Assembly (NCBI GenBank): GCA_047605615.1
Contig: JASGFI010000001.1
Location: 486-64,485, forward strand
Source of the DNA: Edaphocola sp.
GTDB taxonomy: Bacteria; Bacteroidota; Bacteroidia; Chitinophagales; Chitinophagaceae
Direction: 5' to 3'
DNA: 64,000 nucleotides
Shown here one piece after another: positions 1 to 64,000 of this stretch (positions within the stretch are counted from its first letter, which is position 1; every line of letters starts with the position of its first letter). The notes beneath the pieces were generated by a model. That model saw nothing but the letters and a program-made list of their open reading frames with translations. It was not told where the DNA came from and ran no database searches. The position numbers and the translations under genes are program-made.

Positions 1-682
1 GGCTGCGCGACCTGCGCTTGAACTGCACGAATGCCTTTAGCAGGTTCACCACGTTCTTGCGGGGATGCAGGGCACCGGTAAACAAAAAATACTCGCACCC
101 CTCGGTATATTGCCTCTTTACGGCTTCTTTGGCCAAAAAATCCAATGGTTGAAATATATCCTGAACACCATTGTGCACCACGGTTATTTTTTCTTCGGGT
201 ATGCGGTATTGGTTCATCAGGTCTTGTTTGGTAAACAAGGAAGGCACGAATATTCCGGCGGCCTTGGCGGCAAAACGAGGCGTGTAGCGTTTATAATGCC
301 ATTGGTGCAACTTATCTACGAACTGCGGAAAATGCACATACGCCAAATCGTGAATAGTGATGAAGGTGGGCACCTCGGTACGCAGCGAACCCAAGCCATC
401 GGGCGAAAAATATACATCGGCCTTATACTTGCGCAAGGCCGCCGGTATGGCCCATTCTGTCCATAAATAATACAAAAACGGATGCCGGGCTTGGGGCTTC
501 AGCACCACGGGCGTTACATTGGGGCCGAACACAAACGATGGGTCGTAGGGCCTGTCAAACAAGAAAACAAACTCATGATCGGGGTGGCTGCGCACCATCC
601 GCCACAGTATTTCGTTGGCAAACCAGCCAATGCCTTCCAGCTTGTCTTTCAGCAAAAGCCTTGTGTTAACCGCTATGCGCAT
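1..682 (-). CDS. Glycosyltransferase family 4 (partial, runs off the window start)
   Basis: Manual translation, not in the ORF track: MRIAVNTRLLLKDKLEGIGWFANEI...TIHDLAYVHFPQ...ITVVHNGV...LFTGALHPRKNVVNLLKAF, a typical GT4 pattern. Confidence 0.85.
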   Translation of the reverse strand, partial: MRIAVNTRLLLKDKLEGIGWFANEILWRMVRSHPDHEFVFLFDRPYDPSFVFGPNVTPVVLKPQARHPFLYYLWTEWAIPAALRKYKADVYFSPDGLGSLRTEVPTFITIHDLAYVHFPQFVDKLHQWHYKRYTPRFAAKAAGIFVPSLFTKQDLMNQYRIPEEKITVVHNGVQDIFQPLDFLAKEAVKRQYTEGCEYFLFTGALHPRKNVVNLLKAFVQFKRRSRS

Positions 683-803
683 AAGGGCGCGAAGTTACTG
701 AACCAAGCTATTTTGGCGGCATAAAAATTTATTGATGAATGTGAACGGAAGTACATCCCGATACTTACATACAGAAAATCCCTCCCAGATATTTCCCCAT
801 CGG

Positions 804-1520
804 CTACCTGCGCACGTACACATACATCAGCAACAGCAACGCCGCAACAACCAGCATTGCCAGCCAAGGATGCCACTTGTGCCACTGCCCTTGGCGCCGC
901 CTGCTTTTGCGTTCCGACAGCCACCAATGGCGCACCCCACCCGTTTGGGCCAAGGGGCGCAAGCGTTCCAATACAGGCAAGGCGAAATAATAGGGCAACA
1001 CCTTGGTGGCATCGACTATGCCCCCGGCGAAAGCCTCGCGTGCGGCAGCTTCGCCCGGTTGAAGCAAAATCGCCATCTTTTCGTCTGTCAGCAAAAATTG
1101 CAAATAGTCGTGGAGCAATTCCTTGTTCAGCCTGTACACATCGGCGGTAGCCGGCAGCCTTATCAGTTTCGACACCTCCTTGCATAAAAATTCGGGACTG
1201 GCTATCGCAACCCTGTCACCATATCCATGCAGCCAACGTTCGTAGTCGTAATGGTCGCGAAGTTCTTTCTTTGATAAAATGCCGTATGCTTCCTGTATTT
1301 CCCCGAAACGCGCGGCCGCAAACTGATTGTCGGCGGCCTTGTCGGGATGATAAAGGTGCGCCAGCCTCCTGAAAGATTTTTTTACCTCTCCGGGGGTGGC
1401 TTTTGTGCCTATTTCCAATATTCGATAATAGTCCTTTAAGATGGCACCGAGTTTTTCTATGGAAAATATCGCGACATCATTTCCGGTTTGCACGTAACAA
1501 TGGGGCAAATTACCGCCCAA
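804..1520 (-). CDS. DnaJ (J-domain) protein; true start probably near 1440
   Basis: KDYYRILEI...KKSFRRLAHLYHPDK J-domain with HPD motif; C-terminal hydrophobic helix. Confidence 0.8.
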   Translation of the reverse strand: MGGNLPHCYVQTGNDVAIFSIEKLGAILKDYYRILEIGTKATPGEVKKSFRRLAHLYHPDKAADNQFAAARFGEIQEAYGILSKKELRDHYDYERWLHGYGDRVAIASPEFLCKEVSKLIRLPATADVYRLNKELLHDYLQFLLTDEKMAILLQPGEAAAREAFAGGIVDATKVLPYYFALPVLERLRPLAQTGGVRHWWLSERKSRRRQGQWHKWHPWLAMLVVAALLLLMYVYVRR

Positions 1521-1696
1521 ACCTTAACAATGTTGTAAAACTCAATTTAATGTATTGTGAAATACCCATTTTGAGCAATATTTGAGGCCGATGTTTCGTA
1601 GCTTTACAATAGTCGGACAAGAAAGCATAGCAACAAACACACATATTGTTTGCCCCGGAAATGAATGTACGTTCACAACCCCCAAAAAACCAAGTT

Positions 1697-2194
1697 ATGA
1701 CAGCCAAAGAATTCAATGAAATGCTCATCGGCAACAGCGATTTCCTGCAACCCGTAGCTGTATCACTTACCCACGATTCGGAAGACGCCAAGGACCTGAT
1801 ACAGGAAACCATGTACAGGGCCATGGCCAACCGCGAAAAATACCAGGCCGGCACCAACATCAAGGCATGGCTGTACACCATCATGCGCAACATCTTCATC
1901 AACAACTACCGCCGCAACAAGAAATTCGCCAAGGTGGCGGCCGACGTCCCGCAGGATTATTTCCTGTACCAGACCGGTCGGGTGGCGCGCAACGAAGGCA
2001 TCGTCAACAACGGCGTGCGCGAAATCAAGGCGGCCATCAACCGCCTGCCCGACATCTTCCGGCTGTCGTTCGAGCTGCATTACTTGGGCTACAAGTACCA
2101 GGAAATAGCCGATGCCTTGCAGGAACCACTGGGCACCATCAAGAGCCGCATACACTTTGCCCGCAAAATGTTGGCCGCCAGGCTGACGAGGTAA
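1697..2194 (+). CDS. ECF sigma-70 factor
   Basis: Region 2 DAKDLIQETMYRA/KAWLYTIMRNIFINNYRR and region 4 YQEIADALQEPLGTIKSRIHFARK. Confidence 0.92.
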   Translation: MTAKEFNEMLIGNSDFLQPVAVSLTHDSEDAKDLIQETMYRAMANREKYQAGTNIKAWLYTIMRNIFINNYRRNKKFAKVAADVPQDYFLYQTGRVARNEGIVNNGVREIKAAINRLPDIFRLSFELHYLGYKYQEIADALQEPLGTIKSRIHFARKMLAARLTR

Positions 2195-2222
2195 TCTTTA
2201 TTGGATGCAGGTACCGAATGCC

Positions 2223-2256
2223 ATGGCCCGCCGGAGGCGGGCCATCGGATTTTTTC
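2223..2256 (+). terminator. Probable intrinsic terminator after the sigma factor
   Basis: 10-bp stem atggcccgcc/ggcgggccat followed by a short T run. Confidence 0.55.
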
Positions 2257-2298
2257 AAAATTACAAACTTGCAAAAGCTGTAATTACTCCTTTATAGT

Positions 2299-2463
2299 TA
2301 GAGCCTGTTTAAAATTCATTCGTTCGTTTCCTTATGGCTCTTTTCGGCGAAAAACTTCGTTGATTTTTTCGACATAGTGCCGGCTATGTCTGCAAAATTC
2401 GCCTCGTTTTCGCTCGAAAATAGCCTATAAGAAATTCTAACAATAAAATTTAAACAGGCTCTA
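2299..2463. mobile_element. MITE-like element, copy 1 (165 bp)
   Basis: Perfect terminal inverted repeats tagagcctgtttaaa/tttaaacaggctcta; internal hairpin gacatag-tgccgg-ctatgtc; interior similar to the elements at 50772 and 61015. Confidence 0.8.
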
Positions 2464-3163
2464 AATGTCTTTTAAAATCGTGGATAAAATATATCAACGG
2501 GTTGAAGCTACATAAGATAAATCAAACTTCCAAAGTTCCTCTGTCGTAAAATAGTAAAAAAAACCACGTACTCTGTATAACCGTAGTGGCGTATTTGGAC
2601 TTTTTGTTTTTCTCACCATTAAACAGGGGCAAGAAGGGATTAACAGAAATCAACCTGCCAAGGTAAGTAAGACGCATTACGGTAGGGCTTCGTTGAGTTA
2701 TTGTTCCTCAATGTCCCTGCCCGTTTGCTTGCGAATGGTTTGCTCCAACAGTTGCAGGGGCAAGAGCGGCGGGTTGAAGGTAGGCGCGGCCGCAATTCGG
2801 CTTCAATGAACGCAGGTATGTCGCGTAATGCCATGCCGCTTTCGTGCCATTCTTTTATGAGTATGGGCGTGGTTCGGAAAAAATGTTGCAACCGTTCTAC
2901 TTCACCATTCCGGACACAGTACCCAAAATTTTAACTAAATTTGAAAAATCATTCATCAAAAAAGAGTTAACCTAATAGTAGGACAATACAGTTGGCAATG
3001 TTGTACATCAAGCAAATTGGCACACGTAGGGGCGCAAGCAGCAAGATTGGTATAGCATCGGTTTCTGGTGCATTGCTTTGCCTGGTTAAAGGCTATCCTT
3101 GGCATCCGTAAAATTATTTGGTGCGGTTTGGTGTTTCTTTTTATTTTTATGGAGATAATGCCG

Positions 3164-3171
3164 TACTTTTG
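3164..3171 (+). promoter_or_regulatory. Bacteroidota primary-sigma -7 element upstream of atpD
   Basis: TACTTTTG matches TAnnTTTG, 45 nt before the atpD start, with TTTG further upstream. Confidence 0.55.
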
Positions 3172-3197
3172 CAGCCAAAATTCTATTCTCTTTATAA

Positions 3198-4721
<1,524 letters not shown>

Positions 4722-4751
4722 TCCTGGGTTTTGAAATTTTAAATTAGTACC

Positions 4752-5009
4752 ATGCAATTAGAAATATTGACCCCCGAGCATAAAGTATATAGCGGCGCGG
4801 TGTACGGCGTACAGTTGCCGGGCGTAGAGGGTTCGTTTGAAATACTGGAAAACCACGCCCCAATGGTAGCTGCCTTGGGAAACGGAAAAATGAAAATACT
4901 GAAAGACAAGGTAAGCAACGAAATCTACGCCATAAACGGCGGGTTCGTGGAAACCTTGAACAATAAGACAACCGTGCTGCTCGAAGGTGCGGAGTCCGTT
5001 TCCTACTGA
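4752..5009 (+). CDS. atpC: ATP synthase subunit epsilon (short form)
   Basis: LEILTPE...LPGVEGSFEILENHAPMV, directly after atpD. Confidence 0.95.
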   Translation: MQLEILTPEHKVYSGAVYGVQLPGVEGSFEILENHAPMVAALGNGKMKILKDKVSNEIYAINGGFVETLNNKTTVLLEGAESVSY

Positions 5010-5048
5010 TGATATTTTTGGAAGGAAACTGCTTGGGTTGATTTTCTG

Positions 5049-5083
5049 AAATGGACTGTGCCGTATCGGTGCGGTCCATTTTT
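5049..5083 (+). terminator. Intrinsic terminator of atpDC
   Basis: aaatggactgtgccg-tat-cggtgcggtccattt stem (with GU pairs) plus T tract. Confidence 0.75.
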
Positions 5084-5523
5084 CTTTAGAACCTGTTTGA
5101 AATCCATTTATTATTGTTTGTTGCAATGCCAAAATAAAACCGCACCAAAAGCTATCCGGCACACGGCATAAAACAGCACGGCCTCCCAGAAAGGGAGGCC
5201 GAACATTAACCATTAACCAATGAACACCAGAAGATGGCATCCTGAACTTTAACCAAAATTGTATGTGCAATATTTATGCCAAACGATTAATGGATGAGCA
5301 TGGATAATCTAAATGTTTGAATATTTTTATTTAAATTCTTATTGAACTTAGCATTAATTATCTACAACAATAAACAATGACCATGAAATTTTTTGCTTTT
5401 TCTACATAAAAACCGCATACATTCGCTGGGCAATAAAAATTTCTTCTCGCACGGCCCGTATGCAAGAGACATCCCCCACAAATTTGGCGGCAGGGGTAAA
5501 CGGCCTCGTAAAATATACTATTT

Positions 5524-7599
5524 TTGAACCCTATGGGTTTTACGTTTCCATTGTTTTTGCTGGCAGCCATTTTGTTGGCGGTGCCCGTTTTGATTCACCT
5601 TTTTAATTTAAGGAAATATAAACGCGTATTCTTTCCCGATACCCGTTTCCTGCGGGATATAAAACTATCTACCAACCAGCGGGCGCAGCTCAGGGACAGG
5701 GTGCTGCTTGCCCTCCGCTTGCTGTTTCTGGCGGCCTTGGTGCTGGCGTTTGCCCGGCCTTTTTTCGGAAATGGTCACACTACGGCCACGGACAGGCTGG
5801 CGGTCATTTATATCGACAATAGTTACAGCATGAACTTGGCCGATGGCCAACAAAGCCTGTTGCAGCAAGCCAAGAAACAAGCTGCCGAACTGGTGGGCGG
5901 CCTGGGCAACGAATCGCGCTATTTGATACTTACCAACGACCACATAGCTGCCGGCAGGCCATTGATGCGCCAAGAAGCGTTGGATTTTATAGCCCAAATC
6001 AAAACTTCGAGCATCGCGGTTCCCCTGGCCCGGTTGATAGCCTCGATTAACAGCATCTCCGCAAACGAACGGGGAAACAGTATGCAGGTATATTGCTACA
6101 GCGATTTTCAGCAAAATATGCTAAACGGGAAATTAACCGCCGCATTGCCAAAAGAAACCCGGGTTTACCTAATGCCGCTAAACGCCCAAAAAGCGGGCAA
6201 CCTATACGTAGATACCGCATTTTTCCTATCGGCCCAATTGGATGCACGGCAACCCAGCGATTTGGTGGTGCGGGTAAAGCAAAGCGGGCCTCAGCGCGTT
6301 GCAAAGGGAAATATGCAGGTGTCGGTAGATGGCCAGGTGCGCGCGGTGGCCGCGCTGCCCGATGAAATAGGAGCAACCTGGTGCGACACCCTGCAACTAC
6401 AAGCCGGGGGCAAAGGCTGGCAACAAATGGACATTGCCCTGCACGATGCGCCCCTAACCTTTGACGACACATTCCGCATGGCCATTCGTACCGCGCAAGA
6501 AAAATCCGTTTTGGTCTTGAGCGAAAAAGGTACCGACCCATATTTACAGGCAGCTTTTCGTTCCTTCCAAAGTTTTTCGCTGGTAGAAAAGCCGGCCGGC
6601 AGCGTACGGGCCAACGATGATTGGGGCAGCTATTCGTTGGTGGTGTTGCAAGACATCGAAAGGTTTCCGCCCTCGTTGTTGCAAGCCACCGTCGCGGCCT
6701 TGCAGCATGGCCAAAATGTACTTTTCTTTCCGGGCCGCAATGCGGATGTGGCCGCATTGAACGCATCGTTCAAAACGCTGGGCGACTTCTATCTTGCCAG
6801 TGCCGACACGCAGCGCAGCCCCATAGCCGTACTACAGGAGGCGCATCCGCTTTTGCGCGACGTATTCGAGAAGGTGCCCGACAATGTGTCGCTGCCGGTG
6901 GCATCCATGCATTTTCCCCTTCGTGCGGGCATCAGTACCAACGAGCAAGCCGTCATGAGTTTCAGGGACGGCAGCCCATTCCTTACCCAGTTACATTTGT
7001 TTCAGGGCAGGCTGTTTGCGTGTACCGCCCCTTTAGGCGAGCGTGGTTCCAATTTTGCCCTGGGCTATTATTTTGCCCCGTTGTTGTACAAAATGGCCGT
7101 GCAGGGTGGGGTGGGCAATATATACGCCGCCACCATTGGCGAGGCCGCAGCTATATGGTTGCCCGCCGCCACGACCGGTACCAGAACCGTTTGGCACTTG
7201 TGGGGCAATGGGGTAGATGCCATACCGGGCCAAAGACCGGCAGGGGCGGGCACCAATATCTTGCTGCAACAATCTGCCGCCGCCACGCCGGGCTTTTATT
7301 GGTTGTACAATGGCCTTCCCGGCGATTCTGTTTTGATTGGTTTGAATGTGGCGCGCACCGAGTCCGACTTGGCTTTTGCCGACCAGAAAAGTATTGAACG
7401 CTATTTTGCACCCGCAAAAATAAATTGGGTGAACGGCCCGCAGCAATACCAACAACTAATAGCTGCAAAAGGGAATACCGAAAAATTGCCTGTCTGGAAA
7501 ATATTGGTGGCATTGGCCATGCTTTTTTTAATAGTGGAAACTTGGCTGTTGTTGCGCAAGTCTGTAAGTCCCAAAGCTGCCGGGGGTGCGGCAGCATAA
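5524..7599 (+). CDS. BatA N-terminal domain membrane protein
   Basis: FTFPLFL...PVLIHLFNLRKYKRVFFPDTRFL...LALRLL...LAFARP; vWA-like IDNSYSM; C-terminal TM helix. Confidence 0.85.
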   Translation: MNPMGFTFPLFLLAAILLAVPVLIHLFNLRKYKRVFFPDTRFLRDIKLSTNQRAQLRDRVLLALRLLFLAALVLAFARPFFGNGHTTATDRLAVIYIDNSYSMNLADGQQSLLQQAKKQAAELVGGLGNESRYLILTNDHIAAGRPLMRQEALDFIAQIKTSSIAVPLARLIASINSISANERGNSMQVYCYSDFQQNMLNGKLTAALPKETRVYLMPLNAQKAGNLYVDTAFFLSAQLDARQPSDLVVRVKQSGPQRVAKGNMQVSVDGQVRAVAALPDEIGATWCDTLQLQAGGKGWQQMDIALHDAPLTFDDTFRMAIRTAQEKSVLVLSEKGTDPYLQAAFRSFQSFSLVEKPAGSVRANDDWGSYSLVVLQDIERFPPSLLQATVAALQHGQNVLFFPGRNADVAALNASFKTLGDFYLASADTQRSPIAVLQEAHPLLRDVFEKVPDNVSLPVASMHFPLRAGISTNEQAVMSFRDGSPFLTQLHLFQGRLFACTAPLGERGSNFALGYYFAPLLYKMAVQGGVGNIYAATIGEAAAIWLPAATTGTRTVWHLWGNGVDAIPGQRPAGAGTNILLQQSAAATPGFYWLYNGLPGDSVLIGLNVARTESDLAFADQKSIERYFAPAKINWVNGPQQYQQLIAAKGNTEKLPVWKILVALAMLFLIVETWLLLRKSVSPKAAGGAAA

Positions 7600-7728
7600 C
7601 TTTTCAAAAAGGATGGCCGATTTGGACACAATGTTATGCACAATTTGCCGCGGCTAACATCAATAGCAGAACAAAAAAACAGACAACGAACAGGCCTATG
7701 CAGGACTAAAATTGTGTAACTTTACTAC

Positions 7729-8412
7729 ATGAAAACCAAAGAGAAATTGACGATAGAAAAACTGATAGAAGAAGCCCAACTTTTTTGTGTGGAACAATCT
7801 AAATTCCAACACAAAGAACTTTATGGCGTAACAGACGGCAAAGCGGTAGGAACACCTATTGAACATAAATTCCAATCACACTTAAACGAAAAATACGAAG
7901 TTTTAGTTGGCTCTTCTGCAAGAGGAATAGACTTGCCTTCGGACGATATTCAGACAGACATAAAAGTAACTTCCATAAAACAACCACAATCATCTTGTCC
8001 TTTCAAAGATGCTAAACAAAAGATATTCGGACTTGGTTACAATCTTCTCGTTTTTGTTTACGACAAAACAGACGACCCGACAACACAAACAGCAATCTTA
8101 AATTTTGTAAGTTGTTCGTTTGTTCACAAGGAACGGACGGCAGATTACACAACAACTTACCGTTTGCGAGAAATGGTAAAAGACGGTGCAAACGAAGCTG
8201 ACATCATCGCTTATTTGCAAGACAAAAATATTCCTGCGGACGAAATTACGTTAGCAAAAGTTGCTGAACAGATTTTACAGACACCGCCCGAACAAGGTTA
8301 CTTGACAATTTCCAATGCCTTGCAATGGCGACTACAATATCAACGAATTGTTGCCTTGACGGATGATATTCAAGGAATTGAAAAAAATGTAAGCTACAAC
8401 AAACCGCAATGA
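7729..8412 (+). CDS. Type II restriction endonuclease, NspV-like
   Basis: LYGVTDGKAVGT, GID.P..DIKVTS (PD-(D/E)xK-like), QPQSSCPF and LTISNALQWRLQY recalled from R.NspV-type enzymes; overlaps a methyltransferase. Confidence 0.8.
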   Translation: MKTKEKLTIEKLIEEAQLFCVEQSKFQHKELYGVTDGKAVGTPIEHKFQSHLNEKYEVLVGSSARGIDLPSDDIQTDIKVTSIKQPQSSCPFKDAKQKIFGLGYNLLVFVYDKTDDPTTQTAILNFVSCSFVHKERTADYTTTYRLREMVKDGANEADIIAYLQDKNIPADEITLAKVAEQILQTPPEQGYLTISNALQWRLQYQRIVALTDDIQGIEKNVSYNKPQ

Positions 8413-10181
8413 TGAAAGTATTTGAAGCAAATATTACTCATCAGGTTTCGGATTATCTGAACGATAATTTGAAAAACGTTGTGTCTTTTGAAAAGGCTAA
8501 TCAAAAAATGTATGAAGCCTTCGGCTTCATACATTTTTTTGATAATGCAGAAGATTTGCAAATACTGAAAGAAACAATTTCTATTTCTCAAAATATCGTT
8601 TCAGAACCCGACAGAGCTGAATATGGCGATTTTCAAACCAATACAGAATTAGCAAATAAAGTTGCTTTTCATCTGACAACAAAAAATATTTCGCCTGAAA
8701 TTATTATTGAACCGACTTGCGGAAAAGGCAATTTTATTATTGCTTCATTGAAGCATTTCAGTAACGTAAAAAAGATTTTTGGTATTGAAATTTACAAGCC
8801 TTACGTTTGGGAAAGTAAATTTAATATCATTGATTTTTACCTAAAAAACCCAACCGAAGACAAACCCGAAATTTCAATCATTCACAGTAGCGTTTTTGAC
8901 TTCGATTTCAAAGCTATTGCCAAAGAAAACAGCACAAAAGAAATTTTAATTATTGGCAATCCGCCTTGGGTTACAAATTCAAAATTAGGCAGTTTAAATT
9001 CATCTAATCTTCCCAAAAAAACGAACTTCAAAAATCACAATGGATTAGATGCAATGACAGGAAAAGGCAATTTTGACATTGCCGAATACATTGCTTTGAT
9101 GATGATTGAAACATTTCAACATCAAAAAGGAAATATCGCTTTATTGGTCAAAAATACGGTAATCAAAAACATTGTCTTCGACCAATTCACAAAAAAGTAT
9201 TCCATTTCTGAAATAGAAAAACATTGCATTGACAGCAAAAAAGAGTTTAATGTTTCGGTAGAAGCCTCTTTATTTTATTGCAAATTAAATTCAAACCCTA
9301 CATTCGATTGTTCAGAATTTGACTTTTACAATAATTCAAAAGCAAAACTGAATTTTGGTTGGTTGTCAGACAAGTTTGTTTCAAACATTGATACCTATTC
9401 CAATGCCGAACAAATTGACGGAAAATGTCCGTTTGAATGGCGACAAGGAATAAAACACGATTGTTCTTCCATTATGGAATTGGACAAAGTGAACGGACAT
9501 TTTGTAAACGGACTGAAAGAAGAAATTAAATTGGAAAGCGATTTGGTTTATGGCATTTTAAAAAGTTCTGACTTGAAAAATACAGTCATAAAAGAAACGA
9601 GAAAACACACCATTTTAACGCAGAAAAAAGTAGGGCAAGAAACCAACTACATCAAAAACGATTTTCCGAAAACCTATCAATATTTAAGCGAACATCAGGA
9701 CATTTTTAATGCAAGAAAATCGAGCATTTACAACAACAAACCGCCATTTTCAATTTTTGGAGTTGGTGATTATTCGTTTAAACCTTACAAAGTTGCTATT
9801 TCGGGACTTTACAAAACGTTTCATTTTACGCTTGTTTTACCGCAAAACGAAAAACCCGTAATGCTTGACGACACTTGCTATATGTTGGGTTTTGACAGAT
9901 TAGAATTTGCTGTTTATTCGTTGATACTTTTAAACTCTGAAACAACAATGCAGTTTCTGCAATCCATAACTTTTGCAGACGCAAAACGAACTTTCACAAA
10001 AGACGTTTTAATGCGTATTGACCTTTTGGAGTTGGCTCAAACTATTGACAAATCAGAACTACAAAACGAACTGAATTACATAAATAACACATACAATTTT
10101 AATATGACTTTGGATTTTTGGGGCGACTTCATTAACGAAATGACACCGATAAAAAGCAGACAAGTTGAGATGTTTGCATAG
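8409..10181 (+). CDS. N6-adenine DNA methyltransferase (gamma order), partner of the REase
   Basis: Motif I IIEPTCGKGNF before motif IV IGNPPW; ATGA overlap with the REase; AT-rich. Confidence 0.88.
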   Translation: MMKVFEANITHQVSDYLNDNLKNVVSFEKANQKMYEAFGFIHFFDNAEDLQILKETISISQNIVSEPDRAEYGDFQTNTELANKVAFHLTTKNISPEIIIEPTCGKGNFIIASLKHFSNVKKIFGIEIYKPYVWESKFNIIDFYLKNPTEDKPEISIIHSSVFDFDFKAIAKENSTKEILIIGNPPWVTNSKLGSLNSSNLPKKTNFKNHNGLDAMTGKGNFDIAEYIALMMIETFQHQKGNIALLVKNTVIKNIVFDQFTKKYSISEIEKHCIDSKKEFNVSVEASLFYCKLNSNPTFDCSEFDFYNNSKAKLNFGWLSDKFVSNIDTYSNAEQIDGKCPFEWRQGIKHDCSSIMELDKVNGHFVNGLKEEIKLESDLVYGILKSSDLKNTVIKETRKHTILTQKKVGQETNYIKNDFPKTYQYLSEHQDIFNARKSSIYNNKPPFSIFGVGDYSFKPYKVAISGLYKTFHFTLVLPQNEKPVMLDDTCYMLGFDRLEFAVYSLILLNSETTMQFLQSITFADAKRTFTKDVLMRIDLLELAQTIDKSELQNELNYINNTYNFNMTLDFWGDFINEMTPIKSRQVEMFA

Positions 10182-10537
10182 GTATATAAAATAATTGAAA
10201 TGGTTTGCTTTTGCAAACAAATATCAACACTTTTTTAAAGGTTCTAAATATTGTTTATAAAAATTTTGTTTCTGATTTATACGACAACAAACATAACTTT
10301 CTTTATTGTTATTCACACGGACATTTGCTCGACCCGAAAAATGACAGGATGGTTATAAAATATATGGAAAGAATGCTATGTTTGCAGGCAACGCCCAAAT
10401 GAAAAGATGCTCTATCCATACACTAACTGCGTTTGGCATTAGGCAGCATCATTTTTCATGTATATTTTTTTTAATTTCATGCTCCCTATCCAGGTTTGCG
10501 ATAAAAAATCAGCCGAACCCACCCATTTCCCTACCGT

Positions 10538-11653
10538 ATGGAACACTTGCCGCAAAGCGAACTTTTTTACCAAATAGCACTCACGCAAACGGATTTGGTT
10601 GGCAGCAAAACCGCCAGGCAATTGCTGCGCCATTTCACCACGGCCAAAGCAATATTTGAAGCACCGCCCAAACAAATAGCCGCCATCGAAGGCATAGGCG
10701 CCAAAACTATTTCGGCCCTTAGGGACGGCATTGACCGGGTGCGCGTGGAGCGGGAATTGCAATTCATCCACAAACACCACATACGGCCATTGTTCATTGC
10801 CGACGAACATTATCCTGCAAGGTTGAAGCATTGCGAAGACGCGCCGCCATTGCTGTATTATAAAGGCAGCGATAACATTTTGAACGGCAAAAAGATGGTA
10901 GCCATAGTAGGCACCAGGAAGAACACCGATTACGGCACCAAGATGACCGAAGACTTGGTAACGGCCTTGCAGCAATTAGACGTAGTGATAGTAAGCGGCT
11001 TGGCATTGGGCATAGACGTGATAGCACACAGGAAAGCACTGCAACTGGGCATACCCACCATTGGCGTCATGGCCCATGGCATGGACAATATTTATCCGCC
11101 CCAACACAAGCACATAGCCAAGGAAATGTTGCAAAACGGAGGCCTGCTGACCGAATATGCGAGCGGCACGCCACCCGATAAATTCAACTTCCCCATGCGC
11201 AACCGCATAGTGGCGGGCATGTGCGACGTGGCGGTGGTAGTGGAAACGGAAACCAAGGGCGGTGCCATGATAACGGCCAAGCTGGCGGCATCCTACAATA
11301 GGGAAGTGATGGCCTTCCCGGGTAGGGTGGTGGACAAAAAATCGGAAGGCTGCAATTATTTGATAAGGGCCAATATGGCTACTTTGATTAACAACGGAGC
11401 CGATTTGATAGCATCGATGGCTTGGGAAACCCACACCAAGAAGAACGTGGCCATACAGCAACGTTTGTTTGGCCACATGAGCGACGATGAAAAGAAGATA
11501 GCGGATATCCTGGCGCAAACCGAGGGGATGCACATTGACGAACTGCAATTGAAATCGGGTTGGGGAAACAGCCGGCTTGCCTCTTTGTTGTTGACCATGG
11601 AACTGGCGGGCGCATTGAAATCTTTGCCGGGCAAAAGGTACAGGATGGCGTAA
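10538..11653 (+). CDS. dprA: DNA processing protein DprA
   Basis: VAIVGTR, VSGLALGID, FPMRNRIVAG, GGAMITA, C-terminal winged helix. Confidence 0.97.
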   Translation: MEHLPQSELFYQIALTQTDLVGSKTARQLLRHFTTAKAIFEAPPKQIAAIEGIGAKTISALRDGIDRVRVERELQFIHKHHIRPLFIADEHYPARLKHCEDAPPLLYYKGSDNILNGKKMVAIVGTRKNTDYGTKMTEDLVTALQQLDVVIVSGLALGIDVIAHRKALQLGIPTIGVMAHGMDNIYPPQHKHIAKEMLQNGGLLTEYASGTPPDKFNFPMRNRIVAGMCDVAVVVETETKGGAMITAKLAASYNREVMAFPGRVVDKKSEGCNYLIRANMATLINNGADLIASMAWETHTKKNVAIQQRLFGHMSDDEKKIADILAQTEGMHIDELQLKSGWGNSRLASLLLTMELAGALKSLPGKRYRMA

Positions 11654-11704
11654 TTTTTTTGCCAAATTTTATTTTGTAATCTCTTTTAAAAATAGCCTTT
11701 CGAT

Positions 11705-12400
11705 TTGGAACAAAATAAAAGTTACAGCATAAAACAGTGGGCCGAAGACGACCGGCCACGGGAAAAGCTATTGCAAAAAGGCTATGCCGCATTGAGCGAC
11801 GCCGAATTGCTGGCCATACTGATACAAAGCGGCACCCGCGAAAAATCGGCAGTGGACTTGGCGAGGGAAGTATTGCAACTGGGCGCACAAAACCTTTCGC
11901 AGTTGGGCAAACTATCCGTCAAAGACTTTCAGAAAATAAAGGGCATAGGCGAAGCCCGTGCCATTACCTTGGCCGCCGCCCTGGAACTGGGCAGGCGCAG
12001 GCAGCTGGGCGAAGGCTTGGCAAGAACAAAAGTGGTGGGCAGCAAAGCCGCCGCCGATATATTGATGCCCTTGTTGTCCGACCTGCCCAACGAACATTTT
12101 TGCGTATTGTGCCTCAGTGCCAACAACAGTTTGTTGCATTATGAAATCATCAGTTCCGGCGGGCTTATGGTTACCGTGGCAGACCCAAAAATAATTTTCA
12201 AGATTGCCTTGCAATATTCGGCCGGCAACATCATCATTGCGCACAACCACCCATCGGGCAACGTGCAGCCCAGTGCCGCCGACCGTAGGATGACCCAGCA
12301 AATACGGGAAGCGGGCAAGGTGTTGGAAATAACCTTGATAGACCATCTCATCATCGGCGATAAAAAATACTTCAGCTTTGTCGATGAAGGATTGTTGTAG
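11705..12400 (+). CDS. radC: RadC/JAB domain protein
   Basis: DRPREKLL, LSDAELLAIL, HNHPSGN, DHLII. Confidence 0.96.
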   Translation: MEQNKSYSIKQWAEDDRPREKLLQKGYAALSDAELLAILIQSGTREKSAVDLAREVLQLGAQNLSQLGKLSVKDFQKIKGIGEARAITLAAALELGRRRQLGEGLARTKVVGSKAAADILMPLLSDLPNEHFCVLCLSANNSLLHYEIISSGGLMVTVADPKIIFKIALQYSAGNIIIAHNHPSGNVQPSAADRRMTQQIREAGKVLEITLIDHLIIGDKKYFSFVDEGLL

Positions 12401-12411
12401 CCGGGAGGCCA

Positions 12412-13665
12412 TTATCCGTAGTTGGCCTCTATAAATAACCGTACCAAATTGAAAGCGGCATTTGCGGCCATTTCTTTGTTGCGTAGCCTATCGTAATGAA
12501 ATTGGTGCAGCTTGGCAACTGTACGTTTGCCATTGCTTACGGCCATCCATACCGTGCCTACTGGTTTGTGTGCCGTGCCGCCGTCCGGCCCCAGGATGCC
12601 GCTTGTGGCCACCGCAATATCGGTGCATAGCAGGCTCCTTGCGTGTTCGGCCATTTGTATTACCGTTGCTTCGCTCACGGCTCCCTCGGTTTCCAGCGTT
12701 TGTGCCGAAACCTTTAGTACAGCTTCTTTTGTTTCATTGGCATAGCCAACCACCGAACCTTTGTAAAAGGCCGAACTACCGGCAATGTTGGTGAGCAAAC
12801 TGCCCAAATAGCCGCCCGTGCAGCTTTCGGCAGTGCCGAAAGTAAGCCTGTGTTCCAGCAATTTTTTGGCCACGATATTGGCCAGCGTTTCGTCTTCCTC
12901 GCTGGCTACCACATTGCCCAAACGCTGTACCAATAATTGGCTGTGCGTGGCTATGGATGACTGCAAGGCTTGCCCATCGGCACTTTCGCCTGTCAGGCGC
13001 AATTTCACGAAGCCAAGCCCCGGCAGGTATGCAAGATGAATTTCTTTGGGCAGCGCCGTTTCTATATCCTTTATTTTTTCTGCAAGGAAACTTTCGCCCA
13101 CACCTGCCGTAACCAAGGTTTTATGTACCATGTAATTGCCCTTGAACAGTGCTTGGATACGCGGCAAGGCTTCTTCCGTCATGATGGTTTCCATTTCGAA
13201 CGGTACGCCCGGCAGCGAGACAATTATGGTGTCTCCTTTCTCGAACCACATACCCGGCGCAGTGCCCATCCTGTTGAAAAGCACGGTACACGCATCGGGT
13301 ACTTCGGCCTGTTTTAGGTTGGCTTCCAAAAATGGCCTGTTCCTTTTGGCGAATATTTGGCGCACGTGTTCCAGTACCGTTTCGTTCACCACCATGTTGC
13401 CGCCAAAATAATTGTTGAGCGCCGGTTTGGTTACATCGTCGGCAGTGGGGCCAAGGCCACCGGTCAATATTACCAACCGGGCCATGGGTATGCTTTCGTC
13501 CAGCATGGCGGCTATGGCTTCTTGGGTGTCGGCTATGGCTATGCGCCGGGTTACGTTGATGCCTAATTTATTTAGGTGTTGGGCTATCCATGCCGAATTG
13601 GTATCGATTGTTTGGCCGATTAGCAGTTCATCGCCTATGGTGACGATAATGGCAGCGTAAGACAA
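12412..13665 (-). CDS. cinA: Competence/damage-inducible protein CinA (MocF plus PncC domains)
   Basis: IGDELLIGQTIDTNS, GGLGPTADD, AESCTGG, KPVGTVW. Confidence 0.95.
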   Translation of the reverse strand: MSYAAIIVTIGDELLIGQTIDTNSAWIAQHLNKLGINVTRRIAIADTQEAIAAMLDESIPMARLVILTGGLGPTADDVTKPALNNYFGGNMVVNETVLEHVRQIFAKRNRPFLEANLKQAEVPDACTVLFNRMGTAPGMWFEKGDTIIVSLPGVPFEMETIMTEEALPRIQALFKGNYMVHKTLVTAGVGESFLAEKIKDIETALPKEIHLAYLPGLGFVKLRLTGESADGQALQSSIATHSQLLVQRLGNVVASEEDETLANIVAKKLLEHRLTFGTAESCTGGYLGSLLTNIAGSSAFYKGSVVGYANETKEAVLKVSAQTLETEGAVSEATVIQMAEHARSLLCTDIAVATSGILGPDGGTAHKPVGTVWMAVSNGKRTVAKLHQFHYDRLRNKEMAANAAFNLVRLFIEANYG

Positions 13666-13698
13666 GTTGTTGCGGATTTATAAAGAAGAAAAGACAAT

Positions 13699-14649
13699 TC
13701 AATAATAAAATTTGGCCGAAAAATCTACCCGCTCCCGCCCTTTGGAAAAGGCGTACCAATTGCCCCTGTAATCAATGGCCACCGGCAGCAAATATTGGCC
13801 TTTCTGTTGCAGATCTACGTGAATGGCCACATCGAAATCGTAAGCCAGGGTATTGTATCGCAAATGGTAGTCGCGGGCCACTATGGAATAATCGCTTTGC
13901 CGGAACCAAGTATTGAATTGGCGATAGACCACATTTTCTTCTTGACCCTTTTTGGGCGTGGCTTCAAACAAGTAGCAGTCTTCGCCGTTTTTATTGGCCA
14001 CGCTTAGTTTGAAGTCGTACATGCCGGCTATTTCCGGGTCGAATATGGCGGGTTTGTTGCCCATGAAAGGTATGCCCCCTATGCGGCTGCCGGGGTTGAA
14101 CATAAGTTGTTTCAGCTTGGCTTTGTTCCTTTCCAAGCTGCCTTTCCCCGCATCTTCTGCCAATTTTCCGGCTACTATGTTGTCTTCATTACACACTTTG
14201 CCTTTGGTGAAAAACAAGGATGCGTACAACTCGGCGGTATAATAATTGTAATTGCCTTTGCGGTCAAAAAAATCGCCCGTGACATTTTGCTCCAAAACGT
14301 CCATTGTCCTGCAACCATTGCGGCATATCTGTTTGGTTTCGCTGGTTAAAGATGCTATCGGTTTGCTGCCTTTCTTGTCGTACACCTTTATGTCGTTGTC
14401 GGCATTGTAGGTTACGAGGTGCATGCTCCTGAATGCCTTGTAGAACGTTGTGTCGTCTTTTATCCTTTGGATAAATTCGCCAATGTCAAAACCTTCTTTG
14501 CCATCGGACTTGACGATAACCTCATCTATCATGATGGGCGCAAAATACGTAGTGTCCAGTACTTGCGCGCGCAGCTTGGGGTTGCTTGTAAAAAACGCCA
14601 GCACCATGCCCCACACCCTCCATTTGTTCAACTTGTGCATCCTCTCCAA
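13699..14649 (-). CDS. Hypothetical exported protein
   Basis: Long ORF with signal-peptide-like N-terminus; no family recognised. Confidence 0.65.
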   Translation of the reverse strand: MERMHKLNKWRVWGMVLAFFTSNPKLRAQVLDTTYFAPIMIDEVIVKSDGKEGFDIGEFIQRIKDDTTFYKAFRSMHLVTYNADNDIKVYDKKGSKPIASLTSETKQICRNGCRTMDVLEQNVTGDFFDRKGNYNYYTAELYASLFFTKGKVCNEDNIVAGKLAEDAGKGSLERNKAKLKQLMFNPGSRIGGIPFMGNKPAIFDPEIAGMYDFKLSVANKNGEDCYLFEATPKKGQEENVVYRQFNTWFRQSDYSIVARDYHLRYNTLAYDFDVAIHVDLQQKGQYLLPVAIDYRGNWYAFSKGRERVDFSAKFYY

Positions 14650-14654
14650 AAAAA

Positions 14655-15356
14655 TTATGGTTGTATAACGCTATTCGTGGGTTTTAGTTGTTGCAGCAGC
14701 ACCTCTGCCATGGCCATGTCTTCCGGTGTGGTAATCTTGATGTTGTCTTTGTCGCCTTCCGTTAGATGTACTGTAAAACCGTATGCTTCCCATACCGAAG
14801 CCTCGTCCGTAAACGATTCGGAATAGGGTAGCGAGTAGGCTTTTTTTATGTTGGCGGCAAGAAAAGTTTGAGGTGTTTGTACGCTGCGCAGCAGTTCGCG
14901 GTCTATGGGTTCAAAATAGGTTCCGTTCCACCTTCTGGTAGAATCCGTAACCTTTATGGCCGGTATGGCATCGCCATGTGCCAAGGTGTCTCGGTAGCAG
15001 CGCAGCAATAAATCTTCGCTTATGAACGGCCTTACGCCATCGTGGATGAATACTATATCGTCGTCGGCCACTTGTGCCAATCCATTTTGCACGCTATGGA
15101 ACCTCGTTTCGCCGCCATGCACAATGGTAATATGCGGATGCTGCGCCAATGCCTGCAACAGCGTATTGGCATGGCTGATGTGGGCTTGGGGCAGTACCAG
15201 TATTATTTTTATGGAAGGGAATACTTCCATGAATTTTTGTACGCCGTAATAAAGGATTGGCTTGCCGGCCAGAGGCAAAAATTGTTTGGGAACGGCATTG
15301 CCCATGCGCAAGCCCTTGCCGCCGGCCACTATTATTGCTGTGGTGTTTTTTGCCAT
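14655..15356 (-). CDS. ispD: 2-C-methyl-D-erythritol 4-phosphate cytidylyltransferase
   Basis: AIIVAGGKGLRMG..PKQF, IHDGVRP, QTPQ, NIKITTPED. Confidence 0.95.
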   Translation of the reverse strand: MAKNTTAIIVAGGKGLRMGNAVPKQFLPLAGKPILYYGVQKFMEVFPSIKIILVLPQAHISHANTLLQALAQHPHITIVHGGETRFHSVQNGLAQVADDDIVFIHDGVRPFISEDLLLRCYRDTLAHGDAIPAIKVTDSTRRWNGTYFEPIDRELLRSVQTPQTFLAANIKKAYSLPYSESFTDEASVWEAYGFTVHLTEGDKDNIKITTPEDMAMAEVLLQQLKPTNSVIQP

Positions 15357-15433
15357 GTCCATATACGGCACAAATATACTTTTGTTCCTGCTTAAATATG
15401 GTAAGTGTTTTTTGAACCTCCGCCCAAACAACA

Positions 15434-15465
15434 ACATCCGCAAATCCAAAGCGATTTGCGGATGT
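15434..15465 (-). terminator. Hairpin terminator after the lipoprotein gene
   Basis: 13-bp stem acatccgcaaatc/gatttgcggatgt followed by T-rich sequence on the minus strand. Confidence 0.6.
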
Positions 15466-15487
15466 CATGTTTAAGGACTTATAGCCT

Positions 15488-16090
15488 TTACTTCTCGAAA
15501 ATATACACCGGGTAGCCGCTGCTCAGGTGTATGCTGGTGTCTTGCACCGCATTCTTGCCGTTGAATTTAAGTTCGCGGATGGGTATAATACAATGACATG
15601 TTTCTTTTTTTGCCTGCTTGTTGGAAACTTGTTCTGAATGGATATATAATGTGTCCAAATCGCCATCGGGATACTTAAAATAAAAGGTAGATACTCCTTC
15701 TGTTACGGGTAAATTCGCCAATTCATTAAAAAAGCAGATATGGCTGTACTCATATTCTTGACGGTTGCTGCCATCTTTTAAAGCATGGTCATAAGCCAAG
15801 AAAAAAAACGTAGTATCGTCTGTCACATTGTCTGCCTCTACCCCCTGAGCAATTGCTTCATCAGTTTTGTCTGGTCGCGATACTATCAACCCTTTGCTAT
15901 TGTAATAAAATAATGAGGTATTACGCAAAACACTATCACTTAAATCAACCCCGTCCTTGACAATCTTAAAATAGTATCTACCGTAAGGATAAACATCTTC
16001 ATCGTTATCTTTGCCACAACTTCCGGCCAGCAAAACAAGCATACTAAAAATGCTATAAAAATTTAAATTGTTTATACGATGGCTTTTCAT
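15488..16090 (-). CDS. Hypothetical lipoprotein (AT-rich)
   Basis: MKSHR...LVLLAGSC lipobox followed by acidic residues; AT-rich codons. Confidence 0.75.
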   Translation of the reverse strand: MKSHRINNLNFYSIFSMLVLLAGSCGKDNDEDVYPYGRYYFKIVKDGVDLSDSVLRNTSLFYYNSKGLIVSRPDKTDEAIAQGVEADNVTDDTTFFFLAYDHALKDGSNRQEYEYSHICFFNELANLPVTEGVSTFYFKYPDGDLDTLYIHSEQVSNKQAKKETCHCIIPIRELKFNGKNAVQDTSIHLSSGYPVYIFEK

Positions 16091-16095
16091 GGCAG

Positions 16096-16213
16096 TTATG
16101 GAATAATATTGTGAATAAAATGGTGGGCATACTGATAATTGAAGTTTTGAGTAGTACCCGTTACTTGCCAATCATCTACGTAATACCATTTATTGCCAGC
16201 TCCACCTCCACGC
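16096..16213 (-). pseudogene. C-terminal relic, possibly of a C10 (streptopain-family) peptidase
   Basis: GGAGNKWYYVDDW...NFNYQYAHHFIHNIIP* resembles recalled Bacteroidota C10 C-termini; stop is 5 nt from the lipoprotein ATG. Confidence 0.4.
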
Positions 16214-16393
16214 GGGCCTCCATAGAATATCGCGGCAAGGCCATTGAACCCAACTCCTACGCCGAATACACGGAAAAAAAACAGCTGCAACAATTGAAGA
16301 AAGAACAGGAAAGAAACAGTTAGGTTGCATCCGCCCGGCAAAGAACCAAGGCAGTTCAAAAGTTTATCCCGGTTCAACAATGCCGGAAAACGA

Positions 16394-17728
16394 CTATCGT
16401 TTTTTCTTTGCGCCCCTTGTCTTGGGCTTGCCGTATTTGTCCATCATTTTTTGCTTGTGGCCCACCTTTTGGTTGGTCTTCATGTTCTTGGCTTTCTTTT
16501 GGTGGAAGGCCGGGCCTGCGTTTTCAAACTTTGGTTGCTTGATGGCCACTTCTTTGTGAAACACCTTGGGTTGCTCGTCTTCGGTTAGCTCGGCAGATAT
16601 GGCCACTTCGTCGGGAAAAGGAACCATGGGCAATTGCCGGGCCATCAACTGCTCTATGGACAATACGGCGGCCCGGTCGGCGGGCAACACGAAACTTATG
16701 GCCTCGCCCGGCCGGTCGGCCCGGCCGGTGCGCCCTATGCGGTGTATGTAGTTTTCGGGCACTTCGGGCAGGTCGAAATTTATTACATGGCTCACGGAGG
16801 CAATGTCTATGCCGCGCGCCACTATGTCGGTAGCGATTATGAACCTGTAAGTGCCTTCTTTGAACAACTTTACCGTTTCAAAACGTTTGTTCTGCTCTTT
16901 GTTGGAATGGATGACCCCCACCCGGTCGGGATAATGTGCGGCCATCCGTTCGTACAGCTGGTCGGCCAGGTGCTTGGTGGCCGTGAATACCAATACCCTG
17001 TCCATGTCGGTTCGGGTATCCAACAAATGCCGCATCAGGTTTACCTTGGTGCAAAAGTTGGGCACGGGGTAGGCCAATTGCTGTATTTGCGCCACGGGCG
17101 TGCCTGCCGGTGCGGCTTCTATGCGTATGGGGTCCCTGAAATATGTGTCCATCAATTGCTCCACGTCGCCGCCGAGGGTGGCGGAAAACATCAGGTTCTG
17201 GCGGCGTTCCGGCAACAAGTCCAGTATGTTGCGCAATTGCGTACGGAAACCGAGGTCCAGCATTTCGTCCACTTCGTCTATGACCAGTTTTTTGACGGAC
17301 TTGGTCTTGAGCGAACCGTTCAGCACCAAATCGTACAGCCTGCCCGGCGTGGCCACCAATACGTCCAAGCCGTTCAGCATGGCCTCGGCCTGCGGCTTCA
17401 TGTTTACGCCGCCGTACACGCCCACTATTTCCAGGCTCCTGTAAGCCGACAGTTGCCTGGCCGCGGCCACTACCTGCTGCACCAGTTCGCGGGTGGGCAC
17501 CAGTACCAGCATTTGCGGGAAACGGTCTTTTGAAAATTCTATTTGGCGCAGGCAGGGCAACAGGTAGGCAAAAGTTTTGCCGGTGCCCGTTTGGGCTATG
17601 CCGCACACGTCCCTGCCCGACATTATGGGCGCGAACGCTTGTTGCTGGATGGTGGTGGGCGTGTGCAGGCCCATTTCGTCCAAAGCCTTGAGCAATGGGC
17701 CGGTAAGGTTGAGGTCTGAAAATTTCAT
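16394..17728 (-). CDS. DEAD-box RNA helicase
   Basis: AQTGTGKT, PTREL, DEVD, SAT, ARGID, HRIGRTGR; start taken at MKFSDLNL. Confidence 0.97.
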   Translation of the reverse strand: MKFSDLNLTGPLLKALDEMGLHTPTTIQQQAFAPIMSGRDVCGIAQTGTGKTFAYLLPCLRQIEFSKDRFPQMLVLVPTRELVQQVVAAARQLSAYRSLEIVGVYGGVNMKPQAEAMLNGLDVLVATPGRLYDLVLNGSLKTKSVKKLVIDEVDEMLDLGFRTQLRNILDLLPERRQNLMFSATLGGDVEQLMDTYFRDPIRIEAAPAGTPVAQIQQLAYPVPNFCTKVNLMRHLLDTRTDMDRVLVFTATKHLADQLYERMAAHYPDRVGVIHSNKEQNKRFETVKLFKEGTYRFIIATDIVARGIDIASVSHVINFDLPEVPENYIHRIGRTGRADRPGEAISFVLPADRAAVLSIEQLMARQLPMVPFPDEVAISAELTEDEQPKVFHKEVAIKQPKFENAGPAFHQKKAKNMKTNQKVGHKQKMMDKYGKPKTRGAKKKR

Positions 17729-17985
17729 AACATGGATGCCGCAAAGATACGAAGGCCAATCCGGAATAGGGAACGGGCAAATGGCCGGGGGCAATTTGCA
17801 GCAGGCAAAAGGGGCCATCAACGGTGGCCATTCGGCAATGGGCAAAAAGCCGCACCGCACGTCGCGAACCTCTTTTTTGTGCCTGCCGTGCCTTGCGCCG
17901 GGTGAAAACGGCATTGCATCATCAAGTAACTTTTTGTACATTTACCCCACGAAAATATAGGTATAACCCAATTAAATTTGAAACA

Positions 17986-18477
17986 ATGGCCATTACGAAC
18001 CTCAACAACCTGCACCTTACGGACGAACAGCTGGAGGTGGCGCAAAATGCCCTCGAGGAGTTGGAAAACGCCCTCGCCGCCATCAACGTAAACCTCACGG
18101 CAGACGACCGCCGCAGGTATGGCAGCATCAACGAGCAAAACAAATTGTTCGTGAACAAAGTGAACGACTACTTCGCCAACCAGCCCGCCCTCAGCTCGCC
18201 CGAGGTGGACTGGGCGGAATTTGCCGCCGACTATGCCAGCCGCAAAAGCTACGAAGCCATCATAGCAAGGCTCGACAGCCTGAGCCAAACGCTGGCCAAT
18301 GCCAAAATACTGCACGATTACGACAATTACCAGTCGGCCCTTACCGACTACGCCTACACCGCCTACAAGGCAGGCACATCCGCACCGGGCTACGAAACCA
18401 AGTATGACGAGTTGAAGCAGTTCTTTGCCAGATCCTCTTCCACGGGCGGCACGGACACGGGCGGCACAACCGGGTAA
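17986..18477 (+). CDS. Conserved hypothetical all-helical protein (163 aa)
   Basis: MAITNLNNL...VNLTADDRRRYGSINEQNKLFV...LHDYDNYQSAL...YDELKQFF; resembles a Bacteroidota hypothetical family recalled from memory; strong host-like codon bias. Confidence 0.85.
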   Translation: MAITNLNNLHLTDEQLEVAQNALEELENALAAINVNLTADDRRRYGSINEQNKLFVNKVNDYFANQPALSSPEVDWAEFAADYASRKSYEAIIARLDSLSQTLANAKILHDYDNYQSALTDYAYTAYKAGTSAPGYETKYDELKQFFARSSSTGGTDTGGTTG

Positions 18478-18490
18478 GCCCCCCCCGTTG

Positions 18491-18742
18491 GGGCTGCCGG
18501 CCCATCCGCACACGTTGCGAAATGGTACGGATATGTAAGGCACCCCTCCCGATGCGTTGCCGGCCCCCCCGTTGGGGTTGCGCAACGTATATTTTGGGGT
18601 TCGGGACGCCAAATTTTGGGTTCCGAACCCCAACGGGGGTACAGGACACCCCAACGGAACAGTTTGCAACCGCAACGAAGCCTTGCAGGACGTATCGGGA
18701 TGGGTTCGGAACGTGTGGGGAACGTTGCGGAACGCGGGAACA
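18491..18742. repeat. Degenerate 21-nt tandem array (12 units)
   Basis: Shared blocks recur only at multiples of 21 nt: offsets 21, 63, 84, 84, 105 and 210. Confidence 0.8.
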
Positions 18743-18894
18743 CGGGACTTGGACGATATTTGGGCACAAACATTTTTTCTTCGGGCAGCATTAAACCTAT
18801 CGCCCCCCGCCGGGGCAAAAAAACCCACGAAGCCCTCCGGCGTGCAGCATACTTGCGCTATCTTTGCCGCTTAACCCAAAAAAACAGGAATAAT

Positions 18895-20403
18895 TTGCGT
18901 TTTTTACTCATCCTGATGCTTTGCAGCGGCATAGGCGCACGGGCGGCGGCGCAGCAGGTACCGGCACCCAAGAGAGAGCTGAGGGCGGTATGGATAGCCA
19001 CCGTGGGCAATATAGACTGGCCCAGCAAACAGGGCCTTTCGGCACAGCAGCAACAACAGGAATTCATAAACCACCTCAACTACCTGCAAAGCCACGGCTT
19101 CAACGCCGCGATAGTGCAGGTAAGGCCCGCCGCCGATGCCCTTTACCCCTCGCCCTACGAACCCTGGAGCCGCTACCTGAGCGGCAAGCAGGGCCAGCCA
19201 CCGTTCCCCAAATACGACCCCTTGGAATTTATGGTGCGCGAGTGCCACAGGCGCAACATGGAACTGCACGCTTGGTTCAACCCCTACCGGGCTTTGGTGG
19301 CCAGCAATGCCAATCCCAATCCTGCCGACCATGCCACCAAAGTGCATCCCGAATGGATAATACACTACGGCGGCAAAAGCTACTTCGACCCCGGCAACCC
19401 CGAAGCGCGCGAATACATACTGAAGGTAATACTGGACGTGGTGGAGCGTTACGACATAGACGCGGTGCATATAGACGACTATTTCTACCCCTATCCCGTG
19501 GCGGGCAAGCCCTTCCCCGATGCGGCCACCTATAAAAAATATGCCACGGGGCAGGCCTTGGACGATTGGCGCCGCGACAATGTGAACATGTTCGTATCGC
19601 AATTGAACGCCAACATCAAGCACAAAAAAAACTGGGTAAAATTTGGCGTAAGCCCCTTCGGTATATGGCGCAACAGCAACAAAGACCCCGAAGGCTCGGC
19701 CACGCGCGGCGCCAGTTGCTACGATGATTTGTACAGCGACGTGCGCCTGTGGATAGACAAAAAATGGCTGGACTACGTGGCACCCCAATTGTACTGGGAA
19801 CGTGGCCACAGGGTGGCCGCCTACGACATATTGCTTCCCTGGTGGAAAGAACACAGCGGCAACCGCCAGCTTTACATAGGCTTGGGCGTTTACCGCATGG
19901 TGGACGCAAAAGGCCTGCCCTGGAACAATGCGCAGGAACTGCTGCAAGAAATAGACGATGCCCGGAAGCTGGACGTGGACGGCTTGGTGTTTTACAGCAT
20001 GAGCAGTTTTTACAAAATAGGCAACGAACTGGGCGACAAACTGCAACAGCAATATTTCGGCACCATAGCCATACCCCCCGCCACACCTTGGCCCGGCCAT
20101 GCCAAGCCCACGCCCCCCAAACTGATGATAGGGGCAAAAAACAACAGCAACTGGCTTATCTGGAACCATGAAAACGCCCCCCAACCCCCGCAGGAAAAAT
20201 ATTTGGTGTATAGATTTGAAGGGAACGAAAAGATAAACCTTGACGATGCCACCAAAATACTGGCCCTGACCCAAGAGCAAAAGTTTTCGGACAATGAAAC
20301 AGTGGCGGGCAAGCATTACAGGTATGCAGTAACGGCAGTGGACAGGTTGTGGAACGAGAGCGACATGAGCAATGTAGTAGAAGCAGGTACGCCCGAAAAT
20401 TAA
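18895..20403 (+). CDS. Glycoside hydrolase-like family 10 (DUF187, YngK/YddW-type) with C-terminal Fn3-like domain
   Basis: [57 protein letters not shown]; the 595-aa track ORF is over-extended into the repeat array. Confidence 0.9.
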
Positions 20404-20486
20404 ATATCCAACAACAACAACCCTGCCCCACAGAGAATTTTATCCCCCATAAAAAATGGCCCGATGGGGCCGCCCATGGCGCCAAA

Positions 20487-21059
20487 ATGTTCATAGAACC
20501 ACATAAACACAACAATGGCTACGGCTGGATAGAAGTAATATGCGGCTCCATGTTCAGCGGCAAGACCGAAGAACTGATACGCAGGCTGAAACGCGCGCGC
20601 ATAGCCCACCAAAAAACAGAAATATTCAAGCCCGCCATAGACACCCGCTACCATGCCACGGACGTAATATCGCACGACGAAAGCCGCATACGCAGCACCC
20701 CGGTAAGCGCCTCGCAGAACATACTGCTATTGGCCGACGATGCCGACGTGGTAGGCATAGACGAAGCACAATTTTTCGACAGCGAGATAACCCATGTGGC
20801 CGAAACCCTGGCCGCCAAAGGCATGAGGGTGATAGTGGCCGGCCTCGACATGGATTTTAAAGGCCGCCCCTTTGGCCCCATGCCCGCCCTGCTGGCCAGT
20901 GCCGATTACATTACCAAGCTGCACGCAATATGCGTGGTTTGTGGCAACATAGCCAGCTTCAGCTACCGCAAAGGCACCGAACCCGGCCGCGTGCTATTGG
21001 GCGAAAAAGACAAATACGAACCCCGCTGCCGCCATTGCTTCCACAATGTGCGGCCATGA
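20487..21059 (+). CDS. tdk: Thymidine kinase
   Basis: [17 protein letters not shown], zinc-binding CVVC...CRHC. Confidence 0.97.
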
Positions 21060-21084
21060 CCTTTTTCCGTAATTTTGCCCGCAA

Positions 21085-22113
21085 ATGGAACCATCGCACA
21101 TACGCCCCGGCAACAATCCCAACAGCAACGAAAAAGAGTACGAGAACAGCATAAGGCCGCAGTCCATCGAAGATTTTGCGGGGCAGCCGCAATTGATAGA
21201 GAACCTGCGCATCTTCATCAAAGCGGCCAACCTGCGCGGCGAAGCGTTGGATCATGTACTGTTTCACGGCCCCCCCGGTTTGGGCAAGACCACCCTTTCG
21301 CGCATAGTGGCCAACGAACTGGGCGTAGCCATCAAGGAAACCAGCGGCCCCGTGCTCGAAAAACCCGGCGACCTGGCCGGCCTGCTTACCAACCTCGAAA
21401 ACCGCGATGTACTCTTCATAGACGAGATACACAGGTTGAGCGTGGTGGTGGAAGAATACCTCTACTCGGCCATGGAAGATTACAAGATAGACCTGATGAT
21501 AGAAAGCGGCGCCAACGCCCGCAGCATACAGATAGCGCTCAACCCCTTTACGCTCATAGGCGCAACAACACGGTCCGGCTTGCTTACCTCGCCGCTGTTG
21601 TCGCGCTTCGGCATAAAGTCGCGGCTCGATTATTATCCGCACGAAGTGTTGCAACGCATAGTGCAGCGTGCGGCCGGGTTGCTCAACGTAAAAATAACCT
21701 CCGGTGCCGCCGGCGAAATAGCCCGCCGCAGCCGGGGCACCCCCCGCATAGCCAATGGCCTGCTGCGCCGCATGCGCGATTTTGCACAAGTACTGGGCAA
21801 CGGCACCATAGACCTCGGCATTACCGAACACAGCCTAAAAGCCTTGAACGTAGATGCCAGCGGCCTGGACGACATGGACAACCGCATACTATCCACCCTT
21901 ATAGAAAAATTCAAGGGCGGCCCCGTGGGCATCAGCAACATAGCCACGGCCGTGGGCGAAGAGGCCGGCACCATAGAAGAAGTGTACGAACCTTTCCTGA
22001 TACAGGAAGGCTACATAGTGCGCACCCCCCGCGGCCGCGAAGCCACTGCCAAGGCTTACCAGCATTTGGGCAAAGACACCGGCCCGCACGGGGCGGCGAG
22101 GGTATTGTTTTAG
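21085..22113 (+). CDS. ruvB: Holliday junction branch migration helicase RuvB
   Basis: [40 protein letters not shown]. Confidence 0.99.
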
Positions 22114-22186
22114 TATCTTGATTTGGGGCAATGCGCCTTTTGCCCTTATCCTGCCAAGTTCAAATTTGGCCTTGGTTGCCGCCGCA

Positions 22187-24424
22187 CTATTGCGTTTGCT
22201 TTACGAACCGTGCTTGGTAATCTTTGTCGTTGTTGCTGATTTTGACGAAATAATGGCCGGGCAAGAGGTTGGGCAAATACTTGTTCAGCTTTTGGTTGAT
22301 ACCGGCCAAATCTCCTTTCAACTGCAACAACAACTGCCCCTTCACATCGAACAAGTACAATACGCTGCTGCCTTTGGCATCGGGCAAAGTAAGCGTTATC
22401 GTATTGCTGACCGGGTTGGGGTGCAACAGCAATTTTCCTCCGCCGTAGTCCTTTGCATTATTTCCAATACCGGTAGGGGTTGTTGTGGTGTCGTCTATTA
22501 TAATGGTAGAAGTATCTACCGGCGACAACACCGATATATTGGGCAATGGGGGCATGGTCATGCTGTCGCCCAAATAAAATGAGGGGTGCGGTGGTTGGTT
22601 GTAACCTACATTTTGCCAAGCCACCGCTTCCCTGTATTGGCTGTCGTGCATCAACGTAAAAAGCCTCGTGTCCGTAAGGGCCGTGGTGGTAAATAACATC
22701 AGTGCCGAGTCGTTGTTTTTCCTGAACAAGACTTCCTCCCGCCAATCCCCATAAAGGTCTGCCGTCAAGCACGGTGTGGCTTTGGTGGAATTGTTGGACG
22801 CTGCACCCAGGTTGCTGGCCTCGAGCAGTACGTTGGTATTGTTGTTGGTCAGGTGGTTCCACTTGCTGAGTTTTGTGTCGCTGAGCATTTCCCTGAGCAA
22901 ATCGCCGTCCCACCAGATAGCAAAATTGATGGACGAAGGTTTGGACGTGGATATTTGTACGCCGGTACAGCTGTACAGGCCGCCCCTTGCGCTCCATGCC
23001 TCGTAGCCCTTGTAGCGGGGGTCTATGTCTGCGGCTATGCCCCTGCCGTTGTCGCCGTTGTTGGGGCCGGGGCCGCCCCACAATACTTGGCCGGTGGCCG
23101 CATCGCGCATTTCGTGCGCATAGTCGCCGTACTGCGATTCCGATTCGTGCGGCATGAACACCTCCAGGCCCGGCCGGTCGGGGTTCATGTCCGATACGTG
23201 CAGGGCGTCGCCGTGCCCTATTCCCGTGGAATATAAACCCGTGCCATCGTGGTCTATGGCGGCTGCACCATAGGTTATCTCATCGAAGCCATCGCCGTCC
23301 ACGTCGGCAATGCTCAGGCTGTGCGCCCCTTGGCCCCGATAAGCGTTATAGGTATCATTGGCATTGCCCAAGGTATCGAAATTGGTGTCGAATACCCAGC
23401 GTCGGCTCAGTTGCGTACCGTTCCAATCCCATGCGGTGACGACGGCCCTGGTGTAATACCCCCTTGACATTATCAAACTTGGATGCACCCCGTCCAGGTA
23501 GGCAACGCCCGCCAGAAAACGGTCTATCCTATTTCCGTAATTATCGCCCCAGATGGTGTTTATCTGTGCGGTAGTGGGCGTGTCGCCATATACGGGATGC
23601 CGCCTTGGCCAAAAGGTGACACTATTCATCGCTGCGCCGGTTTCGCCATTGAAAATGGTCAACCATTCGGGTCCTTTCAAGATGCGCCCGCTGGTGTTCC
23701 TGTAATCTATTACCGAGTCGCCGATTACCATACCATTGCCGTCCCTGGTACCGTCCGCTGTCCGGCAGGCCACTTCCGCCTTGCCGTCGCAGTCGAGGTC
23801 GTAGGCAATGAATTGTGTGTAATGGGCACCCGCCCGAATATTTTTGCCCAAGTCTATCCGCCACATCAGCGTACCGTCCAATTTGTAGGCATCCAGCAGC
23901 ACGTTGCCCGTATAGCCCGATTCCGAGTTGTCGTGGGCGTTGGACGGGTTCCATTTCAGGATTATTTCATACACCCCGTCGCCGTCCAAATCGGCTACCG
24001 AACAGTCGTTGATGCTATATGTATAGGTTTCGTTGGAGGGCGAGGTGCCGCCCTGCGGCCTCTGTACCGGTATTTCCTTGAAATTATTTTCCCAAACCAA
24101 TGCCGTATCGGCCGAATAGTAGGATTCGTTGCCGTTCAATATCCTGCGCACCACATAGGTGTCGCTGGTGCTGCCTTGGCTGTCTATGTAGTTGGTGGCG
24201 CCGGTTATGGGTTGGGCGTTGATGACGTTGCCGTTCCTCAATATGTTGAAGGAAACATTGCCGGTGTCGGTACCTAAGAAACGCCAACTCAGGAAAACCG
24301 TGTTGCTGTCCGTCTTGACGGCCACCAGCGAACGGGTAAGGTATTCCATCTTGCGTTGCGCCGCGGCGTTATAAACCACGCAAGCATTAATTGCAATGAG
24401 CATCAATACCCTCAAAATGCTCAT
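22187..24424 (-). CDS. Rhamnogalacturonan lyase (PL11, YesW/YesX-like) with T9SS C-terminal domain
   Basis: NIRAGAHYTQF, RGYYTR, GQGAHSL, GHGDALH, NSTKATPCL, YNQPPHPSFYLG; CTD LHPNPVS...YFVKI. Confidence 0.93.
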   Translation of the reverse strand: MSILRVLMLIAINACVVYNAAAQRKMEYLTRSLVAVKTDSNTVFLSWRFLGTDTGNVSFNILRNGNVINAQPITGATNYIDSQGSTSDTYVVRRILNGNESYYSADTALVWENNFKEIPVQRPQGGTSPSNETYTYSINDCSVADLDGDGVYEIILKWNPSNAHDNSESGYTGNVLLDAYKLDGTLMWRIDLGKNIRAGAHYTQFIAYDLDCDGKAEVACRTADGTRDGNGMVIGDSVIDYRNTSGRILKGPEWLTIFNGETGAAMNSVTFWPRRHPVYGDTPTTAQINTIWGDNYGNRIDRFLAGVAYLDGVHPSLIMSRGYYTRAVVTAWDWNGTQLSRRWVFDTNFDTLGNANDTYNAYRGQGAHSLSIADVDGDGFDEITYGAAAIDHDGTGLYSTGIGHGDALHVSDMNPDRPGLEVFMPHESESQYGDYAHEMRDAATGQVLWGGPGPNNGDNGRGIAADIDPRYKGYEAWSARGGLYSCTGVQISTSKPSSINFAIWWDGDLLREMLSDTKLSKWNHLTNNNTNVLLEASNLGAASNNSTKATPCLTADLYGDWREEVLFRKNNDSALMLFTTTALTDTRLFTLMHDSQYREAVAWQNVGYNQPPHPSFYLGDSMTMPPLPNISVLSPVDTSTIIIDDTTTTPTGIGNNAKDYGGGKLLLHPNPVSNTITLTLPDAKGSSVLYLFDVKGQLLLQLKGDLAGINQKLNKYLPNLLPGHYFVKISNNDKDYQARFVKQTQ

Positions 24425-24724
24425 TTTTCCCTTGGCGATTTCAATAAAATGTTTGGTAGATTTTGGTACCATAGCGTTTGTTTCATTTTACCCAAAAATA
24501 AGGAAGTACACACTTTGTTGATTAAAATTAACCCAACAAACCCGACAATAAATACGCAATCGTTCCCGAAAAGGATGCCGATGTTGGAAGTTGCCGCGTC
24601 GGCCGGGAAAAGGTTTCCAGAAAAAAACCGGACTCTGTTGACGAATCCGGTCGTAACATTATGGACACACTACATGGGCCAACAACGGCACAAATTATTG
24701 GCGGCGGCGTGTCCGTCCAGAAAG

Positions 24725-25060
24725 CTAAAGGTGCTTGGCTATATCTGCTGCATCTATGGCATGGTGCGAAGAGGAATAGACGGCTTTTTTGTCTTTCAGG
24801 ACAATGATTTGCGGCGATTGGTGGGTAACTTGTAGTTCTTGGGCTATCAACTGCGATACGGCACGAAAAGACAACAAATCCAAATAATTGAACGCCGCTT
24901 TTCCTGCTATTTTATCATATCCTTCTTCCAACCGGGCTTTGGCGTGGGCGCTTATGCCGCAAGTGGTGCTGTCTTTAAAAATTACCTGCGGTTGGGTTAC
25001 GGAATCTTCGATTATTTTATAAAAATCGGCTGCCGAACCAATGTTTTTCCACTGTTTCAT
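24725..25060 (-). CDS. ytxJ: YtxJ / DUF2847 monothiol bacilliredoxin-like protein
   Basis: FK.STTCGISA and VTHQSPQII motifs. Confidence 0.85.
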   Translation of the reverse strand: MKQWKNIGSAADFYKIIEDSVTQPQVIFKDSTTCGISAHAKARLEEGYDKIAGKAAFNYLDLLSFRAVSQLIAQELQVTHQSPQIIVLKDKKAVYSSSHHAIDAADIAKHL

Positions 25061-25231
25061 CTGTCATTATTTATGGTTGTTCACCATGCAAATTTACCGA
25101 CATGAAACGGAAAAGCAAATGGTGTGGGCAATAGCGCAACACGTAAAACAGCCTTGCCGAACCTTGGTCAATTATTGGCCTGTCTTGGGTGCAAAGATGC
25201 AAGTAAGGCAATCACGCCGGGCGCGTTTCCC

Positions 25232-26797
25232 CTAAACATTTTCTATCACCCTATGCTTGTCGCTGCCCAAGTACTTTTGGCGTATCACGTCCTGAACCGG
25301 CACCCCCTGCAGCTTGCTTTCCAACCAAGAGGTGATGTCCAAATAAGAAAAGGCACGGGTCTCGAACTTGTCGCCGCTATGGCTCCTCAGCTTTTGCAAC
25401 AAGGTTTGCAAGGCGTTGCGGCCGGCTACTTGCTGCGTGCGCAATTGTTGTTTCAAAAAAGAAAACACCTCTTCCTCCACCACGCTGAGGCTGGCCATGC
25501 GTGCCATCATTTTATACACCGACCGCGAAAGATATTCGAGCAAATCGTAATTGCCCAATTCGTAGTGCGCTATGAGGTGCAAGAGCCGCGCATAGCATTG
25601 CAAATCCAAACGCAAGTCGGTTTTCCAGTTTATGATTTTGTTCAGGTATCCTATGGCCATTTCATTGTCGCCGCTGCCAAAGTACAAACACGCTATCTTG
25701 TAATGGAATATCAAGGTACGGTGCACGTCGAAATGCAATCTGTAGCGCAACAATTGTTCCTCTATGAACGGCACCAGTTGCAAACCTTCGCTAAACGTGC
25801 CTTCCAGGAAATGCCTGTTTATCTTGGCCGTATATAAATAAATGAACGAGGGCACACCGAAGCCTTCATTTTTCCGAACCGCATCGCAGGCATCGAACAG
25901 TTCCATGTCGTGTATGGTCTCGCTCAGCCTACGTGCATTGCGCAGGTAAAAATGCGCCGTAGCAAGGTTGTGCAAGCCTTTGATGTAATGCGACACCTCT
26001 ACCTGCTTCATTTGCGGGTTGCGGTCAAACAGGGCTACCCAGTTGTTGACATGTTTGTAATATTTAAAGAAATCCTGCAAGATAAACTTCAGCCAACAAT
26101 AGCTTTGGTGGTAATACAGCTCCTGGTAAAAGCCATGCAACTGCTCGCCGCCCGCGGGAAAATTATCGTCAAAAAACGTTCTCAACTGTTGCGCGTCTTC
26201 TTCGTTGCGCGCGTGGCCGTGCGTTATGTACCAACTGTACAATTGCAGGGAAAGATTGGACAAACCATTTACTATGGTCAATTGCTTGCGCACTTCGTTG
26301 GCCGCCGATGCCAGCTCTTCGGCCCTGCCCTGCATACTGCGGGTTATGTGCAAGCCTTCTATGTCTTTTTCAAATGCCAGGACTTGCTGCAAATAGCTTA
26401 ACTGGTGGTAGCTCCCGGCAAAATCCTTGAGTTTGTCGAGCATGCGCAAACTCTGCACGTACAAGCCCTTGCCGTAAAGTATGCGGGCAAAATCCATCAT
26501 TTCGTGCATCTTGCCTTCTATGTCGGTATCGTCGCGGAGCAAGCGCAAGCTGGACAAAATATCGTTGGTAAGCCTTGCCTTGATGTTCAACAACTGCTGC
26601 TTGGGCATATTGCCCAACTTGTGCAATATTTTTTCTTCGTCATAGTGTTGCATCTTGTCCATTATGTCGAAAAGCGTAACCGTGCGCAGCCCTTCCCGCC
26701 GCGAATTGCGGGTCACGTACAGCTTGAAATTCTTCTTTTCCGTCTTGGAAAGCGACTGTATCAGCAACAATAAAGAGTCCGAAGGCTTGTTAAACAT
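25232..26797 (-). CDS. Conserved Bacteroidota helical/TPR-like hypothetical protein
   Basis: LLIQSLSKTEKKNFKLY N-terminus and helical repeats; divergent from leuA. Confidence 0.85.
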   Translation of the reverse strand: MFNKPSDSLLLLIQSLSKTEKKNFKLYVTRNSRREGLRTVTLFDIMDKMQHYDEEKILHKLGNMPKQQLLNIKARLTNDILSSLRLLRDDTDIEGKMHEMMDFARILYGKGLYVQSLRMLDKLKDFAGSYHQLSYLQQVLAFEKDIEGLHITRSMQGRAEELASAANEVRKQLTIVNGLSNLSLQLYSWYITHGHARNEEDAQQLRTFFDDNFPAGGEQLHGFYQELYYHQSYCWLKFILQDFFKYYKHVNNWVALFDRNPQMKQVEVSHYIKGLHNLATAHFYLRNARRLSETIHDMELFDACDAVRKNEGFGVPSFIYLYTAKINRHFLEGTFSEGLQLVPFIEEQLLRYRLHFDVHRTLIFHYKIACLYFGSGDNEMAIGYLNKIINWKTDLRLDLQCYARLLHLIAHYELGNYDLLEYLSRSVYKMMARMASLSVVEEEVFSFLKQQLRTQQVAGRNALQTLLQKLRSHSGDKFETRAFSYLDITSWLESKLQGVPVQDVIRQKYLGSDKHRVIENV

Positions 26798-27001
26798 GGT
26801 ATTGAAAATTCTTTGAAACCCTTTACGGTAAGTATTTCCAGCATAAAGATACCACTTTAAAAGTGATTTGGGTCGAGAAAAATAGTTTTGCCGGACGCAG
26901 CGCGACCAAATACATTTACAAACCTTTTGGTGTTATAAACGAAACAACGCAGGGGAAACAATTCATCAGTCGGGAGATTGAGAAGAAAAAAGCAAACAAC
27001 T

Positions 27002-28156
27002 ATGTCGGAAAGAAAAGTCTTGATATTCGATACCACCCTGCGCGACGGAGAGCAAGTGCCCGGTTGCAAGTTGAACACCAAGGAAAAGATAGGGATAGCC
27101 TTGCAATTGGAAGCATTGGGCGTGGACATAATGGAGGTAGGCTTCCCCATATCCTCGCCCGGCGATTTCGAAAGCGTAGCGCAAATAGCCGCAATAATCA
27201 AAAACGCCACCGTATGCGCCCTGAGCCGAGCGGTACAAAAGGATATAGAAGTGGCCGCGGCCGCGGTAAAAAATGCGGCCCGTCCGCGTATCCATACCGG
27301 CATAGGCACATCCGACAGCCACATTGTTTCCAAATTCAAGTCGAACAGGGAAGATGTATTGGCCAGGGCGGTGCAATGCGTGAAATGGGCGCGCAATTAT
27401 ACCGACGACGTAGAGTTTTATGCCGAAGATGCGGGCCGCACCGACAATGACTATCTGGCAAAAGTAATAGAAGCCGTAATAGCCGCCGGGGCCGCCACCG
27501 TCAATATTCCCGACACAACGGGTTATTGCCTTCCGCACCAATACGGCGAAAAGATTGCCTACCTGAAAAACCATGTCCCCAATATCGACAAAGCGGTAAT
27601 AGCTACCCATTGCCACAACGATTTGGGACTGGCCACCGCCAACAGTATTTCGGGCGTTATCAACGGTGCGGGCCAAATAGAATGTACCATAAACGGCATA
27701 GGCGAACGCGCCGGCAATGCGGCTCTGGAAGAGGTAGTAATGGTGATGCAGCAGCACAAGCACTTGGGGCTATATACCCACGTCAACGCAAGGCTACTGA
27801 ACCCCATCAGTTCGTTCGTATCGGAAACCATGCGCATGGCCGTGCAACCCAACAAGGCCATAGTGGGCGCCAATGCTTTTGCACATTCTTCGGGCATACA
27901 CCAAGACGGCTTTTTGAAAGATGCCGCCACCTACGAAATAATAGCCCCCGAAGAAGTGGGCGCCTTGGGGTCGCAAATAGTGCTTACCGCACGCAGCGGC
28001 CGTTCGGCATTGGCCTACCGTATGTTGAAATTGGGCTACGGCTACGACCGCGACGGCATTGACGTACTCTACGAAAGATTTTTGGAAGTGGCCGACAATA
28101 AAAAAGAAATAACCGACGAAGACCTGCACCAACTGGCAGAAATGGTGGTAGCATGA
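27002..28156 (+). CDS. leuA: 2-isopropylmalate synthase (short form without regulatory domain)
   Basis: [35 protein letters not shown]. Confidence 0.97.
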
Positions 28157-29580
28157 TGCAGGATTTAATTTTTGAAGAAGCACCAAATATGGGAAAGACA
28201 CTATTTGAGAAAATCTGGGAAAAACACATTGTCAAGTCCATGGACAATGGGCCTTCGGTATTGTATATCGACAGGCATTTCATACACGAAGTCACCTCCC
28301 CGCAAGCATTCCAATCGTTGGAGCAACGCGGTGTGCCGGTATTTAGGCCAAAGCAGGTAATAGCCACTGCCGACCATAATATTCCTACCGAAAACCAACA
28401 TTTGCCTATCAAGGACCAATTGTCGGCCACGCAGGTAAAACAACTGATAGGGAATTGCCGCAAACACGGGATAGAACTCTATGGCATTGGCCATCCATTC
28501 AACGGAATAGTACACGTCATAGGCCCGGAACTGGGCATTACCCAACCCGGCATGACCATGGTATGCGGCGATAGCCACACCAGCACACACGGTGCATTTG
28601 GCAGCATAGCCTTTGGCATTGGCACCAGCGAAGTGGAAATGGTATTGGCTACGCAATGCCTCTTGCAATCCAAGCCCAAGCTGATGCGCATCAACATCAA
28701 CGGTACATTGAAAAATGGCGTACTGTCCAAAGACATCATACTCTATATTATTTCCAAGCTGTCGGCCAACGGAGCTACCGGCTATTTTGTGGAGTTTGCC
28801 GGCAGCACCATACGCGGCCTGTCCATGGAATCGCGCATGACCATTTGCAACATGAGCATAGAAATGGGTGCCCGTGGCGGCCTGATAGCCCCCGACGAAA
28901 CCACCTATGCCTATATAAAAGGCAGGCAATATGCCCCCCGGAACTTTGCCGAAAAAGTAGCCGAATGGCGAAAACTTTACAGTGATACCGATGCAATGTT
29001 CGACAAGGAAATAGATATAGATGCCGCCACCATTCCGCCCATGATTACCTATGGCACCAATCCCGGAATGGGCATAGGCGTAGATGCCCGCATACCAACC
29101 CTGCAAGACATAGAACCGAACGAACAAGCCGGTTATGCCAATGCCCTGAAGTATATGGGCCTCAAAGACGGCAACCGCATAAAAGGTACTAAAGTAGATT
29201 ATGTATTCATCGGCAGTTGCACCAATTCGCGCATTGAAGACCTGCGTGTGGTGGCCAATTTTGTAAAAGGCAAAAAAAAGGCCGAAGACGTAGAGGTGTG
29301 GATAGTGCCGGGCAGCAAGCAAGTGGAAAAGCAAGCCAAAGAAGAAGGATTGGACATAATACTGGAAGAAGCGGGCTTTCGTATGCGCCAACCGGGGTGC
29401 AGCGCATGCCTGGCCATGAACGAAGACAAAATACCTGCCGGAAAATACTGCGTTTCTACCTCCAACAGGAACTTTGAAGGCAGGCAGGGCGTAAACGCCA
29501 GAACCATGTTGGCCAGTCCGCTCACGGCGGCGGCAGCGGCCATAGCAGGTGCAGTAGCCGATGCACGGGAATTGATTTGA
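28153..29580 (+). CDS. leuC: 3-isopropylmalate dehydratase large subunit
   Basis: [34 protein letters not shown]; alternative start at 28189. Confidence 0.98.
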
Positions 29581-29597
29581 TTATTTGAAAACTTATC

Positions 29598-30191
29598 ATG
29601 AGCAAACACAAATTGACACACGTAGCCGGCACGGCAGTACCCTTGCCAATGGAAAACATAGATACCGACCAGATAATACCGGCACGTTTCCTGAAAGCCA
29701 CCGACCGCATCGGTTTTGGCAAGAACCTATTCAGGGATTGGCGTTACGACAGCAACGACCAACCGATAGAAGGTTTTGTATTGAACAACCCAACTTACGG
29801 CGGCAGCATATTGGTGGCCGGTAAAAATTTTGGTTGTGGCAGCAGCCGCGAACATGCCGCTTGGGCCATCAAAGATTATGGGTTCGACGTAGTGGTGAGC
29901 AGCTTTTTTGCAGACATCTTCCGCAATAACGCGCTGAACAATTTCTTGCTGCCCGTACAAGTAAGCGAATCGTTTTTGACTACGCTTTTCGAGGCCGTAA
30001 AATCAAATCCAAAGTTGACCGTAGAGGTAGATGTGGCAGCCCAAACAATAGCCATACCGGATATGGAAACGGCAGAGCATTTTGACATAAGCGAATACAA
30101 AAAGAATTGCTTGCTGAACGGTTTCGACGATATAGATTACCTTTTGAGCATAAAACCGGAAATAGAACAATTTGAACAAGCCGGCGCATAA
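29598..30191 (+). CDS. leuD: 3-isopropylmalate dehydratase small subunit
   Basis: [24 protein letters not shown]. Confidence 0.98.
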
Positions 30192-30212
30192 ACGAAAAGT
30201 ATAAATTTAAGT

Positions 30213-31328
30213 ATGAAAAAGAAAATAACGGTAATCGAAGGCGACGGCATAGGCCCGGAGGTAACGCAACAAGCCATAGTGGTGCTGAACGCCGTGGCGC
30301 AAACCCGGGGCCATGAATTTGAGTACGATTATTGCATGATGGGCGCTTGCGCCATAGAGGCCACCGGCGAACCCCTGCCCGATGCCACTATCGAAAGTTG
30401 CAACAAGGCCGATGCCGTATTGCTCGGCGCCATAGGCCACCCAAAATACGACAACAATCCATCGGCCAAGGTACGCCCGGAGCAAGGCTTGTTGAAATTA
30501 CGCAAGTCGCTGCAATTATTTGCCAATATTCGTCCGGTAAATATTTTTCCGGCACTGGGTCATTTGTCGCCCTTGAAAGAGGAAAAGCTGCGCCATGTTG
30601 ACTTCATCATTTTCCGCGAGTTGACGGGGGGCATTTATTTTGGCGAGAAAAAAGTGGACGAAGCCAAGACGCTTGCCAGCGACCTCTGCACTTACAGCAA
30701 GGAGGAAATAGAGCGTGTAGCCAAGCTGGCTTTTGAATACGCGCAAATCCGCAACAAACGATTGACCCTTGTGGACAAGGCCAATGTATTGGAAACATCG
30801 AGGCTATGGCGACACGTAGTGCGCGGCATGGAGGCGCAATATCCCGATGTGAAAGTTGACTACATGTTCGTGGACAATGCGGCCATGCAATTGCTCGTCA
30901 ACCCCAAACAATTCGACGTGTTGCTTACCGAAAACATGTTTGGCGACATACTGAGCGACGAAGCAAGTGTATTGAGCGGGTCTTTGGGTTTGTTGCCTTC
31001 GTCTTCCATAGGAACCGGCACCGCATTGTTTGAACCCATACATGGGTCGTACCCGCAGGCCGCGGGCAAAAACATAGCCAACCCCGTAGGCTCCATACTT
31101 TCGTCCGCCATGATGCTCGACCATTTCGGGCTTCACGAAGAAGCCAATGCCGTGAAAGAGGCCGTTCGTTGGGCCATCCAATCAGGCTATGTAACGCAAG
31201 ACATCAATGCCATGCACCATTACACCACCACGCAGGTGGGCATGGTAGTGGCCGACCACGTAACGGGAATCAAGGTGAGCAAATACACCTCCCAAAACCA
31301 AGAATTAGGCCAATCGACCATCATATAA
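30213..31328 (+). CDS. leuB: 3-isopropylmalate dehydrogenase
   Basis: GDGIGPEV, NMFGDILSDEAS, EPIHGSYP. Confidence 0.98.
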   Translation: MKKKITVIEGDGIGPEVTQQAIVVLNAVAQTRGHEFEYDYCMMGACAIEATGEPLPDATIESCNKADAVLLGAIGHPKYDNNPSAKVRPEQGLLKLRKSLQLFANIRPVNIFPALGHLSPLKEEKLRHVDFIIFRELTGGIYFGEKKVDEAKTLASDLCTYSKEEIERVAKLAFEYAQIRNKRLTLVDKANVLETSRLWRHVVRGMEAQYPDVKVDYMFVDNAAMQLLVNPKQFDVLLTENMFGDILSDEASVLSGSLGLLPSSSIGTGTALFEPIHGSYPQAAGKNIANPVGSILSSAMMLDHFGLHEEANAVKEAVRWAIQSGYVTQDINAMHHYTTTQVGMVVADHVTGIKVSKYTSQNQELGQSTII

Positions 31329-31490
31329 ATCGGGGAAAACAGCAAAGGTTATGACGGCTGTATTCAGGGGCACGTTCATTGTCGCCATTGGGCACCTGCG
31401 ACGGTGATGGTACTGCATACCCGCCTCATGTTCGCCAGCAACCAAAGGGCTTTTTCATAAAAAACAACTAACAAACAGCAATATCTGGCA

Positions 31491-33170
31491 GTGAAGATCA
31501 ATAAATATTCGTCGGTATTGACGCAAGACAAAACACAACCTGCGGCGCAGGCCATGCTATACGGCATAGGCCTTACCGATGCGGACATGGACAAAGCACA
31601 GGTAGGCATAGCCAGCATGGGTTACGATGGCAATACCTGCAACATGCACCTGAACGAACTTGCTGCGATAGTGAAAAAAGGCGTTTGGGAAAATGGTTTG
31701 GTCGGCTTGACCTTCCACACCATAGGCGTGAGCGACGGCATGAGCAACGGCACACCCGGCATGCGCTATTCGTTGGTGAGCCGCGACGTGATAGCCGACA
31801 GCATAGAAACAGTATGTGGCGGCCAATATTACGACGGCCTGATAACCATACCCGGCTGCGACAAAAATATGCCCGGCTCCATAATAGCCATGGGCAGGCT
31901 CAACCGGCCATCCATAATGGTGTATGGCGGCACCATAGCACCCGGTCATTACAAGGACGAAGAGTTGAACATAGTTTCGGCTTTTGAGGCTTTGGGCAAA
32001 AAAATAGCGGGCGATTTGAGCGATGAAGATTTCAGGGGCATCATCAAGCATACTTGCCCCGGTGCGGGCGCATGTGGCGGCATGTACACGGCCAATACCA
32101 TGGCATCGGCCATCGAGGCTTTGGGCATGAGCCTACCCTACTCTTCGTCCAACCCTGCCATAAGCAAAGACAAAAAAGCGGAATGTTTGGAGGCCGGGAG
32201 CTACATCAAAATTCTTTTGGAGAAAGATATAAAACCCACCGACATCATGACCCGCAAGGCATTTGAAAACGCACTGAGGGTCATCATCGTACTTGGCGGC
32301 AGCACCAATGCCGTATTGCATTTTATAGCCATCGGCAAAAGCGTAGGCGTGGAAATAACACAAGACGACTTTCAACGCATGAGCGACGTAACGCCTATGC
32401 TTGCCGATTTTAAACCATCGGGCAAATACCTGATGCAAGACCTTCACCAATATGGCGGCATACCTGCCGTAATGAAATACTTGCTGAATGAAGGTTTGCT
32501 GCATGGCGATTGCCTGACCGTTACCGGAAAAACGGTAGCCGAAAACCTGGCAAACGTGACTTCTGTCATGGAAACCGAACAAAAAATCATTCATCCGTTA
32601 AATGCCCCTATCAAAGCTACCGGGCATCTGCGCATCTTGTACGGCAACCTTGCCCAAGGCGGCAGCGTAGCCAAGATTACGGGCAAGGAAGGAGAACGCT
32701 TCGAAGGCCCGGCACGAGTATTCGACGGAGAATTTGATTTGATAAAAGGCATACAAAACGGCAGGGTACAACATGGCGACGTAATCGTAATAAAAAACGA
32801 AGGCCCCAAGGGCGCACCGGGTATGCCGGAAATGCTGAAACCAACATCGGCCTTGATGGGAGCGGGTTTCGGCAAGACGGTGGCACTGATTACCGATGGC
32901 AGGTTTAGCGGCGGCACACATGGATTTGTGGTAGGCCACATAACACCCGAAGCCTACGAGGGCGGCCTGATAGCCTTGGTAGCGGACAACGACATAATAG
33001 AGATTGACGCAATCAACAATACCTTGAATTTAAAAGTGGACGAGGCCGAAATAGCGAGGCGCGAAGCAGCCTATCAACAACCCCAGTTGAAAGTAAGCAA
33101 AGGCGTACTGTACAAATATGCCAAAACCGTATCGAGCGCGGCGGAAGGCTGCGTAACCGATCAATTTTAA
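31491..33170 (+). CDS. ilvD: Dihydroxy-acid dehydratase
   Basis: [45 protein letters not shown]. Confidence 0.98.
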
Positions 33171-33202
33171 ATAAAAATACTCATCCTTAAATCAAGAGCG
33201 GA

Positions 33203-34945
33203 ATGATGAACGAAACACTTGCCTTGGAAAAGGAACAAACCAAGATACCTGCAACACGGCAGTTGAGCGGCGGGGCCGTGGTACTGGAGGCGTTACTGGC
33301 CGAAGGGACAGATACCGTGTTTGGCTATCCCGGTGGTGCCATCATGCCCATTTACGATGCCCTGTACGATTATACCGACAAACTGAAACACATATTGGTG
33401 CGCCACGAGCAAGGCGGCATACATGCGGCGCAGGGCTATGCGCGGGCATCGGGCAAAACCGGCGTAGTATTTGCCACCAGCGGCCCGGGAGCTACCAATT
33501 TAGTTACCGGCCTGGCCGATGCCATGATCGACAGCACGCCCTTGGTTTGCATTACCGGACAAGTATTTGCCCATTTATTGGGTACCGATGCCTTTCAGGA
33601 AACCGACGTAATCAATATTACCACACCCGTTACCAAATGGAACGTACAAGTAACCGATGCGTCCGAAATTGAAGGTGCCTTGGCCAAAGCATTTTTCATA
33701 GCCCGAACAGGCCGCCCCGGCCCCGTATTGGTGGACATTACCAAGAACGCACAGATACAATTGACCGAATTTCGGCAATACGTTCCCTGCAATCATATAC
33801 GCAGCTACCGCCCCAAACCAATTGTACGCAAAGAATATATAGAACAAGCTGCCGCATTAATCAACCATGCGCAAAAACCCTTTGTCGTATTTGGCCAAGG
33901 TGTAATATTGGGCAAGGCAGAACAAGAGTTCCGGGCATTTATAGAAAAGACGGGCATACCCGCAGCGTGGACCATAATGGGGCTTGGCGCCTTGCCTACC
34001 GGCCATGAACTGAACGTGGGTATGCTGGGAATGCACGGCAATTATGCGCCCAACATCATGACCAACGAATGTGATGTATTGATAGCCATTGGTATGCGTT
34101 TCGACGACAGGGTTACGGGCCGGCTGGACAAATATGCACCGCAGGCCAAGGTAATACACCTTGACATAGACCCTTCGGAGATTGACAAAAATGTAAAAAC
34201 AACCGTACCCGTATGGGGCGACTGCAAAGAAACATTGCCTATGTTGACAGACCTGTTGACGGAAAGAAAGCACGAAACTTGGCTAAAGGCGTTCCGTGAC
34301 TTGGAACAGACAGAGCGGGAAACATTGATAATAGGCGAACTGTACCCCGACCAAGGCGAAATAACGATGGGCGAAGTACTGCGCACGCTGAATGAACTTA
34401 CCAAAGGCGAAGCCATAATAGTAAGCGACGTGGGCCAACATCAAATGGTAGCTTGCAGGTATGCACAGTTTCAGGACAGTAGGTGCAACATAACATCGGG
34501 AGGTTTGGGCACCATGGGTTTTGGGCTGCCCGCCGCCATAGGCGCGTGTTTTGGCAATCCCCGCAAAACGGTGGTGGCCATAGTAGGCGACGGCGGCATA
34601 CAAATGACCATTCAGGAGCTGGGTACTATCATGCAGTTCAAAGTGCCGGTGAAACTGCTGATACTCAACAATCGTTTTTTGGGCATGGTGCGCCAATGGC
34701 AGGAATTGTTCAACGACCGCCGCTACTCGTTCGTGGACATTACCAGTCCCGATTACGTGACGGTGGCCAAGGGTTACGGCATTAAAGGGAAAAACGTAAC
34801 CGACAGAAGCAAGCTGAAAGATAGCCTCAAGGAAATGCTGGAACATGAAGGCAGCTATCTGCTGGAAGTGTTTACAGGCAAGGAAAACAATGTGTTCCCG
34901 ATGGTGCCGCAGGGTTGCAGCGTGAGCGAGATAAGGTTGAAGTGA
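33203..34945 (+). CDS. ilvB: Acetolactate synthase large subunit
   Basis: FGYPGGA, RHEQG, TSGPGATN, GMLGMHG, GDGG TPP-binding motif. Confidence 0.98.
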   Translation: MMNETLALEKEQTKIPATRQLSGGAVVLEALLAEGTDTVFGYPGGAIMPIYDALYDYTDKLKHILVRHEQGGIHAAQGYARASGKTGVVFATSGPGATNLVTGLADAMIDSTPLVCITGQVFAHLLGTDAFQETDVINITTPVTKWNVQVTDASEIEGALAKAFFIARTGRPGPVLVDITKNAQIQLTEFRQYVPCNHIRSYRPKPIVRKEYIEQAAALINHAQKPFVVFGQGVILGKAEQEFRAFIEKTGIPAAWTIMGLGALPTGHELNVGMLGMHGNYAPNIMTNECDVLIAIGMRFDDRVTGRLDKYAPQAKVIHLDIDPSEIDKNVKTTVPVWGDCKETLPMLTDLLTERKHETWLKAFRDLEQTERETLIIGELYPDQGEITMGEVLRTLNELTKGEAIIVSDVGQHQMVACRYAQFQDSRCNITSGGLGTMGFGLPAAIGACFGNPRKTVVAIVGDGGIQMTIQELGTIMQFKVPVKLLILNNRFLGMVRQWQELFNDRRYSFVDITSPDYVTVAKGYGIKGKNVTDRSKLKDSLKEMLEHEGSYLLEVFTGKENNVFPMVPQGCSVSEIRLK

Positions 34946-35020
34946 GTGGGCAATTTAGGGTAGGCTGTTGGCAAATTACAGTTGGCAATTGGTAATCGGC
35001 AAAGGGGAAAACAATGTGAA

Positions 35021-35189
35021 GGTTGCGCCCCGTAGGGGCGCAACCAATAAGGTTCATTGAAGAAAATAGACGGTCGTTGGCCCAAACACCCCCCTACGAT
35101 GCAACGGCAGAAATTGCCCCGTAGGGGCAATAGGTTGGTAGTAGTAGCGGGAAGGAAAACAACACGAGCAGCGCGCCCCGTAGGGGCGC
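35021..35189. repeat. Cluster of three REP-like palindromes with core GCCCC-GTA-GGGGC
   Basis: 35021-35045 (11-bp stem), 35113-35131 and 35173-35189; a half copy lies at 3026-3037. Confidence 0.8.
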
Positions 35190-35250
35190 AACAAATGGGA
35201 AAACAGAGAAACTAAAAACCAGTAGCAATGCCACTACAAACAGCACGAAC

Positions 35251-35844
35251 ATGAGCGAAAAACAAGAATATACCATAACCCTGTACACCGAAAACCAAGT
35301 GGGCTTGCTGAACAGGGTGCTGATTATTTTTTCGAGGAGAAAAATAAATGTGGAAAGCCTGAGTGCGGCACCTTCCGAATCGCCGGGAGTGCATCGCTTA
35401 ACCATTGTGATTACCGAAGCGGAAGAAACGGTGCGCAAAATATGCACCCAGTTAGAAAAGCAAATAGAAGTATTGAAGGCTTACTACAGCAGCAACGATG
35501 AGATTGTGTGGCAGGAAATGGCCTTGTACAAAGTGGCCACCAGCGAAGTAGCCGAAAAGGTGCAGGTAGAACGCCTGTTGCGCCAACATGGCGCAAGGGC
35601 TGTGGTGATACGCCACGACTATACCGTATTTGAAACCGTCGGCCACCGGGAAGAAATAGATGCGCTTACGGAAGCGTTGCAGCCGCATGGCCTCATAGAA
35701 TTTGTACGAAGCGCGCGGGTGGCCATTATCAAGGCCAGCGCGGGTTTCCATAAGTTACTTACGGAGTTTGAACAAAGAGAACCGGCAGAAGATGTGGCCG
35801 AAAACGAATACCTCAACCAAGGCGCAAATATTTTTACCGTTTAA
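35251..35844 (+). CDS. ilvN: Acetolactate synthase small subunit
   Basis: ACT domain ENQVGLLNRV..IFSRRKINVESL; EFVRSARVAI. Confidence 0.95.
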   Translation: MSEKQEYTITLYTENQVGLLNRVLIIFSRRKINVESLSAAPSESPGVHRLTIVITEAEETVRKICTQLEKQIEVLKAYYSSNDEIVWQEMALYKVATSEVAEKVQVERLLRQHGARAVVIRHDYTVFETVGHREEIDALTEALQPHGLIEFVRSARVAIIKASAGFHKLLTEFEQREPAEDVAENEYLNQGANIFTV

Positions 35845-35882
35845 AAAATCATCATTTTCATAAAAATAAAACAGCGATTAAA

Positions 35883-36953
35883 ATGGCAACATTAAATTTT
35901 GGAGGCGTTGAAGAAAACGTCGTTACGCGCGAAGAATTTCCATTGGAAAAAGCCCAAGAGGTATTGAAAGAAGAGGTGGTGGCCGTAATAGGTTATGGCG
36001 TACAAGGACCCGGCCAGGCATTGAACCAAAAGGACAATGGCACAAACGTGATAGTGGGCCAGCGCAAAGACTCCGCTACATGGGACAAGGCCGTGGCCGA
36101 TGGTTTTGTACCGGGCGAAACCTTGTTTGAAATAGAGGAAGCCTTGCAGCGCGGCACCATTATCTGTTACTTGTTAAGCGATGCGGCACAAATAGAGTTG
36201 TGGCCTACCGTTCAAAAACATTTAACCCCGGGCAAGGCGCTTTACTTCTCGCATGGCTTCGGCATTACTTTCAACGAACAAACCGGCATAGTGCCGCCGG
36301 CAGGGGTAGATGTATTTTTGGTAGCGCCCAAAGGTTCGGGCACTTCGCTTCGCCGCATGTTCTTGCAAGGCCGCGGGCTGAACAGCAGCTACGCCATATA
36401 TCAAGACGCCACGGGCAAGGCATTTGAACGTGTGATAGCCTTGGGCATAGCCGTGGGCAGCGGTTATTTGTTTGAAACAGATTTCAAGAAAGAGGTGTAC
36501 AGCGACCTTACCGGCGAGCGCGGCACCTTGATGGGGGCCATACAGGGCATATTTGCCGCACAATACGATGTATTGCGCGCAAAAGGCCATAGCCCTTCGG
36601 AGGCATTTAACGAAACGGTGGAAGAACTTACCCAATCGCTGATGCCGCTGGTAGCCGAAAACGGCATGGACTGGATGTATGCCAATTGCAGCACCACGGC
36701 GCAACGTGGGGCCTTGGATTGGTGGAAAAAATTTCGCGATGCCACGGCACCCGTATTCAAGGAGTTGTATGAAAGCGTGGAAACGGGCAAAGAATCGCAA
36801 CGCAGCATAGACAGCAACAGCCAGCCCGACTACCGGGCCAAACTGCAAGAAGAGTTAAAAGAATTGCGCGAAAGCGAAATGTGGCAAGCCGGCAAAACAG
36901 TACGCAGCCTAAGGCCCGAAAATGCCAAGGTAGAAGAAGGGGCGAATGTGTAA
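35883..36953 (+). CDS. ilvC: Ketol-acid reductoisomerase
   Basis: IGYGVQGPGQA, APKGSG, SDLTGERGTLMG. Confidence 0.98.
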   Translation: MATLNFGGVEENVVTREEFPLEKAQEVLKEEVVAVIGYGVQGPGQALNQKDNGTNVIVGQRKDSATWDKAVADGFVPGETLFEIEEALQRGTIICYLLSDAAQIELWPTVQKHLTPGKALYFSHGFGITFNEQTGIVPPAGVDVFLVAPKGSGTSLRRMFLQGRGLNSSYAIYQDATGKAFERVIALGIAVGSGYLFETDFKKEVYSDLTGERGTLMGAIQGIFAAQYDVLRAKGHSPSEAFNETVEELTQSLMPLVAENGMDWMYANCSTTAQRGALDWWKKFRDATAPVFKELYESVETGKESQRSIDSNSQPDYRAKLQEELKELRESEMWQAGKTVRSLRPENAKVEEGANV

Positions 36954-37069
36954 ACCTGCCGCCAATCTTGGGTGAAACAACGATGCCTTTGGAAGCGAAT
37001 CCAAAGGCATTGGTACTTTACGAGAACAATATAATTAAATCGTAATGTTTTTAAAAAATGATTTGGAGG

Positions 37070-37151
37070 TGTCATTCTGAACGAAACGAAGTGCAGTGAA
37101 GAATCTCAGAGATTCCTCCTGTCGTCGGAATGACATTTTAAACAGGCTCTA
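37070..37151. repeat. Imperfect palindromic repeat followed by an orphan MITE end
   Basis: tgtcattctga...gaatctcagagattc...ggaatgaca, then tttaaacaggctcta identical to the right TIR at 2449-2463. Confidence 0.7.
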
Positions 37152-37220
37152 AGTGTCATTGCTCCTTACGCAAGCGGGCGAGAACCGGCAATAAATACCA
37201 ACGTGCGTGACCAATGCTGC

Positions 37221-39452
37221 TTATGTTTTTTCTTCCTGTTGTTTTTTGAAATACTGCATCCCTGCCTTTATGTCGGCAAAGCTAAAACCTTCTCCCAGTG
37301 AGGCTTTCAAGGCACCGCTCAGGGCATCGGGGGTTTGTTTCAAGGCTGCCAATATTTTTTCCAATTTGTCTATTGTCATCAATCGCAGCGGGTCTATTTC
37401 GCCCGTGTAAACAAAATCGGCCAGGTGTCCTTCTATGGTGCTTGCCGCAAAATTACGTGCCGCGGCTATTTCGTCTATCGCCATGCCTTCGTTGAACATG
37501 CGCAGCGATATGCGTTTCGATTCGCCAACGGGTGCTTTGGTGGCCGATGCCTCCGACGTTTGTTGCACTACAATGGGGGCGTGCAAATTATCTACCCTTT
37601 GCATCAATTGCTCGCGGCTCAGGTCATTGGCCAAGGCATCGGTAATGGTTACGGCCTGCTGCACTTGGTGGTATTTCCGTTCAAAGGTCGTAAGTATTTC
37701 CTTTAGCTCTTGTACATACTTCTTGGTGCGCTGCTTCGCCTGTTGCTCCTTTATGTGCGCCTTCAACTTGTCTATTGCCTGCTGTTGCAGCTCCGTGCCA
37801 AACCAACCCACGGCCGCCATGGTGCGTTCGTGTATTGGGCCGTAAGTGCCTTTTCCTTTATGCAATTGTTCCTGCAGCCAATTGCGGAACTTCAAGGCTG
37901 TTTGTTCTTGTTGTTGCAGGTGCACCAACATGTTTTGCGCCCAAGGCACTATTTCGTACACGTCGGGCAGGGCGCGGCCACCGTAACTGTTCACCATCAG
38001 TTGCCATTCGTCGGTTAGCTTTCGCCAGTCAAAAGTTTTCACCAAAGAGCGTTCGGCAAATATCATTTGCGCATCGGCCAAAAGGGTGTTTATCTTTTCC
38101 TGCGGTTCTTCCCGTGCCGCAAATGCAAGGATGCGCTCATCGGTCACGATGCTGGCCGGGGTTATTTTGGACCGAAGCACCAAGCCGTCCAAATTCGTGA
38201 GCCTGCTAAGGGCCACATATACTTGGCCGGGCGCAAAAGATTGCCCCGCGTCCACTATGGCTTTTTCAAAGGTTAGCCCCTGGCTTTTGTGTATGGTTAC
38301 GGCCCAGGCCAACCTTATGGGGAACTGGCTGAAGGTACCCAGCTCTTCCTCTTTCACCTCGTCGCTTTCTTGGTCGTAGCGGTAACGGATGTTGCGCCAT
38401 GTTTCCGGTTCCAAGGGCAACAGGTCTTTTTCGCCAGGGAAAGAAATCAGTATTTTTTTGTCCTGCGGGTCTATCCTTTCCACCATGCCTATTCTACCAT
38501 TGTAAAATCTCCTTGCTTCGCCCTTGTCGTTTTTGATGAACATTATTTGCGCGCCTTCTTTCAGGTACAATATTTTATCTACCGGATAGGCATGTTCCGG
38601 AAATTCGCTGGACACCCTGGCTTCCAGTTTGTGCAAGGTGGCCGGCAACCTGTCCAATGCTTGCTGGTTTATGGTGTCGGCCTTGTGGTTGTGGCTGGTA
38701 AGGGTTATGTAGCCCTCTTGATGCGAAGGCGTGAAATAGGGTTGGTAGTTTTGTTCCAACCGAGCCAGGTCGTCTTCCGTGCAGCGATTGTTGCGCACAT
38801 TGTTCAGGATAGCAATAAATTCATCGTCGCGCTGGCGGTATATTTTTTTCAGTTCCAAATGGACGGGCTGGGCGGCCTGCACCGCCGGTGCGTCAAAGAA
38901 AAATTGGCCGGGGTAATACTCTTGCATCAATTCCATTTCGTTGTCGCGCACTACGGGCGGCAACTGAAACATATCGCCAATGAACAACAACTGCAAGCCG
39001 CCAAAAGGTTCTTCGTTCCGGCGCACGTGGCGCAACACCGTGTCCACGGCCTCTATCACATCGGCCCGCACCATGGATATTTCGTCTATAACCAACAAGT
39101 CCAAGCCACGTATCAAATCGAGCTTGGCCTTGTTGAACCTAAGCTTGGCCAGTAGTTGGTTGCGGTTGTACAGGTTTTGGTGTTCGCCGCCCCACACGGT
39201 GCGCATGGTAGGCAAATAAGTACCAAAAGGCAATTGGAAAAAAGAATGTATGGTAACGCCACCGGCATTGATGGCAGCCACGCCCGTGGGGGCCAATACG
39301 GCCATGCGTTTGTGGCAATGCTGGCGTATGTAACGCAAAAAAGTGGTCTTGCCGGTACCCGCCTTTCCGGTAAGGAAAAGGTGCTGGTCGGTTTGGGTAA
39401 CGAAAGCCACCGCTTGTTCAAAAACAAGGTTGTCGGTATCGGTTTGCTGCAT
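37221..39452 (-). CDS. PIF1/RecD-like SF1B helicase with C-terminal helix-turn-helix
   Basis: TGKAGTGKTT, APTGVAA, IDEISM, GDMFQLPPV, TIHKSQGLT, YVALSR; C-terminal IDEIAAARNFAASTIEGHL. Confidence 0.93.
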   Translation of the reverse strand: MQQTDTDNLVFEQAVAFVTQTDQHLFLTGKAGTGKTTFLRYIRQHCHKRMAVLAPTGVAAINAGGVTIHSFFQLPFGTYLPTMRTVWGGEHQNLYNRNQLLAKLRFNKAKLDLIRGLDLLVIDEISMVRADVIEAVDTVLRHVRRNEEPFGGLQLLFIGDMFQLPPVVRDNEMELMQEYYPGQFFFDAPAVQAAQPVHLELKKIYRQRDDEFIAILNNVRNNRCTEDDLARLEQNYQPYFTPSHQEGYITLTSHNHKADTINQQALDRLPATLHKLEARVSSEFPEHAYPVDKILYLKEGAQIMFIKNDKGEARRFYNGRIGMVERIDPQDKKILISFPGEKDLLPLEPETWRNIRYRYDQESDEVKEEELGTFSQFPIRLAWAVTIHKSQGLTFEKAIVDAGQSFAPGQVYVALSRLTNLDGLVLRSKITPASIVTDERILAFAAREEPQEKINTLLADAQMIFAERSLVKTFDWRKLTDEWQLMVNSYGGRALPDVYEIVPWAQNMLVHLQQQEQTALKFRNWLQEQLHKGKGTYGPIHERTMAAVGWFGTELQQQAIDKLKAHIKEQQAKQRTKKYVQELKEILTTFERKYHQVQQAVTITDALANDLSREQLMQRVDNLHAPIVVQQTSEASATKAPVGESKRISLRMFNEGMAIDEIAAARNFAASTIEGHLADFVYTGEIDPLRLMTIDKLEKILAALKQTPDALSGALKASLGEGFSFADIKAGMQYFKKQQEEKT

Positions 39453-39598
39453 GGTAAAAACGCTGTACTGTTAATGTGGCTAAGGTACGCCATTAAGGCA
39501 AAAGGCTTGGAACTGCAAGAAACGTTTTCCCGTTTTGCGGCAAAACGTTTTTTACTATTCGGCCATGGCCCTATGTGGCCGGCATGCTTCTTCGGTCG

Positions 39599-41164
39599 CT
39601 AGGTCGAGATTATATTTGGTTGGGAAATAAAATTGTCGGGCTTGAAGAATGCCGCAAGAAATTCAAACTCGTCGTCGGTAAAGGGATGTTTTTGGTAAAA
39701 GACCAAATTATGCTTGCATAGCTTCCAGCAACACAAGGTTAGTTCACCCGGAATGTCCTCCTGCATCAGCAGGTCTTCAAAATCGTCATGTTCGTTTTCT
39801 TTTTTGTAAAACGGATTGTCGGCAAGCGGGAAAGCCCCGGCAAGGTTGTAAAACACCTCTATGCCGCCATGTTCGTTGAAAAAGACGAGGTAGTTTTCCG
39901 CATCGTCATCCACTTCTATTGGCTTGGATGCGGGTTCCCCTTTCCCTCCCGCCCGTTCGGCATTGAAATTGTTGACGTATCCGGCCATGAAGGGTTGCAT
40001 GCCCCCATAATCCAAGAACTTCAGTATCCGGCCATTGTTATGTTTTAAAAAACTTTCTTTATGCAATTCCAAGGTGCTGGCCAATTCTTCTTTATTGAAA
40101 ATACGGTCGTAGGTACGCTTTTCATTAACGTTGTTTTTCATCTCGGCAATCTTTGCTTCATGGCGGTATTTTTGGCTTATCAGCATACCGGAGAATGTCC
40201 ATTGTCCTTGCCACTTTACCATGCCCATACGAGCAATATCCCCGGGCTTTACCTTGTCATATTGTTGCTGTCCAAGTCCGGACACGGCAAACAGTTGCCC
40301 ACTTGCAAGGTGGCTGAACTTGTGTTGGTCGCCAACAAGCCCCACCAACTCGAAATGCCCCCACAACCTATCCGACATTTCCATGAAATCCTTGTAGTTG
40401 GGATGGTCGGTGCCCAAAAGAGTGGCGGCCAACACTTTGGCCGGAACATGCAACAACCTTGATTTGCTGGTGTGTAGCAGGTAGTCGCTGGCTTCGGGGA
40501 ATCCCCTATAGGCAGCCTGCGGGTCTTCATCAATCAGTTTGCCTATTTCTTGCTCGAAGCGCCGGCCAATATCGAGCTTGAAAAGGTAAGTGCCGCGGCT
40601 TATTTGTTGCATGAACTTGCGTGCCACATAATAGTCGCTTGTTGGTTCCAGGGCCAAATCCTGTTGCATCACCACGCTTTCGGGCGCGGTTTCGTATTCA
40701 TCCTCGAAAATGGCCATGATTTTTTCGGCCAATTCTCCCCAAAGCTCCTCGAATGGGTCAATGAAAATTTGGAAATCGGTACTTTTCAAAGAAACAAAAT
40801 ACCAGATAAGGAAGCGGACATCTGCCTGGTTTATCTCTTCCGGCATATATTTTTCGTCGATGGCGTAAAACGGAAGGCACTTGCCGTAACGTTGGAGGTG
40901 CAGCCCCGTAAAAACACGCCAAACGCCCAACCGGGCTATCACGTCGGCAAAATAAGCCGTGAGGAAGCATGCCAACTCTTTGTCTTCTTCATCTTCTAAG
41001 AAATAATAAATATCCTTTTCCTCATCGTCCGATTTGCACACTGTCCCCAGGGCCGCACATACTTTGTTGCAAATGCCCACGTAATAGGCATCCGTGGCAT
41101 CGCCACGCTCCGATGGTTTAAATTCTACCCAATCGCTTAAATAAATAGGTTTCTTCTTGAACAT
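39599..41164 (-). CDS. Hypothetical protein, probably DUF3843 family
   Basis: IYLSDWVEFKP...TDAYYVGICNKV and EEINQADVRFLIWY recalled from DUF3843 proteins. Confidence 0.65.
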   Translation of the reverse strand: MFKKKPIYLSDWVEFKPSERGDATDAYYVGICNKVCAALGTVCKSDDEEKDIYYFLEDEEDKELACFLTAYFADVIARLGVWRVFTGLHLQRYGKCLPFYAIDEKYMPEEINQADVRFLIWYFVSLKSTDFQIFIDPFEELWGELAEKIMAIFEDEYETAPESVVMQQDLALEPTSDYYVARKFMQQISRGTYLFKLDIGRRFEQEIGKLIDEDPQAAYRGFPEASDYLLHTSKSRLLHVPAKVLAATLLGTDHPNYKDFMEMSDRLWGHFELVGLVGDQHKFSHLASGQLFAVSGLGQQQYDKVKPGDIARMGMVKWQGQWTFSGMLISQKYRHEAKIAEMKNNVNEKRTYDRIFNKEELASTLELHKESFLKHNNGRILKFLDYGGMQPFMAGYVNNFNAERAGGKGEPASKPIEVDDDAENYLVFFNEHGGIEVFYNLAGAFPLADNPFYKKENEHDDFEDLLMQEDIPGELTLCCWKLCKHNLVFYQKHPFTDDEFEFLAAFFKPDNFISQPNIIST

Positions 41165-41376
41165 TTCAATCGTTAATGTCTTCTTGAAATTATGAAAAAC
41201 GGTACGCGCCGTAAAAATAGAAACGCGAAAGTAAAGATTAACAAAACGAGATGTTGGCATTTGTGGAAAAACGGCGGCACCCGGAACCGCCGCACAAATA
41301 TTTATGGCCCCATGCCTTGGATTTGTTAAATGCTTTTTTATCTTTGGGGAATATCTGTAATTTTTTTGAACCGGTA

Positions 41377-41628
41377 ATGAAGAAATATTTTACTACTTTA
41401 TTGATTGCGGGCGGGCTAACAACCATTATAGCGGCCAGTTCCTGCACACGCGAGTTTACTTGCCAATGCGTTATATCCTACTCCGGCGCGCCGGGCTTGC
41501 CCGACACCACCATACGCGAGTATTCCATTACCGATACCAAAAAGAACGCACGCAGTGCCTGCCAAGCCAATAGCGGCACCTATGTGAAGGACGGTATCAC
41601 CACCGTGGAAGATTGCGATTTGTTTTAA
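41377..41628 (+). CDS. Small Cys-rich lipoprotein
   Basis: MKKYF...IAASSC lipobox, CTREFTCQC pattern, followed by a terminator. Confidence 0.8.
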   Translation: MKKYFTTLLIAGGLTTIIAASSCTREFTCQCVISYSGAPGLPDTTIREYSITDTKKNARSACQANSGTYVKDGITTVEDCDLF

Positions 41629-41656
41629 CTTCAACAAACAGTATTTATCAGCCCCC

Positions 41657-41685
41657 AAAAAGCACCTCTCGTAAAGGTGCTTTTT
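41657..41685. terminator. Bidirectional intrinsic terminator
   Basis: aaaaagcacct-ctcgtaa-aggtgcttttt. Confidence 0.8.
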
Positions 41686-41872
41686 AGTTTAATGAAAAAT
41701 AAAAATAAATCGGCTATACTAAAATTTTAATGGAAGGCTTTAGCTACTGTTTACAATGAAGACCATACTTGCTTCTACCGTTTATAGGGGTTGGGGCTGA
41801 TGTGTTCCCTCTAAAAGCAAATTAATGCTTCATTTTATTTCCATTAAAATTTTACTATAGCCTAAAAATCTA

Positions 41873-41990
41873 ATGCCCAACCAAAATCCCGAACAAAGTG
41901 CCCGTGATGCCATCGACCAACAGTTGACGATGCCGAACTGAGGTATGTGTTCGTGGCCGGTATAGCCGCGGGACCAGCCGTTGCTATTCC
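41873..41990 (+). pseudogene. Relic of a type I restriction HsdR N-terminus
   Basis: MPNQNPEQSARDAIDQQL, then IAAGPAVAI; resembles recalled HsdR starts; stop at 41941. Confidence 0.45.
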
Positions 41991-42131
41991 AAAGAGCTTA
42001 ACCCCGTGGCTGCTCGTAGCCATACCTTGTGCGGCACACGAAAGGATTCGCTCCACCAGCCACGCCTAATCTTTATTCTTTCCCTCGTGCGCAACCGGGC
42101 GGCTTTTTATAGTCTTTTGCTTGCTTGCAGG

Positions 42132-43634
42132 TCACCAAATGCCTTTCAGCGAAGTTATCTTTATGTTGGCCGTATTGGGGCTTGCGCCGCGGAACAGTAC
42201 GGCATCAAAAGGTGCTTTCGCAAAAAACACATCGGTCATGGCCACGCTGCCCCCGTCGGCAAACAACTCCATGGCGGCCTTGTCCAACCATATTTCCATC
42301 TTGATGCGTTTGCCTTTCAACAGTCGCGGCGCCACGTGAACAGCCCCGAAGCCCGGTTCAAAATTGGTGATGCCCGCCTTGGTCCTGTTTATGTAAAAAA
42401 TGTTCTTTTGCTTGTCGTAGCCAATTTGCAGGGTATCGCCCGTTTTGTTCAGCAGCAGTACCTCAAAAGATTCGTCCATGGCTTCTACCGCTATCCTTTT
42501 GCCCGACGGCTGCCCGGCTGCGGCAAGGGGGATGGTTTTGCCGCTTTCCACGGTTTGCGCGGTTGTGTTTCGCTCCAATATCTTCGTTTCCGTTACCGGC
42601 GCGGAACATAGCAAATAGCCATTATCGCCCTTGACCAGCGAGAAGGTACGCGGCAGGGTATTGGCGCCCCGCCAATTGGCGGTGGGCACTATGTTGGCAT
42701 ATTGCCAGTTGCTCATCCACCCTATCGTTATCCTCCTGTTGGCGGTATTGTCGTAGGTAACGCCCGCATAATTGTCTGTGCCGTAGTCCACCCACCTCGT
42801 AAGGGTATCGAAGGCGGCAAAGGTCTTGCCATTGAATGTTCCGGTAAAATATTGCGTGGCCGAACCGCCATTGGGGCCGCCGGGGTTGATGCTTACCAGC
42901 AACACCCAAATTTTTTTGCCGTTGCAATCAAGGGCAAAAAGGTCGGGACATTCCCATACGCCGCCGTGCGCGCCAACAGACTGGCCGAACTCGCTTTCCT
43001 TGCCCCACTGTTTAAGGTTTTTGCTCGAATAAAAAGTTATGCGGTCTTTGGTTGCCAGCGTCATTATCCATTTTTTGCCCGGCTGGTACCAGCTAACCTT
43101 GGGATCCCTGAAATCCTTGATGCCCGGATTTTTCAATACCGGGTTTTCACGGTACTTGTTCCAAGTACGGCCCTCGTCCACGCTCCAGGCTATGCTTTGG
43201 TTTTGGAAATCGCTCCTTCCGGCATGTTCGCCGCCCATATTGTGCTGCGTGTAAATGGCCACCAACGGAGGGTTGGCCGCCGTGCCAAAACCGGAGGAAT
43301 TGTTTTTGTCAAGCACGATGCTGCCCGAAAATATATCGCCTATGCTGTCGGGGTACAAGGCAATGGGAAGTTCTTGCCAATGGAGCAAATCGGCACTTGT
43401 TGCATGGCCCCAGTGCATGGGGCCCCACACTATGCCTTCGGGGTAATATTGGAAAAACAGGTGGTACTTGCCCTTGTGGTACACCAATCCGTTGGGGTCG
43501 TTCATCCAATGGTATTTGGGCGAAAAGTGGAACTGGTTGCGGAATGGTTCGTTGTACGGCAAGGTGTCTTGCGCGCTAAGGGCGTTGATGCCCGCTGCCA
43601 TTATTAAGGCCAACAAAAGTCGTGTCGGTTTCAT
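42132..43634 (-). CDS. GH32 beta-fructosidase/levanase
   Basis: WMNDPNG, WGHATS, FSGS, RDP and WECPD catalytic motifs; signal peptide. Confidence 0.96.
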   Translation of the reverse strand: MKPTRLLLALIMAAGINALSAQDTLPYNEPFRNQFHFSPKYHWMNDPNGLVYHKGKYHLFFQYYPEGIVWGPMHWGHATSADLLHWQELPIALYPDSIGDIFSGSIVLDKNNSSGFGTAANPPLVAIYTQHNMGGEHAGRSDFQNQSIAWSVDEGRTWNKYRENPVLKNPGIKDFRDPKVSWYQPGKKWIMTLATKDRITFYSSKNLKQWGKESEFGQSVGAHGGVWECPDLFALDCNGKKIWVLLVSINPGGPNGGSATQYFTGTFNGKTFAAFDTLTRWVDYGTDNYAGVTYDNTANRRITIGWMSNWQYANIVPTANWRGANTLPRTFSLVKGDNGYLLCSAPVTETKILERNTTAQTVESGKTIPLAAAGQPSGKRIAVEAMDESFEVLLLNKTGDTLQIGYDKQKNIFYINRTKAGITNFEPGFGAVHVAPRLLKGKRIKMEIWLDKAAMELFADGGSVAMTDVFFAKAPFDAVLFRGASPNTANIKITSLKGIW

Positions 43635-43730
43635 ATTTATCTCTAATGTTTGTTTATCGTGGGGCATGCGTTATGGGTTGCCTCGAAAGTTAGCATACGT
43701 TTTAAATCACTACCAAAAAACAATGCCAAA

Positions 43731-44340
43731 TTAAGGCTTGGTTACCGTTATGTTTACGAAGGATGCCGTACTGTTATCCGCAAAAATACCCCATTTGGTA
43801 TTACTTGCCTTATAGACCCGACTGCTTAAGGCTGCTTCATTGTTTACATAGACTACCAACATAGAATTTTCAATAACAATTTGAATATCGTAATTGGTAT
43901 TTGGTATTTGGATGCAACGCCATCGGTACATCGTTATACGCAACTGTTGTTGTTGTAAGCAACGAGCGATTGGTTTTGTCAAGGCTAAAACGGTTTTGTG
44001 AGGGTACAAAGCGAAGGCTGTAAAAATTTTCATAACCATCGCAAGCCCCTATCATGAAACCAAAGTCTTTATTGCAACTGCTGTACGATACCGTAGCATT
44101 TATTTTGTGACGGGCAAGATCAATCGGGTCATAAATAATATTCGTTACATCAAAATCGGCGGGGCTCGACAATTGATATGAAAGCCCGCCACTCAAAGCA
44201 GTTACACTGCCCCACTGGCTGTTTTGTACCGGCGTGTAGGTGTTTGTTTCCATTAAACTTTTCAATGTATGTGGTATGGCAACAGCGAGGTCGCCATTTA
44301 CCGCTCTCGCAAGTCTTGCGCGGCAGACTTGTGAGGATAA
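43731..44340 (-). pseudogene. 5'-truncated, frameshifted C-terminal part of a GH32-associated (DUF4975-like) gene
   Basis: Track ORFs 43870-44388 and 43731-44039 join into one frame when one copy of the tatttgg duplication at 43898-43911 is removed (..HPNTNYDIQIV..). Confidence 0.6.
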
Positions 44341-44497
44341 TTCTTGATTTTCTAAATTATCACTTGCATCATTTTTTTGTTTCTCCAAAAGTATATAATT
44401 TAATGGGATAAAATAAAATCCGAGGCTTGAAAATTCGGTACTGATTTAAAATGTATGCTATAATAATAGCAGCGAGGCATTACCTTTGTTGCTCGTT

Positions 44498-44584
44498 ATG
44501 AGCAAGATAACAATAAATTATCCTCACTGTCAGGGCATAAAGGTCAAAAAAAACGGCAAGAAACCGACAGGGAAACAAAATTTT
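44498..44584 (+). mobile_element. IS1-like InsA zinc-ribbon relic
   Basis: MSKITINYPHCQGIKVKKNGKKPTGKQNF resembles CPxC...KNG...GKQ; first Cys lost; no catalytic domain follows. Confidence 0.55.
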
Positions 44585-44862
44585 GGCATTGTTAAACTAA
44601 CGATACCTATACAGATATGTAGAGCCTACCTAAATTTATTTTTTCCTTATTTCCAACTTTGTAAACTTTTTAAAAGTTGACAAAGTTTCCGAAAAGGTAT
44701 CTCTGATTAACAATGCCAACTAAACAAGAAATAGTATTCAATAAAGAAGTTCTTCCAAGTGGGGAATCACCTACGATTTGTGATTTCAATTATGATTGTA
44801 TAATGGAAGTAGAAAATGAAAAATTAATCATTGCAAATATTCAATACATGTAATGTGTGTTG

Positions 44863-46779
44863 TCAATCCACATACTCCTCCAGCCACACTTCGGTAGTTA
44901 CCAATTGCCACAACTTGCCCAAGGTATAAAAATGCTGCGGGCCGTCCGTCCATTGCTTAATGGTCTTGTTGTCGAATATGCCCCTGCTCATCAGTTTCTT
45001 TAGGTGCTCGTCCATATAATTGCGGACGGCCGGCAATTGGTGCCACCATTCGTCTATGGGCAGGTTGAAGCCTTTTTTGGGCATTTCCAAACTGCTTTTG
45101 GGTATCAATCCGGCAGCGGCAGCCCGCAACAGCGGTTTGTTTTGAATGCCATTGTAACGGATGTTGGTGGGCAACCCGGCCACCCATTCCACCAAGGTAT
45201 GGTCCAGGTAGGGATAGCGCATTTCCACGCTGTGGCGCATGGCGCTCAGGTCATCGCGATATACGTGGTGCGAACCTACCGAATATTTCATTTCGTAATA
45301 GAACAATGCTTCGTAAATATCCTGAAACTGTTCTTCGTGCAAGGCTTCCATGGGTGAAAATGGCACGAATTTCTTTTTGTCTTCCGGCAACAATAGGTTA
45401 CTTATTTGGTACGGACGCATGGCGGTCCTGCCATTGTTGAAATACTTAAAATAGTTGTCCACGCCCAGGTGATGCCTCACTTTGTTAGGTATGTTGCCTA
45501 TGGGTGGTATTAAATGCCTGAAGGCTTGCAGGGGTTTAGTGCGCAGCCATTTGTCAATTTTAAGAAAATGTCCGTAGCCGCCAAACACTTCATCGGCACC
45601 ATTGCCCGACAGCAGTACCTTGTAGCCTTTTTTACCCAAAAATTCTGACGGACTAAGCATTGCTTCCACCGAAATGTAGGGTTCTTCGTAATGGCGAAAA
45701 TCGGCATCCATGCTGGACAACATTTGTTCGGGCTGCACCATTTGCACTATTTGTTCCATGCCCAGCTTTGCGGCCATGGCCTGCGCTTGCGGCAGTTCGT
45801 CCAAGCCCTTGCCGGTACCGTCTATGCCGAACGAATAGCATTTTAGTTGGTGGTTCAGCTCATGGCCGATGGCCGTAATGGTGGTGGAGTCTATGCCGCC
45901 GCTCATCATGGTAATGACCGGTACATCGGCCTGCAACTGCTGCTGCATGGACGTGTACATTCTATGCTTCAGCTCTTCGGCTGCATCTGCAAGCCGGTAT
46001 TGCGTGCTTTGCGCCCCCATTGGCACGTTCCAGTACTGTACCTTTTTGGTTTCGAGCGTGCCGAGGTCTATTTCCAAATAATGGCCCGCTTCCAAATTGT
46101 ACACATCCCGGAAACAAGTATGCGGCGCCGGCGACGACTGCATGTAGTAGTTGGCCCAAAGTCCCTGCTTGTTTACCGAGGCTTCCGCCCATTCGGCTTT
46201 CAGTATGGCTTTCATTTCCGAAGCCCAGGTTATGGTGTGTGCCGCTTGGTGATAAAACAAAGGTTTAATGCCTATCCTGTCGCGCACCAACCATACTTTG
46301 TTGGCCACGCCGTCGTAAATGGAGATGGCAAACATGCCGTTCAATCGCTGCAATATCCCCTTGCCCCAACACTCGTAACCCCTAAGTATTACCTCGGTAT
46401 CGGTATGGCTGTTGAATTGATAGCCCAACTGTTCCAACTCTTGTTTTATGGAGCGGTAATTGTATATCTGGCCGTTGAAAGTAAGGCTTAGTTTCTTTTC
46501 GGCATTGGTCATGGGTTGGTGGCCGGCGGCGCTGAGGTCTATGATTGCCAACCTCCTGAAACCTTGCGCAAAACCAACCTTCAAATCGGGTGGCAATAAG
46601 GGTATTTTGTCTTTTACGCTTGCCACGGTATCGGTGCCCGCATAGCTTGCCGCCCCGTTGGACACGCAAAAATAGCCCTCGTCGTCGGGGCCGCGGTGCT
46701 TTATGGCATCATTCATCATTTGTATATTGCCAGCGGCTATATCGCCACGCTTGGTTACAAATCCGCAAATGCCGCACAT
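44863..46779 (-). CDS. asnB: Asparagine synthase (glutamine-hydrolysing) family amidotransferase
   Basis: MCGICG, HRGPD, RLAIIDL, SGGIDS, SGNGADEVFGGY, E.RYPYLD. Confidence 0.95.
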   Translation of the reverse strand: MCGICGFVTKRGDIAAGNIQMMNDAIKHRGPDDEGYFCVSNGAASYAGTDTVASVKDKIPLLPPDLKVGFAQGFRRLAIIDLSAAGHQPMTNAEKKLSLTFNGQIYNYRSIKQELEQLGYQFNSHTDTEVILRGYECWGKGILQRLNGMFAISIYDGVANKVWLVRDRIGIKPLFYHQAAHTITWASEMKAILKAEWAEASVNKQGLWANYYMQSSPAPHTCFRDVYNLEAGHYLEIDLGTLETKKVQYWNVPMGAQSTQYRLADAAEELKHRMYTSMQQQLQADVPVITMMSGGIDSTTITAIGHELNHQLKCYSFGIDGTGKGLDELPQAQAMAAKLGMEQIVQMVQPEQMLSSMDADFRHYEEPYISVEAMLSPSEFLGKKGYKVLLSGNGADEVFGGYGHFLKIDKWLRTKPLQAFRHLIPPIGNIPNKVRHHLGVDNYFKYFNNGRTAMRPYQISNLLLPEDKKKFVPFSPMEALHEEQFQDIYEALFYYEMKYSVGSHHVYRDDLSAMRHSVEMRYPYLDHTLVEWVAGLPTNIRYNGIQNKPLLRAAAAGLIPKSSLEMPKKGFNLPIDEWWHQLPAVRNYMDEHLKKLMSRGIFDNKTIKQWTDGPQHFYTLGKLWQLVTTEVWLEEYVD

Positions 46780-46834
46780 CTATTTTACAGTTTTCTTTAT
46801 TGAGATTTTTTTCGGTAAACTTTTTGTTTCACTA

Positions 46835-47707
46835 TCATTTTTCAATCACCAACACCAGCCTCATGGCCCTTTTGCGGAAAATGGACAAAAATATTTTATC
46901 GACCATGGACCATAGGCCGAAGGGGAACGATTTCATCAAAAGATGCAACTGCAAATTTACCAAAACCTTGCTGTTGAAGATGCCCGTTACTTTACTGCGT
47001 ACAAAATGGGGGGCCAATGCCGCTATTTTTTCTTGGGTAAAAGAATGGATATGCGCATTGTGCGGGGTAGGCTTGTTGCAATGAATGCACAAGGAATGTT
47101 GAATAGCTTCGTTGAAAGGCGTAGTGACAATCAAGGTGCCTCCCGGCTTCAAAGCCTTTACCAGCGCGGCTACGAACAATTCCGGGTCTTGTACGTGTTC
47201 TATTATTTCCGAAGCAACTATACAATCTATGCTGCCTTCTTTTATGGGTAGATGAAACACGTCGGCCACCAAGCCATAGTGATTGGCCGAGGGTACTATT
47301 TTTTGCGCCCTCACGGGATTGGTAGTGGAAATGTCCATGGAAATAACCGATTTCCCTTTTGGAATCATTGCCTTGGCCAGCCATGCGCCGCCACAACCCA
47401 CATCCAGCACCAATTGCGCATTGCCGGGAACCTTGCGGAGGATTTGTTGGTGCAGCCTCCTGTTTTCTTCCTTATGGACGGGGTGCCAATCTTCAAAATA
47501 GTCGAACGACTTGGCATCTTGCTCGTAATGCTCCCGATAGTCGAAACCGGTAGCGGCCAATGCTGCGTTGGGGGGCAACAGTACGGGCACGCCCCCGATG
47601 GTGTCGAACGAATCTCCGGCACCTACCCAAGATTTATGTTCGGGCAGATAGGTTAAACCTTCGCCCGTCAAAGGATGCGCCAGTATATGGGTTAAAATAT
47701 TGCTCAT
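46835..47707 (-). CDS. Class I SAM-dependent methyltransferase with Trm112-like N-terminus
   Basis: VLDVGCGGAW, SEIIEHV, LKPGG; N-terminal HPLTGEGL...GGVPVLLP. Confidence 0.88.
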   Translation of the reverse strand: MSNILTHILAHPLTGEGLTYLPEHKSWVGAGDSFDTIGGVPVLLPPNAALAATGFDYREHYEQDAKSFDYFEDWHPVHKEENRRLHQQILRKVPGNAQLVLDVGCGGAWLAKAMIPKGKSVISMDISTTNPVRAQKIVPSANHYGLVADVFHLPIKEGSIDCIVASEIIEHVQDPELFVAALVKALKPGGTLIVTTPFNEAIQHSLCIHCNKPTPHNAHIHSFTQEKIAALAPHFVRSKVTGIFNSKVLVNLQLHLLMKSFPFGLWSMVDKIFLSIFRKRAMRLVLVIEK

Positions 47708-47725
47708 GTACCCGAATGCCAAAAA

Positions 47726-48202
47726 TTAAAGATTTTTTGCCCGCAGAACCGATACGCCGCCACAGGCCACCCCGCCACCTTTTATTTTCTGCGACAGTAC
47801 TACCATGAAAATGCCGGAATAAGGAGGGGCAAAGCTTTGGGAGAACTTATTGGAGCCGCCTTTTTTGCTTTTCACCGTTTTGTTGACCAATTCCTTCTTG
47901 TCCTTGTCGATGATGGTGACGTTGAATTGGTGAAATTGCTGCGGCACCACAAAATTTATTTCATAGGATCTGCCCTGTTCCATGTTCATGCTAATGGGGA
48001 AATAGGCACCGCTGGGCATCATCATGGTCTGGAATTGCAACAACTCAAAGCCCCGTTGCTGGAACGAAGAGCTTAAAGCCATTATCTCGGTGCCTACTTC
48101 GGAGTTGTTGCATGGCTGCAAAACCGGGGCTTTGGATTGGGAAAATGTACTGCCGTAAATCAGCAGTGCGGCACATAAGGCTAAAAATTTCTTTGTAGTC
48201 AT
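47726..48202 (-). CDS. Hypothetical exported protein
   Basis: MTTKKFLALCAALL signal peptide; co-oriented with the methyltransferase and asnB. Confidence 0.75.
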   Translation of the reverse strand: MTTKKFLALCAALLIYGSTFSQSKAPVLQPCNNSEVGTEIMALSSSFQQRGFELLQFQTMMMPSGAYFPISMNMEQGRSYEINFVVPQQFHQFNVTIIDKDKKELVNKTVKSKKGGSNKFSQSFAPPYSGIFMVVLSQKIKGGGVACGGVSVLRAKNL

Positions 48203-48417
48203 ACTTCTTCTGAATAGCGGTATTCAAATCCGTGCGAAAGTAGCCAAAATAATCTTTCCGCTTGGGTGCCGGGTTTTTGGGGTGCATTTAAAATTCTCAT
48301 TTTATACTGCACGCCGGATAATTTTGTGCAATAAATTCCGCACAAGGGCGCAAAGGGACTAAGACACAAAGGTATTTGATTGCACATTTTTATGCGGCGT
48401 AGAGTATAATACACCGT

Positions 48418-48443
48418 GTCATTGCGAGGCACGAAGCAATCTC
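48418..48443. repeat. Half copy of a GTCATTGCGAG...GAAGCAATCT palindromic repeat
   Basis: gtcattgcgaggcacgaagcaatctc without its inverted arm. Confidence 0.45.
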
Positions 48444-48818
48444 AAAGTAATGGTTACTATAGCATCGAACGGTTGCGCCTTTGGGTATGGTGGAGCAGGA
48501 GGGTAAACTTGTCATAAGCAACGCTGTTGGCAGGACACAAATATTGTTCTTCTTGTTTTTTTGTCTTTAAAAAATTGAGCGGATGTATGGCATAACGCCA
48601 AAAGGTTCGGGCTTTGCGTTCGTGGCGGTATAACCTTGACCGAAACGCCATAACGTTCAATTTGCACAAAGGTTCAATCGGTATTATTTGAATGGAACTA
48701 CAAACCACCTTTTTTGTACATTTGGACGTTGGTGGCAACCACCAACATCGCATGTACAATATTCTGGCCGATTGGCTTCGTATCGACGGCAATGGAAAAT
48801 TCGGCTTTCGTTCTTCGT

Positions 48819-50774
48819 ATGAACTTTAGTGCTAAAAATCCGGTGCGGCATCTGTGCACCGCCCGCCTTATTTTGGTTTTACTGGTTTGTTGCACGGCTA
48901 TGGCGGCGCGGGCGCAGGAAGTTTCGTCCCATGCCCAAACGCTGTACCGGCGGGCACTGGAATACCAGGGCAAACACGAATTGGACAAGGCCGAAAAATT
49001 TTTCAGGAAAAGTATGGCTGCCGACGAAACCCACATGGAGGCATATTTGGCCCTTGGCCAATTGTACAACGACCAATGTAAATATGCCGCCGCCGCCGAT
49101 GTTTTTGGCAAGGCTGCCGGGGCCTGTACAACGTGCATGGCTTCGTTTGGGCTGCAGGTGGCGCAGGCATTGGTGCGTGTGGGCGATTATGCCAAAGCGG
49201 GGCAGGCACTGGGGGCTTGGGCGGCAGGGCAGAAGGGCAATGCCGCAGCCACTTCGGTGGAATACAAGAGGCTTTTGCGCAATATGCAATTTGCCAGGTA
49301 TGCGCTTAACCTGCCACCTACCGACACCCCCGTAAACCTGGGGGCGCGCATCAACACGCAGTATGACGAGTATTTTCCCTCTATCAGTCGCGACGACAGC
49401 ACTTTGGTGTTTACCCATAGGACAAATGGCGTGGACGAAGATTTTTATGAAGCACATAGGGACAGTTGCGGCGGCTGGTTCGTAGCCCGCGACATGGGCA
49501 GCCCGCCCAATTCCACCCTGCACGAGGGTGCCCAAATGGTTTCGGCCGATGGGCATTATTTGTTTTTTATGCGTTGCGGCAACAGGAGCGAGAACGGATG
49601 GGATGCCGGTGGCTGCGATTTGTTTTTTTCCTGCACCGAACCCGATGGCTGGTCGGTGGCGGTACCCTTTGGCGGCACTATCAATTCGCCGGGCTTCGAG
49701 GGTATGCCCAGCCTTTCGAGCGACAACAGGGTATTGTATTTTTCGAGCGACAGGGAGGGCGGTTATGGCGGGAAGGATATTTGGTTCAGCCGCTTTCAGG
49801 ACGGATTGTGGCAGGTGCCGGAGAATGTAGGCCCGGAAATAAATACCGATGGCGACGAAACGGCTCCGGTAATTGCCGCCGACAACAGTACCCTTTATTT
49901 CACCTCAAACGGCCATGCCGGTTTGGGTGGCAACGATTTGTTTCTAAGCAGAAAAAAGAACCAACATTGGTCCAAGCCCGAAAATTTGGGTTATCCATGC
50001 AACTCTTCCTGCGAGGATGTAAGTATATGCGTAAGCCCCGATGGCCATAAAGCCTACTTCGCTTCCGATAGGGCCGGTGGCCTGGGAGCCATGGATTTGT
50101 ACGAGGTAAGCCTTTCGGGAAACAACAGGCCGCGGCCTTACACTTTTGTATATGGCAAGGTATATGACAGCCTTAGCCTGCAACTGCTCGACTATGCGCA
50201 AATCGAATGGAACGATGCCGCAACAGGCCAAGCGGTGTTTAGGTTCCAAAGCAACAGGGGCGATGCTTCCTACGATGCGGCCATTCCGCTAAATACTACC
50301 TATGCCATTCATGTGTACAGGCCGGGCTATGCCGATTATTTCGATACGGTGACATTTGCCGAAAGCCACATAGCGCACCCCGACACGCTTAATTTTTCCT
50401 TGCTTACCAGCGACTACAGCCCGCCATTGTACGATACCTTGCTGGTGCGTTTCGATAATTATGAAAAGAACAGCGTAGGGCTAAGCGACAGTGCCTTAAA
50501 ACTGTTGAAAAACATGGTTGCCCCATACCTGCGGCAGCCCTTGGCCGAATATTACGTCAACGGCTTTACCGATGATACGGGTACGCCCTTCATCAATGAA
50601 GAATTGTCCTTCGGAAGGTCGAGGTACGTGGCCGGTATATTGCGTGGCTGCGGCATTGCCGACGAAAAAATACACATACAGGGCTGGGCCGATGCCAATC
50701 CTTTGTACCCCAACGACAGCGACGAACACCGGCGTTTGAACAGAAGGGTAGAGGTTACGGTTAGGCGGCCTTAG
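48819..50774 (+). CDS. OmpA-family protein with TPR and PD40 propeller (PorE-like architecture)
   Basis: TPR N-terminus, repeated PxxSxDG/NLG..INT PD40 units, C-terminal GFTDD...LSFGRS...NRRVE. Confidence 0.9.
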   Translation: MNFSAKNPVRHLCTARLILVLLVCCTAMAARAQEVSSHAQTLYRRALEYQGKHELDKAEKFFRKSMAADETHMEAYLALGQLYNDQCKYAAAADVFGKAAGACTTCMASFGLQVAQALVRVGDYAKAGQALGAWAAGQKGNAAATSVEYKRLLRNMQFARYALNLPPTDTPVNLGARINTQYDEYFPSISRDDSTLVFTHRTNGVDEDFYEAHRDSCGGWFVARDMGSPPNSTLHEGAQMVSADGHYLFFMRCGNRSENGWDAGGCDLFFSCTEPDGWSVAVPFGGTINSPGFEGMPSLSSDNRVLYFSSDREGGYGGKDIWFSRFQDGLWQVPENVGPEINTDGDETAPVIAADNSTLYFTSNGHAGLGGNDLFLSRKKNQHWSKPENLGYPCNSSCEDVSICVSPDGHKAYFASDRAGGLGAMDLYEVSLSGNNRPRPYTFVYGKVYDSLSLQLLDYAQIEWNDAATGQAVFRFQSNRGDASYDAAIPLNTTYAIHVYRPGYADYFDTVTFAESHIAHPDTLNFSLLTSDYSPPLYDTLLVRFDNYEKNSVGLSDSALKLLKNMVAPYLRQPLAEYYVNGFTDDTGTPFINEELSFGRSRYVAGILRGCGIADEKIHIQGWADANPLYPNDSDEHRRLNRRVEVTVRRP

Positions 50775-50937
50775 ATGCTGTCTAAAACCATTTCAATGGT
50801 TAGTATGTGCTGCTTTTTGGCTGCAACATTGTTAGATTTTTCGCCTTAGGCGTTGGACTATGGCTGCAAAACCTGCCTTGTTTCGCTCAAAAATCATCTA
50901 CATATTATACCATCAAATAATCTTAGACAGCTTCTTA
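50772..50937. mobile_element. MITE-like element, copy 2 (166 bp)
   Basis: TIRs agatgctgtctaa/ttagacagcttct; near-identical inverted copy at 61015-61282; ends coincide with both flanking stop codons. Confidence 0.85.
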
Positions 50938-51273
50938 GCCCTTGGTATTTTTGTAGCCCCATTCTTTCAACCAGGCAATTATTTTTTCCCTGTAATCGCC
51001 CTGAATCAGTATTTCGGCATCTTTGGCCGTGCCGCCCGTGCCGCATTTCGTTTTTAATTTTTTTGCCAAATCCTGAAGGTCGCCATCATTTCCTTCAAAC
51101 CCTAAAATGGCCGTAACCGTCTTGCCCGCACGGTGTTTCTTCTCTATCCGCACCACCAATTTTTGTTCTGCCGGGGGCCATGTTCCCACACTTTCGGGTT
51201 CGGGCGGCCGCAGGGCATCCGGGTTGGTAGAAAAGACTAAACCGCTAAGGGAGTTGAACTTTTTTTGTGCCAT
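50935..51273 (-). CDS. Translation initiation factor SUI1/YciH
   Basis: KKHRAGKTVT, LKTKCGTGGTAKD, IQGD. Confidence 0.95.
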   Translation of the reverse strand: MAQKKFNSLSGLVFSTNPDALRPPEPESVGTWPPAEQKLVVRIEKKHRAGKTVTAILGFEGNDGDLQDLAKKLKTKCGTGGTAKDAEILIQGDYREKIIAWLKEWGYKNTKG

Positions 51274-51297
51274 GACAAACTTGGTTTTTACAAGGGG

Positions 51298-51837
51298 TTA
51301 AAAGGGGCTTTCAAAATCCTTCAAGGCCACAAACGATTGGTCGCGGACGGAAACTATGGGCGCGGGGCAATACCAATCTACCCCTATGCTGCTGTACAAA
51401 ATGCCGCAATCGTGTTCTTTGCTGTGTTCGGAAGATACCAGGTAATAGGTCATGGCTCCATCAGCCATCGACTTGAAGCCGTGCGCAAACCCCTTGGGGA
51501 TATAAAAAGCCTTGTGGTTTTCGGCAGATAAAATCGTGTGGTACGCCTGTCCGTAGGTGCCGCTTCCTTTCCTTAAATCCACTATCACGTCCAATATGGC
51601 GCCCAAGGGGCAAAAAACAATCTTGGCATGGTCGTGCGGCGGCGTTTGAAAGTGCATGCCCCTTATCGCGTCCCTCGCGCTTAAGGAAAAATAGCTTTCT
51701 TTAAGGTCAAAATCGATGCCCGCTTTTTCCAAGACAGACCCTTGAAAAGTTTTGACGAAACTGCCACGCACATCCTCGAAACAAGGGAGGGTCAACAAAC
51801 AGGCACCCGCCAAGGGCAATTCTTCTACCTGGAACAT
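51298..51837 (-). CDS. rfbC: dTDP-4-dehydrorhamnose 3,5-epimerase family protein
   Basis: FEDVRGSF, RGMHFQ, DVIVDLR, GFAHGF. Confidence 0.92.
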   Translation of the reverse strand: MFQVEELPLAGACLLTLPCFEDVRGSFVKTFQGSVLEKAGIDFDLKESYFSLSARDAIRGMHFQTPPHDHAKIVFCPLGAILDVIVDLRKGSGTYGQAYHTILSAENHKAFYIPKGFAHGFKSMADGAMTYYLVSSEHSKEHDCGILYSSIGVDWYCPAPIVSVRDQSFVALKDFESPF

Positions 51838-51888
51838 TTATTCGTATTTTTTTCGTGGCACGAAGGTAAAAAATATTAACCCAACAGC

Positions 51889-51983
51889 ATATTCCTCGTT
51901 GTTTATGGCTAATTCTTTGCTCATTCTATCCGAATTTCATCAAGTTCTTCCATCAGTTTGTCCGTTTCCGAAAGTGCAACGAT
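51889..51983 (-). pseudogene. Relic gene junction: restriction-modification enzyme C-terminus overlapping a DUF1016-like start
   Basis: IVALSETDKLMEELDEIRIE* with ATGA overlap into MSKELAINNEEY. Confidence 0.4.
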
Positions 51984-52198
51984 TAGGCGCAAATCAGAAG
52001 TTGGCTTTTTCTGTCGGTGCGTGGGCAAGAAACGGTTCTTGCGGCTTTTGCGAAGCATCGTGAAAAAACAAAATGCCCGATGGATTGCAGCCAAAGAGAA
52101 GGCAATGACACCTCCCTCGATGGGGCGTTTTATTCATGTCATTATTGCCGCTATGGATTGTTCCATTTTCCTAATTTACGTGTTAACTTTGCGCCCTC

Positions 52199-54046
52199 AT
52201 GTCAGACGCATTAAAACATGAATGTGGCCTTGCCTACATTCGTCTCCTGAAACCAATTTCCTACTACTACCGCAAGTATGGTACCGCTTTCTACGGGCTC
52301 AACAAACTGTACCTGCTCATGGAGAAGCAGCACAACCGCGGCCAGGACGGTGCCGGCATAGCCACCCTGAAGCTGAACGTAGAGCCGGGATACCAGTTCA
52401 TGCACCGCCTGCGCATAGCCGGCCCCGGTGCCATCAAGGAAATATTTGCTTCCGTGCAGGACGAAGTGACCGAATTGGAACGCATGTACCCCGACCTGCG
52501 CCAGCATCCCGGCATGATGAAAGGCTACATGCGCTTTATGGGCGAGGTGATGTTGGGGCATTTGCGCTACGGCACGCAGGGCAAGAACAGCGTGAAATTC
52601 TGCCACCCTTTCGTGAAGTCCGACATTAACCCGGCACGCAACATCACCATGGCGGGCAATTTCAACTTGGTAAATACCGACGAGCTGTTTGGCCTCATGG
52701 AGGAAACCCCCGATGAAACCATGCGCGCCAGCGACTTGGGGGCCATGATAGGCACGGTGCAACATTTCCTGTGCGAAGAGGAAGCAAAATCGCCCGAAAC
52801 GCCCGATATGGTTGCCGTGTTGCGCAAGGCCACCGAACGTTTTGACGGCGGCTATGTGTGCGGCGGCTTGGTGGGCAATGGCGACAGCTTCGTGATGCGC
52901 GACCGTCACGGCATTCGCCCGGCTTATTATTACAAAGACGACGAGGTAGTGGTAGTGGCCTCGGAGAGGCCGGCCATACAAACCACGTTCAACCTAAAGC
53001 AAGAAGATATTAAGGAGCTGCAACCCGGCGCGGCCATTATAGTGCAGGCCGACGGCACGGTGTCCGTCCCTCAAATATTGGAACCGGCAGAAAAAGCGGC
53101 GTGTAGCTTCGAGCGCATATATTTCAGCCGTGGCAGCGATGCCGATATTTACCGCGAGCGCATCAAACTGGGTGCCTTGCTGGCGGCGCCGGTTTTGAAA
53201 GCCTTGGACTACGACCTTAAAAATACTACCGTATCCTTCATCCCCAATACGGCCGAAATAGCTTTTTACGGATTGATAAAGGGGTTGGAAGATTATTTGA
53301 AAGATGTAAAAATTGAGCGCATCATTCGCAATAGGGATACCATGACCGATGCGGAAATAAGCGAATTGATTCATCGGAGGGTGCGCATAGAAAAAATAGC
53401 GATTAAAGACGTGAAGCTGCGCACTTTCATTACCGCCGATACGAGTCGCGATGAAATGGTACAGCACGTTTACGACATAACTTACGGCACCGTAAGGCCG
53501 CAGGAAGATACCTTGGTGGTGATAGACGACAGCATAGTGCGGGGCACCACGTTGCGCCAGAGCATCATTAAGATGCTCGACAGGTTGCAGCCCAAAAAGA
53601 TTATCGTAGTGTCTTCTGCACCGCAAATCCGCTATCCCGATTGTTATGGCATAGACATGAGCCGGATGGCCGATTTTATTGCCTTCCAGGCTGCGGTGGC
53701 CTTGCTGCAAGACAGGGGGATGGAACAGGTATTGGCCGATACTTACGAAAAATGCCGTGCCGCAAAGGAAAATGGCACCCTTTTCGCCCAAAACTTTGTA
53801 CGTGCCATATACGCACCGTTTAGCGCAGAGGAAATAAGCGCGAAAATCTCTGCGATGTTGCGTCCGGAAGACGTGAATGCCGAGGTGGAAATAATTTTCC
53901 AATCCATAGAAAACCTGCACATGGCTTGCCCCGAAAACAAGGGCGACTGGTATTTTACGGGCAACTATCCTACGCCGGGCGGCAACAAGGTGGCCAACCG
54001 CGCCTTCATGAACTATATGGAAAAAAAACTGGACAGGGGCTATTAG
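52199..54046 (+). CDS. purF: Amidophosphoribosyltransferase
   Basis: HECG, QHNRGQDGAG, GHLRYGT, CSFERIYFSRG, DDSIVRGTT. Confidence 0.96.
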   Translation: MSDALKHECGLAYIRLLKPISYYYRKYGTAFYGLNKLYLLMEKQHNRGQDGAGIATLKLNVEPGYQFMHRLRIAGPGAIKEIFASVQDEVTELERMYPDLRQHPGMMKGYMRFMGEVMLGHLRYGTQGKNSVKFCHPFVKSDINPARNITMAGNFNLVNTDELFGLMEETPDETMRASDLGAMIGTVQHFLCEEEAKSPETPDMVAVLRKATERFDGGYVCGGLVGNGDSFVMRDRHGIRPAYYYKDDEVVVVASERPAIQTTFNLKQEDIKELQPGAAIIVQADGTVSVPQILEPAEKAACSFERIYFSRGSDADIYRERIKLGALLAAPVLKALDYDLKNTTVSFIPNTAEIAFYGLIKGLEDYLKDVKIERIIRNRDTMTDAEISELIHRRVRIEKIAIKDVKLRTFITADTSRDEMVQHVYDITYGTVRPQEDTLVVIDDSIVRGTTLRQSIIKMLDRLQPKKIIVVSSAPQIRYPDCYGIDMSRMADFIAFQAAVALLQDRGMEQVLADTYEKCRAAKENGTLFAQNFVRAIYAPFSAEEISAKISAMLRPEDVNAEVEIIFQSIENLHMACPENKGDWYFTGNYPTPGGNKVANRAFMNYMEKKLDRGY

Positions 54047-54072
54047 TGTTGTCGCTCTGGCTAGGCCAAATG

Positions 54073-54555
54073 CTACAATTGCGCATCTATCCATGCCTTT
54101 AGTTCATCGGCGGTAATTTCTTCCGGGTGCAGTTTTTTTTCGCCCGTCTTGTTATTGATGAACAAGGTAGCGGGTAGGCCGCCTTCCCAGGCAGGTTCTA
54201 TTTTGGGTATGTATTCGGTAGGGTTGGTTTCGTCGAGCCATACCACTTCGGGTTTCAGTTTCTTTTTCTGTACCCATGCTGTCAATTGCTTCGGGTATTG
54301 TTCCTTGAAATCGAAGCTGACCAATAGTATCTTCACGGGTTTGTCCTTGTACAAGGCTTGCGTTATGTTGAAAGCGGGCAATTCCTTTACGCAGGGAATG
54401 CACCACGTGGCCCATAAATTAACCACGTAAACCGTGTCCTTGTTGCTGACCCGCTGCATCAAATCTTCAGCTTTATAGGCGGCTATTTCATTGTGCTGCG
54501 CCATGGCCAGCAATGCGCCAAAGGCAATGATGAAAGTTATTAAGGTAGATTTCAT
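54073..54555 (-). CDS. TlpA-like thioredoxin-fold protein
   Basis: VVNLWATWCIPCVKELP after a signal peptide. Confidence 0.92.
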   Translation of the reverse strand: MKSTLITFIIAFGALLAMAQHNEIAAYKAEDLMQRVSNKDTVYVVNLWATWCIPCVKELPAFNITQALYKDKPVKILLVSFDFKEQYPKQLTAWVQKKKLKPEVVWLDETNPTEYIPKIEPAWEGGLPATLFINNKTGEKKLHPEEITADELKAWIDAQL

Positions 54556-54656
54556 GTATTTTCTGGAAAAAGATACGAAAGCGAAATTAAAGGCAATATC
54601 CAAAAGCAAATACCAAGAGCAGGTTAAATTGTTGTTGCCGTTTTTTCCATTGGCAA

Positions 54657-56063
54657 CTAAGAAGGCCACGGCCAGTAAAGACAAATAGTTACGGCCGCAA
54701 CCATGCCCACCAAATCGGCCAGCAGCATGGAGCCAATGGCATAACGGGTGTCCTTTACGCCCACCGCGCCAAAATAGACCGCTACCACATAAAACGTAGT
54801 ATCGGAACTGCCTTGGAACACGCAAGCCAACCTGCCGGCAAAACTATCGACACCGTAAAAACCCATCGTGTCCACCATCATGCCGCGCGCGCCGCTACCG
54901 CTCAATGGCTTTATCAACGCCGTGGGCAAGGCATCCACTATTTGGGTATTGACATGAAGCAGGTCGAAAACATATTTAAGCCCGCCCGTAGCCGCATCGA
55001 ACACGCCACTGGTGCGCAACATGCTTATGGCCACCAACATGCCCACTAAGTAAGGTATTATTTTTATGGAAGTTTCAAACCCTCCTTTGGCACCTTGTAC
55101 AAAAGCGTCGAACACGTCTATTTTTTTATACCAACCACCGGCCACGATGGCCAAAAATATGAACAAGATGATGCCATTGCCCAACATGCCGGAAACGAAT
55201 TGCATCCCATCGTGCGACAGGGACGACAGGTACGTTATAAGCAAGGCTATGACAACCGAAATACCACCAACCCAAAACAAGATAACAGGCTGGAAAAGAT
55301 TTATCTTTTGCCTGAAGGCCACTATGCTCATGGCGGCCAAGGTGGCCACGAAAGTAGCTATCATGCAGGGCAAGAAAATGTCGGTAGGGTCGTGCGCGCC
55401 CATCTTTACCCGCATGGCTATGATGGACACCGGTATCAAGGTAAGACCGGCGGCGTGCAGGCACAAAAACATGATTTGCGCATTGGACGCTTTTTCCTTT
55501 CCGGCGTTCAGTTCTTGGAGGCTTTCCATGGCCTTGATGCCAAAGGGTGTGGCAGCATTGTCCAGCCCCAGCAAGTTGGCCGAAAAGTTGAGCATCATGT
55601 GTCCCATGGCCGGGTGGCCCTTGGGGACATCGGGAAACAATTTGGAGAAAAACGGCCCGATAACCCGTGACAGGAGCCTTATGCCGCCCGCATTTTCGGC
55701 TATGCGCATAAAGCCCATGAACAATGCCATGATGCCTACCAAACCCAAACATATTTCCACGGCCGTTTTGCAAGTGCCCAATATGCCATCGGCATTTTGT
55801 TCTTTGTAAACCATGACGCTGCCGTCTTCTTTGCGCACTATCCTATCTTCGGCGTGCTTGTAGCTGTTGGTGTTGCCCAGTTTTGCCAACACATCGGCCG
55901 GTACATTGGTTGGGGCATAGCCAACCGTCATGCTGGTATCGCCCGCCTTGCCTGCCACCATTTTGTTATAGATAGCATTGCGGTCGCCCGTCCTGAAAAC
56001 TTGAAAAGTAGCCGCTATGATGGCTATGATGACAAACGCACTCCATATTTTACTCAATGCCAT
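54657..56063 (-). CDS. SpmA/SpmB-like nucleoside recognition (Gate) membrane protein
   Basis: ANLLGLDNAATPFGIKAM, PLSGSGARG, TTFYVVAVYFGAVG. Confidence 0.92.
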   Translation of the reverse strand: MALSKIWSAFVIIAIIAATFQVFRTGDRNAIYNKMVAGKAGDTSMTVGYAPTNVPADVLAKLGNTNSYKHAEDRIVRKEDGSVMVYKEQNADGILGTCKTAVEICLGLVGIMALFMGFMRIAENAGGIRLLSRVIGPFFSKLFPDVPKGHPAMGHMMLNFSANLLGLDNAATPFGIKAMESLQELNAGKEKASNAQIMFLCLHAAGLTLIPVSIIAMRVKMGAHDPTDIFLPCMIATFVATLAAMSIVAFRQKINLFQPVILFWVGGISVVIALLITYLSSLSHDGMQFVSGMLGNGIILFIFLAIVAGGWYKKIDVFDAFVQGAKGGFETSIKIIPYLVGMLVAISMLRTSGVFDAATGGLKYVFDLLHVNTQIVDALPTALIKPLSGSGARGMMVDTMGFYGVDSFAGRLACVFQGSSDTTFYVVAVYFGAVGVKDTRYAIGSMLLADLVGMVAAVTICLYWPWPS

Positions 56064-56198
56064 GGGCTGTTGTTGGTTTTGACGTAGCGAAAATAAAATT
56101 TAGGCGGCACAATAAGCTATTTTGTTTTCGTGGCTTGTAAATTTTCATTTGTAAGTTCGCTGCTGAAACACAAAAGACATTTCTTCAAAAAACAAACC

Positions 56199-56765
56199 AT
56201 GAAAAACAAAAAGGCAGCCACGCCGGAAATTGCTACGGTTGACATAATGGAAATGCTGAAAACCAGATTTGAAGAAAACACGCATCGCCACCGGGACATT
56301 GCATGGCAAGACGTGCAGGCGCGCATTGCGGCCCGGCCCCGGTCATTGGCCACGCTGGCCAAAATGGAAGAATCCGGCGGCGAACCCGATGTAATTGGCT
56401 ACGATGAAAAAAATGGCCAATACATCTTTTGCGACTGCTCCGCCGAAAGCCCTTCGGGCCGCAGGAGCCTTTGTTACGACCAAGAGGCGTGGCTGAAAAG
56501 GAAGGAACACCGCCCGGCCGGCAGTGCCATGGAAATGGCCGCAGAAATGGGCATCGCCCTATTAACCGAAGAAGAATACCGAACACTTCAAGGCTTGCAA
56601 AAGGTAGAGGCCAAAACCTCCAGTTGGCTGGCTACCCCGGAACCGATACGCAAACTGGGCGGTGCCATTTTTGGCGATTTTCGTTACGATACGGTGTTCG
56701 TGTACCACAACGGCGCGGAGTCTTATTATGCCGGCAGAGGGTTTAGGGGTTCGTTGAAAGTTTAG
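56199..56765 (+). CDS. DUF4256 domain protein
   Basis: MEESGGEPDV, ESPSGRRSLCYD, KTSSWL, YHNGAESYYA.RGFRG. Confidence 0.88.
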   Translation: MKNKKAATPEIATVDIMEMLKTRFEENTHRHRDIAWQDVQARIAARPRSLATLAKMEESGGEPDVIGYDEKNGQYIFCDCSAESPSGRRSLCYDQEAWLKRKEHRPAGSAMEMAAEMGIALLTEEEYRTLQGLQKVEAKTSSWLATPEPIRKLGGAIFGDFRYDTVFVYHNGAESYYAGRGFRGSLKV

Positions 56766-56826
56766 ATAAAAAACCATGCATGCTTATGAAGAAATACGGT
56801 TGGCAATTATAAAAATTGTCTATTGA

Positions 56827-59124
<2,298 letters not shown>

Positions 59125-59171
59125 TGCCAATACTGCTTATCTTTAAAAATAGTCCAATCGGTAACACCATT

Positions 59172-59276
59172 ATTCCTGCCAGTACCCCCCGTCCCTTCCC
59201 CCCCTCCGGGGGCAAGGGACGGGGCTTTATAGATGCTTGCAGCATGACAAGCTGGGGAGTGCCGCAATGCTCTTTT
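59172..59276. repeat. Structured direct repeat, copy A
   Basis: attcctgccagtac, GC hairpin, then agatgcttgcagcatgacaagctggggagtgccgcaatgctctttt; second copy at 60628-60744. Confidence 0.65.
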
Positions 59277-59317
59277 ACCCGGTGGAGAAGTATGGTGAAA
59301 CGATACCGAAACTTGGG

Positions 59318-60508
59318 TTAACCTTTCGGGCTTGCCCCTGCTATTTCCTCCAAATAATCTTCCAGCTTTTGGGCTATCATGTCCCATGAAAAGTATTTCC
59401 TGATTACCTCTTGGCCGGCAGTTCCGGTTTTGTGCCTTAGTTCCTTGCGTTGCAGCAAGTCTATGCACGCTTGCGCAAATTCTTCGGTGTTCGTCTTTTT
59501 AAGTACCCCTTCGCCCGAAACGACGTTAAGGCCATTGAAGCCAATTGCGCCGCTTACTACGGGCACGCCCATGGCCATGGCTTCCAATACCTTGTTTTGC
59601 GTACCGGCGCCAAAGCGCAATGGAGCCACTACTACCGTGGCGGCACTGTACACATCGGCCAAATCAGGTACGAAACCCGTAACCTGCACGGCATCGCTTT
59701 GAAGTGCCAATACCGGTTTCACCGGTCGCTGCCCGGCTATGGTGAACCTTGCCGTCGGCACCGATTTTTGTATGATGGGGAAAACATCTTTTACGAAATA
59801 CCGCACCGCATCTACATTGGGCGCGTAGTCCATGTTGCCGGTAAACAAAAGCCTGTCGGTAATGGAATAATCATGCGGCGGCAGGTTAAAAACTTCGGTG
59901 TCCACGCCATTGGGCAGCAAGCCTAATCGTTGTATTCCCTTATGCTCCAGCCATGCCACGTCTTCCTGCGAGCAGGCCAACACTTTGTCAAATTGGTTGA
60001 GGATAACCTCGTAATTATCTACTCTTTCGTATTCCCATTTTGCGAATGTTACTTTCAGCCCCCTCAGTTGTTCTGCCCGTCTTCTCCAATACAGCGAGTA
60101 AGCGTCGGGCAGGTCCAAGATGCGCGGGATGTTTCTATACTGGTGCCAATATTGCGCCAACCGCAAATGTTGCACATGCACCGCATCATAGTTGTGTGTG
60201 GAGGTCACCTCGGCCACTTTTTGCCTCATTTTTTCCGAAGCAAAATAACGCACCTGAAAAGGCTCCTTCCGCAGGAAAGCCTTGGCACTGTTGAAGTACG
60301 ACTGCGCTTTGCCAAGCGGCACAAGGTGTATTTGCTCAAATACCTTTTTTAATTCGGGAAGGTATTGTTCGTCGTCCTTGTCTTGCAGGAAAGTAAGCAG
60401 GTGCAACTCGTGCCTGCCTGCCAACCTGCGGGCAAGGTTGTATATTTTCAACTTGTCGCCACGATAAGGCGGGTAGGGCAGGCGATTGGCCGCAAACAGT
60501 ATTTTCAT
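59318..60508 (-). CDS. Glycosyltransferase family 4
   Basis: LPYPPYRGDKL, PNGVD, FTGNMDYAPNVDA, GTQNKVLEAMAMG. Confidence 0.95.
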   Translation of the reverse strand: MKILFAANRLPYPPYRGDKLKIYNLARRLAGRHELHLLTFLQDKDDEQYLPELKKVFEQIHLVPLGKAQSYFNSAKAFLRKEPFQVRYFASEKMRQKVAEVTSTHNYDAVHVQHLRLAQYWHQYRNIPRILDLPDAYSLYWRRRAEQLRGLKVTFAKWEYERVDNYEVILNQFDKVLACSQEDVAWLEHKGIQRLGLLPNGVDTEVFNLPPHDYSITDRLLFTGNMDYAPNVDAVRYFVKDVFPIIQKSVPTARFTIAGQRPVKPVLALQSDAVQVTGFVPDLADVYSAATVVVAPLRFGAGTQNKVLEAMAMGVPVVSGAIGFNGLNVVSGEGVLKKTNTEEFAQACIDLLQRKELRHKTGTAGQEVIRKYFSWDMIAQKLEDYLEEIAGASPKG

Positions 60509-60538
60509 CTATGGCCGCAAATTTAGACAAAGTCAAAA

Positions 60539-60615
60539 TTAGACACAAGACATTAGATTTTAGACACAAGATTTTAGACACAAGACACAAGATTTTAGAC
60601 ATTTGATTTTAGACA
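60539..60615. repeat. Heptamer microsatellite (11 units)
   Basis: ttagaca caagaca ttagatt ttagaca caagatt ttagaca caagaca caagatt ttagaca tttgatt ttagaca. Confidence 0.9.
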
Positions 60616-60627
60616 TTAAACCCCCAA

Positions 60628-60744
60628 ATTCCCACCAGCACTCCTGGCCCCCGTCACCGGCTTGCCCCCAACGAAATTGGTGGGGTGGGGGCTTCAACAG
60701 ATGCTTGGCAGCATGACAAGCAGGAGTGCCGCAACGCCCTTTTC
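60628..60744. repeat. Structured direct repeat, copy B
   Basis: attcccaccagcac, GC-rich hairpin-like segment, then agatgcttggcagcatgacaagcaggagtgccgcaacgcccttttc. Confidence 0.65.
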
Positions 60745-61014
60745 ACTCGCTCTTGCCACCCTGAAAAGGGTCTATTTATAGATGCTTCGCGCTGCATAAG
60801 AATGTGCAATGTTTTGGTGAAAGAATTGGAAGGTGAGAGCCGTGAGTTTTTGTAATTTTTGGTGGTGGGCATGATTGGTGTTTAGCAAGAAAGAGGTAAT
60901 TGCTTGATGGAATTGGGCGGGATTGTCATAATACCGTGCATTTAGGATTTCGGGAGGGGAAATAAGCTATATTCAAAAAAACAAAAAATAAATAGTCCAA
61001 ATTCTTGAAAATCT

Positions 61015-61282
61015 TAGAAACTGTCTAAGATTATTTGATGGTATAATATGTAGATGATTTTTGAGCGAAACGAGGCAGATTTTGCAGCCATAGTCTAACG
61101 CCTAAGGCGAAAAACCTAACGATGTTGCAGCCAAAAAGCAGCACATATTATTAACACGATGGCAATATAACGGCAATTAAAAATGAATTAAATTACTGAC
61201 AATCAAAATATTGAACAAAATTAAATAACGAAATAATTCCATCGGGTTAATAACCATTGAAATGATTTTAGACAGCTTCTTA
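61015..61282. mobile_element. MITE-like element, copy 3, with nested insertion
   Basis: TIRs agaaactgtctaa/ttagacagcttct; reverse complement of 50772-50937 plus 100 bp and a TA duplication. Confidence 0.85.
61151..61250. mobile_element. Nested 100-bp mini-element
   Basis: TIRs ttaacacgatgg/ccatcgggttaa (11/12) flanked by TA on both sides; absent from copy 2. Confidence 0.75.
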
Positions 61283-61473
61283 TAAAATCCTTCTGATTTT
61301 TCAGCCATCGTGCCGTTGCGCTTTTGCGGGGAATGTTTAGGCTGCTATTGAAATGCGAATTGTATGTGTTGTATGATGACCATTTCATTTTGCTATACAG
61401 CCACACAAGAAACACGGCCGCATTTCTTCAATGCAGCCGTGTTTCTTGTGTCAAAAATCCAAACAGACAATTT

Positions 61474-62931
61474 TTACGGGAAAATACCCAATTCTTCGTA
61501 GGCCACGCCCACTTTATTGATGGCGCAAATGAATGCCGCGGTGCGCAAATCGTCCACGCCGGTGTGTGCGTGGTAGGTATCGCGTATTTCGTGGAAGGAA
61601 TTGATCATGGTATCTTCCAAGCCCGAATAAACCAAATCCACTTCATCGGGGCCGTGCAACAATATTTTTCGTTCCGTTTCCGACACGCGCTTGCCCGTAA
61701 GGTTTTCCATGGTATGGATTATTTCGCCGTATTGGTTTTCGCTGAAGCGTTTTTCCAAGCGGCCGTAACGAACATGGCTCAGGTTTTTCAACCATTCAAA
61801 GTAGGAAACTGTAACACCGCCCGCGTTCAAATACATATCGGGAATGATGGTCACGCCTTTTTCTATCAATATGGCATCGGCCTCGGGCGTTACCGGCCCG
61901 TTGGCGGCTTCGGCTATAATCTTGGCCTTGATGTTGGCTGCATTGCCGGCATGGATTACCGATTCCAATGCCGCGGGTATCAATATGTCACATTCCAATT
62001 CGAGGGTGTGCGCGCTTACGGGTATGTTTTCCGCACCGGGGAAGTTAAGTATGGAGCCGGTGGCTTTCCTGTGGGCCATTACCTTTTCCAAGTCCAGCCC
62101 GTGCGGGTTGCTGATGCCGCCTTCGTATTCGGCTATGCCCACTATTATGGCGCCGCCTTCCTGGAAATATTTTGCGGCGTGGTAGCCTACGTTGCCCAAG
62201 CCCTGCACCACTATTTTTTTGCCGGCTATACCGGTAGCGAGGCCGAGTGCTTTCATGTCGTCGGCAATGCTGCACAGCTCGCGCACACCGTAATAAACGC
62301 CCAGCCCGGTAGCTTCGGTACGTCCGCGAACGCCGCCTTGGGCTATGGGTTTGCCGGTTACGCAGGCTTGCGCGTTCAGCTCGCCGGGGTTAAGGGAAGA
62401 ATAGGTGTCCACTATCCAGCTCATTTCGCGGGCGCCGGTGCCGTAGTCGGGTGCGGGAACGTCGATGCCGGGGCCTATGAAGTTTTTCTTGGCCAATTCG
62501 GAAGTATAGCGGCGGGTTATTTTTTCCAGCTCAAATGGCGTGTATTTTTTGGGGTCTATCTTTATGCCGCCCTTGCCGCCACCGAACGGAACGTTCACGA
62601 TGGCACATTTGTAGGTCATGAGGGCGGCCAGGGCCATTACCTCGTCTTGGTTTACCTCGGTGCTGAAGCGGATGCCGCCTTTACAAGGCAATTTGTGGTG
62701 CGAGTGTTGTACGCGGTAGGCTTCTATAACCTCTATGTTTTCGCCGATGCGCACCGGGAATTTGATGCGCAAAATAGAGTTGCAGGCCTTGATTTGCTCC
62801 AAGATACCTTTTTCAAAACGGGTAAATTTTGCCGCTTTGTCAAAGTTGCGCTCCACGCCCTGAAAAAAACTATATTCCTGGGCCGCATCAGTGGTTGTTG
62901 TTTCTGGCATAATGGCCGTAGCTGTATCCAT
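61474..62931 (-). CDS. gdhA: Glutamate dehydrogenase (Glu/Leu/Phe/Val dehydrogenase family)
   Basis: [34 protein letters not shown]. Confidence 0.96.
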
Positions 62932-62984
62932 GATTTTAAAATGAGTGATTAATTACTTTTATTGAAGTCGAAAACGTTTTTCGC

Positions 62985-63194
62985 CTATTTGTTTGTGTTT
63001 TCCAGTTTCTTGATTTTGCGCTCCAGAAAGGCCAAAAACAAAATAATGCCGGCAAAAATAGTGCAAATAACCAACACGACAACATAAATTTTGCCATTTT
63101 CTCGTAAAACTTCTGCCATTTCTACTTTTTGGGCAAAGGCAAATTGTGGTAACATTGCCAATGAAATAAGTATGTACTTACGTACTTTTTTCAT
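62985..63194 (-). CDS. CcmD-like small membrane protein
   Basis: LRENGKIYVVVLVI...LERKIKKLE, downstream of the CcmC/CcsA gene. Confidence 0.8.
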   Translation of the reverse strand: MKKVRKYILISLAMLPQFAFAQKVEMAEVLRENGKIYVVVLVICTIFAGIILFLAFLERKIKKLENTNK

Positions 63195-63206
63195 AAAATT
63201 CTTAGG

Positions 63207-63872
63207 TTAAATATGTAACAATTCCTTTTTTTCTATAAGTTGTACACGAATTACTAAAGTGGCCATCCATACGCCAAACAATATCCAGCCCGATACCGCC
63301 GGGTAAAAAACCATGCGCATCCCGTTGTCGAGGTCGTAGGTGTTGAACCCCGTATTGCCGCCGCTGCCCGGGTGCAGGGAATCGGTAAGGCTGGGCAAAA
63401 TCCAGATGAATGGTATCATCAGCGCGAAGGCAAAAATATTGTACACCGCACTTATCCTGGCTCTCTTTTCAAAATCGGGCAGGGCGCCGCGCAATGCCAA
63501 ATACGCGAAGTAAGTAAGTATGCTCAATGCCGCGCCCAATTGCTTCGGGTCGTTGCTCCAAGGCTCGCCCCAAGTAAAATTGGCCCATTCCATGCCCGTA
63601 ACCAAGCCCAGGCAACCAAAAACCAGGCCGATGTTTATGAATTGAAGCGAAAAAATATCGTCTTTCAGGTTGCCCGAACGCAGGTACCTGATGGCATATA
63701 CCAGGCTGATGCCGAACAAGAACATCATGCCGAACCACATGGGCACATGAAAGTACAAGTTGCGGATACTCTCGTGGATGATGGGCAGGGCGGGCACCGG
63801 CATCAGGAAACCGCCCACTATGCTATAGCCCAACAATAGTACACAGAGTACCTTCCACCAAATTTTACGCAT
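63207..63872 (-). CDS. Cytochrome c biogenesis protein, CcmC/CcsA family
   Basis: RNLYFHVP and the WWD-type motif WANFTWGEPWSNDPK. Confidence 0.92.
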   Translation of the reverse strand: MRKIWWKVLCVLLLGYSIVGGFLMPVPALPIIHESIRNLYFHVPMWFGMMFLFGISLVYAIRYLRSGNLKDDIFSLQFINIGLVFGCLGLVTGMEWANFTWGEPWSNDPKQLGAALSILTYFAYLALRGALPDFEKRARISAVYNIFAFALMIPFIWILPSLTDSLHPGSGGNTGFNTYDLDNGMRMVFYPAVSGWILFGVWMATLVIRVQLIEKKELLHI

Positions 63873-64000
63873 TGATATACTTTAATATTTAAGGGTAAGC
63901 AAACGGCTGCCACAATCGAGCGGCAAAGGTAAAGCCTTTATGTCATAACAAGGGCAATAGCCGATTATTGGGCCATTGGATTTTCAAGATGCTGCCTGCG

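Follow-up and report, generated by a model that had tools for sequence, protein, structure and literature searches.

A Bacteroidota-wide family of small helical proteins encoded beside a helically phased array of 21-bp palindromic units

The 163-aa protein encoded at 17986–18477 of the window (the whole stretch of DNA analysed here, 64 kb) founds a so far unannotated family of small helical proteins that occurs throughout the Bacteroidota, and on comparative grounds its gene and the array of 21-bp units directly behind it are one inherited module. The protein itself is most likely a new DNA-binding protein that would assemble on its own array. With moderate confidence, we propose a cooperative assembly of protein dimers on one face of duplex DNA, with one dimer per palindromic unit. 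The protein would be a sequence-specific, two-fold symmetric binder of double-stranded DNA, and each palindromic 21-bp unit would hold one dimer. As the units recur every 21.14 bp, which corresponds to two helical turns, about 12 dimers (7–24 in relatives) would align on the same face of the DNA and assemble cooperatively into a single higher-order nucleoprotein complex beside the gene, leaving approximately 24 disordered C-terminal tails free to recruit a partner. Three elements of this model, the identity of the binder, its dimeric state and the formation of a filament, we infer from the comparisons described below.

The locus and the protein family

The first-pass annotation had described a 163-aa ORF whose stop at 18477 is followed by a C8 tract, with an array beginning 13 nt further downstream. 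The sequence agrees with this description, a single G preceding the C8, and the array is real; its start at 18491 in that description and at 18487 here (Table 1) differ by 4 nt through the choice of register. Pfam matches and inspection of the window ORFs likewise agreed with the placement of gene and array, which have a divergent DEAD-box helicase gene on one side and a GHL10 gene on the other, with no transposase or integrase ORF between the two. The spacer of the window runs directly into the first GTTGGGG half-site, and the terminator survey found no T-run terminator in it (18478–18486), whereas most relatives have an intrinsic terminator at this place. All six reading frames are open across the array (17818–18874), since the units are G+C-rich and stop-poor, and the resulting spurious ORFs of 90–336 aa could mislead gene callers, for example into an N-terminal extension of the GHL10 ORF from 18616.

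Table 1. Coordinates of features in the window and in related loci, with the palindromes of divergent family members
Feature	Locus	Position	Strand or placement	Basis or remark
DEAD/Helicase_C gene	window	16394-17734	minus; upstream, divergent	E = 5e-49
ORF, 163 aa	window	17986-18477	+	intact translation, TAA stop at 18475-18477
Spacer, G + C8 (C8 = 18479-18486)	window	18478-18486	+	from stop codon to first array unit
Array, 12 units	window	18487-18739	.	autocorrelation, repeats, position-weight chain
GHL10 gene	window	18892-20403	downstream of array	E = 1e-78
XRE/HTH_3 gene	L001	2476-2859	same orientation as family gene
XRE/HTH_3 gene	L006	2601-3155	same orientation as family gene
XRE/HTH_3 gene	L009	3611-3979	same orientation as family gene
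XRE/HTH_3 gene	L015	3598-3978	same orientation as family gene
RF02914 hairpin	L053	3944-3978	20-25 nt before start codon of family gene	Flavobacterium-type locus
RF02914 hairpin	L037	645-679	20-25 nt before start codon of family gene	Flavobacterium-type locus
Further RF02914 match	L053	711-745	same strand
Further RF02914 match	L053	1849-1884	same strand	about 20 nt before upstream ORF start at 1905
Second, orphan array	L021	6971-7222	about 2.3-2.5 kb past the gene's own array	minus-strand ORFs between
Gene duplicate, truncated	L078	1078-1479		820-aa ORF between duplicate and complete gene
Complete gene with array	L078	3992-4483
Palindrome ACCC-TATA-GGGT	L082			2.1-2.2-Mb genome
Palindrome ACGTGT..ACACGT	L085			at least 20 units
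Palindrome TTAGCTA	L087
Palindrome ACCTA..TAGGT	L093
Palindrome GGTT..AACC	L089

Across 18478–18770, the autocorrelation reached 0.46, 0.39 and 0.43 at lags 21, 42 and 126, respectively, and, lag 1 aside, stayed at or below 0.36 at every lag that is not a multiple of 21. A position-weight chain resolved 12 units, all steps being 21 bp except for a single one of 22 bp; it was the sole such chain in the 64 kb when both strands were scanned, and direct as well as inverted repeats were spaced by 21, 42, 84, 105 and 147 nt within the array. In degenerate form, the periodicity may continue as far as about 18760. Owing to the degeneracy of the units, Tandem Repeats Finder saw a two-copy fragment only. 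The unit consensus, Gga.ggGTt.gg.ACccc..c, follows, with degeneracy, the palindromic pattern (G)GGT-N5-ACC(C) and has junctions of the (c)GGA/TCC type.

Several simple accounts of such an array could be rejected. It is not a coding heptad repeat, given that no frame is conserved on either strand and that stop codons occur in the units of AT-rich relatives. An array of Bacteroidota promoter boxes (TTTG / TAnnTTTG) would need a spacing of 27–29 nt, which on inspection misfits the 21-nt period, and a G-quadruplex or telomere-like TTGGGG repeat is at odds with G-runs that lie 17 nt apart and with other subfamilies that have no G-runs. Single cognate sites elsewhere in the 64 kb were at chance level and not in excess, which speaks against a global regulator with scattered sites, and no cognate site was found in the 200 nt upstream of the window gene, which speaks against an autoregulatory operator at the promoter. 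An origin or terminus marker was also dismissed, as there is no GC-skew turn at the window locus and the positions of the module vary among complete genomes.

The protein family comprises 1102 clusters at 90% identity (E ≤ 0.001), or 756 representatives at 50% identity, and nearly all members are single-domain proteins of about 160 aa. The window protein shares 55–66% identity with members from Flavobacteriia, Chitinophagia and Bacteroidia. As stated in the first-pass annotation, these are unannotated Bacteroidota proteins: all the named homologues are called ‘hypothetical’ or carry plainly spurious names. The motifs given there are all conserved: NLTxxxR..YGSINEQNKL, LHDYDNY and LKQFF correspond to invariant or nearly invariant columns in alignments of 19 and 85 homologues. 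Conservation is concentrated in the blocks NLTxEDRxRYGSINEQNKLFVNKV, AKxLHDYDNYQxAL and LKQFF, which are followed by a disordered, low-complexity C-terminal tail; near-invariant residues are R42, Y45-G46-S47, N49-E50, N52-K53-L54 and N57-K58 in the N-terminal part, and K107, L109-H110-D111, D113-N114-Y115-Q116 and K144-Q145-F146-F147 in the rest of the protein. The family is acidic, with a pI of 4.5 for the window protein and of 4.5–6.1 among its members.

An AlphaFold2 monomer model built from 85 sequences was all-helical and confident (pLDDT 88.1), with helices at residues 13–33, 39–45, 50–65, 76–130 (55 residues) and 136–146 and a disordered tail at 151–163. Three Foldseek searches with two AF2 models returned no neighbour in the PDB or BFVD, the family matched nothing in Pfam, NCBIfam, PHROGs or PADLOC, and no PDB sequence was matched even with profiles. 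Indeed, the domain, PDB-sequence and Foldseek searches revealed no recognisable DNA-binding domain or fold, the domain searches no recognised catalytic motif, and no entry in the family or structure databases linked the protein to a known, unrelated function. Full-text searches of the literature found no description of either the array or the protein. A role as a defence system was rejected on the basis of the missing PADLOC match.

Linkage of gene and array and variation of the motif

To follow the module across the phylum, 80 homologous loci were fetched from named Bacteroidota genomes (L001–L080). An array lay directly downstream of the gene in about 74 of the 80, mostly with 7–24 units. 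Of the 79 loci whose downstream sequence was long enough, 75 had their best downstream autocorrelation at 21, 42 or 43 nt, and an iteratively built unit model, applied as a position-weight chain, found arrays of at least five units in 74 loci; the 72 arrays with at least six units had a median of 11 and a range of 6–27. Within the 8-kb loci such chains were nearly confined to the DNA directly behind the gene, and in every locus gene and array were co-oriented, with the array always downstream. Homologues with little or no array were rare, namely L015 and L084, which have none, and L009, which has a remnant.

The flanking genes, on the other hand, were unrelated between loci, falling into 179 clusters among 248 neighbour proteins, while the 145 downstream proteins belonged to 106 Pfam families; no gene family was common to more than 10 of the 248 neighbours. 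When close species were compared by blastn, homology ran from about 75–150 nt before the ATG to the end of the array, with variable DNA beyond, so that the conserved unit consists of promoter and 5′UTR, gene, in most cases a terminator, and array, together about 0.85–1 kb long. In five out of five genomes with two copies, an array was present behind each copy. The proposal of a two-component gene-plus-array system, made from the window sequence alone, was thus supported across the sampled loci, where the flanks differ among homologues, the array stays and each paralogue carries its own.

Some loci showed additional features. In L021, an orphan second array lies past the gene's own (Table 1); an insertion may have divided what was once a single array. 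A gene for an XRE/HTH_3 regulator (about 125 aa, with a coiled-coil tail) precedes the family gene by 22–53 nt in four loci; in two of these, L009 and L015, the array is degenerate or missing. The Rfam DUF805b cis-regulatory hairpin (RF02914) was found just upstream of the gene in two loci, at 33–34 bits and hence just below the gathering score of 35.6. Lastly, in one locus labelled as an Acinetobacter pittii MAG (L012), the gene shares 96% nucleotide identity with its counterpart in Niabella defluvii (L014), and the array 91%; this contig is almost certainly mis-binned Bacteroidota DNA.

In the main family the unit reads (T)TTGGGGT-N5-ACCCCAA(A), with T8 at 0.96, A14 at 0.89 and a centre of about 0 bits, and about 3–5 positions per unit are fully variable. 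Clade-specific variants were found, such as TTTGGGGT..CCTCAA in one Kaistella clade, TTTAGGT..CCTAA in the sister of that clade and GGA...GT..AC..TCC in a large Chryseobacterium clade and in the window. Which variant is present depends on the clade of the protein and on the individual paralogue rather than on the genome that hosts it: Kaistella-type paralogues residing in one genome have GGGGT/CCTC and TAGGT/CCTA, respectively, and another genome shows this pairing again. That the motif changes with the adjacent paralogue and not with the host is the main argument that the protein reads the array, and this clade- and paralogue-linked variation supports, as comparative evidence, a direct recognition of the array by the protein. 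Part of the concerted change within an array could reflect duplication of units, not selection by a binder.

Among nine divergent members (27–37% identity) with enough downstream sequence, most retained an array with a 21–22-bp period, and several of these arrays were built from different palindromes (Table 1). The array of L091 is short, with five units, L092 and L094 show weak periodicity only, and L084 is the arrayless member named above. In the large Chryseobacterium clade we also observed a 42-bp super-period (e.g. L051:3917–4297, L016, L025 and L028), in which ACGT-type and GGT-type elements occupy successive units and GGA/TCC junctions replace AAATTT.

Several points count against a protein that binds the array, among them its acidity, the lack of a known DNA-binding fold, the lack of a promoter site and of excess single sites in the 64 kb, the lack of a conserved nearby partner and the few homologues without an array. 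The first two of these would fit an alternative in which the array is cis-acting DNA that the protein does not touch, either because it offers sites to some other host factor or because it forms a bent or insulating stretch acting on the gene or the local chromosome. The alternation of AT-rich and G/C-rich blocks every ~10.5 bp, a classic signature of bendability, and the L021 orphan array without an adjacent gene are in line with this idea as well. Yet a generic factor or curvature fails to explain why motifs differ between paralogous modules of the same genome and follow the protein clade. In addition, unrelated palindromes occur at the same period in distant subfamilies, and the only gene that constantly adjoins the array in the neighbour survey is that of this family. 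We therefore regard an array untouched by the protein as unlikely.

Acting form of the array and inheritance of the module

The first-pass annotation had suggested that the protein binds or processes the DNA or RNA of the array. The evidence favours double-stranded DNA over RNA as the acting form, so that the DNA half of this suggestion was retained while binding or processing of RNA was not favoured. Over 72 arrays the mean period was 21.14 ± 0.13 bp, or 10.57 bp per turn, with 546 steps of 21, 108 of 22 and 10 of 20 bp (symmetric penalties); such a non-integer period fits the helical repeat of DNA. The position-weight matrix of the unit correlated with its own reverse complement at r = 0.94, compared to at most 0.50 for column shuffles.

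An array acting as RNA, produced by read-through or from its own promoter, would instead be bound by the protein, sequester it or be processed by it, comparable to type III toxin–antitoxin systems or CsrB-type sponges. Reverse-complement symmetry has no reason to exist in an unpaired RNA motif, and neither hairpin register showed a consistent excess of pairing. Within units, there was no excess over within-array shuffles except for one outer pair, and across the linker a few pairs did better than the shuffles (z 3–4) while positions 16/6 did worse (z = -6.4). An RNA hairpin array was rejected, since within-array shuffles overall pair as well or better in both registers. Symmetry without consistent covariation is as predicted for a two-fold symmetric protein on duplex DNA. 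Moreover, the sequence of the array has changed at roughly the pace of third codon positions, and the number of units differs between genes that are 96–97% identical; selection acts on the phased half-sites only and not on a unique RNA sequence.

Evidence from transcription pointed in both directions. The consistent co-orientation of gene and array and the strong intrinsic terminator between them, seen in 52 of 72 loci, recall ToxIN with its order reversed, but a terminator follows the array in only 12 of the 72. Four isolate RNA-seq runs identical to the locus of Chryseobacterium sp. Leaf404 (L051) covered the gene well, the 5′UTR and the first 65–105 codons being at depths of 16–129 and the remaining gene at 2–7, and in three of them the depth over the array was 0. 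In wastewater RNA-type libraries, contigs covered the array of a Cloacibacterium locus (L003) at a depth at least equal to that of the gene, and one contig spanned the terminator; these depths, however, are unstranded, are summed over strains and may include DNA, and at least two of the runs (X9 and X10) resemble genome assemblies. Rfam gave no match over 17500–19200 of the window at E ≤ 1, nor over the arrays of seven loci at E ≤ 0.1. Taken together, we consider it very unlikely that the array acts as RNA.

At the Leaf404 locus, RNA-seq contigs (L051:3182–3649; gene at 3332–3820) covered a 135–150-nt 5′UTR and the 5′ part of the gene, and a Bacteroidota-type promoter, TTTG-N21-TATGTTTC, lies just before the contig start. 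This 5′ signal could come from a stable 5′ fragment, from attenuation inside the coding sequence or from a highly expressed partial duplicate elsewhere.

The protein tree agrees with taxonomy, family labels requiring five changes compared to a minimum of four, which indicates that the module is old and mostly vertically inherited and is inconsistent with rampant horizontal transfer. Genomes hold one or two copies, and Weeksellaceae hold several paralogous lineages of the module. No tblastn match to the family was obtained in 72,556 plasmid or 50,697 phage records; given this absence and the lack of a PHROGs match, a plasmid iteron, a plasmid centromere and a phage pac site were rejected.

The DNA past the arrays of L001–L080 is variable and often carries defence or mobile genes, for example AbiLi/AAA_21, MADS mad2, type II methyltransferases, HpaII and EcoRV nucleases, GmrSD, ParE and IS200-type transposases, and the array end may border an insertion hotspot. 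In L078 (Ancylomarina longa), the complete gene is accompanied by a truncated second copy, a 133-aa ORF whose homology spans approximately the first 126–128 aa and which is near-identical by inspection.

A selfish or recombination-related element, whose array would be the end or target for insertions or rearrangements and would be marked by the protein, appears highly improbable to us: even though homology between close species stops exactly at the array end, IS200-type transposases, restriction–modification, Abi and toxin–antitoxin genes seem commoner downstream than expected (judged by general knowledge of gene content only), the second L021 array lies ~2.3 kb past the first, perhaps split by insertion, and L078 has its truncated duplicate, this idea is countered by the mostly vertical descent, the low copy number, the absence from plasmid and phage collections, the lack of a recognised catalytic motif and the lack of a recombinase, terminal inverted repeat or array unit upstream of the gene.

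Significance and comparison with known systems

If dimers of this protein do assemble on the array, our preferred guess for the role of the complex is a chromosomal landmark or a centromere-like complex whose partner is not encoded nearby. Indeed, neither the 248 neighbour proteins nor the 145 downstream proteins included a conserved NTPase or other partner gene. A broader version of the model, which we put forward tentatively and hold to be doubtful, is a so far unrecognised, Bacteroidota-wide chromosomal nucleoprotein system in which a new DNA-binding fold with evolvable palindrome specificity polymerises on a phased array beside its own gene. It would form a single cellular landmark that might resemble a centromere, act as an organising centre or, by way of the clustered disordered tails, bring in an unlinked partner, and paralogues would be orthogonal to each other in specificity.

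Irrespective of the mechanism, a family of more than 1000 clusters without relatives in Pfam, NCBIfam or among known structures is linked to an unusually regular non-coding DNA feature with a period of 21.14 bp, and this association is as old as the separation of the Bacteroidota classes. If the predicted binding is true, the family would represent a new DNA-binding fold with naturally diversified specificity (at least five palindrome types) that could serve as orthogonal operator–repressor pairs, and it would bring to light a nucleoprotein complex on the chromosomes of a phylum in which little is known about how chromosomes are organised. The experimental entry would be cheap, requiring one protein and one DNA of ~250 bp.

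Several known systems combine a protein gene with repeated DNA. REPtrons consist of a HUH/Y1 transposase gene with REP palindromes on its flanks, further copies of which are scattered over the genome; here, the protein had no Y1_Tnp match, and in the 64 kb the motif chain occurred once, with single sites at chance level. CRISPR, TIGR and VIPR arrays have periods of 60–79, 18 and 5 nt, respectively, and a survey of periodic intergenic arrays found bands at these values and a few others, none of which matches 21.14 bp (bioRxiv 10.64898/2026.10.21.760802). Like those systems, the module links a periodic non-coding array to one protein family, but its array has no guide-length spacers, its period is different and DNA is favoured over RNA as its acting form. 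No significant Pfam or PADLOC match of the family indicated a Cas, Tas (Nop-domain) or Vipr effector, and there was no conserved neighbour that could supply one.

Type III toxin–antitoxin systems (ToxIN, CptIN and TenpIN) have an array of 36–40 nt repeats upstream of the gene, a processed RNA and an endoribonuclease toxin. They share with the present module the combination of a single protein gene and a tandem repeat array with an intrinsic terminator in between. The array described here, in contrast, is symmetric, helically phased and not detectably transcribed in three of four runs of one isolate, and it was always found downstream and without an RNA structure signal, never as a ToxIN-like transcribed upstream array. 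Neither Pfam nor PADLOC matched the protein to a ToxN/AbiQ-type endoribonuclease, and its model is all-helical.

The closest parallels come from plasmid partition. In the type II systems ParR-parC of R1 and pSK41, small dimers bind phased tandem repeats of 10–11 bp or 20 bp and form a solenoid-like segrosome. The module would share with them a small protein that, as we infer, acts cooperatively on helically phased repeats beside its gene and has a disordered tail for a partner. ParR, however, is a ribbon-helix-helix protein, the upstream parC also serves as the promoter, ParM is the partner and the system is plasmid-borne, none of which was found here.

The nearest analogue is SopB-sopC of the F plasmid, where sopC is located immediately downstream of sopB. 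The sopC site consists of 12 direct 43-bp repeats with a 16-bp inverted repeat in each (PMC3177203). In both cases a gene is followed by about 12 tandem units, each of which is a palindromic site for one dimer (a predicted site in the present case), and the protein and its array are passed on together as cognate partners. SopB belongs to the ParB family with its HTH, has a ParA partner, is encoded on a plasmid and uses a 43-bp unit, whereas the module described here has a protein of a new family and fold, no nearby NTPase gene, a chromosomal location and a 21.14-bp unit.

With regard to the traits of partition systems more generally, the candidate binder gene adjoins a tandem array of its own predicted sites, as judged comparatively from adjacency and clade-specific motifs. 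No gene family recurred in more than 10 of the 248 neighbours, and the 25 commonest downstream Pfam families included no partition NTPase (ParA, ParM or TubZ), although an unlinked partner may exist. Searches of Pfam, NCBIfam, the PDB and Foldseek showed no ParB HTH/CTPase, ribbon-helix-helix or winged-helix fold, with the qualification that a monomer model would miss an RHH-like N-terminal strand that forms only in the dimer. The occurrence in plasmids or prophages that is expected of plasmid partition types, ParG-parH and TubR-tubC included, was not seen in the plasmid or phage records. Since there is no NTPase nearby, the fold is another and the module is not plasmid-borne, we liken it to a centromere-binding protein and its array without filing it as one. 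By analogy, it is nonetheless such a protein, working together with the array beside its gene, that the module appears to resemble most closely.

What the first reader, a model, noticed from the sequence alone, without database searches (positions are those of the whole stretch)
18491..18742. Twelve-unit degenerate 21-nt array in unbroken register, built from shuffled blocks
Seen in sequence: from 18491 the DNA parses into twelve 21-mers with no indel: gggctgccggcccatccgcac / acgttgcgaaatggtacggat / atgtaaggcacccctcccgat / gcgttgccggcccccccgttg / gggttgcgcaacgtatatttt / ggggttcgggacgccaaattt / tgggttccgaaccccaacggg / ggtacaggacaccccaacgga / acagtttgcaaccgcaacgaa / gccttgcaggacgtatcggga / tgggttcggaacgtgtgggga / acgttgcggaacgcgggaaca. 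The shared words I traced all recur at multiples of 21: ccccaacgg 18628/18649 (21), tgccggccc units 1/4 (63), cccccccgttgggg 18480/18564 (84), tgggttc.gaac 18617/18701 (84), cgtat 18586/18691 (105), acgttgcg 18512/18722 (210). Many units have a quasi-palindromic GTT-N3/4-AAC core followed by a more variable half. The plus-strand heptad frame has a stop in unit 3. Inference: length is conserved while sequence is shuffled, which does not fit an ordinary decaying microsatellite. It could be a two-helical-turn protein-binding array, a processed repeat RNA (conserved core plus variable segment, a non-CRISPR guide-like array), or a recombinationally diversified cassette.
Basis: partly seen in the sequence, partly recalled or inferred. 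Interest (0 to 1): 0.85.

Follow-up and report, generated by a model that had tools for sequence, protein, structure and literature searches.

The report
Gene-linked phased 21-bp palindromic repeat array
The 21-base periodic array is real, non-coding and kept next to one small uncharacterised gene across the phylum Bacteroidota, with a period of exactly two turns of the DNA helix. It is most likely an undescribed protein-binding DNA scaffold rather than an RNA, a CRISPR-like array or a decaying microsatellite.

Summary
Lag-21 self-identity in 18491-18742 is 0.485 against 0.259 in shuffles (z 7.7), the strongest periodicity in the 64-kb window. The array spans about 18478-18765.

It is not a local oddity. 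In 68 of 78 homologous loci (Chryseobacterium, Flavobacterium, Niabella, Marinifilum, Pedobacter and others) a 21/22-nt periodic array of 7-29 units starts a median 38 nt after the stop codon of the 163-aa gene. Relatives at about 30% identity also carry arrays, with different arm sequences and sometimes upstream.

- **Unit:** quasi-palindromic, GGTT-N3/4-AACC plus a palindromic spacer, with dyad axes every 10.5 nt.
- **Period:** 21.09 ± 0.26.
- **Not coding:** no codon-phase bias, and real 22-nt units occur.
- **Not CRISPR-like:** orthologous arrays are collinear.
- **No RNA structure signal:** no covariation, and G·U is depleted.
- **Terminators:** 64 of 79 loci have an intrinsic terminator between gene and array.

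Best reading (confidence about 0.4) is a helically phased protein-binding DNA array, probably bound by the linked helical protein, which forms a higher-order nucleoprotein complex. The protein has no detectable DNA-binding domain and is acidic, so function remains unproven. No Pfam, Rfam, PDB or literature match was found.

The parts
17973..17980 (+). Bacteroidota-type -7 promoter box TAAATTTG, 5 nt before the ATG. This implies a leaderless or near-leaderless mRNA. It is also the upstream limit of sequence conservation of the module.
   Evidence: Pattern TANNTTTG. The alignment with the Arachidicoccus locus shows no similarity upstream of this box.
17986..18477 (+). Gene for a 163-aa acidic (pI 4.5), all-helical protein of unknown function. 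It belongs to a stand-alone family, and the array is linked to that family.
   Evidence: ORF. There are 1102 homologous clusters and 769 clusters at 50% identity. No Pfam, PHROG, NCBIfam or PADLOC family matched. The AlphaFold model is helical with pLDDT 76. No fold match was found. pI.
18478..18765 (.). Array of about 13 degenerate 21-nt quasi-palindromic units, with a GTT-N3/4-AAC core and a palindromic spacer.
   Evidence: Autocorrelation. Repeats and inverted repeats. Dyad axes every 10.5 nt. Unit chain. Collinear with the Arachidicoccus array at 58% identity, with no codon-phase bias.
18570..18595 (+). Weak terminator-like hairpin plus T-rich tail inside the array (CGTTGGGGTTGCGCAACG TATATTTT). 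This window lacks the strong terminator that most homologous loci have between gene and array.

Best explanation
The array is a DNA-level, helically phased protein-binding site array.

Proposed mechanism:
- Each 21-bp unit carries two dyad-symmetric sub-sites 10.5 bp apart: the GGTT-N3/4-AACC core and a palindromic spacer. All sub-sites therefore lie on one face of the double helix.
- Dimers of a sequence-specific protein bind these sites side by side and cooperatively. The most economical candidate is the helical protein encoded immediately next to the array.
- Binding builds a long nucleoprotein filament or superhelix over 250-600 bp, in the manner of plasmid centromeres or iteron arrays.

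Shown: the periodicity, the dyad symmetry, the non-coding nature, the phylum-wide linkage to the gene, purifying selection on phase, and the absence of RNA-structure signatures.

Inferred: that a protein binds, that it is the neighbour's product, and what the complex is for. Candidate roles are chromosome or locus organisation, autoregulation, titration or defence.
For: Linkage to the gene:
- 68 of 78 homologous loci have lag-21/22 identity of at least 0.48 within 1 kb downstream of the gene. The figure is 0 of 78 upstream, and 2 of 78 for control lags.
- Distant relatives (28-33% identity) also carry arrays, with different arm sequences: ACGTGTT/AACACGT and TAGGT/ACCTA. The position is downstream or upstream.
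- No other neighbouring gene is conserved.

Helical phasing:
- The spectral period is 21.09 ± 0.26 (n = 63), with a second harmonic at 10.50. This matches two turns and one turn of B-DNA.
- Dyad axes recur every 10.5 nt, with no single dominant axis.

Selection on phase:
- Eighteen Chryseobacterium arrays (about 21 units, 441 nt) align at 64% mean column identity.
- The three long internal gaps are 17, 21 and 62 columns, each within one column of a whole number of units. Only three isolated 1-nt gaps lie inside the array.
- Invariant T and A columns recur every 21 nt.

DNA-type rather than RNA-type symmetry:
- RNAalifold gives a covariation term of about 0.
- Covarying column pairs do not exceed the shuffled null (1151 against about 1040).
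- Per-unit complementarity at the spacer dyad is in excess for Watson-Crick pairs (z 5.3-6.7), while G·U is depleted (z -4.7).
- The strand bias in foldability is not consistent across lineages.

Terminators: 64 of 79 loci have a terminator-like hairpin plus T-run within 130 nt after the stop codon, and most of the listed ones look canonical. The array is therefore largely shielded from the gene's transcription.

Conservation: the window array is collinear with that of another genus, while the flanks show no similarity.

Protein: the most conserved segment, (D/E)R-x-(R/K)-Y-G-S-I-N-E-Q-N-K-x-x-V-N-K, is helix-Gly turn-helix. It contains invariant basic and polar residues, and it varies in the lineages whose arrays differ.
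Against: - The linked protein is acidic (pI 4.5-5.5 in most members).
- No HTH, RHH or other DNA-binding family is detected by Pfam, NCBIfam, PDB sequence search or Foldseek. Its role as the binder is inference only.
- No NTPase or other partner gene is conserved nearby. The module is chromosomal and absent from plasmids and viral contigs, which is unlike classical centromere or iteron systems.
- The per-unit excess of complementarity at the spacer is not what a single sequence-specific dimer predicts. It could instead indicate selection for hairpin or cruciform potential.
- RNA-derived assemblies from wastewater contain contigs that run from the gene's 3' end through the terminator into the array. 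Some transcription of the array therefore occurs, or DNA contaminates those libraries.
- In Chryseobacterium the + strand is G+T rich and folds 20-60 kcal/mol better than the - strand.
Confidence: 0.4

Rival explanations
1. The array works as RNA. It would be a repeat RNA, either read through from the gene or made from its own promoter. Its units would bind or sequester a protein, as a sponge, scaffold or type III antitoxin-like RNA, possibly the product of the linked gene.
For: - Metatranscriptome contigs span the gene end, terminator and array (X13 record 18 and X12 record 12).
- The + strand folds better than the - strand in 48 of 65 arrays. The window + strand has z -3.2 against -1.4 for the - strand.
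- The gene-terminator-repeat layout and the lineage-specific repeat sequences recall ToxIN-type systems (own knowledge).
- One distant relative has 16 near-identical 22-nt repeats upstream of the gene.
Against: - There is no conserved structure or covariation.
- G·U is depleted rather than tolerated.
- Strand bias reverses in Flavobacterium-type arrays.
- No Bacteroidota promoter box lies at either end of the array in the window.
- Strong terminators precede the array.
- Units are only about 50% alike.
- There is no Rfam hit and no PADLOC hit.
- The apparent 'array >> gene' RNA depth is unsafe. The same array type follows a different gene copy in other strains, and some 'RNA?' runs behave like DNA.
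Confidence: 0.2
2. The palindromes act as DNA hairpins or cruciforms, in single-stranded or supercoiled DNA. A structure-specific protein would recognise them, for example for mobility, replication priming or recombination of the roughly 0.8-kb module. This would be analogous to REP/BIME clusters flanking RAYT genes, or to attC sites.
For: - Complementarity is strictly Watson-Crick and unit-specific at the spacer dyad.
- Arm sequences change between lineages while symmetry is kept.
- The module sits in unrelated genomic contexts.
- Several genomes carry two or more copies, and gene/array combinations differ between strains.
Against: - Arms are short (4-7 bp) and imperfect.
- There is no per-unit compensation at the core dyad.
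- No dispersed copies of the unit occur elsewhere in the 64-kb window.
- The protein has no HUH/Y1 or recombinase signature and is predicted all-helical.
- No target-site duplications or terminal repeats were seen.
Confidence: 0.12
3. The DNA array is bound by a host protein encoded elsewhere, such as a nucleoid-associated protein or global regulator. The neighbouring gene would only be a passenger or a regulated target.
For: All the DNA-level evidence above applies. In addition, the linked protein is acidic and has no recognisable DNA-binding domain.
Against: - Strict co-inheritance of gene and array holds across orders and down to about 30% protein identity, with array sequence changing along with the protein.
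- Divergent paralogous modules coexist in one genome.
- Both are hard to explain if the binder were a conserved host factor.
Confidence: 0.12
4. The array is a functionless tandem repeat kept by slippage, or a heptad-repeat coding region, or a CRISPR-like spacer array.
For: - Several frames are open across the window array.
- 21 nt equals 7 codons.
- Whole-unit indels are what unequal crossing-over produces.
Against: - Mismatches against Arachidicoccus are even over codon phases (38/32/33), against 22/17/71 in the gene.
- There is no 3-nt periodicity of conservation.
- Real 22-nt units exist.
- Phase and specific columns are conserved across the phylum.
- Orthologous arrays are collinear, so there are no spacers.
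Confidence: 0.03

Closest known systems
Plasmid centromere arrays with their binding proteins. Examples are parC/ParR of R1 and pSK41, parH/ParG of TP228 and heptad arrays/omega of pSM19035. Single-protein systems include StbA/stbS and pSK1 Par.
   Same: - Tandem short sub-sites lie next to the gene of the binding protein, in direct and inverted orientation, phased with the helical repeat.
- The pSK41 parC repeat is 20 bp and is bound by a dimer of dimers.
- Repeats are degenerate.
- Repeat sequence co-varies with the protein between systems.
   Different: - This module is chromosomal, not on plasmids or phages.
- There is no NTPase partner.
- There are 12-29 units rather than 4-12.
- The protein is acidic and has no detectable RHH or HTH domain.
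- Binding is untested.
KfrA-type alpha-helical DNA-binding proteins with a repetitive operator (RA3; PMC7783346)
   Same: A small N-terminal DNA-binding part is followed by a long alpha-helical tail that oligomerises. The operator is made of short repeats in both orientations next to its own gene.
   Different: - KfrA is plasmid-borne and 355 aa long.
- Its operator has five 9-bp repeats overlapping its own promoter.
- No sequence or fold similarity was found here.
Origin iterons of lambdoid phages and iteron plasmids. Examples are the four palindromic iterons of lambda ori inside gene O, and 17-22-bp iterons of P1, F and R6K (own knowledge).
   Same: - Imperfect palindromic units are spaced about two helical turns apart and are adjacent to or inside the gene of the protein that binds them.
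- The only viral-contig match to GGTT-N4-AACC x3 at 21-nt spacing is a repeat inside a phage ORF (L097).
- I read that repeat as iteron-like by analogy with lambda O. This is inference and was not tested.
   Different: - No replication genes are nearby.
- The copy number of units is much larger.
- Chromosomal positions are unrelated to a mobile element.
- The array lies outside the coding region.
Tandem ARG boxes / ArgR and the 21-bp Arc operator (own knowledge)
   Same: Palindromic boxes are spaced 21 bp centre to centre, or sub-sites about 11 bp apart, so that oligomeric repressors contact one face of the DNA.
   Different: Those operators have two or three boxes, overlap promoters and regulate a downstream gene. 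Here there are 12-29 boxes behind a terminator at the 3' side of the gene.
Type III toxin-antitoxin loci (ToxIN, CptIN, TenpIN)
   Same: A repeat array and a gene of about 170 aa are separated by an intrinsic terminator. Repeat sequences are specific to each lineage.
   Different: - The order is reversed in most loci.
- Units are 21 nt and degenerate rather than near-identical 34-45 nt units.
- There is no RNA structure signal.
- The protein is helical and acidic, not a ToxN-like endoribonuclease.
- There is no PADLOC hit.
REP/BIME clusters and RAYT genes
   Same: Clusters of short palindromes in alternating orientation lie just after gene ends, sometimes flanking a gene of about 160 aa.
   Different: REPs are dispersed in hundreds of copies, whereas this unit is confined to the one locus in the window. 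The protein has no Y1/HUH domain.

Membership tests
CRISPR or CRISPR-like guide array | Constant repeats alternate with unique spacers that differ between related genomes | tested here: not met
   Units abut with no spacers. Arrays of 18 Chryseobacterium species, and of the window against Arachidicoccus, are collinear unit for unit.
CRISPR or CRISPR-like guide array | Associated cas or other effector genes | tested here: not met
   No conserved neighbour other than the 163-aa gene. No PADLOC match.
Heptad-repeat protein-coding region | Open frame kept across species, with substitutions concentrated at third codon positions | tested here: not met
   Mismatches are 38/32/33 by phase against 22/17/71 in the gene. 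Conservation by phase is 0.76/0.78/0.75. Real 22-nt units occur.
Structured non-coding RNA (Rfam family or new) | Match to a curated covariance model | tested here: not met
   No gathering-score hit in the window or over any array in 20 loci. The only nearby hits are DUF805b in 2 loci, outside the arrays.
Structured non-coding RNA (Rfam family or new) | Conserved base pairs supported by compensatory changes, with G·U tolerated | tested here: not met
   RNAalifold covariation term is 0.19. No excess of covarying pairs. No dominant long-range axis. G·U is depleted.
Centromere-like or iteron arrays with a cognate binding protein | Tandem sub-sites phased with the DNA helical repeat, adjacent to the gene of the binder | tested here: met
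   Period 21.09 and harmonic 10.50. Dyad axes every 10.5 nt. Linkage in 68 of 78 loci and in distant relatives.
Centromere-like or iteron arrays with a cognate binding protein | The neighbouring protein has a DNA-binding domain (RHH, HTH or wHTH) and binds the repeats | tested here: inconclusive
   No domain is detected by Pfam, NCBIfam, PDB or Foldseek. A conserved helix-Gly-helix segment exists. Binding is not testable here.
Centromere-like or iteron arrays with a cognate binding protein | Partner NTPase (ParA, ParM or TubZ) or replication genes, and location on a plasmid or phage | tested here: not met
   No conserved partner. No homologue in the plasmid collection or IMG/VR.
Type III toxin-antitoxin | Near-identical RNA repeats upstream of a ToxN/CptN/TenpN endoribonuclease gene | tested here: not met
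   Units are about 50% alike and lie downstream in 68 of 78 loci. The protein is helical with no PADLOC or Pfam hit.
REP/BIME with RAYT | Palindromic unit dispersed through the genome, and a Y1 (HUH) transposase | tested here: not met
   The core motif is not enriched elsewhere in the window (8 matches against 7 expected). The periodic signal is unique in the window. No Y1_Tnp hit.

The most novel reading that the evidence does not exclude
A previously undescribed, phylum-wide two-part chromosomal module. It consists of a small helical protein of a new fold family and its own array of 12-29 helically phased palindromic sites. Together they would assemble an NTPase-less nucleoprotein filament, a 'mini-centromere' or chromatin-like organiser. 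Lineage-specific recognition would allow several orthogonal copies per genome. Possible uses are locus positioning, silencing, insulation or defence.
Probability: 0.3. Interest if true: 0.85.

Novelty: new variant of a known kind. Interest (0 to 1): 0.72.

Why it matters
If the array is a protein-binding scaffold, it defines a new DNA-binding protein family. The family has at least 769 clusters at 50% identity and currently has no Pfam entry, no solved structure and no literature.

It would also define a new class of chromosomal cis-element in Bacteroidota, a phylum whose chromosome organisation and gene-regulation factors are poorly known.

The period equals two turns of B-DNA. The arrays tolerate whole-unit but not small indels. 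These two properties make the module a natural system for studying cooperative, face-specific DNA binding and protein-DNA co-evolution.

Practically, these arrays are likely to be miscalled as ORFs, as happened in the Arachidicoccus record. They could also be miscalled as CRISPR-like repeats.

Tried and rejected
- **Rfam:** the window, the 700-nt region at E ≤ 10 and 20 loci were scanned. Nothing relevant was found.
- **Protein family searches:** Pfam, PHROGs, NCBIfam, PADLOC and PDB sequence search, on both the full protein and the conserved segment, gave only sub-threshold noise.
- **Structure:** Foldseek of the AlphaFold model against PDB and BFVD gave no match with E < 1.
- **Other collections:** no homologues in IMG/VR or in the plasmid collection.
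- **Long-hairpin model:** no dominant axis, best pairing 0.59.
- **Local-hairpin covariation:** no better than the null.
- **G·U versus A·C strand test on loosely defined palindromes:** uninformative.
- **RNA abundance:** I first read wastewater RNA runs as showing far more array RNA than gene RNA and then withdrew that reading. The same array type follows a different gene copy in other strains, and two 'RNA?' runs give long flat contigs like DNA.
- **Sequencing runs:** no run holds the window sequence.
- **Pattern search:** a strict three-unit DNA pattern matched none of my own arrays, so the single metagenome scan was not spent on it.
- **Literature:** seven full-text searches found no description of the array or the protein.
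- **HTH or RHH in residues 32-65:** considered from the sequence pattern only. Neither fits the canonical spacing well, so neither is claimed.

Full report
**1. The observation**

- Identity at lag 21 is 0.485 against 0.259 in 2000 dinucleotide-preserving shuffles (z 7.7). Lag 42 gives z 5.2. No shuffle reached the observed maximum.
- In a scan of all lags 3-60 over the whole window, this is the strongest periodic signal. The lag-21 track is exceptional only over 18445-18792.
The sixth, tgccggccc, is visible in the printed units.
- Tandem Repeats Finder sees only two copies, because the units are too diverged.
- Smaller autocorrelation peaks occur near multiples of about 5.25 and 10.5. The inverted-repeat analysis shows dyad axes every 10.5 nt rather than one hairpin axis.

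**2. Context in the window**

The array fills most of the 417-nt gap between two genes.
- The upstream gene is a 163-aa ORF (17986-18477, +). A Bacteroidota -7 box, TAAATTTG, ends 5 nt before its ATG.
- The downstream gene is a GHL10-family gene with its own -7 box at 18859.
- No promoter box lies at either edge of the array.
- Neighbours are housekeeping genes: a DEAD-box helicase, thymidine kinase and RuvB.

**3. The array belongs to the gene family**

The 163-aa protein has more than 1100 homologous clusters, all unnamed and all in Bacteroidota.
- I fetched 80 genome loci from Chryseobacterium, Cloacibacterium, Kaistella, Flavobacterium, Niabella, Pedobacter, Capnocytophaga, Marinifilum, Labilibaculum, Petrimonas and others.
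- In nearly all of them the strongest periodicity of the whole locus is lag 21 or 42, directly after the gene.
- Formally, 68 of 78 loci reach lag-21/22 identity of at least 0.48 within 1 kb downstream. The figure is 0 of 78 upstream, and 2 of 78 at control lags.
- Arrays have 7-29 units (median 15) and start a median 38 nt after the stop codon.
- No other neighbouring gene is conserved.
- The window's array is collinear with that of Arachidicoccus (58% identity over 247 columns). Similarity stops at the -7 box upstream and at about 18745-18765 downstream.
- The conserved module is therefore promoter box + gene + array, about 0.8 kb, sitting in unrelated contexts.

**4. Deep conservation of architecture, not sequence**

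A profile search finds 769 clusters at 50% identity. All are about 150-175 aa single-domain proteins. Relatives at 28-33% identity still have arrays:

| Locus | Array | Position |
|---|---|---|
| L087/88 | 22-nt array built on CGTGTT..AACACG | after a terminator |
| L089 | 16 near-identical 22-nt units, TAGGT/ACCTA arms | 220 nt upstream of the gene |
| L092/93 | five units | after a terminator |
| L094 | array | upstream, at the contig start |
| L095 | about eight units | downstream |
| L096 | 63-nt super-period | downstream |

Genomes can hold two modules. These are either recent duplicates with 147-nt (7-unit) higher-order repeats, or paralogues at 50-53% identity.

**5. Anatomy of the unit**

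- Across 65 arrays the common core is GGTT-N3/4-AACC. Its T and A, 6 nt apart, are nearly invariant.
- The remaining roughly 10 nt form a second palindrome whose sequence depends on lineage. It is CCAAATTTGG-like in Flavobacterium and related genera, and GTCTCCGGAGAC-like in Chryseobacterium.
- Fourier analysis gives a period of 21.09 ± 0.26 (n = 63) and a second harmonic at 10.50.
- In 18 Chryseobacterium species the array is about 21 units (441 nt) and aligns at 64% mean column identity.
- The three long internal gaps are 17, 21 and 62 columns, each within one column of a whole number of units. Only three isolated 1-nt gaps fall inside the array.
- Invariant columns recur every 21 nt, and the conservation profile is roughly symmetric about the core dyad.

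**6. Readings that are excluded**

*Coding.* Mismatches between the window and Arachidicoccus are even over codon phases (38/32/33), against 22/17/71 in the gene. Conservation shows no 3-nt period. Real 22-nt units occur.

*CRISPR-like or diversified cassettes.* Orthologous arrays are collinear.

*Known RNA families.* None matched.

**7. DNA or RNA?**

Against a structured RNA:
- RNAalifold finds essentially no consensus structure over the array, with a covariation term of 0.19.
- No long-range axis pairs better than 0.59.
- Covarying pairs do not exceed a shuffled null.
- Within arrays, the left and right halves of the spacer of the same unit are more complementary than shuffled halves (z 5.3-6.7). 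The gain is Watson-Crick only and G·U is depleted (z -4.7).
- The core dyad shows conserved sequence without per-unit compensation.
- The + strand folds better in Chryseobacterium-type arrays, but the bias reverses in Flavobacterium-type arrays.
- 64 of 79 loci have a terminator-like hairpin plus T-run between the stop codon and the array. Most of those listed look canonical.

For RNA:
- Wastewater RNA assemblies contain contigs running from the gene end through the terminator into the array.
- I do not trust my first impression that array RNA greatly exceeds gene RNA. The same array type follows a different gene copy in other strains, and some of these runs behave like DNA.

**8. The protein**

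- It is acidic (pI 4.5-5.5 in most members).
- It is predicted all-helical, with one 57-residue helix (pLDDT 76).
- It has no match in Pfam, PHROGs, NCBIfam, PADLOC, PDB or BFVD.
- Its most conserved segment, DR-x-(R/K)-YGSINEQNK-x-x-VNK, is a helix-Gly turn-helix with invariant R, K, N and Q. It differs in the distant members whose arrays differ.
- It does not match HTH or RHH models, and I could not model the dimer.
- That this protein binds the array is therefore inference from linkage and co-variation.

**9. Verdict**

The best-supported account is a helically phased, dyad-symmetric protein-binding DNA array, co-inherited with the gene of its probable binder. It would work like plasmid centromere or iteron arrays and KfrA-type repetitive operators.

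It fails the membership tests for those families on three points: no NTPase, no recognised DNA-binding fold, and a chromosomal location.

Rivals are an RNA repeat array, a hairpin/cruciform element, and binding by a host factor.

I found no description of the array or the protein family in seven literature searches.

Noticed in passing
window 60506-60617: An unrelated intergenic tandem repeat built on TTAGACA(CAAGA), with periods of 7, 14, 21 and 35 nt. It is the second strongest periodic region of the window.
   Followed up: partly
window 17973-17985: The -7 promoter box TAAATTTG ends 5 nt before the ATG of the 163-aa gene, so the mRNA is probably leaderless. Similarity with the Arachidicoccus locus begins exactly here.
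   Followed up: partly
window 18441-18467: An exact 12-nt direct repeat, CACGGGCGGCAC x2, 15 nt apart. It encodes the low-complexity C-terminal tail (TGGTDTGGT) just before the array.
   Followed up: no
L089 2437-2775: Sixteen near-identical 22-nt units (GACCTATTGGGAGTAGGTTCCA) lie 220 nt upstream of a distant homologue, inside a 1.5-kb gene-free stretch. This is the only near-perfect array seen, and it is upstream rather than downstream.
   Followed up: partly
L039 3560-4010 and L041 3560-4100: The two Niabella hibiscisoli modules (proteins 98% identical) have arrays of 26 and 29 units. The arrays are made of 147-nt blocks of seven units repeated 2-3 times, so they grow by block duplication.
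   Followed up: partly
L048 3787-3822; L074 3969-4004: Rfam DUF805b RNA motif hits (43 and 51 bits) lie within 25 nt after the array in L048 and about 70 nt after it in L074, in two different genera. None of the other loci fetched has the motif, so it probably belongs to the downstream genes.
   Followed up: partly
L097 3153-3280 (IMG/VR contig): Six 21-nt repeats (GATGGTTTAAAAACCACTAAT), each holding a GGTT-N4-AACC palindrome, lie inside a 242-aa phage ORF as GDGLKTT heptads. The layout recalls the lambda ori iterons inside gene O. That comparison is my inference and was not tested.
   Followed up: partly
L003 3486-3832, as seen in runs X9, X10 and X1: In other strains an array 95% identical to that of L003 follows a different upstream sequence, while the L003-like gene is followed by a different array (232 nt replaced by 211). 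Genes and arrays therefore appear to be recombined between modules.
   Followed up: partly
A2 columns about 540-575 (L047, L025, L028, L051, L030, L077, L031): Several Chryseobacterium loci share a GCTGGCGC-AGCGTCTCGCT-GTG hairpin element just after the array. It looks like a dispersed REP-like element of that genus.
   Followed up: no
L081, L082, L087, L091, L092, L095: Neighbours of several modules are of the defence or variable-island kind: HepT/MNT, Mrr, HipA, Ku, two CHAT proteases and Fic. The window's neighbours are housekeeping genes.
   Followed up: no
L081 8476-8820: The public gene calls for Arachidicoccus ginsenosidimutans place a 114-aa ORF over its array. This is very likely a miscall, given the lack of coding signal.
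   Followed up: partly
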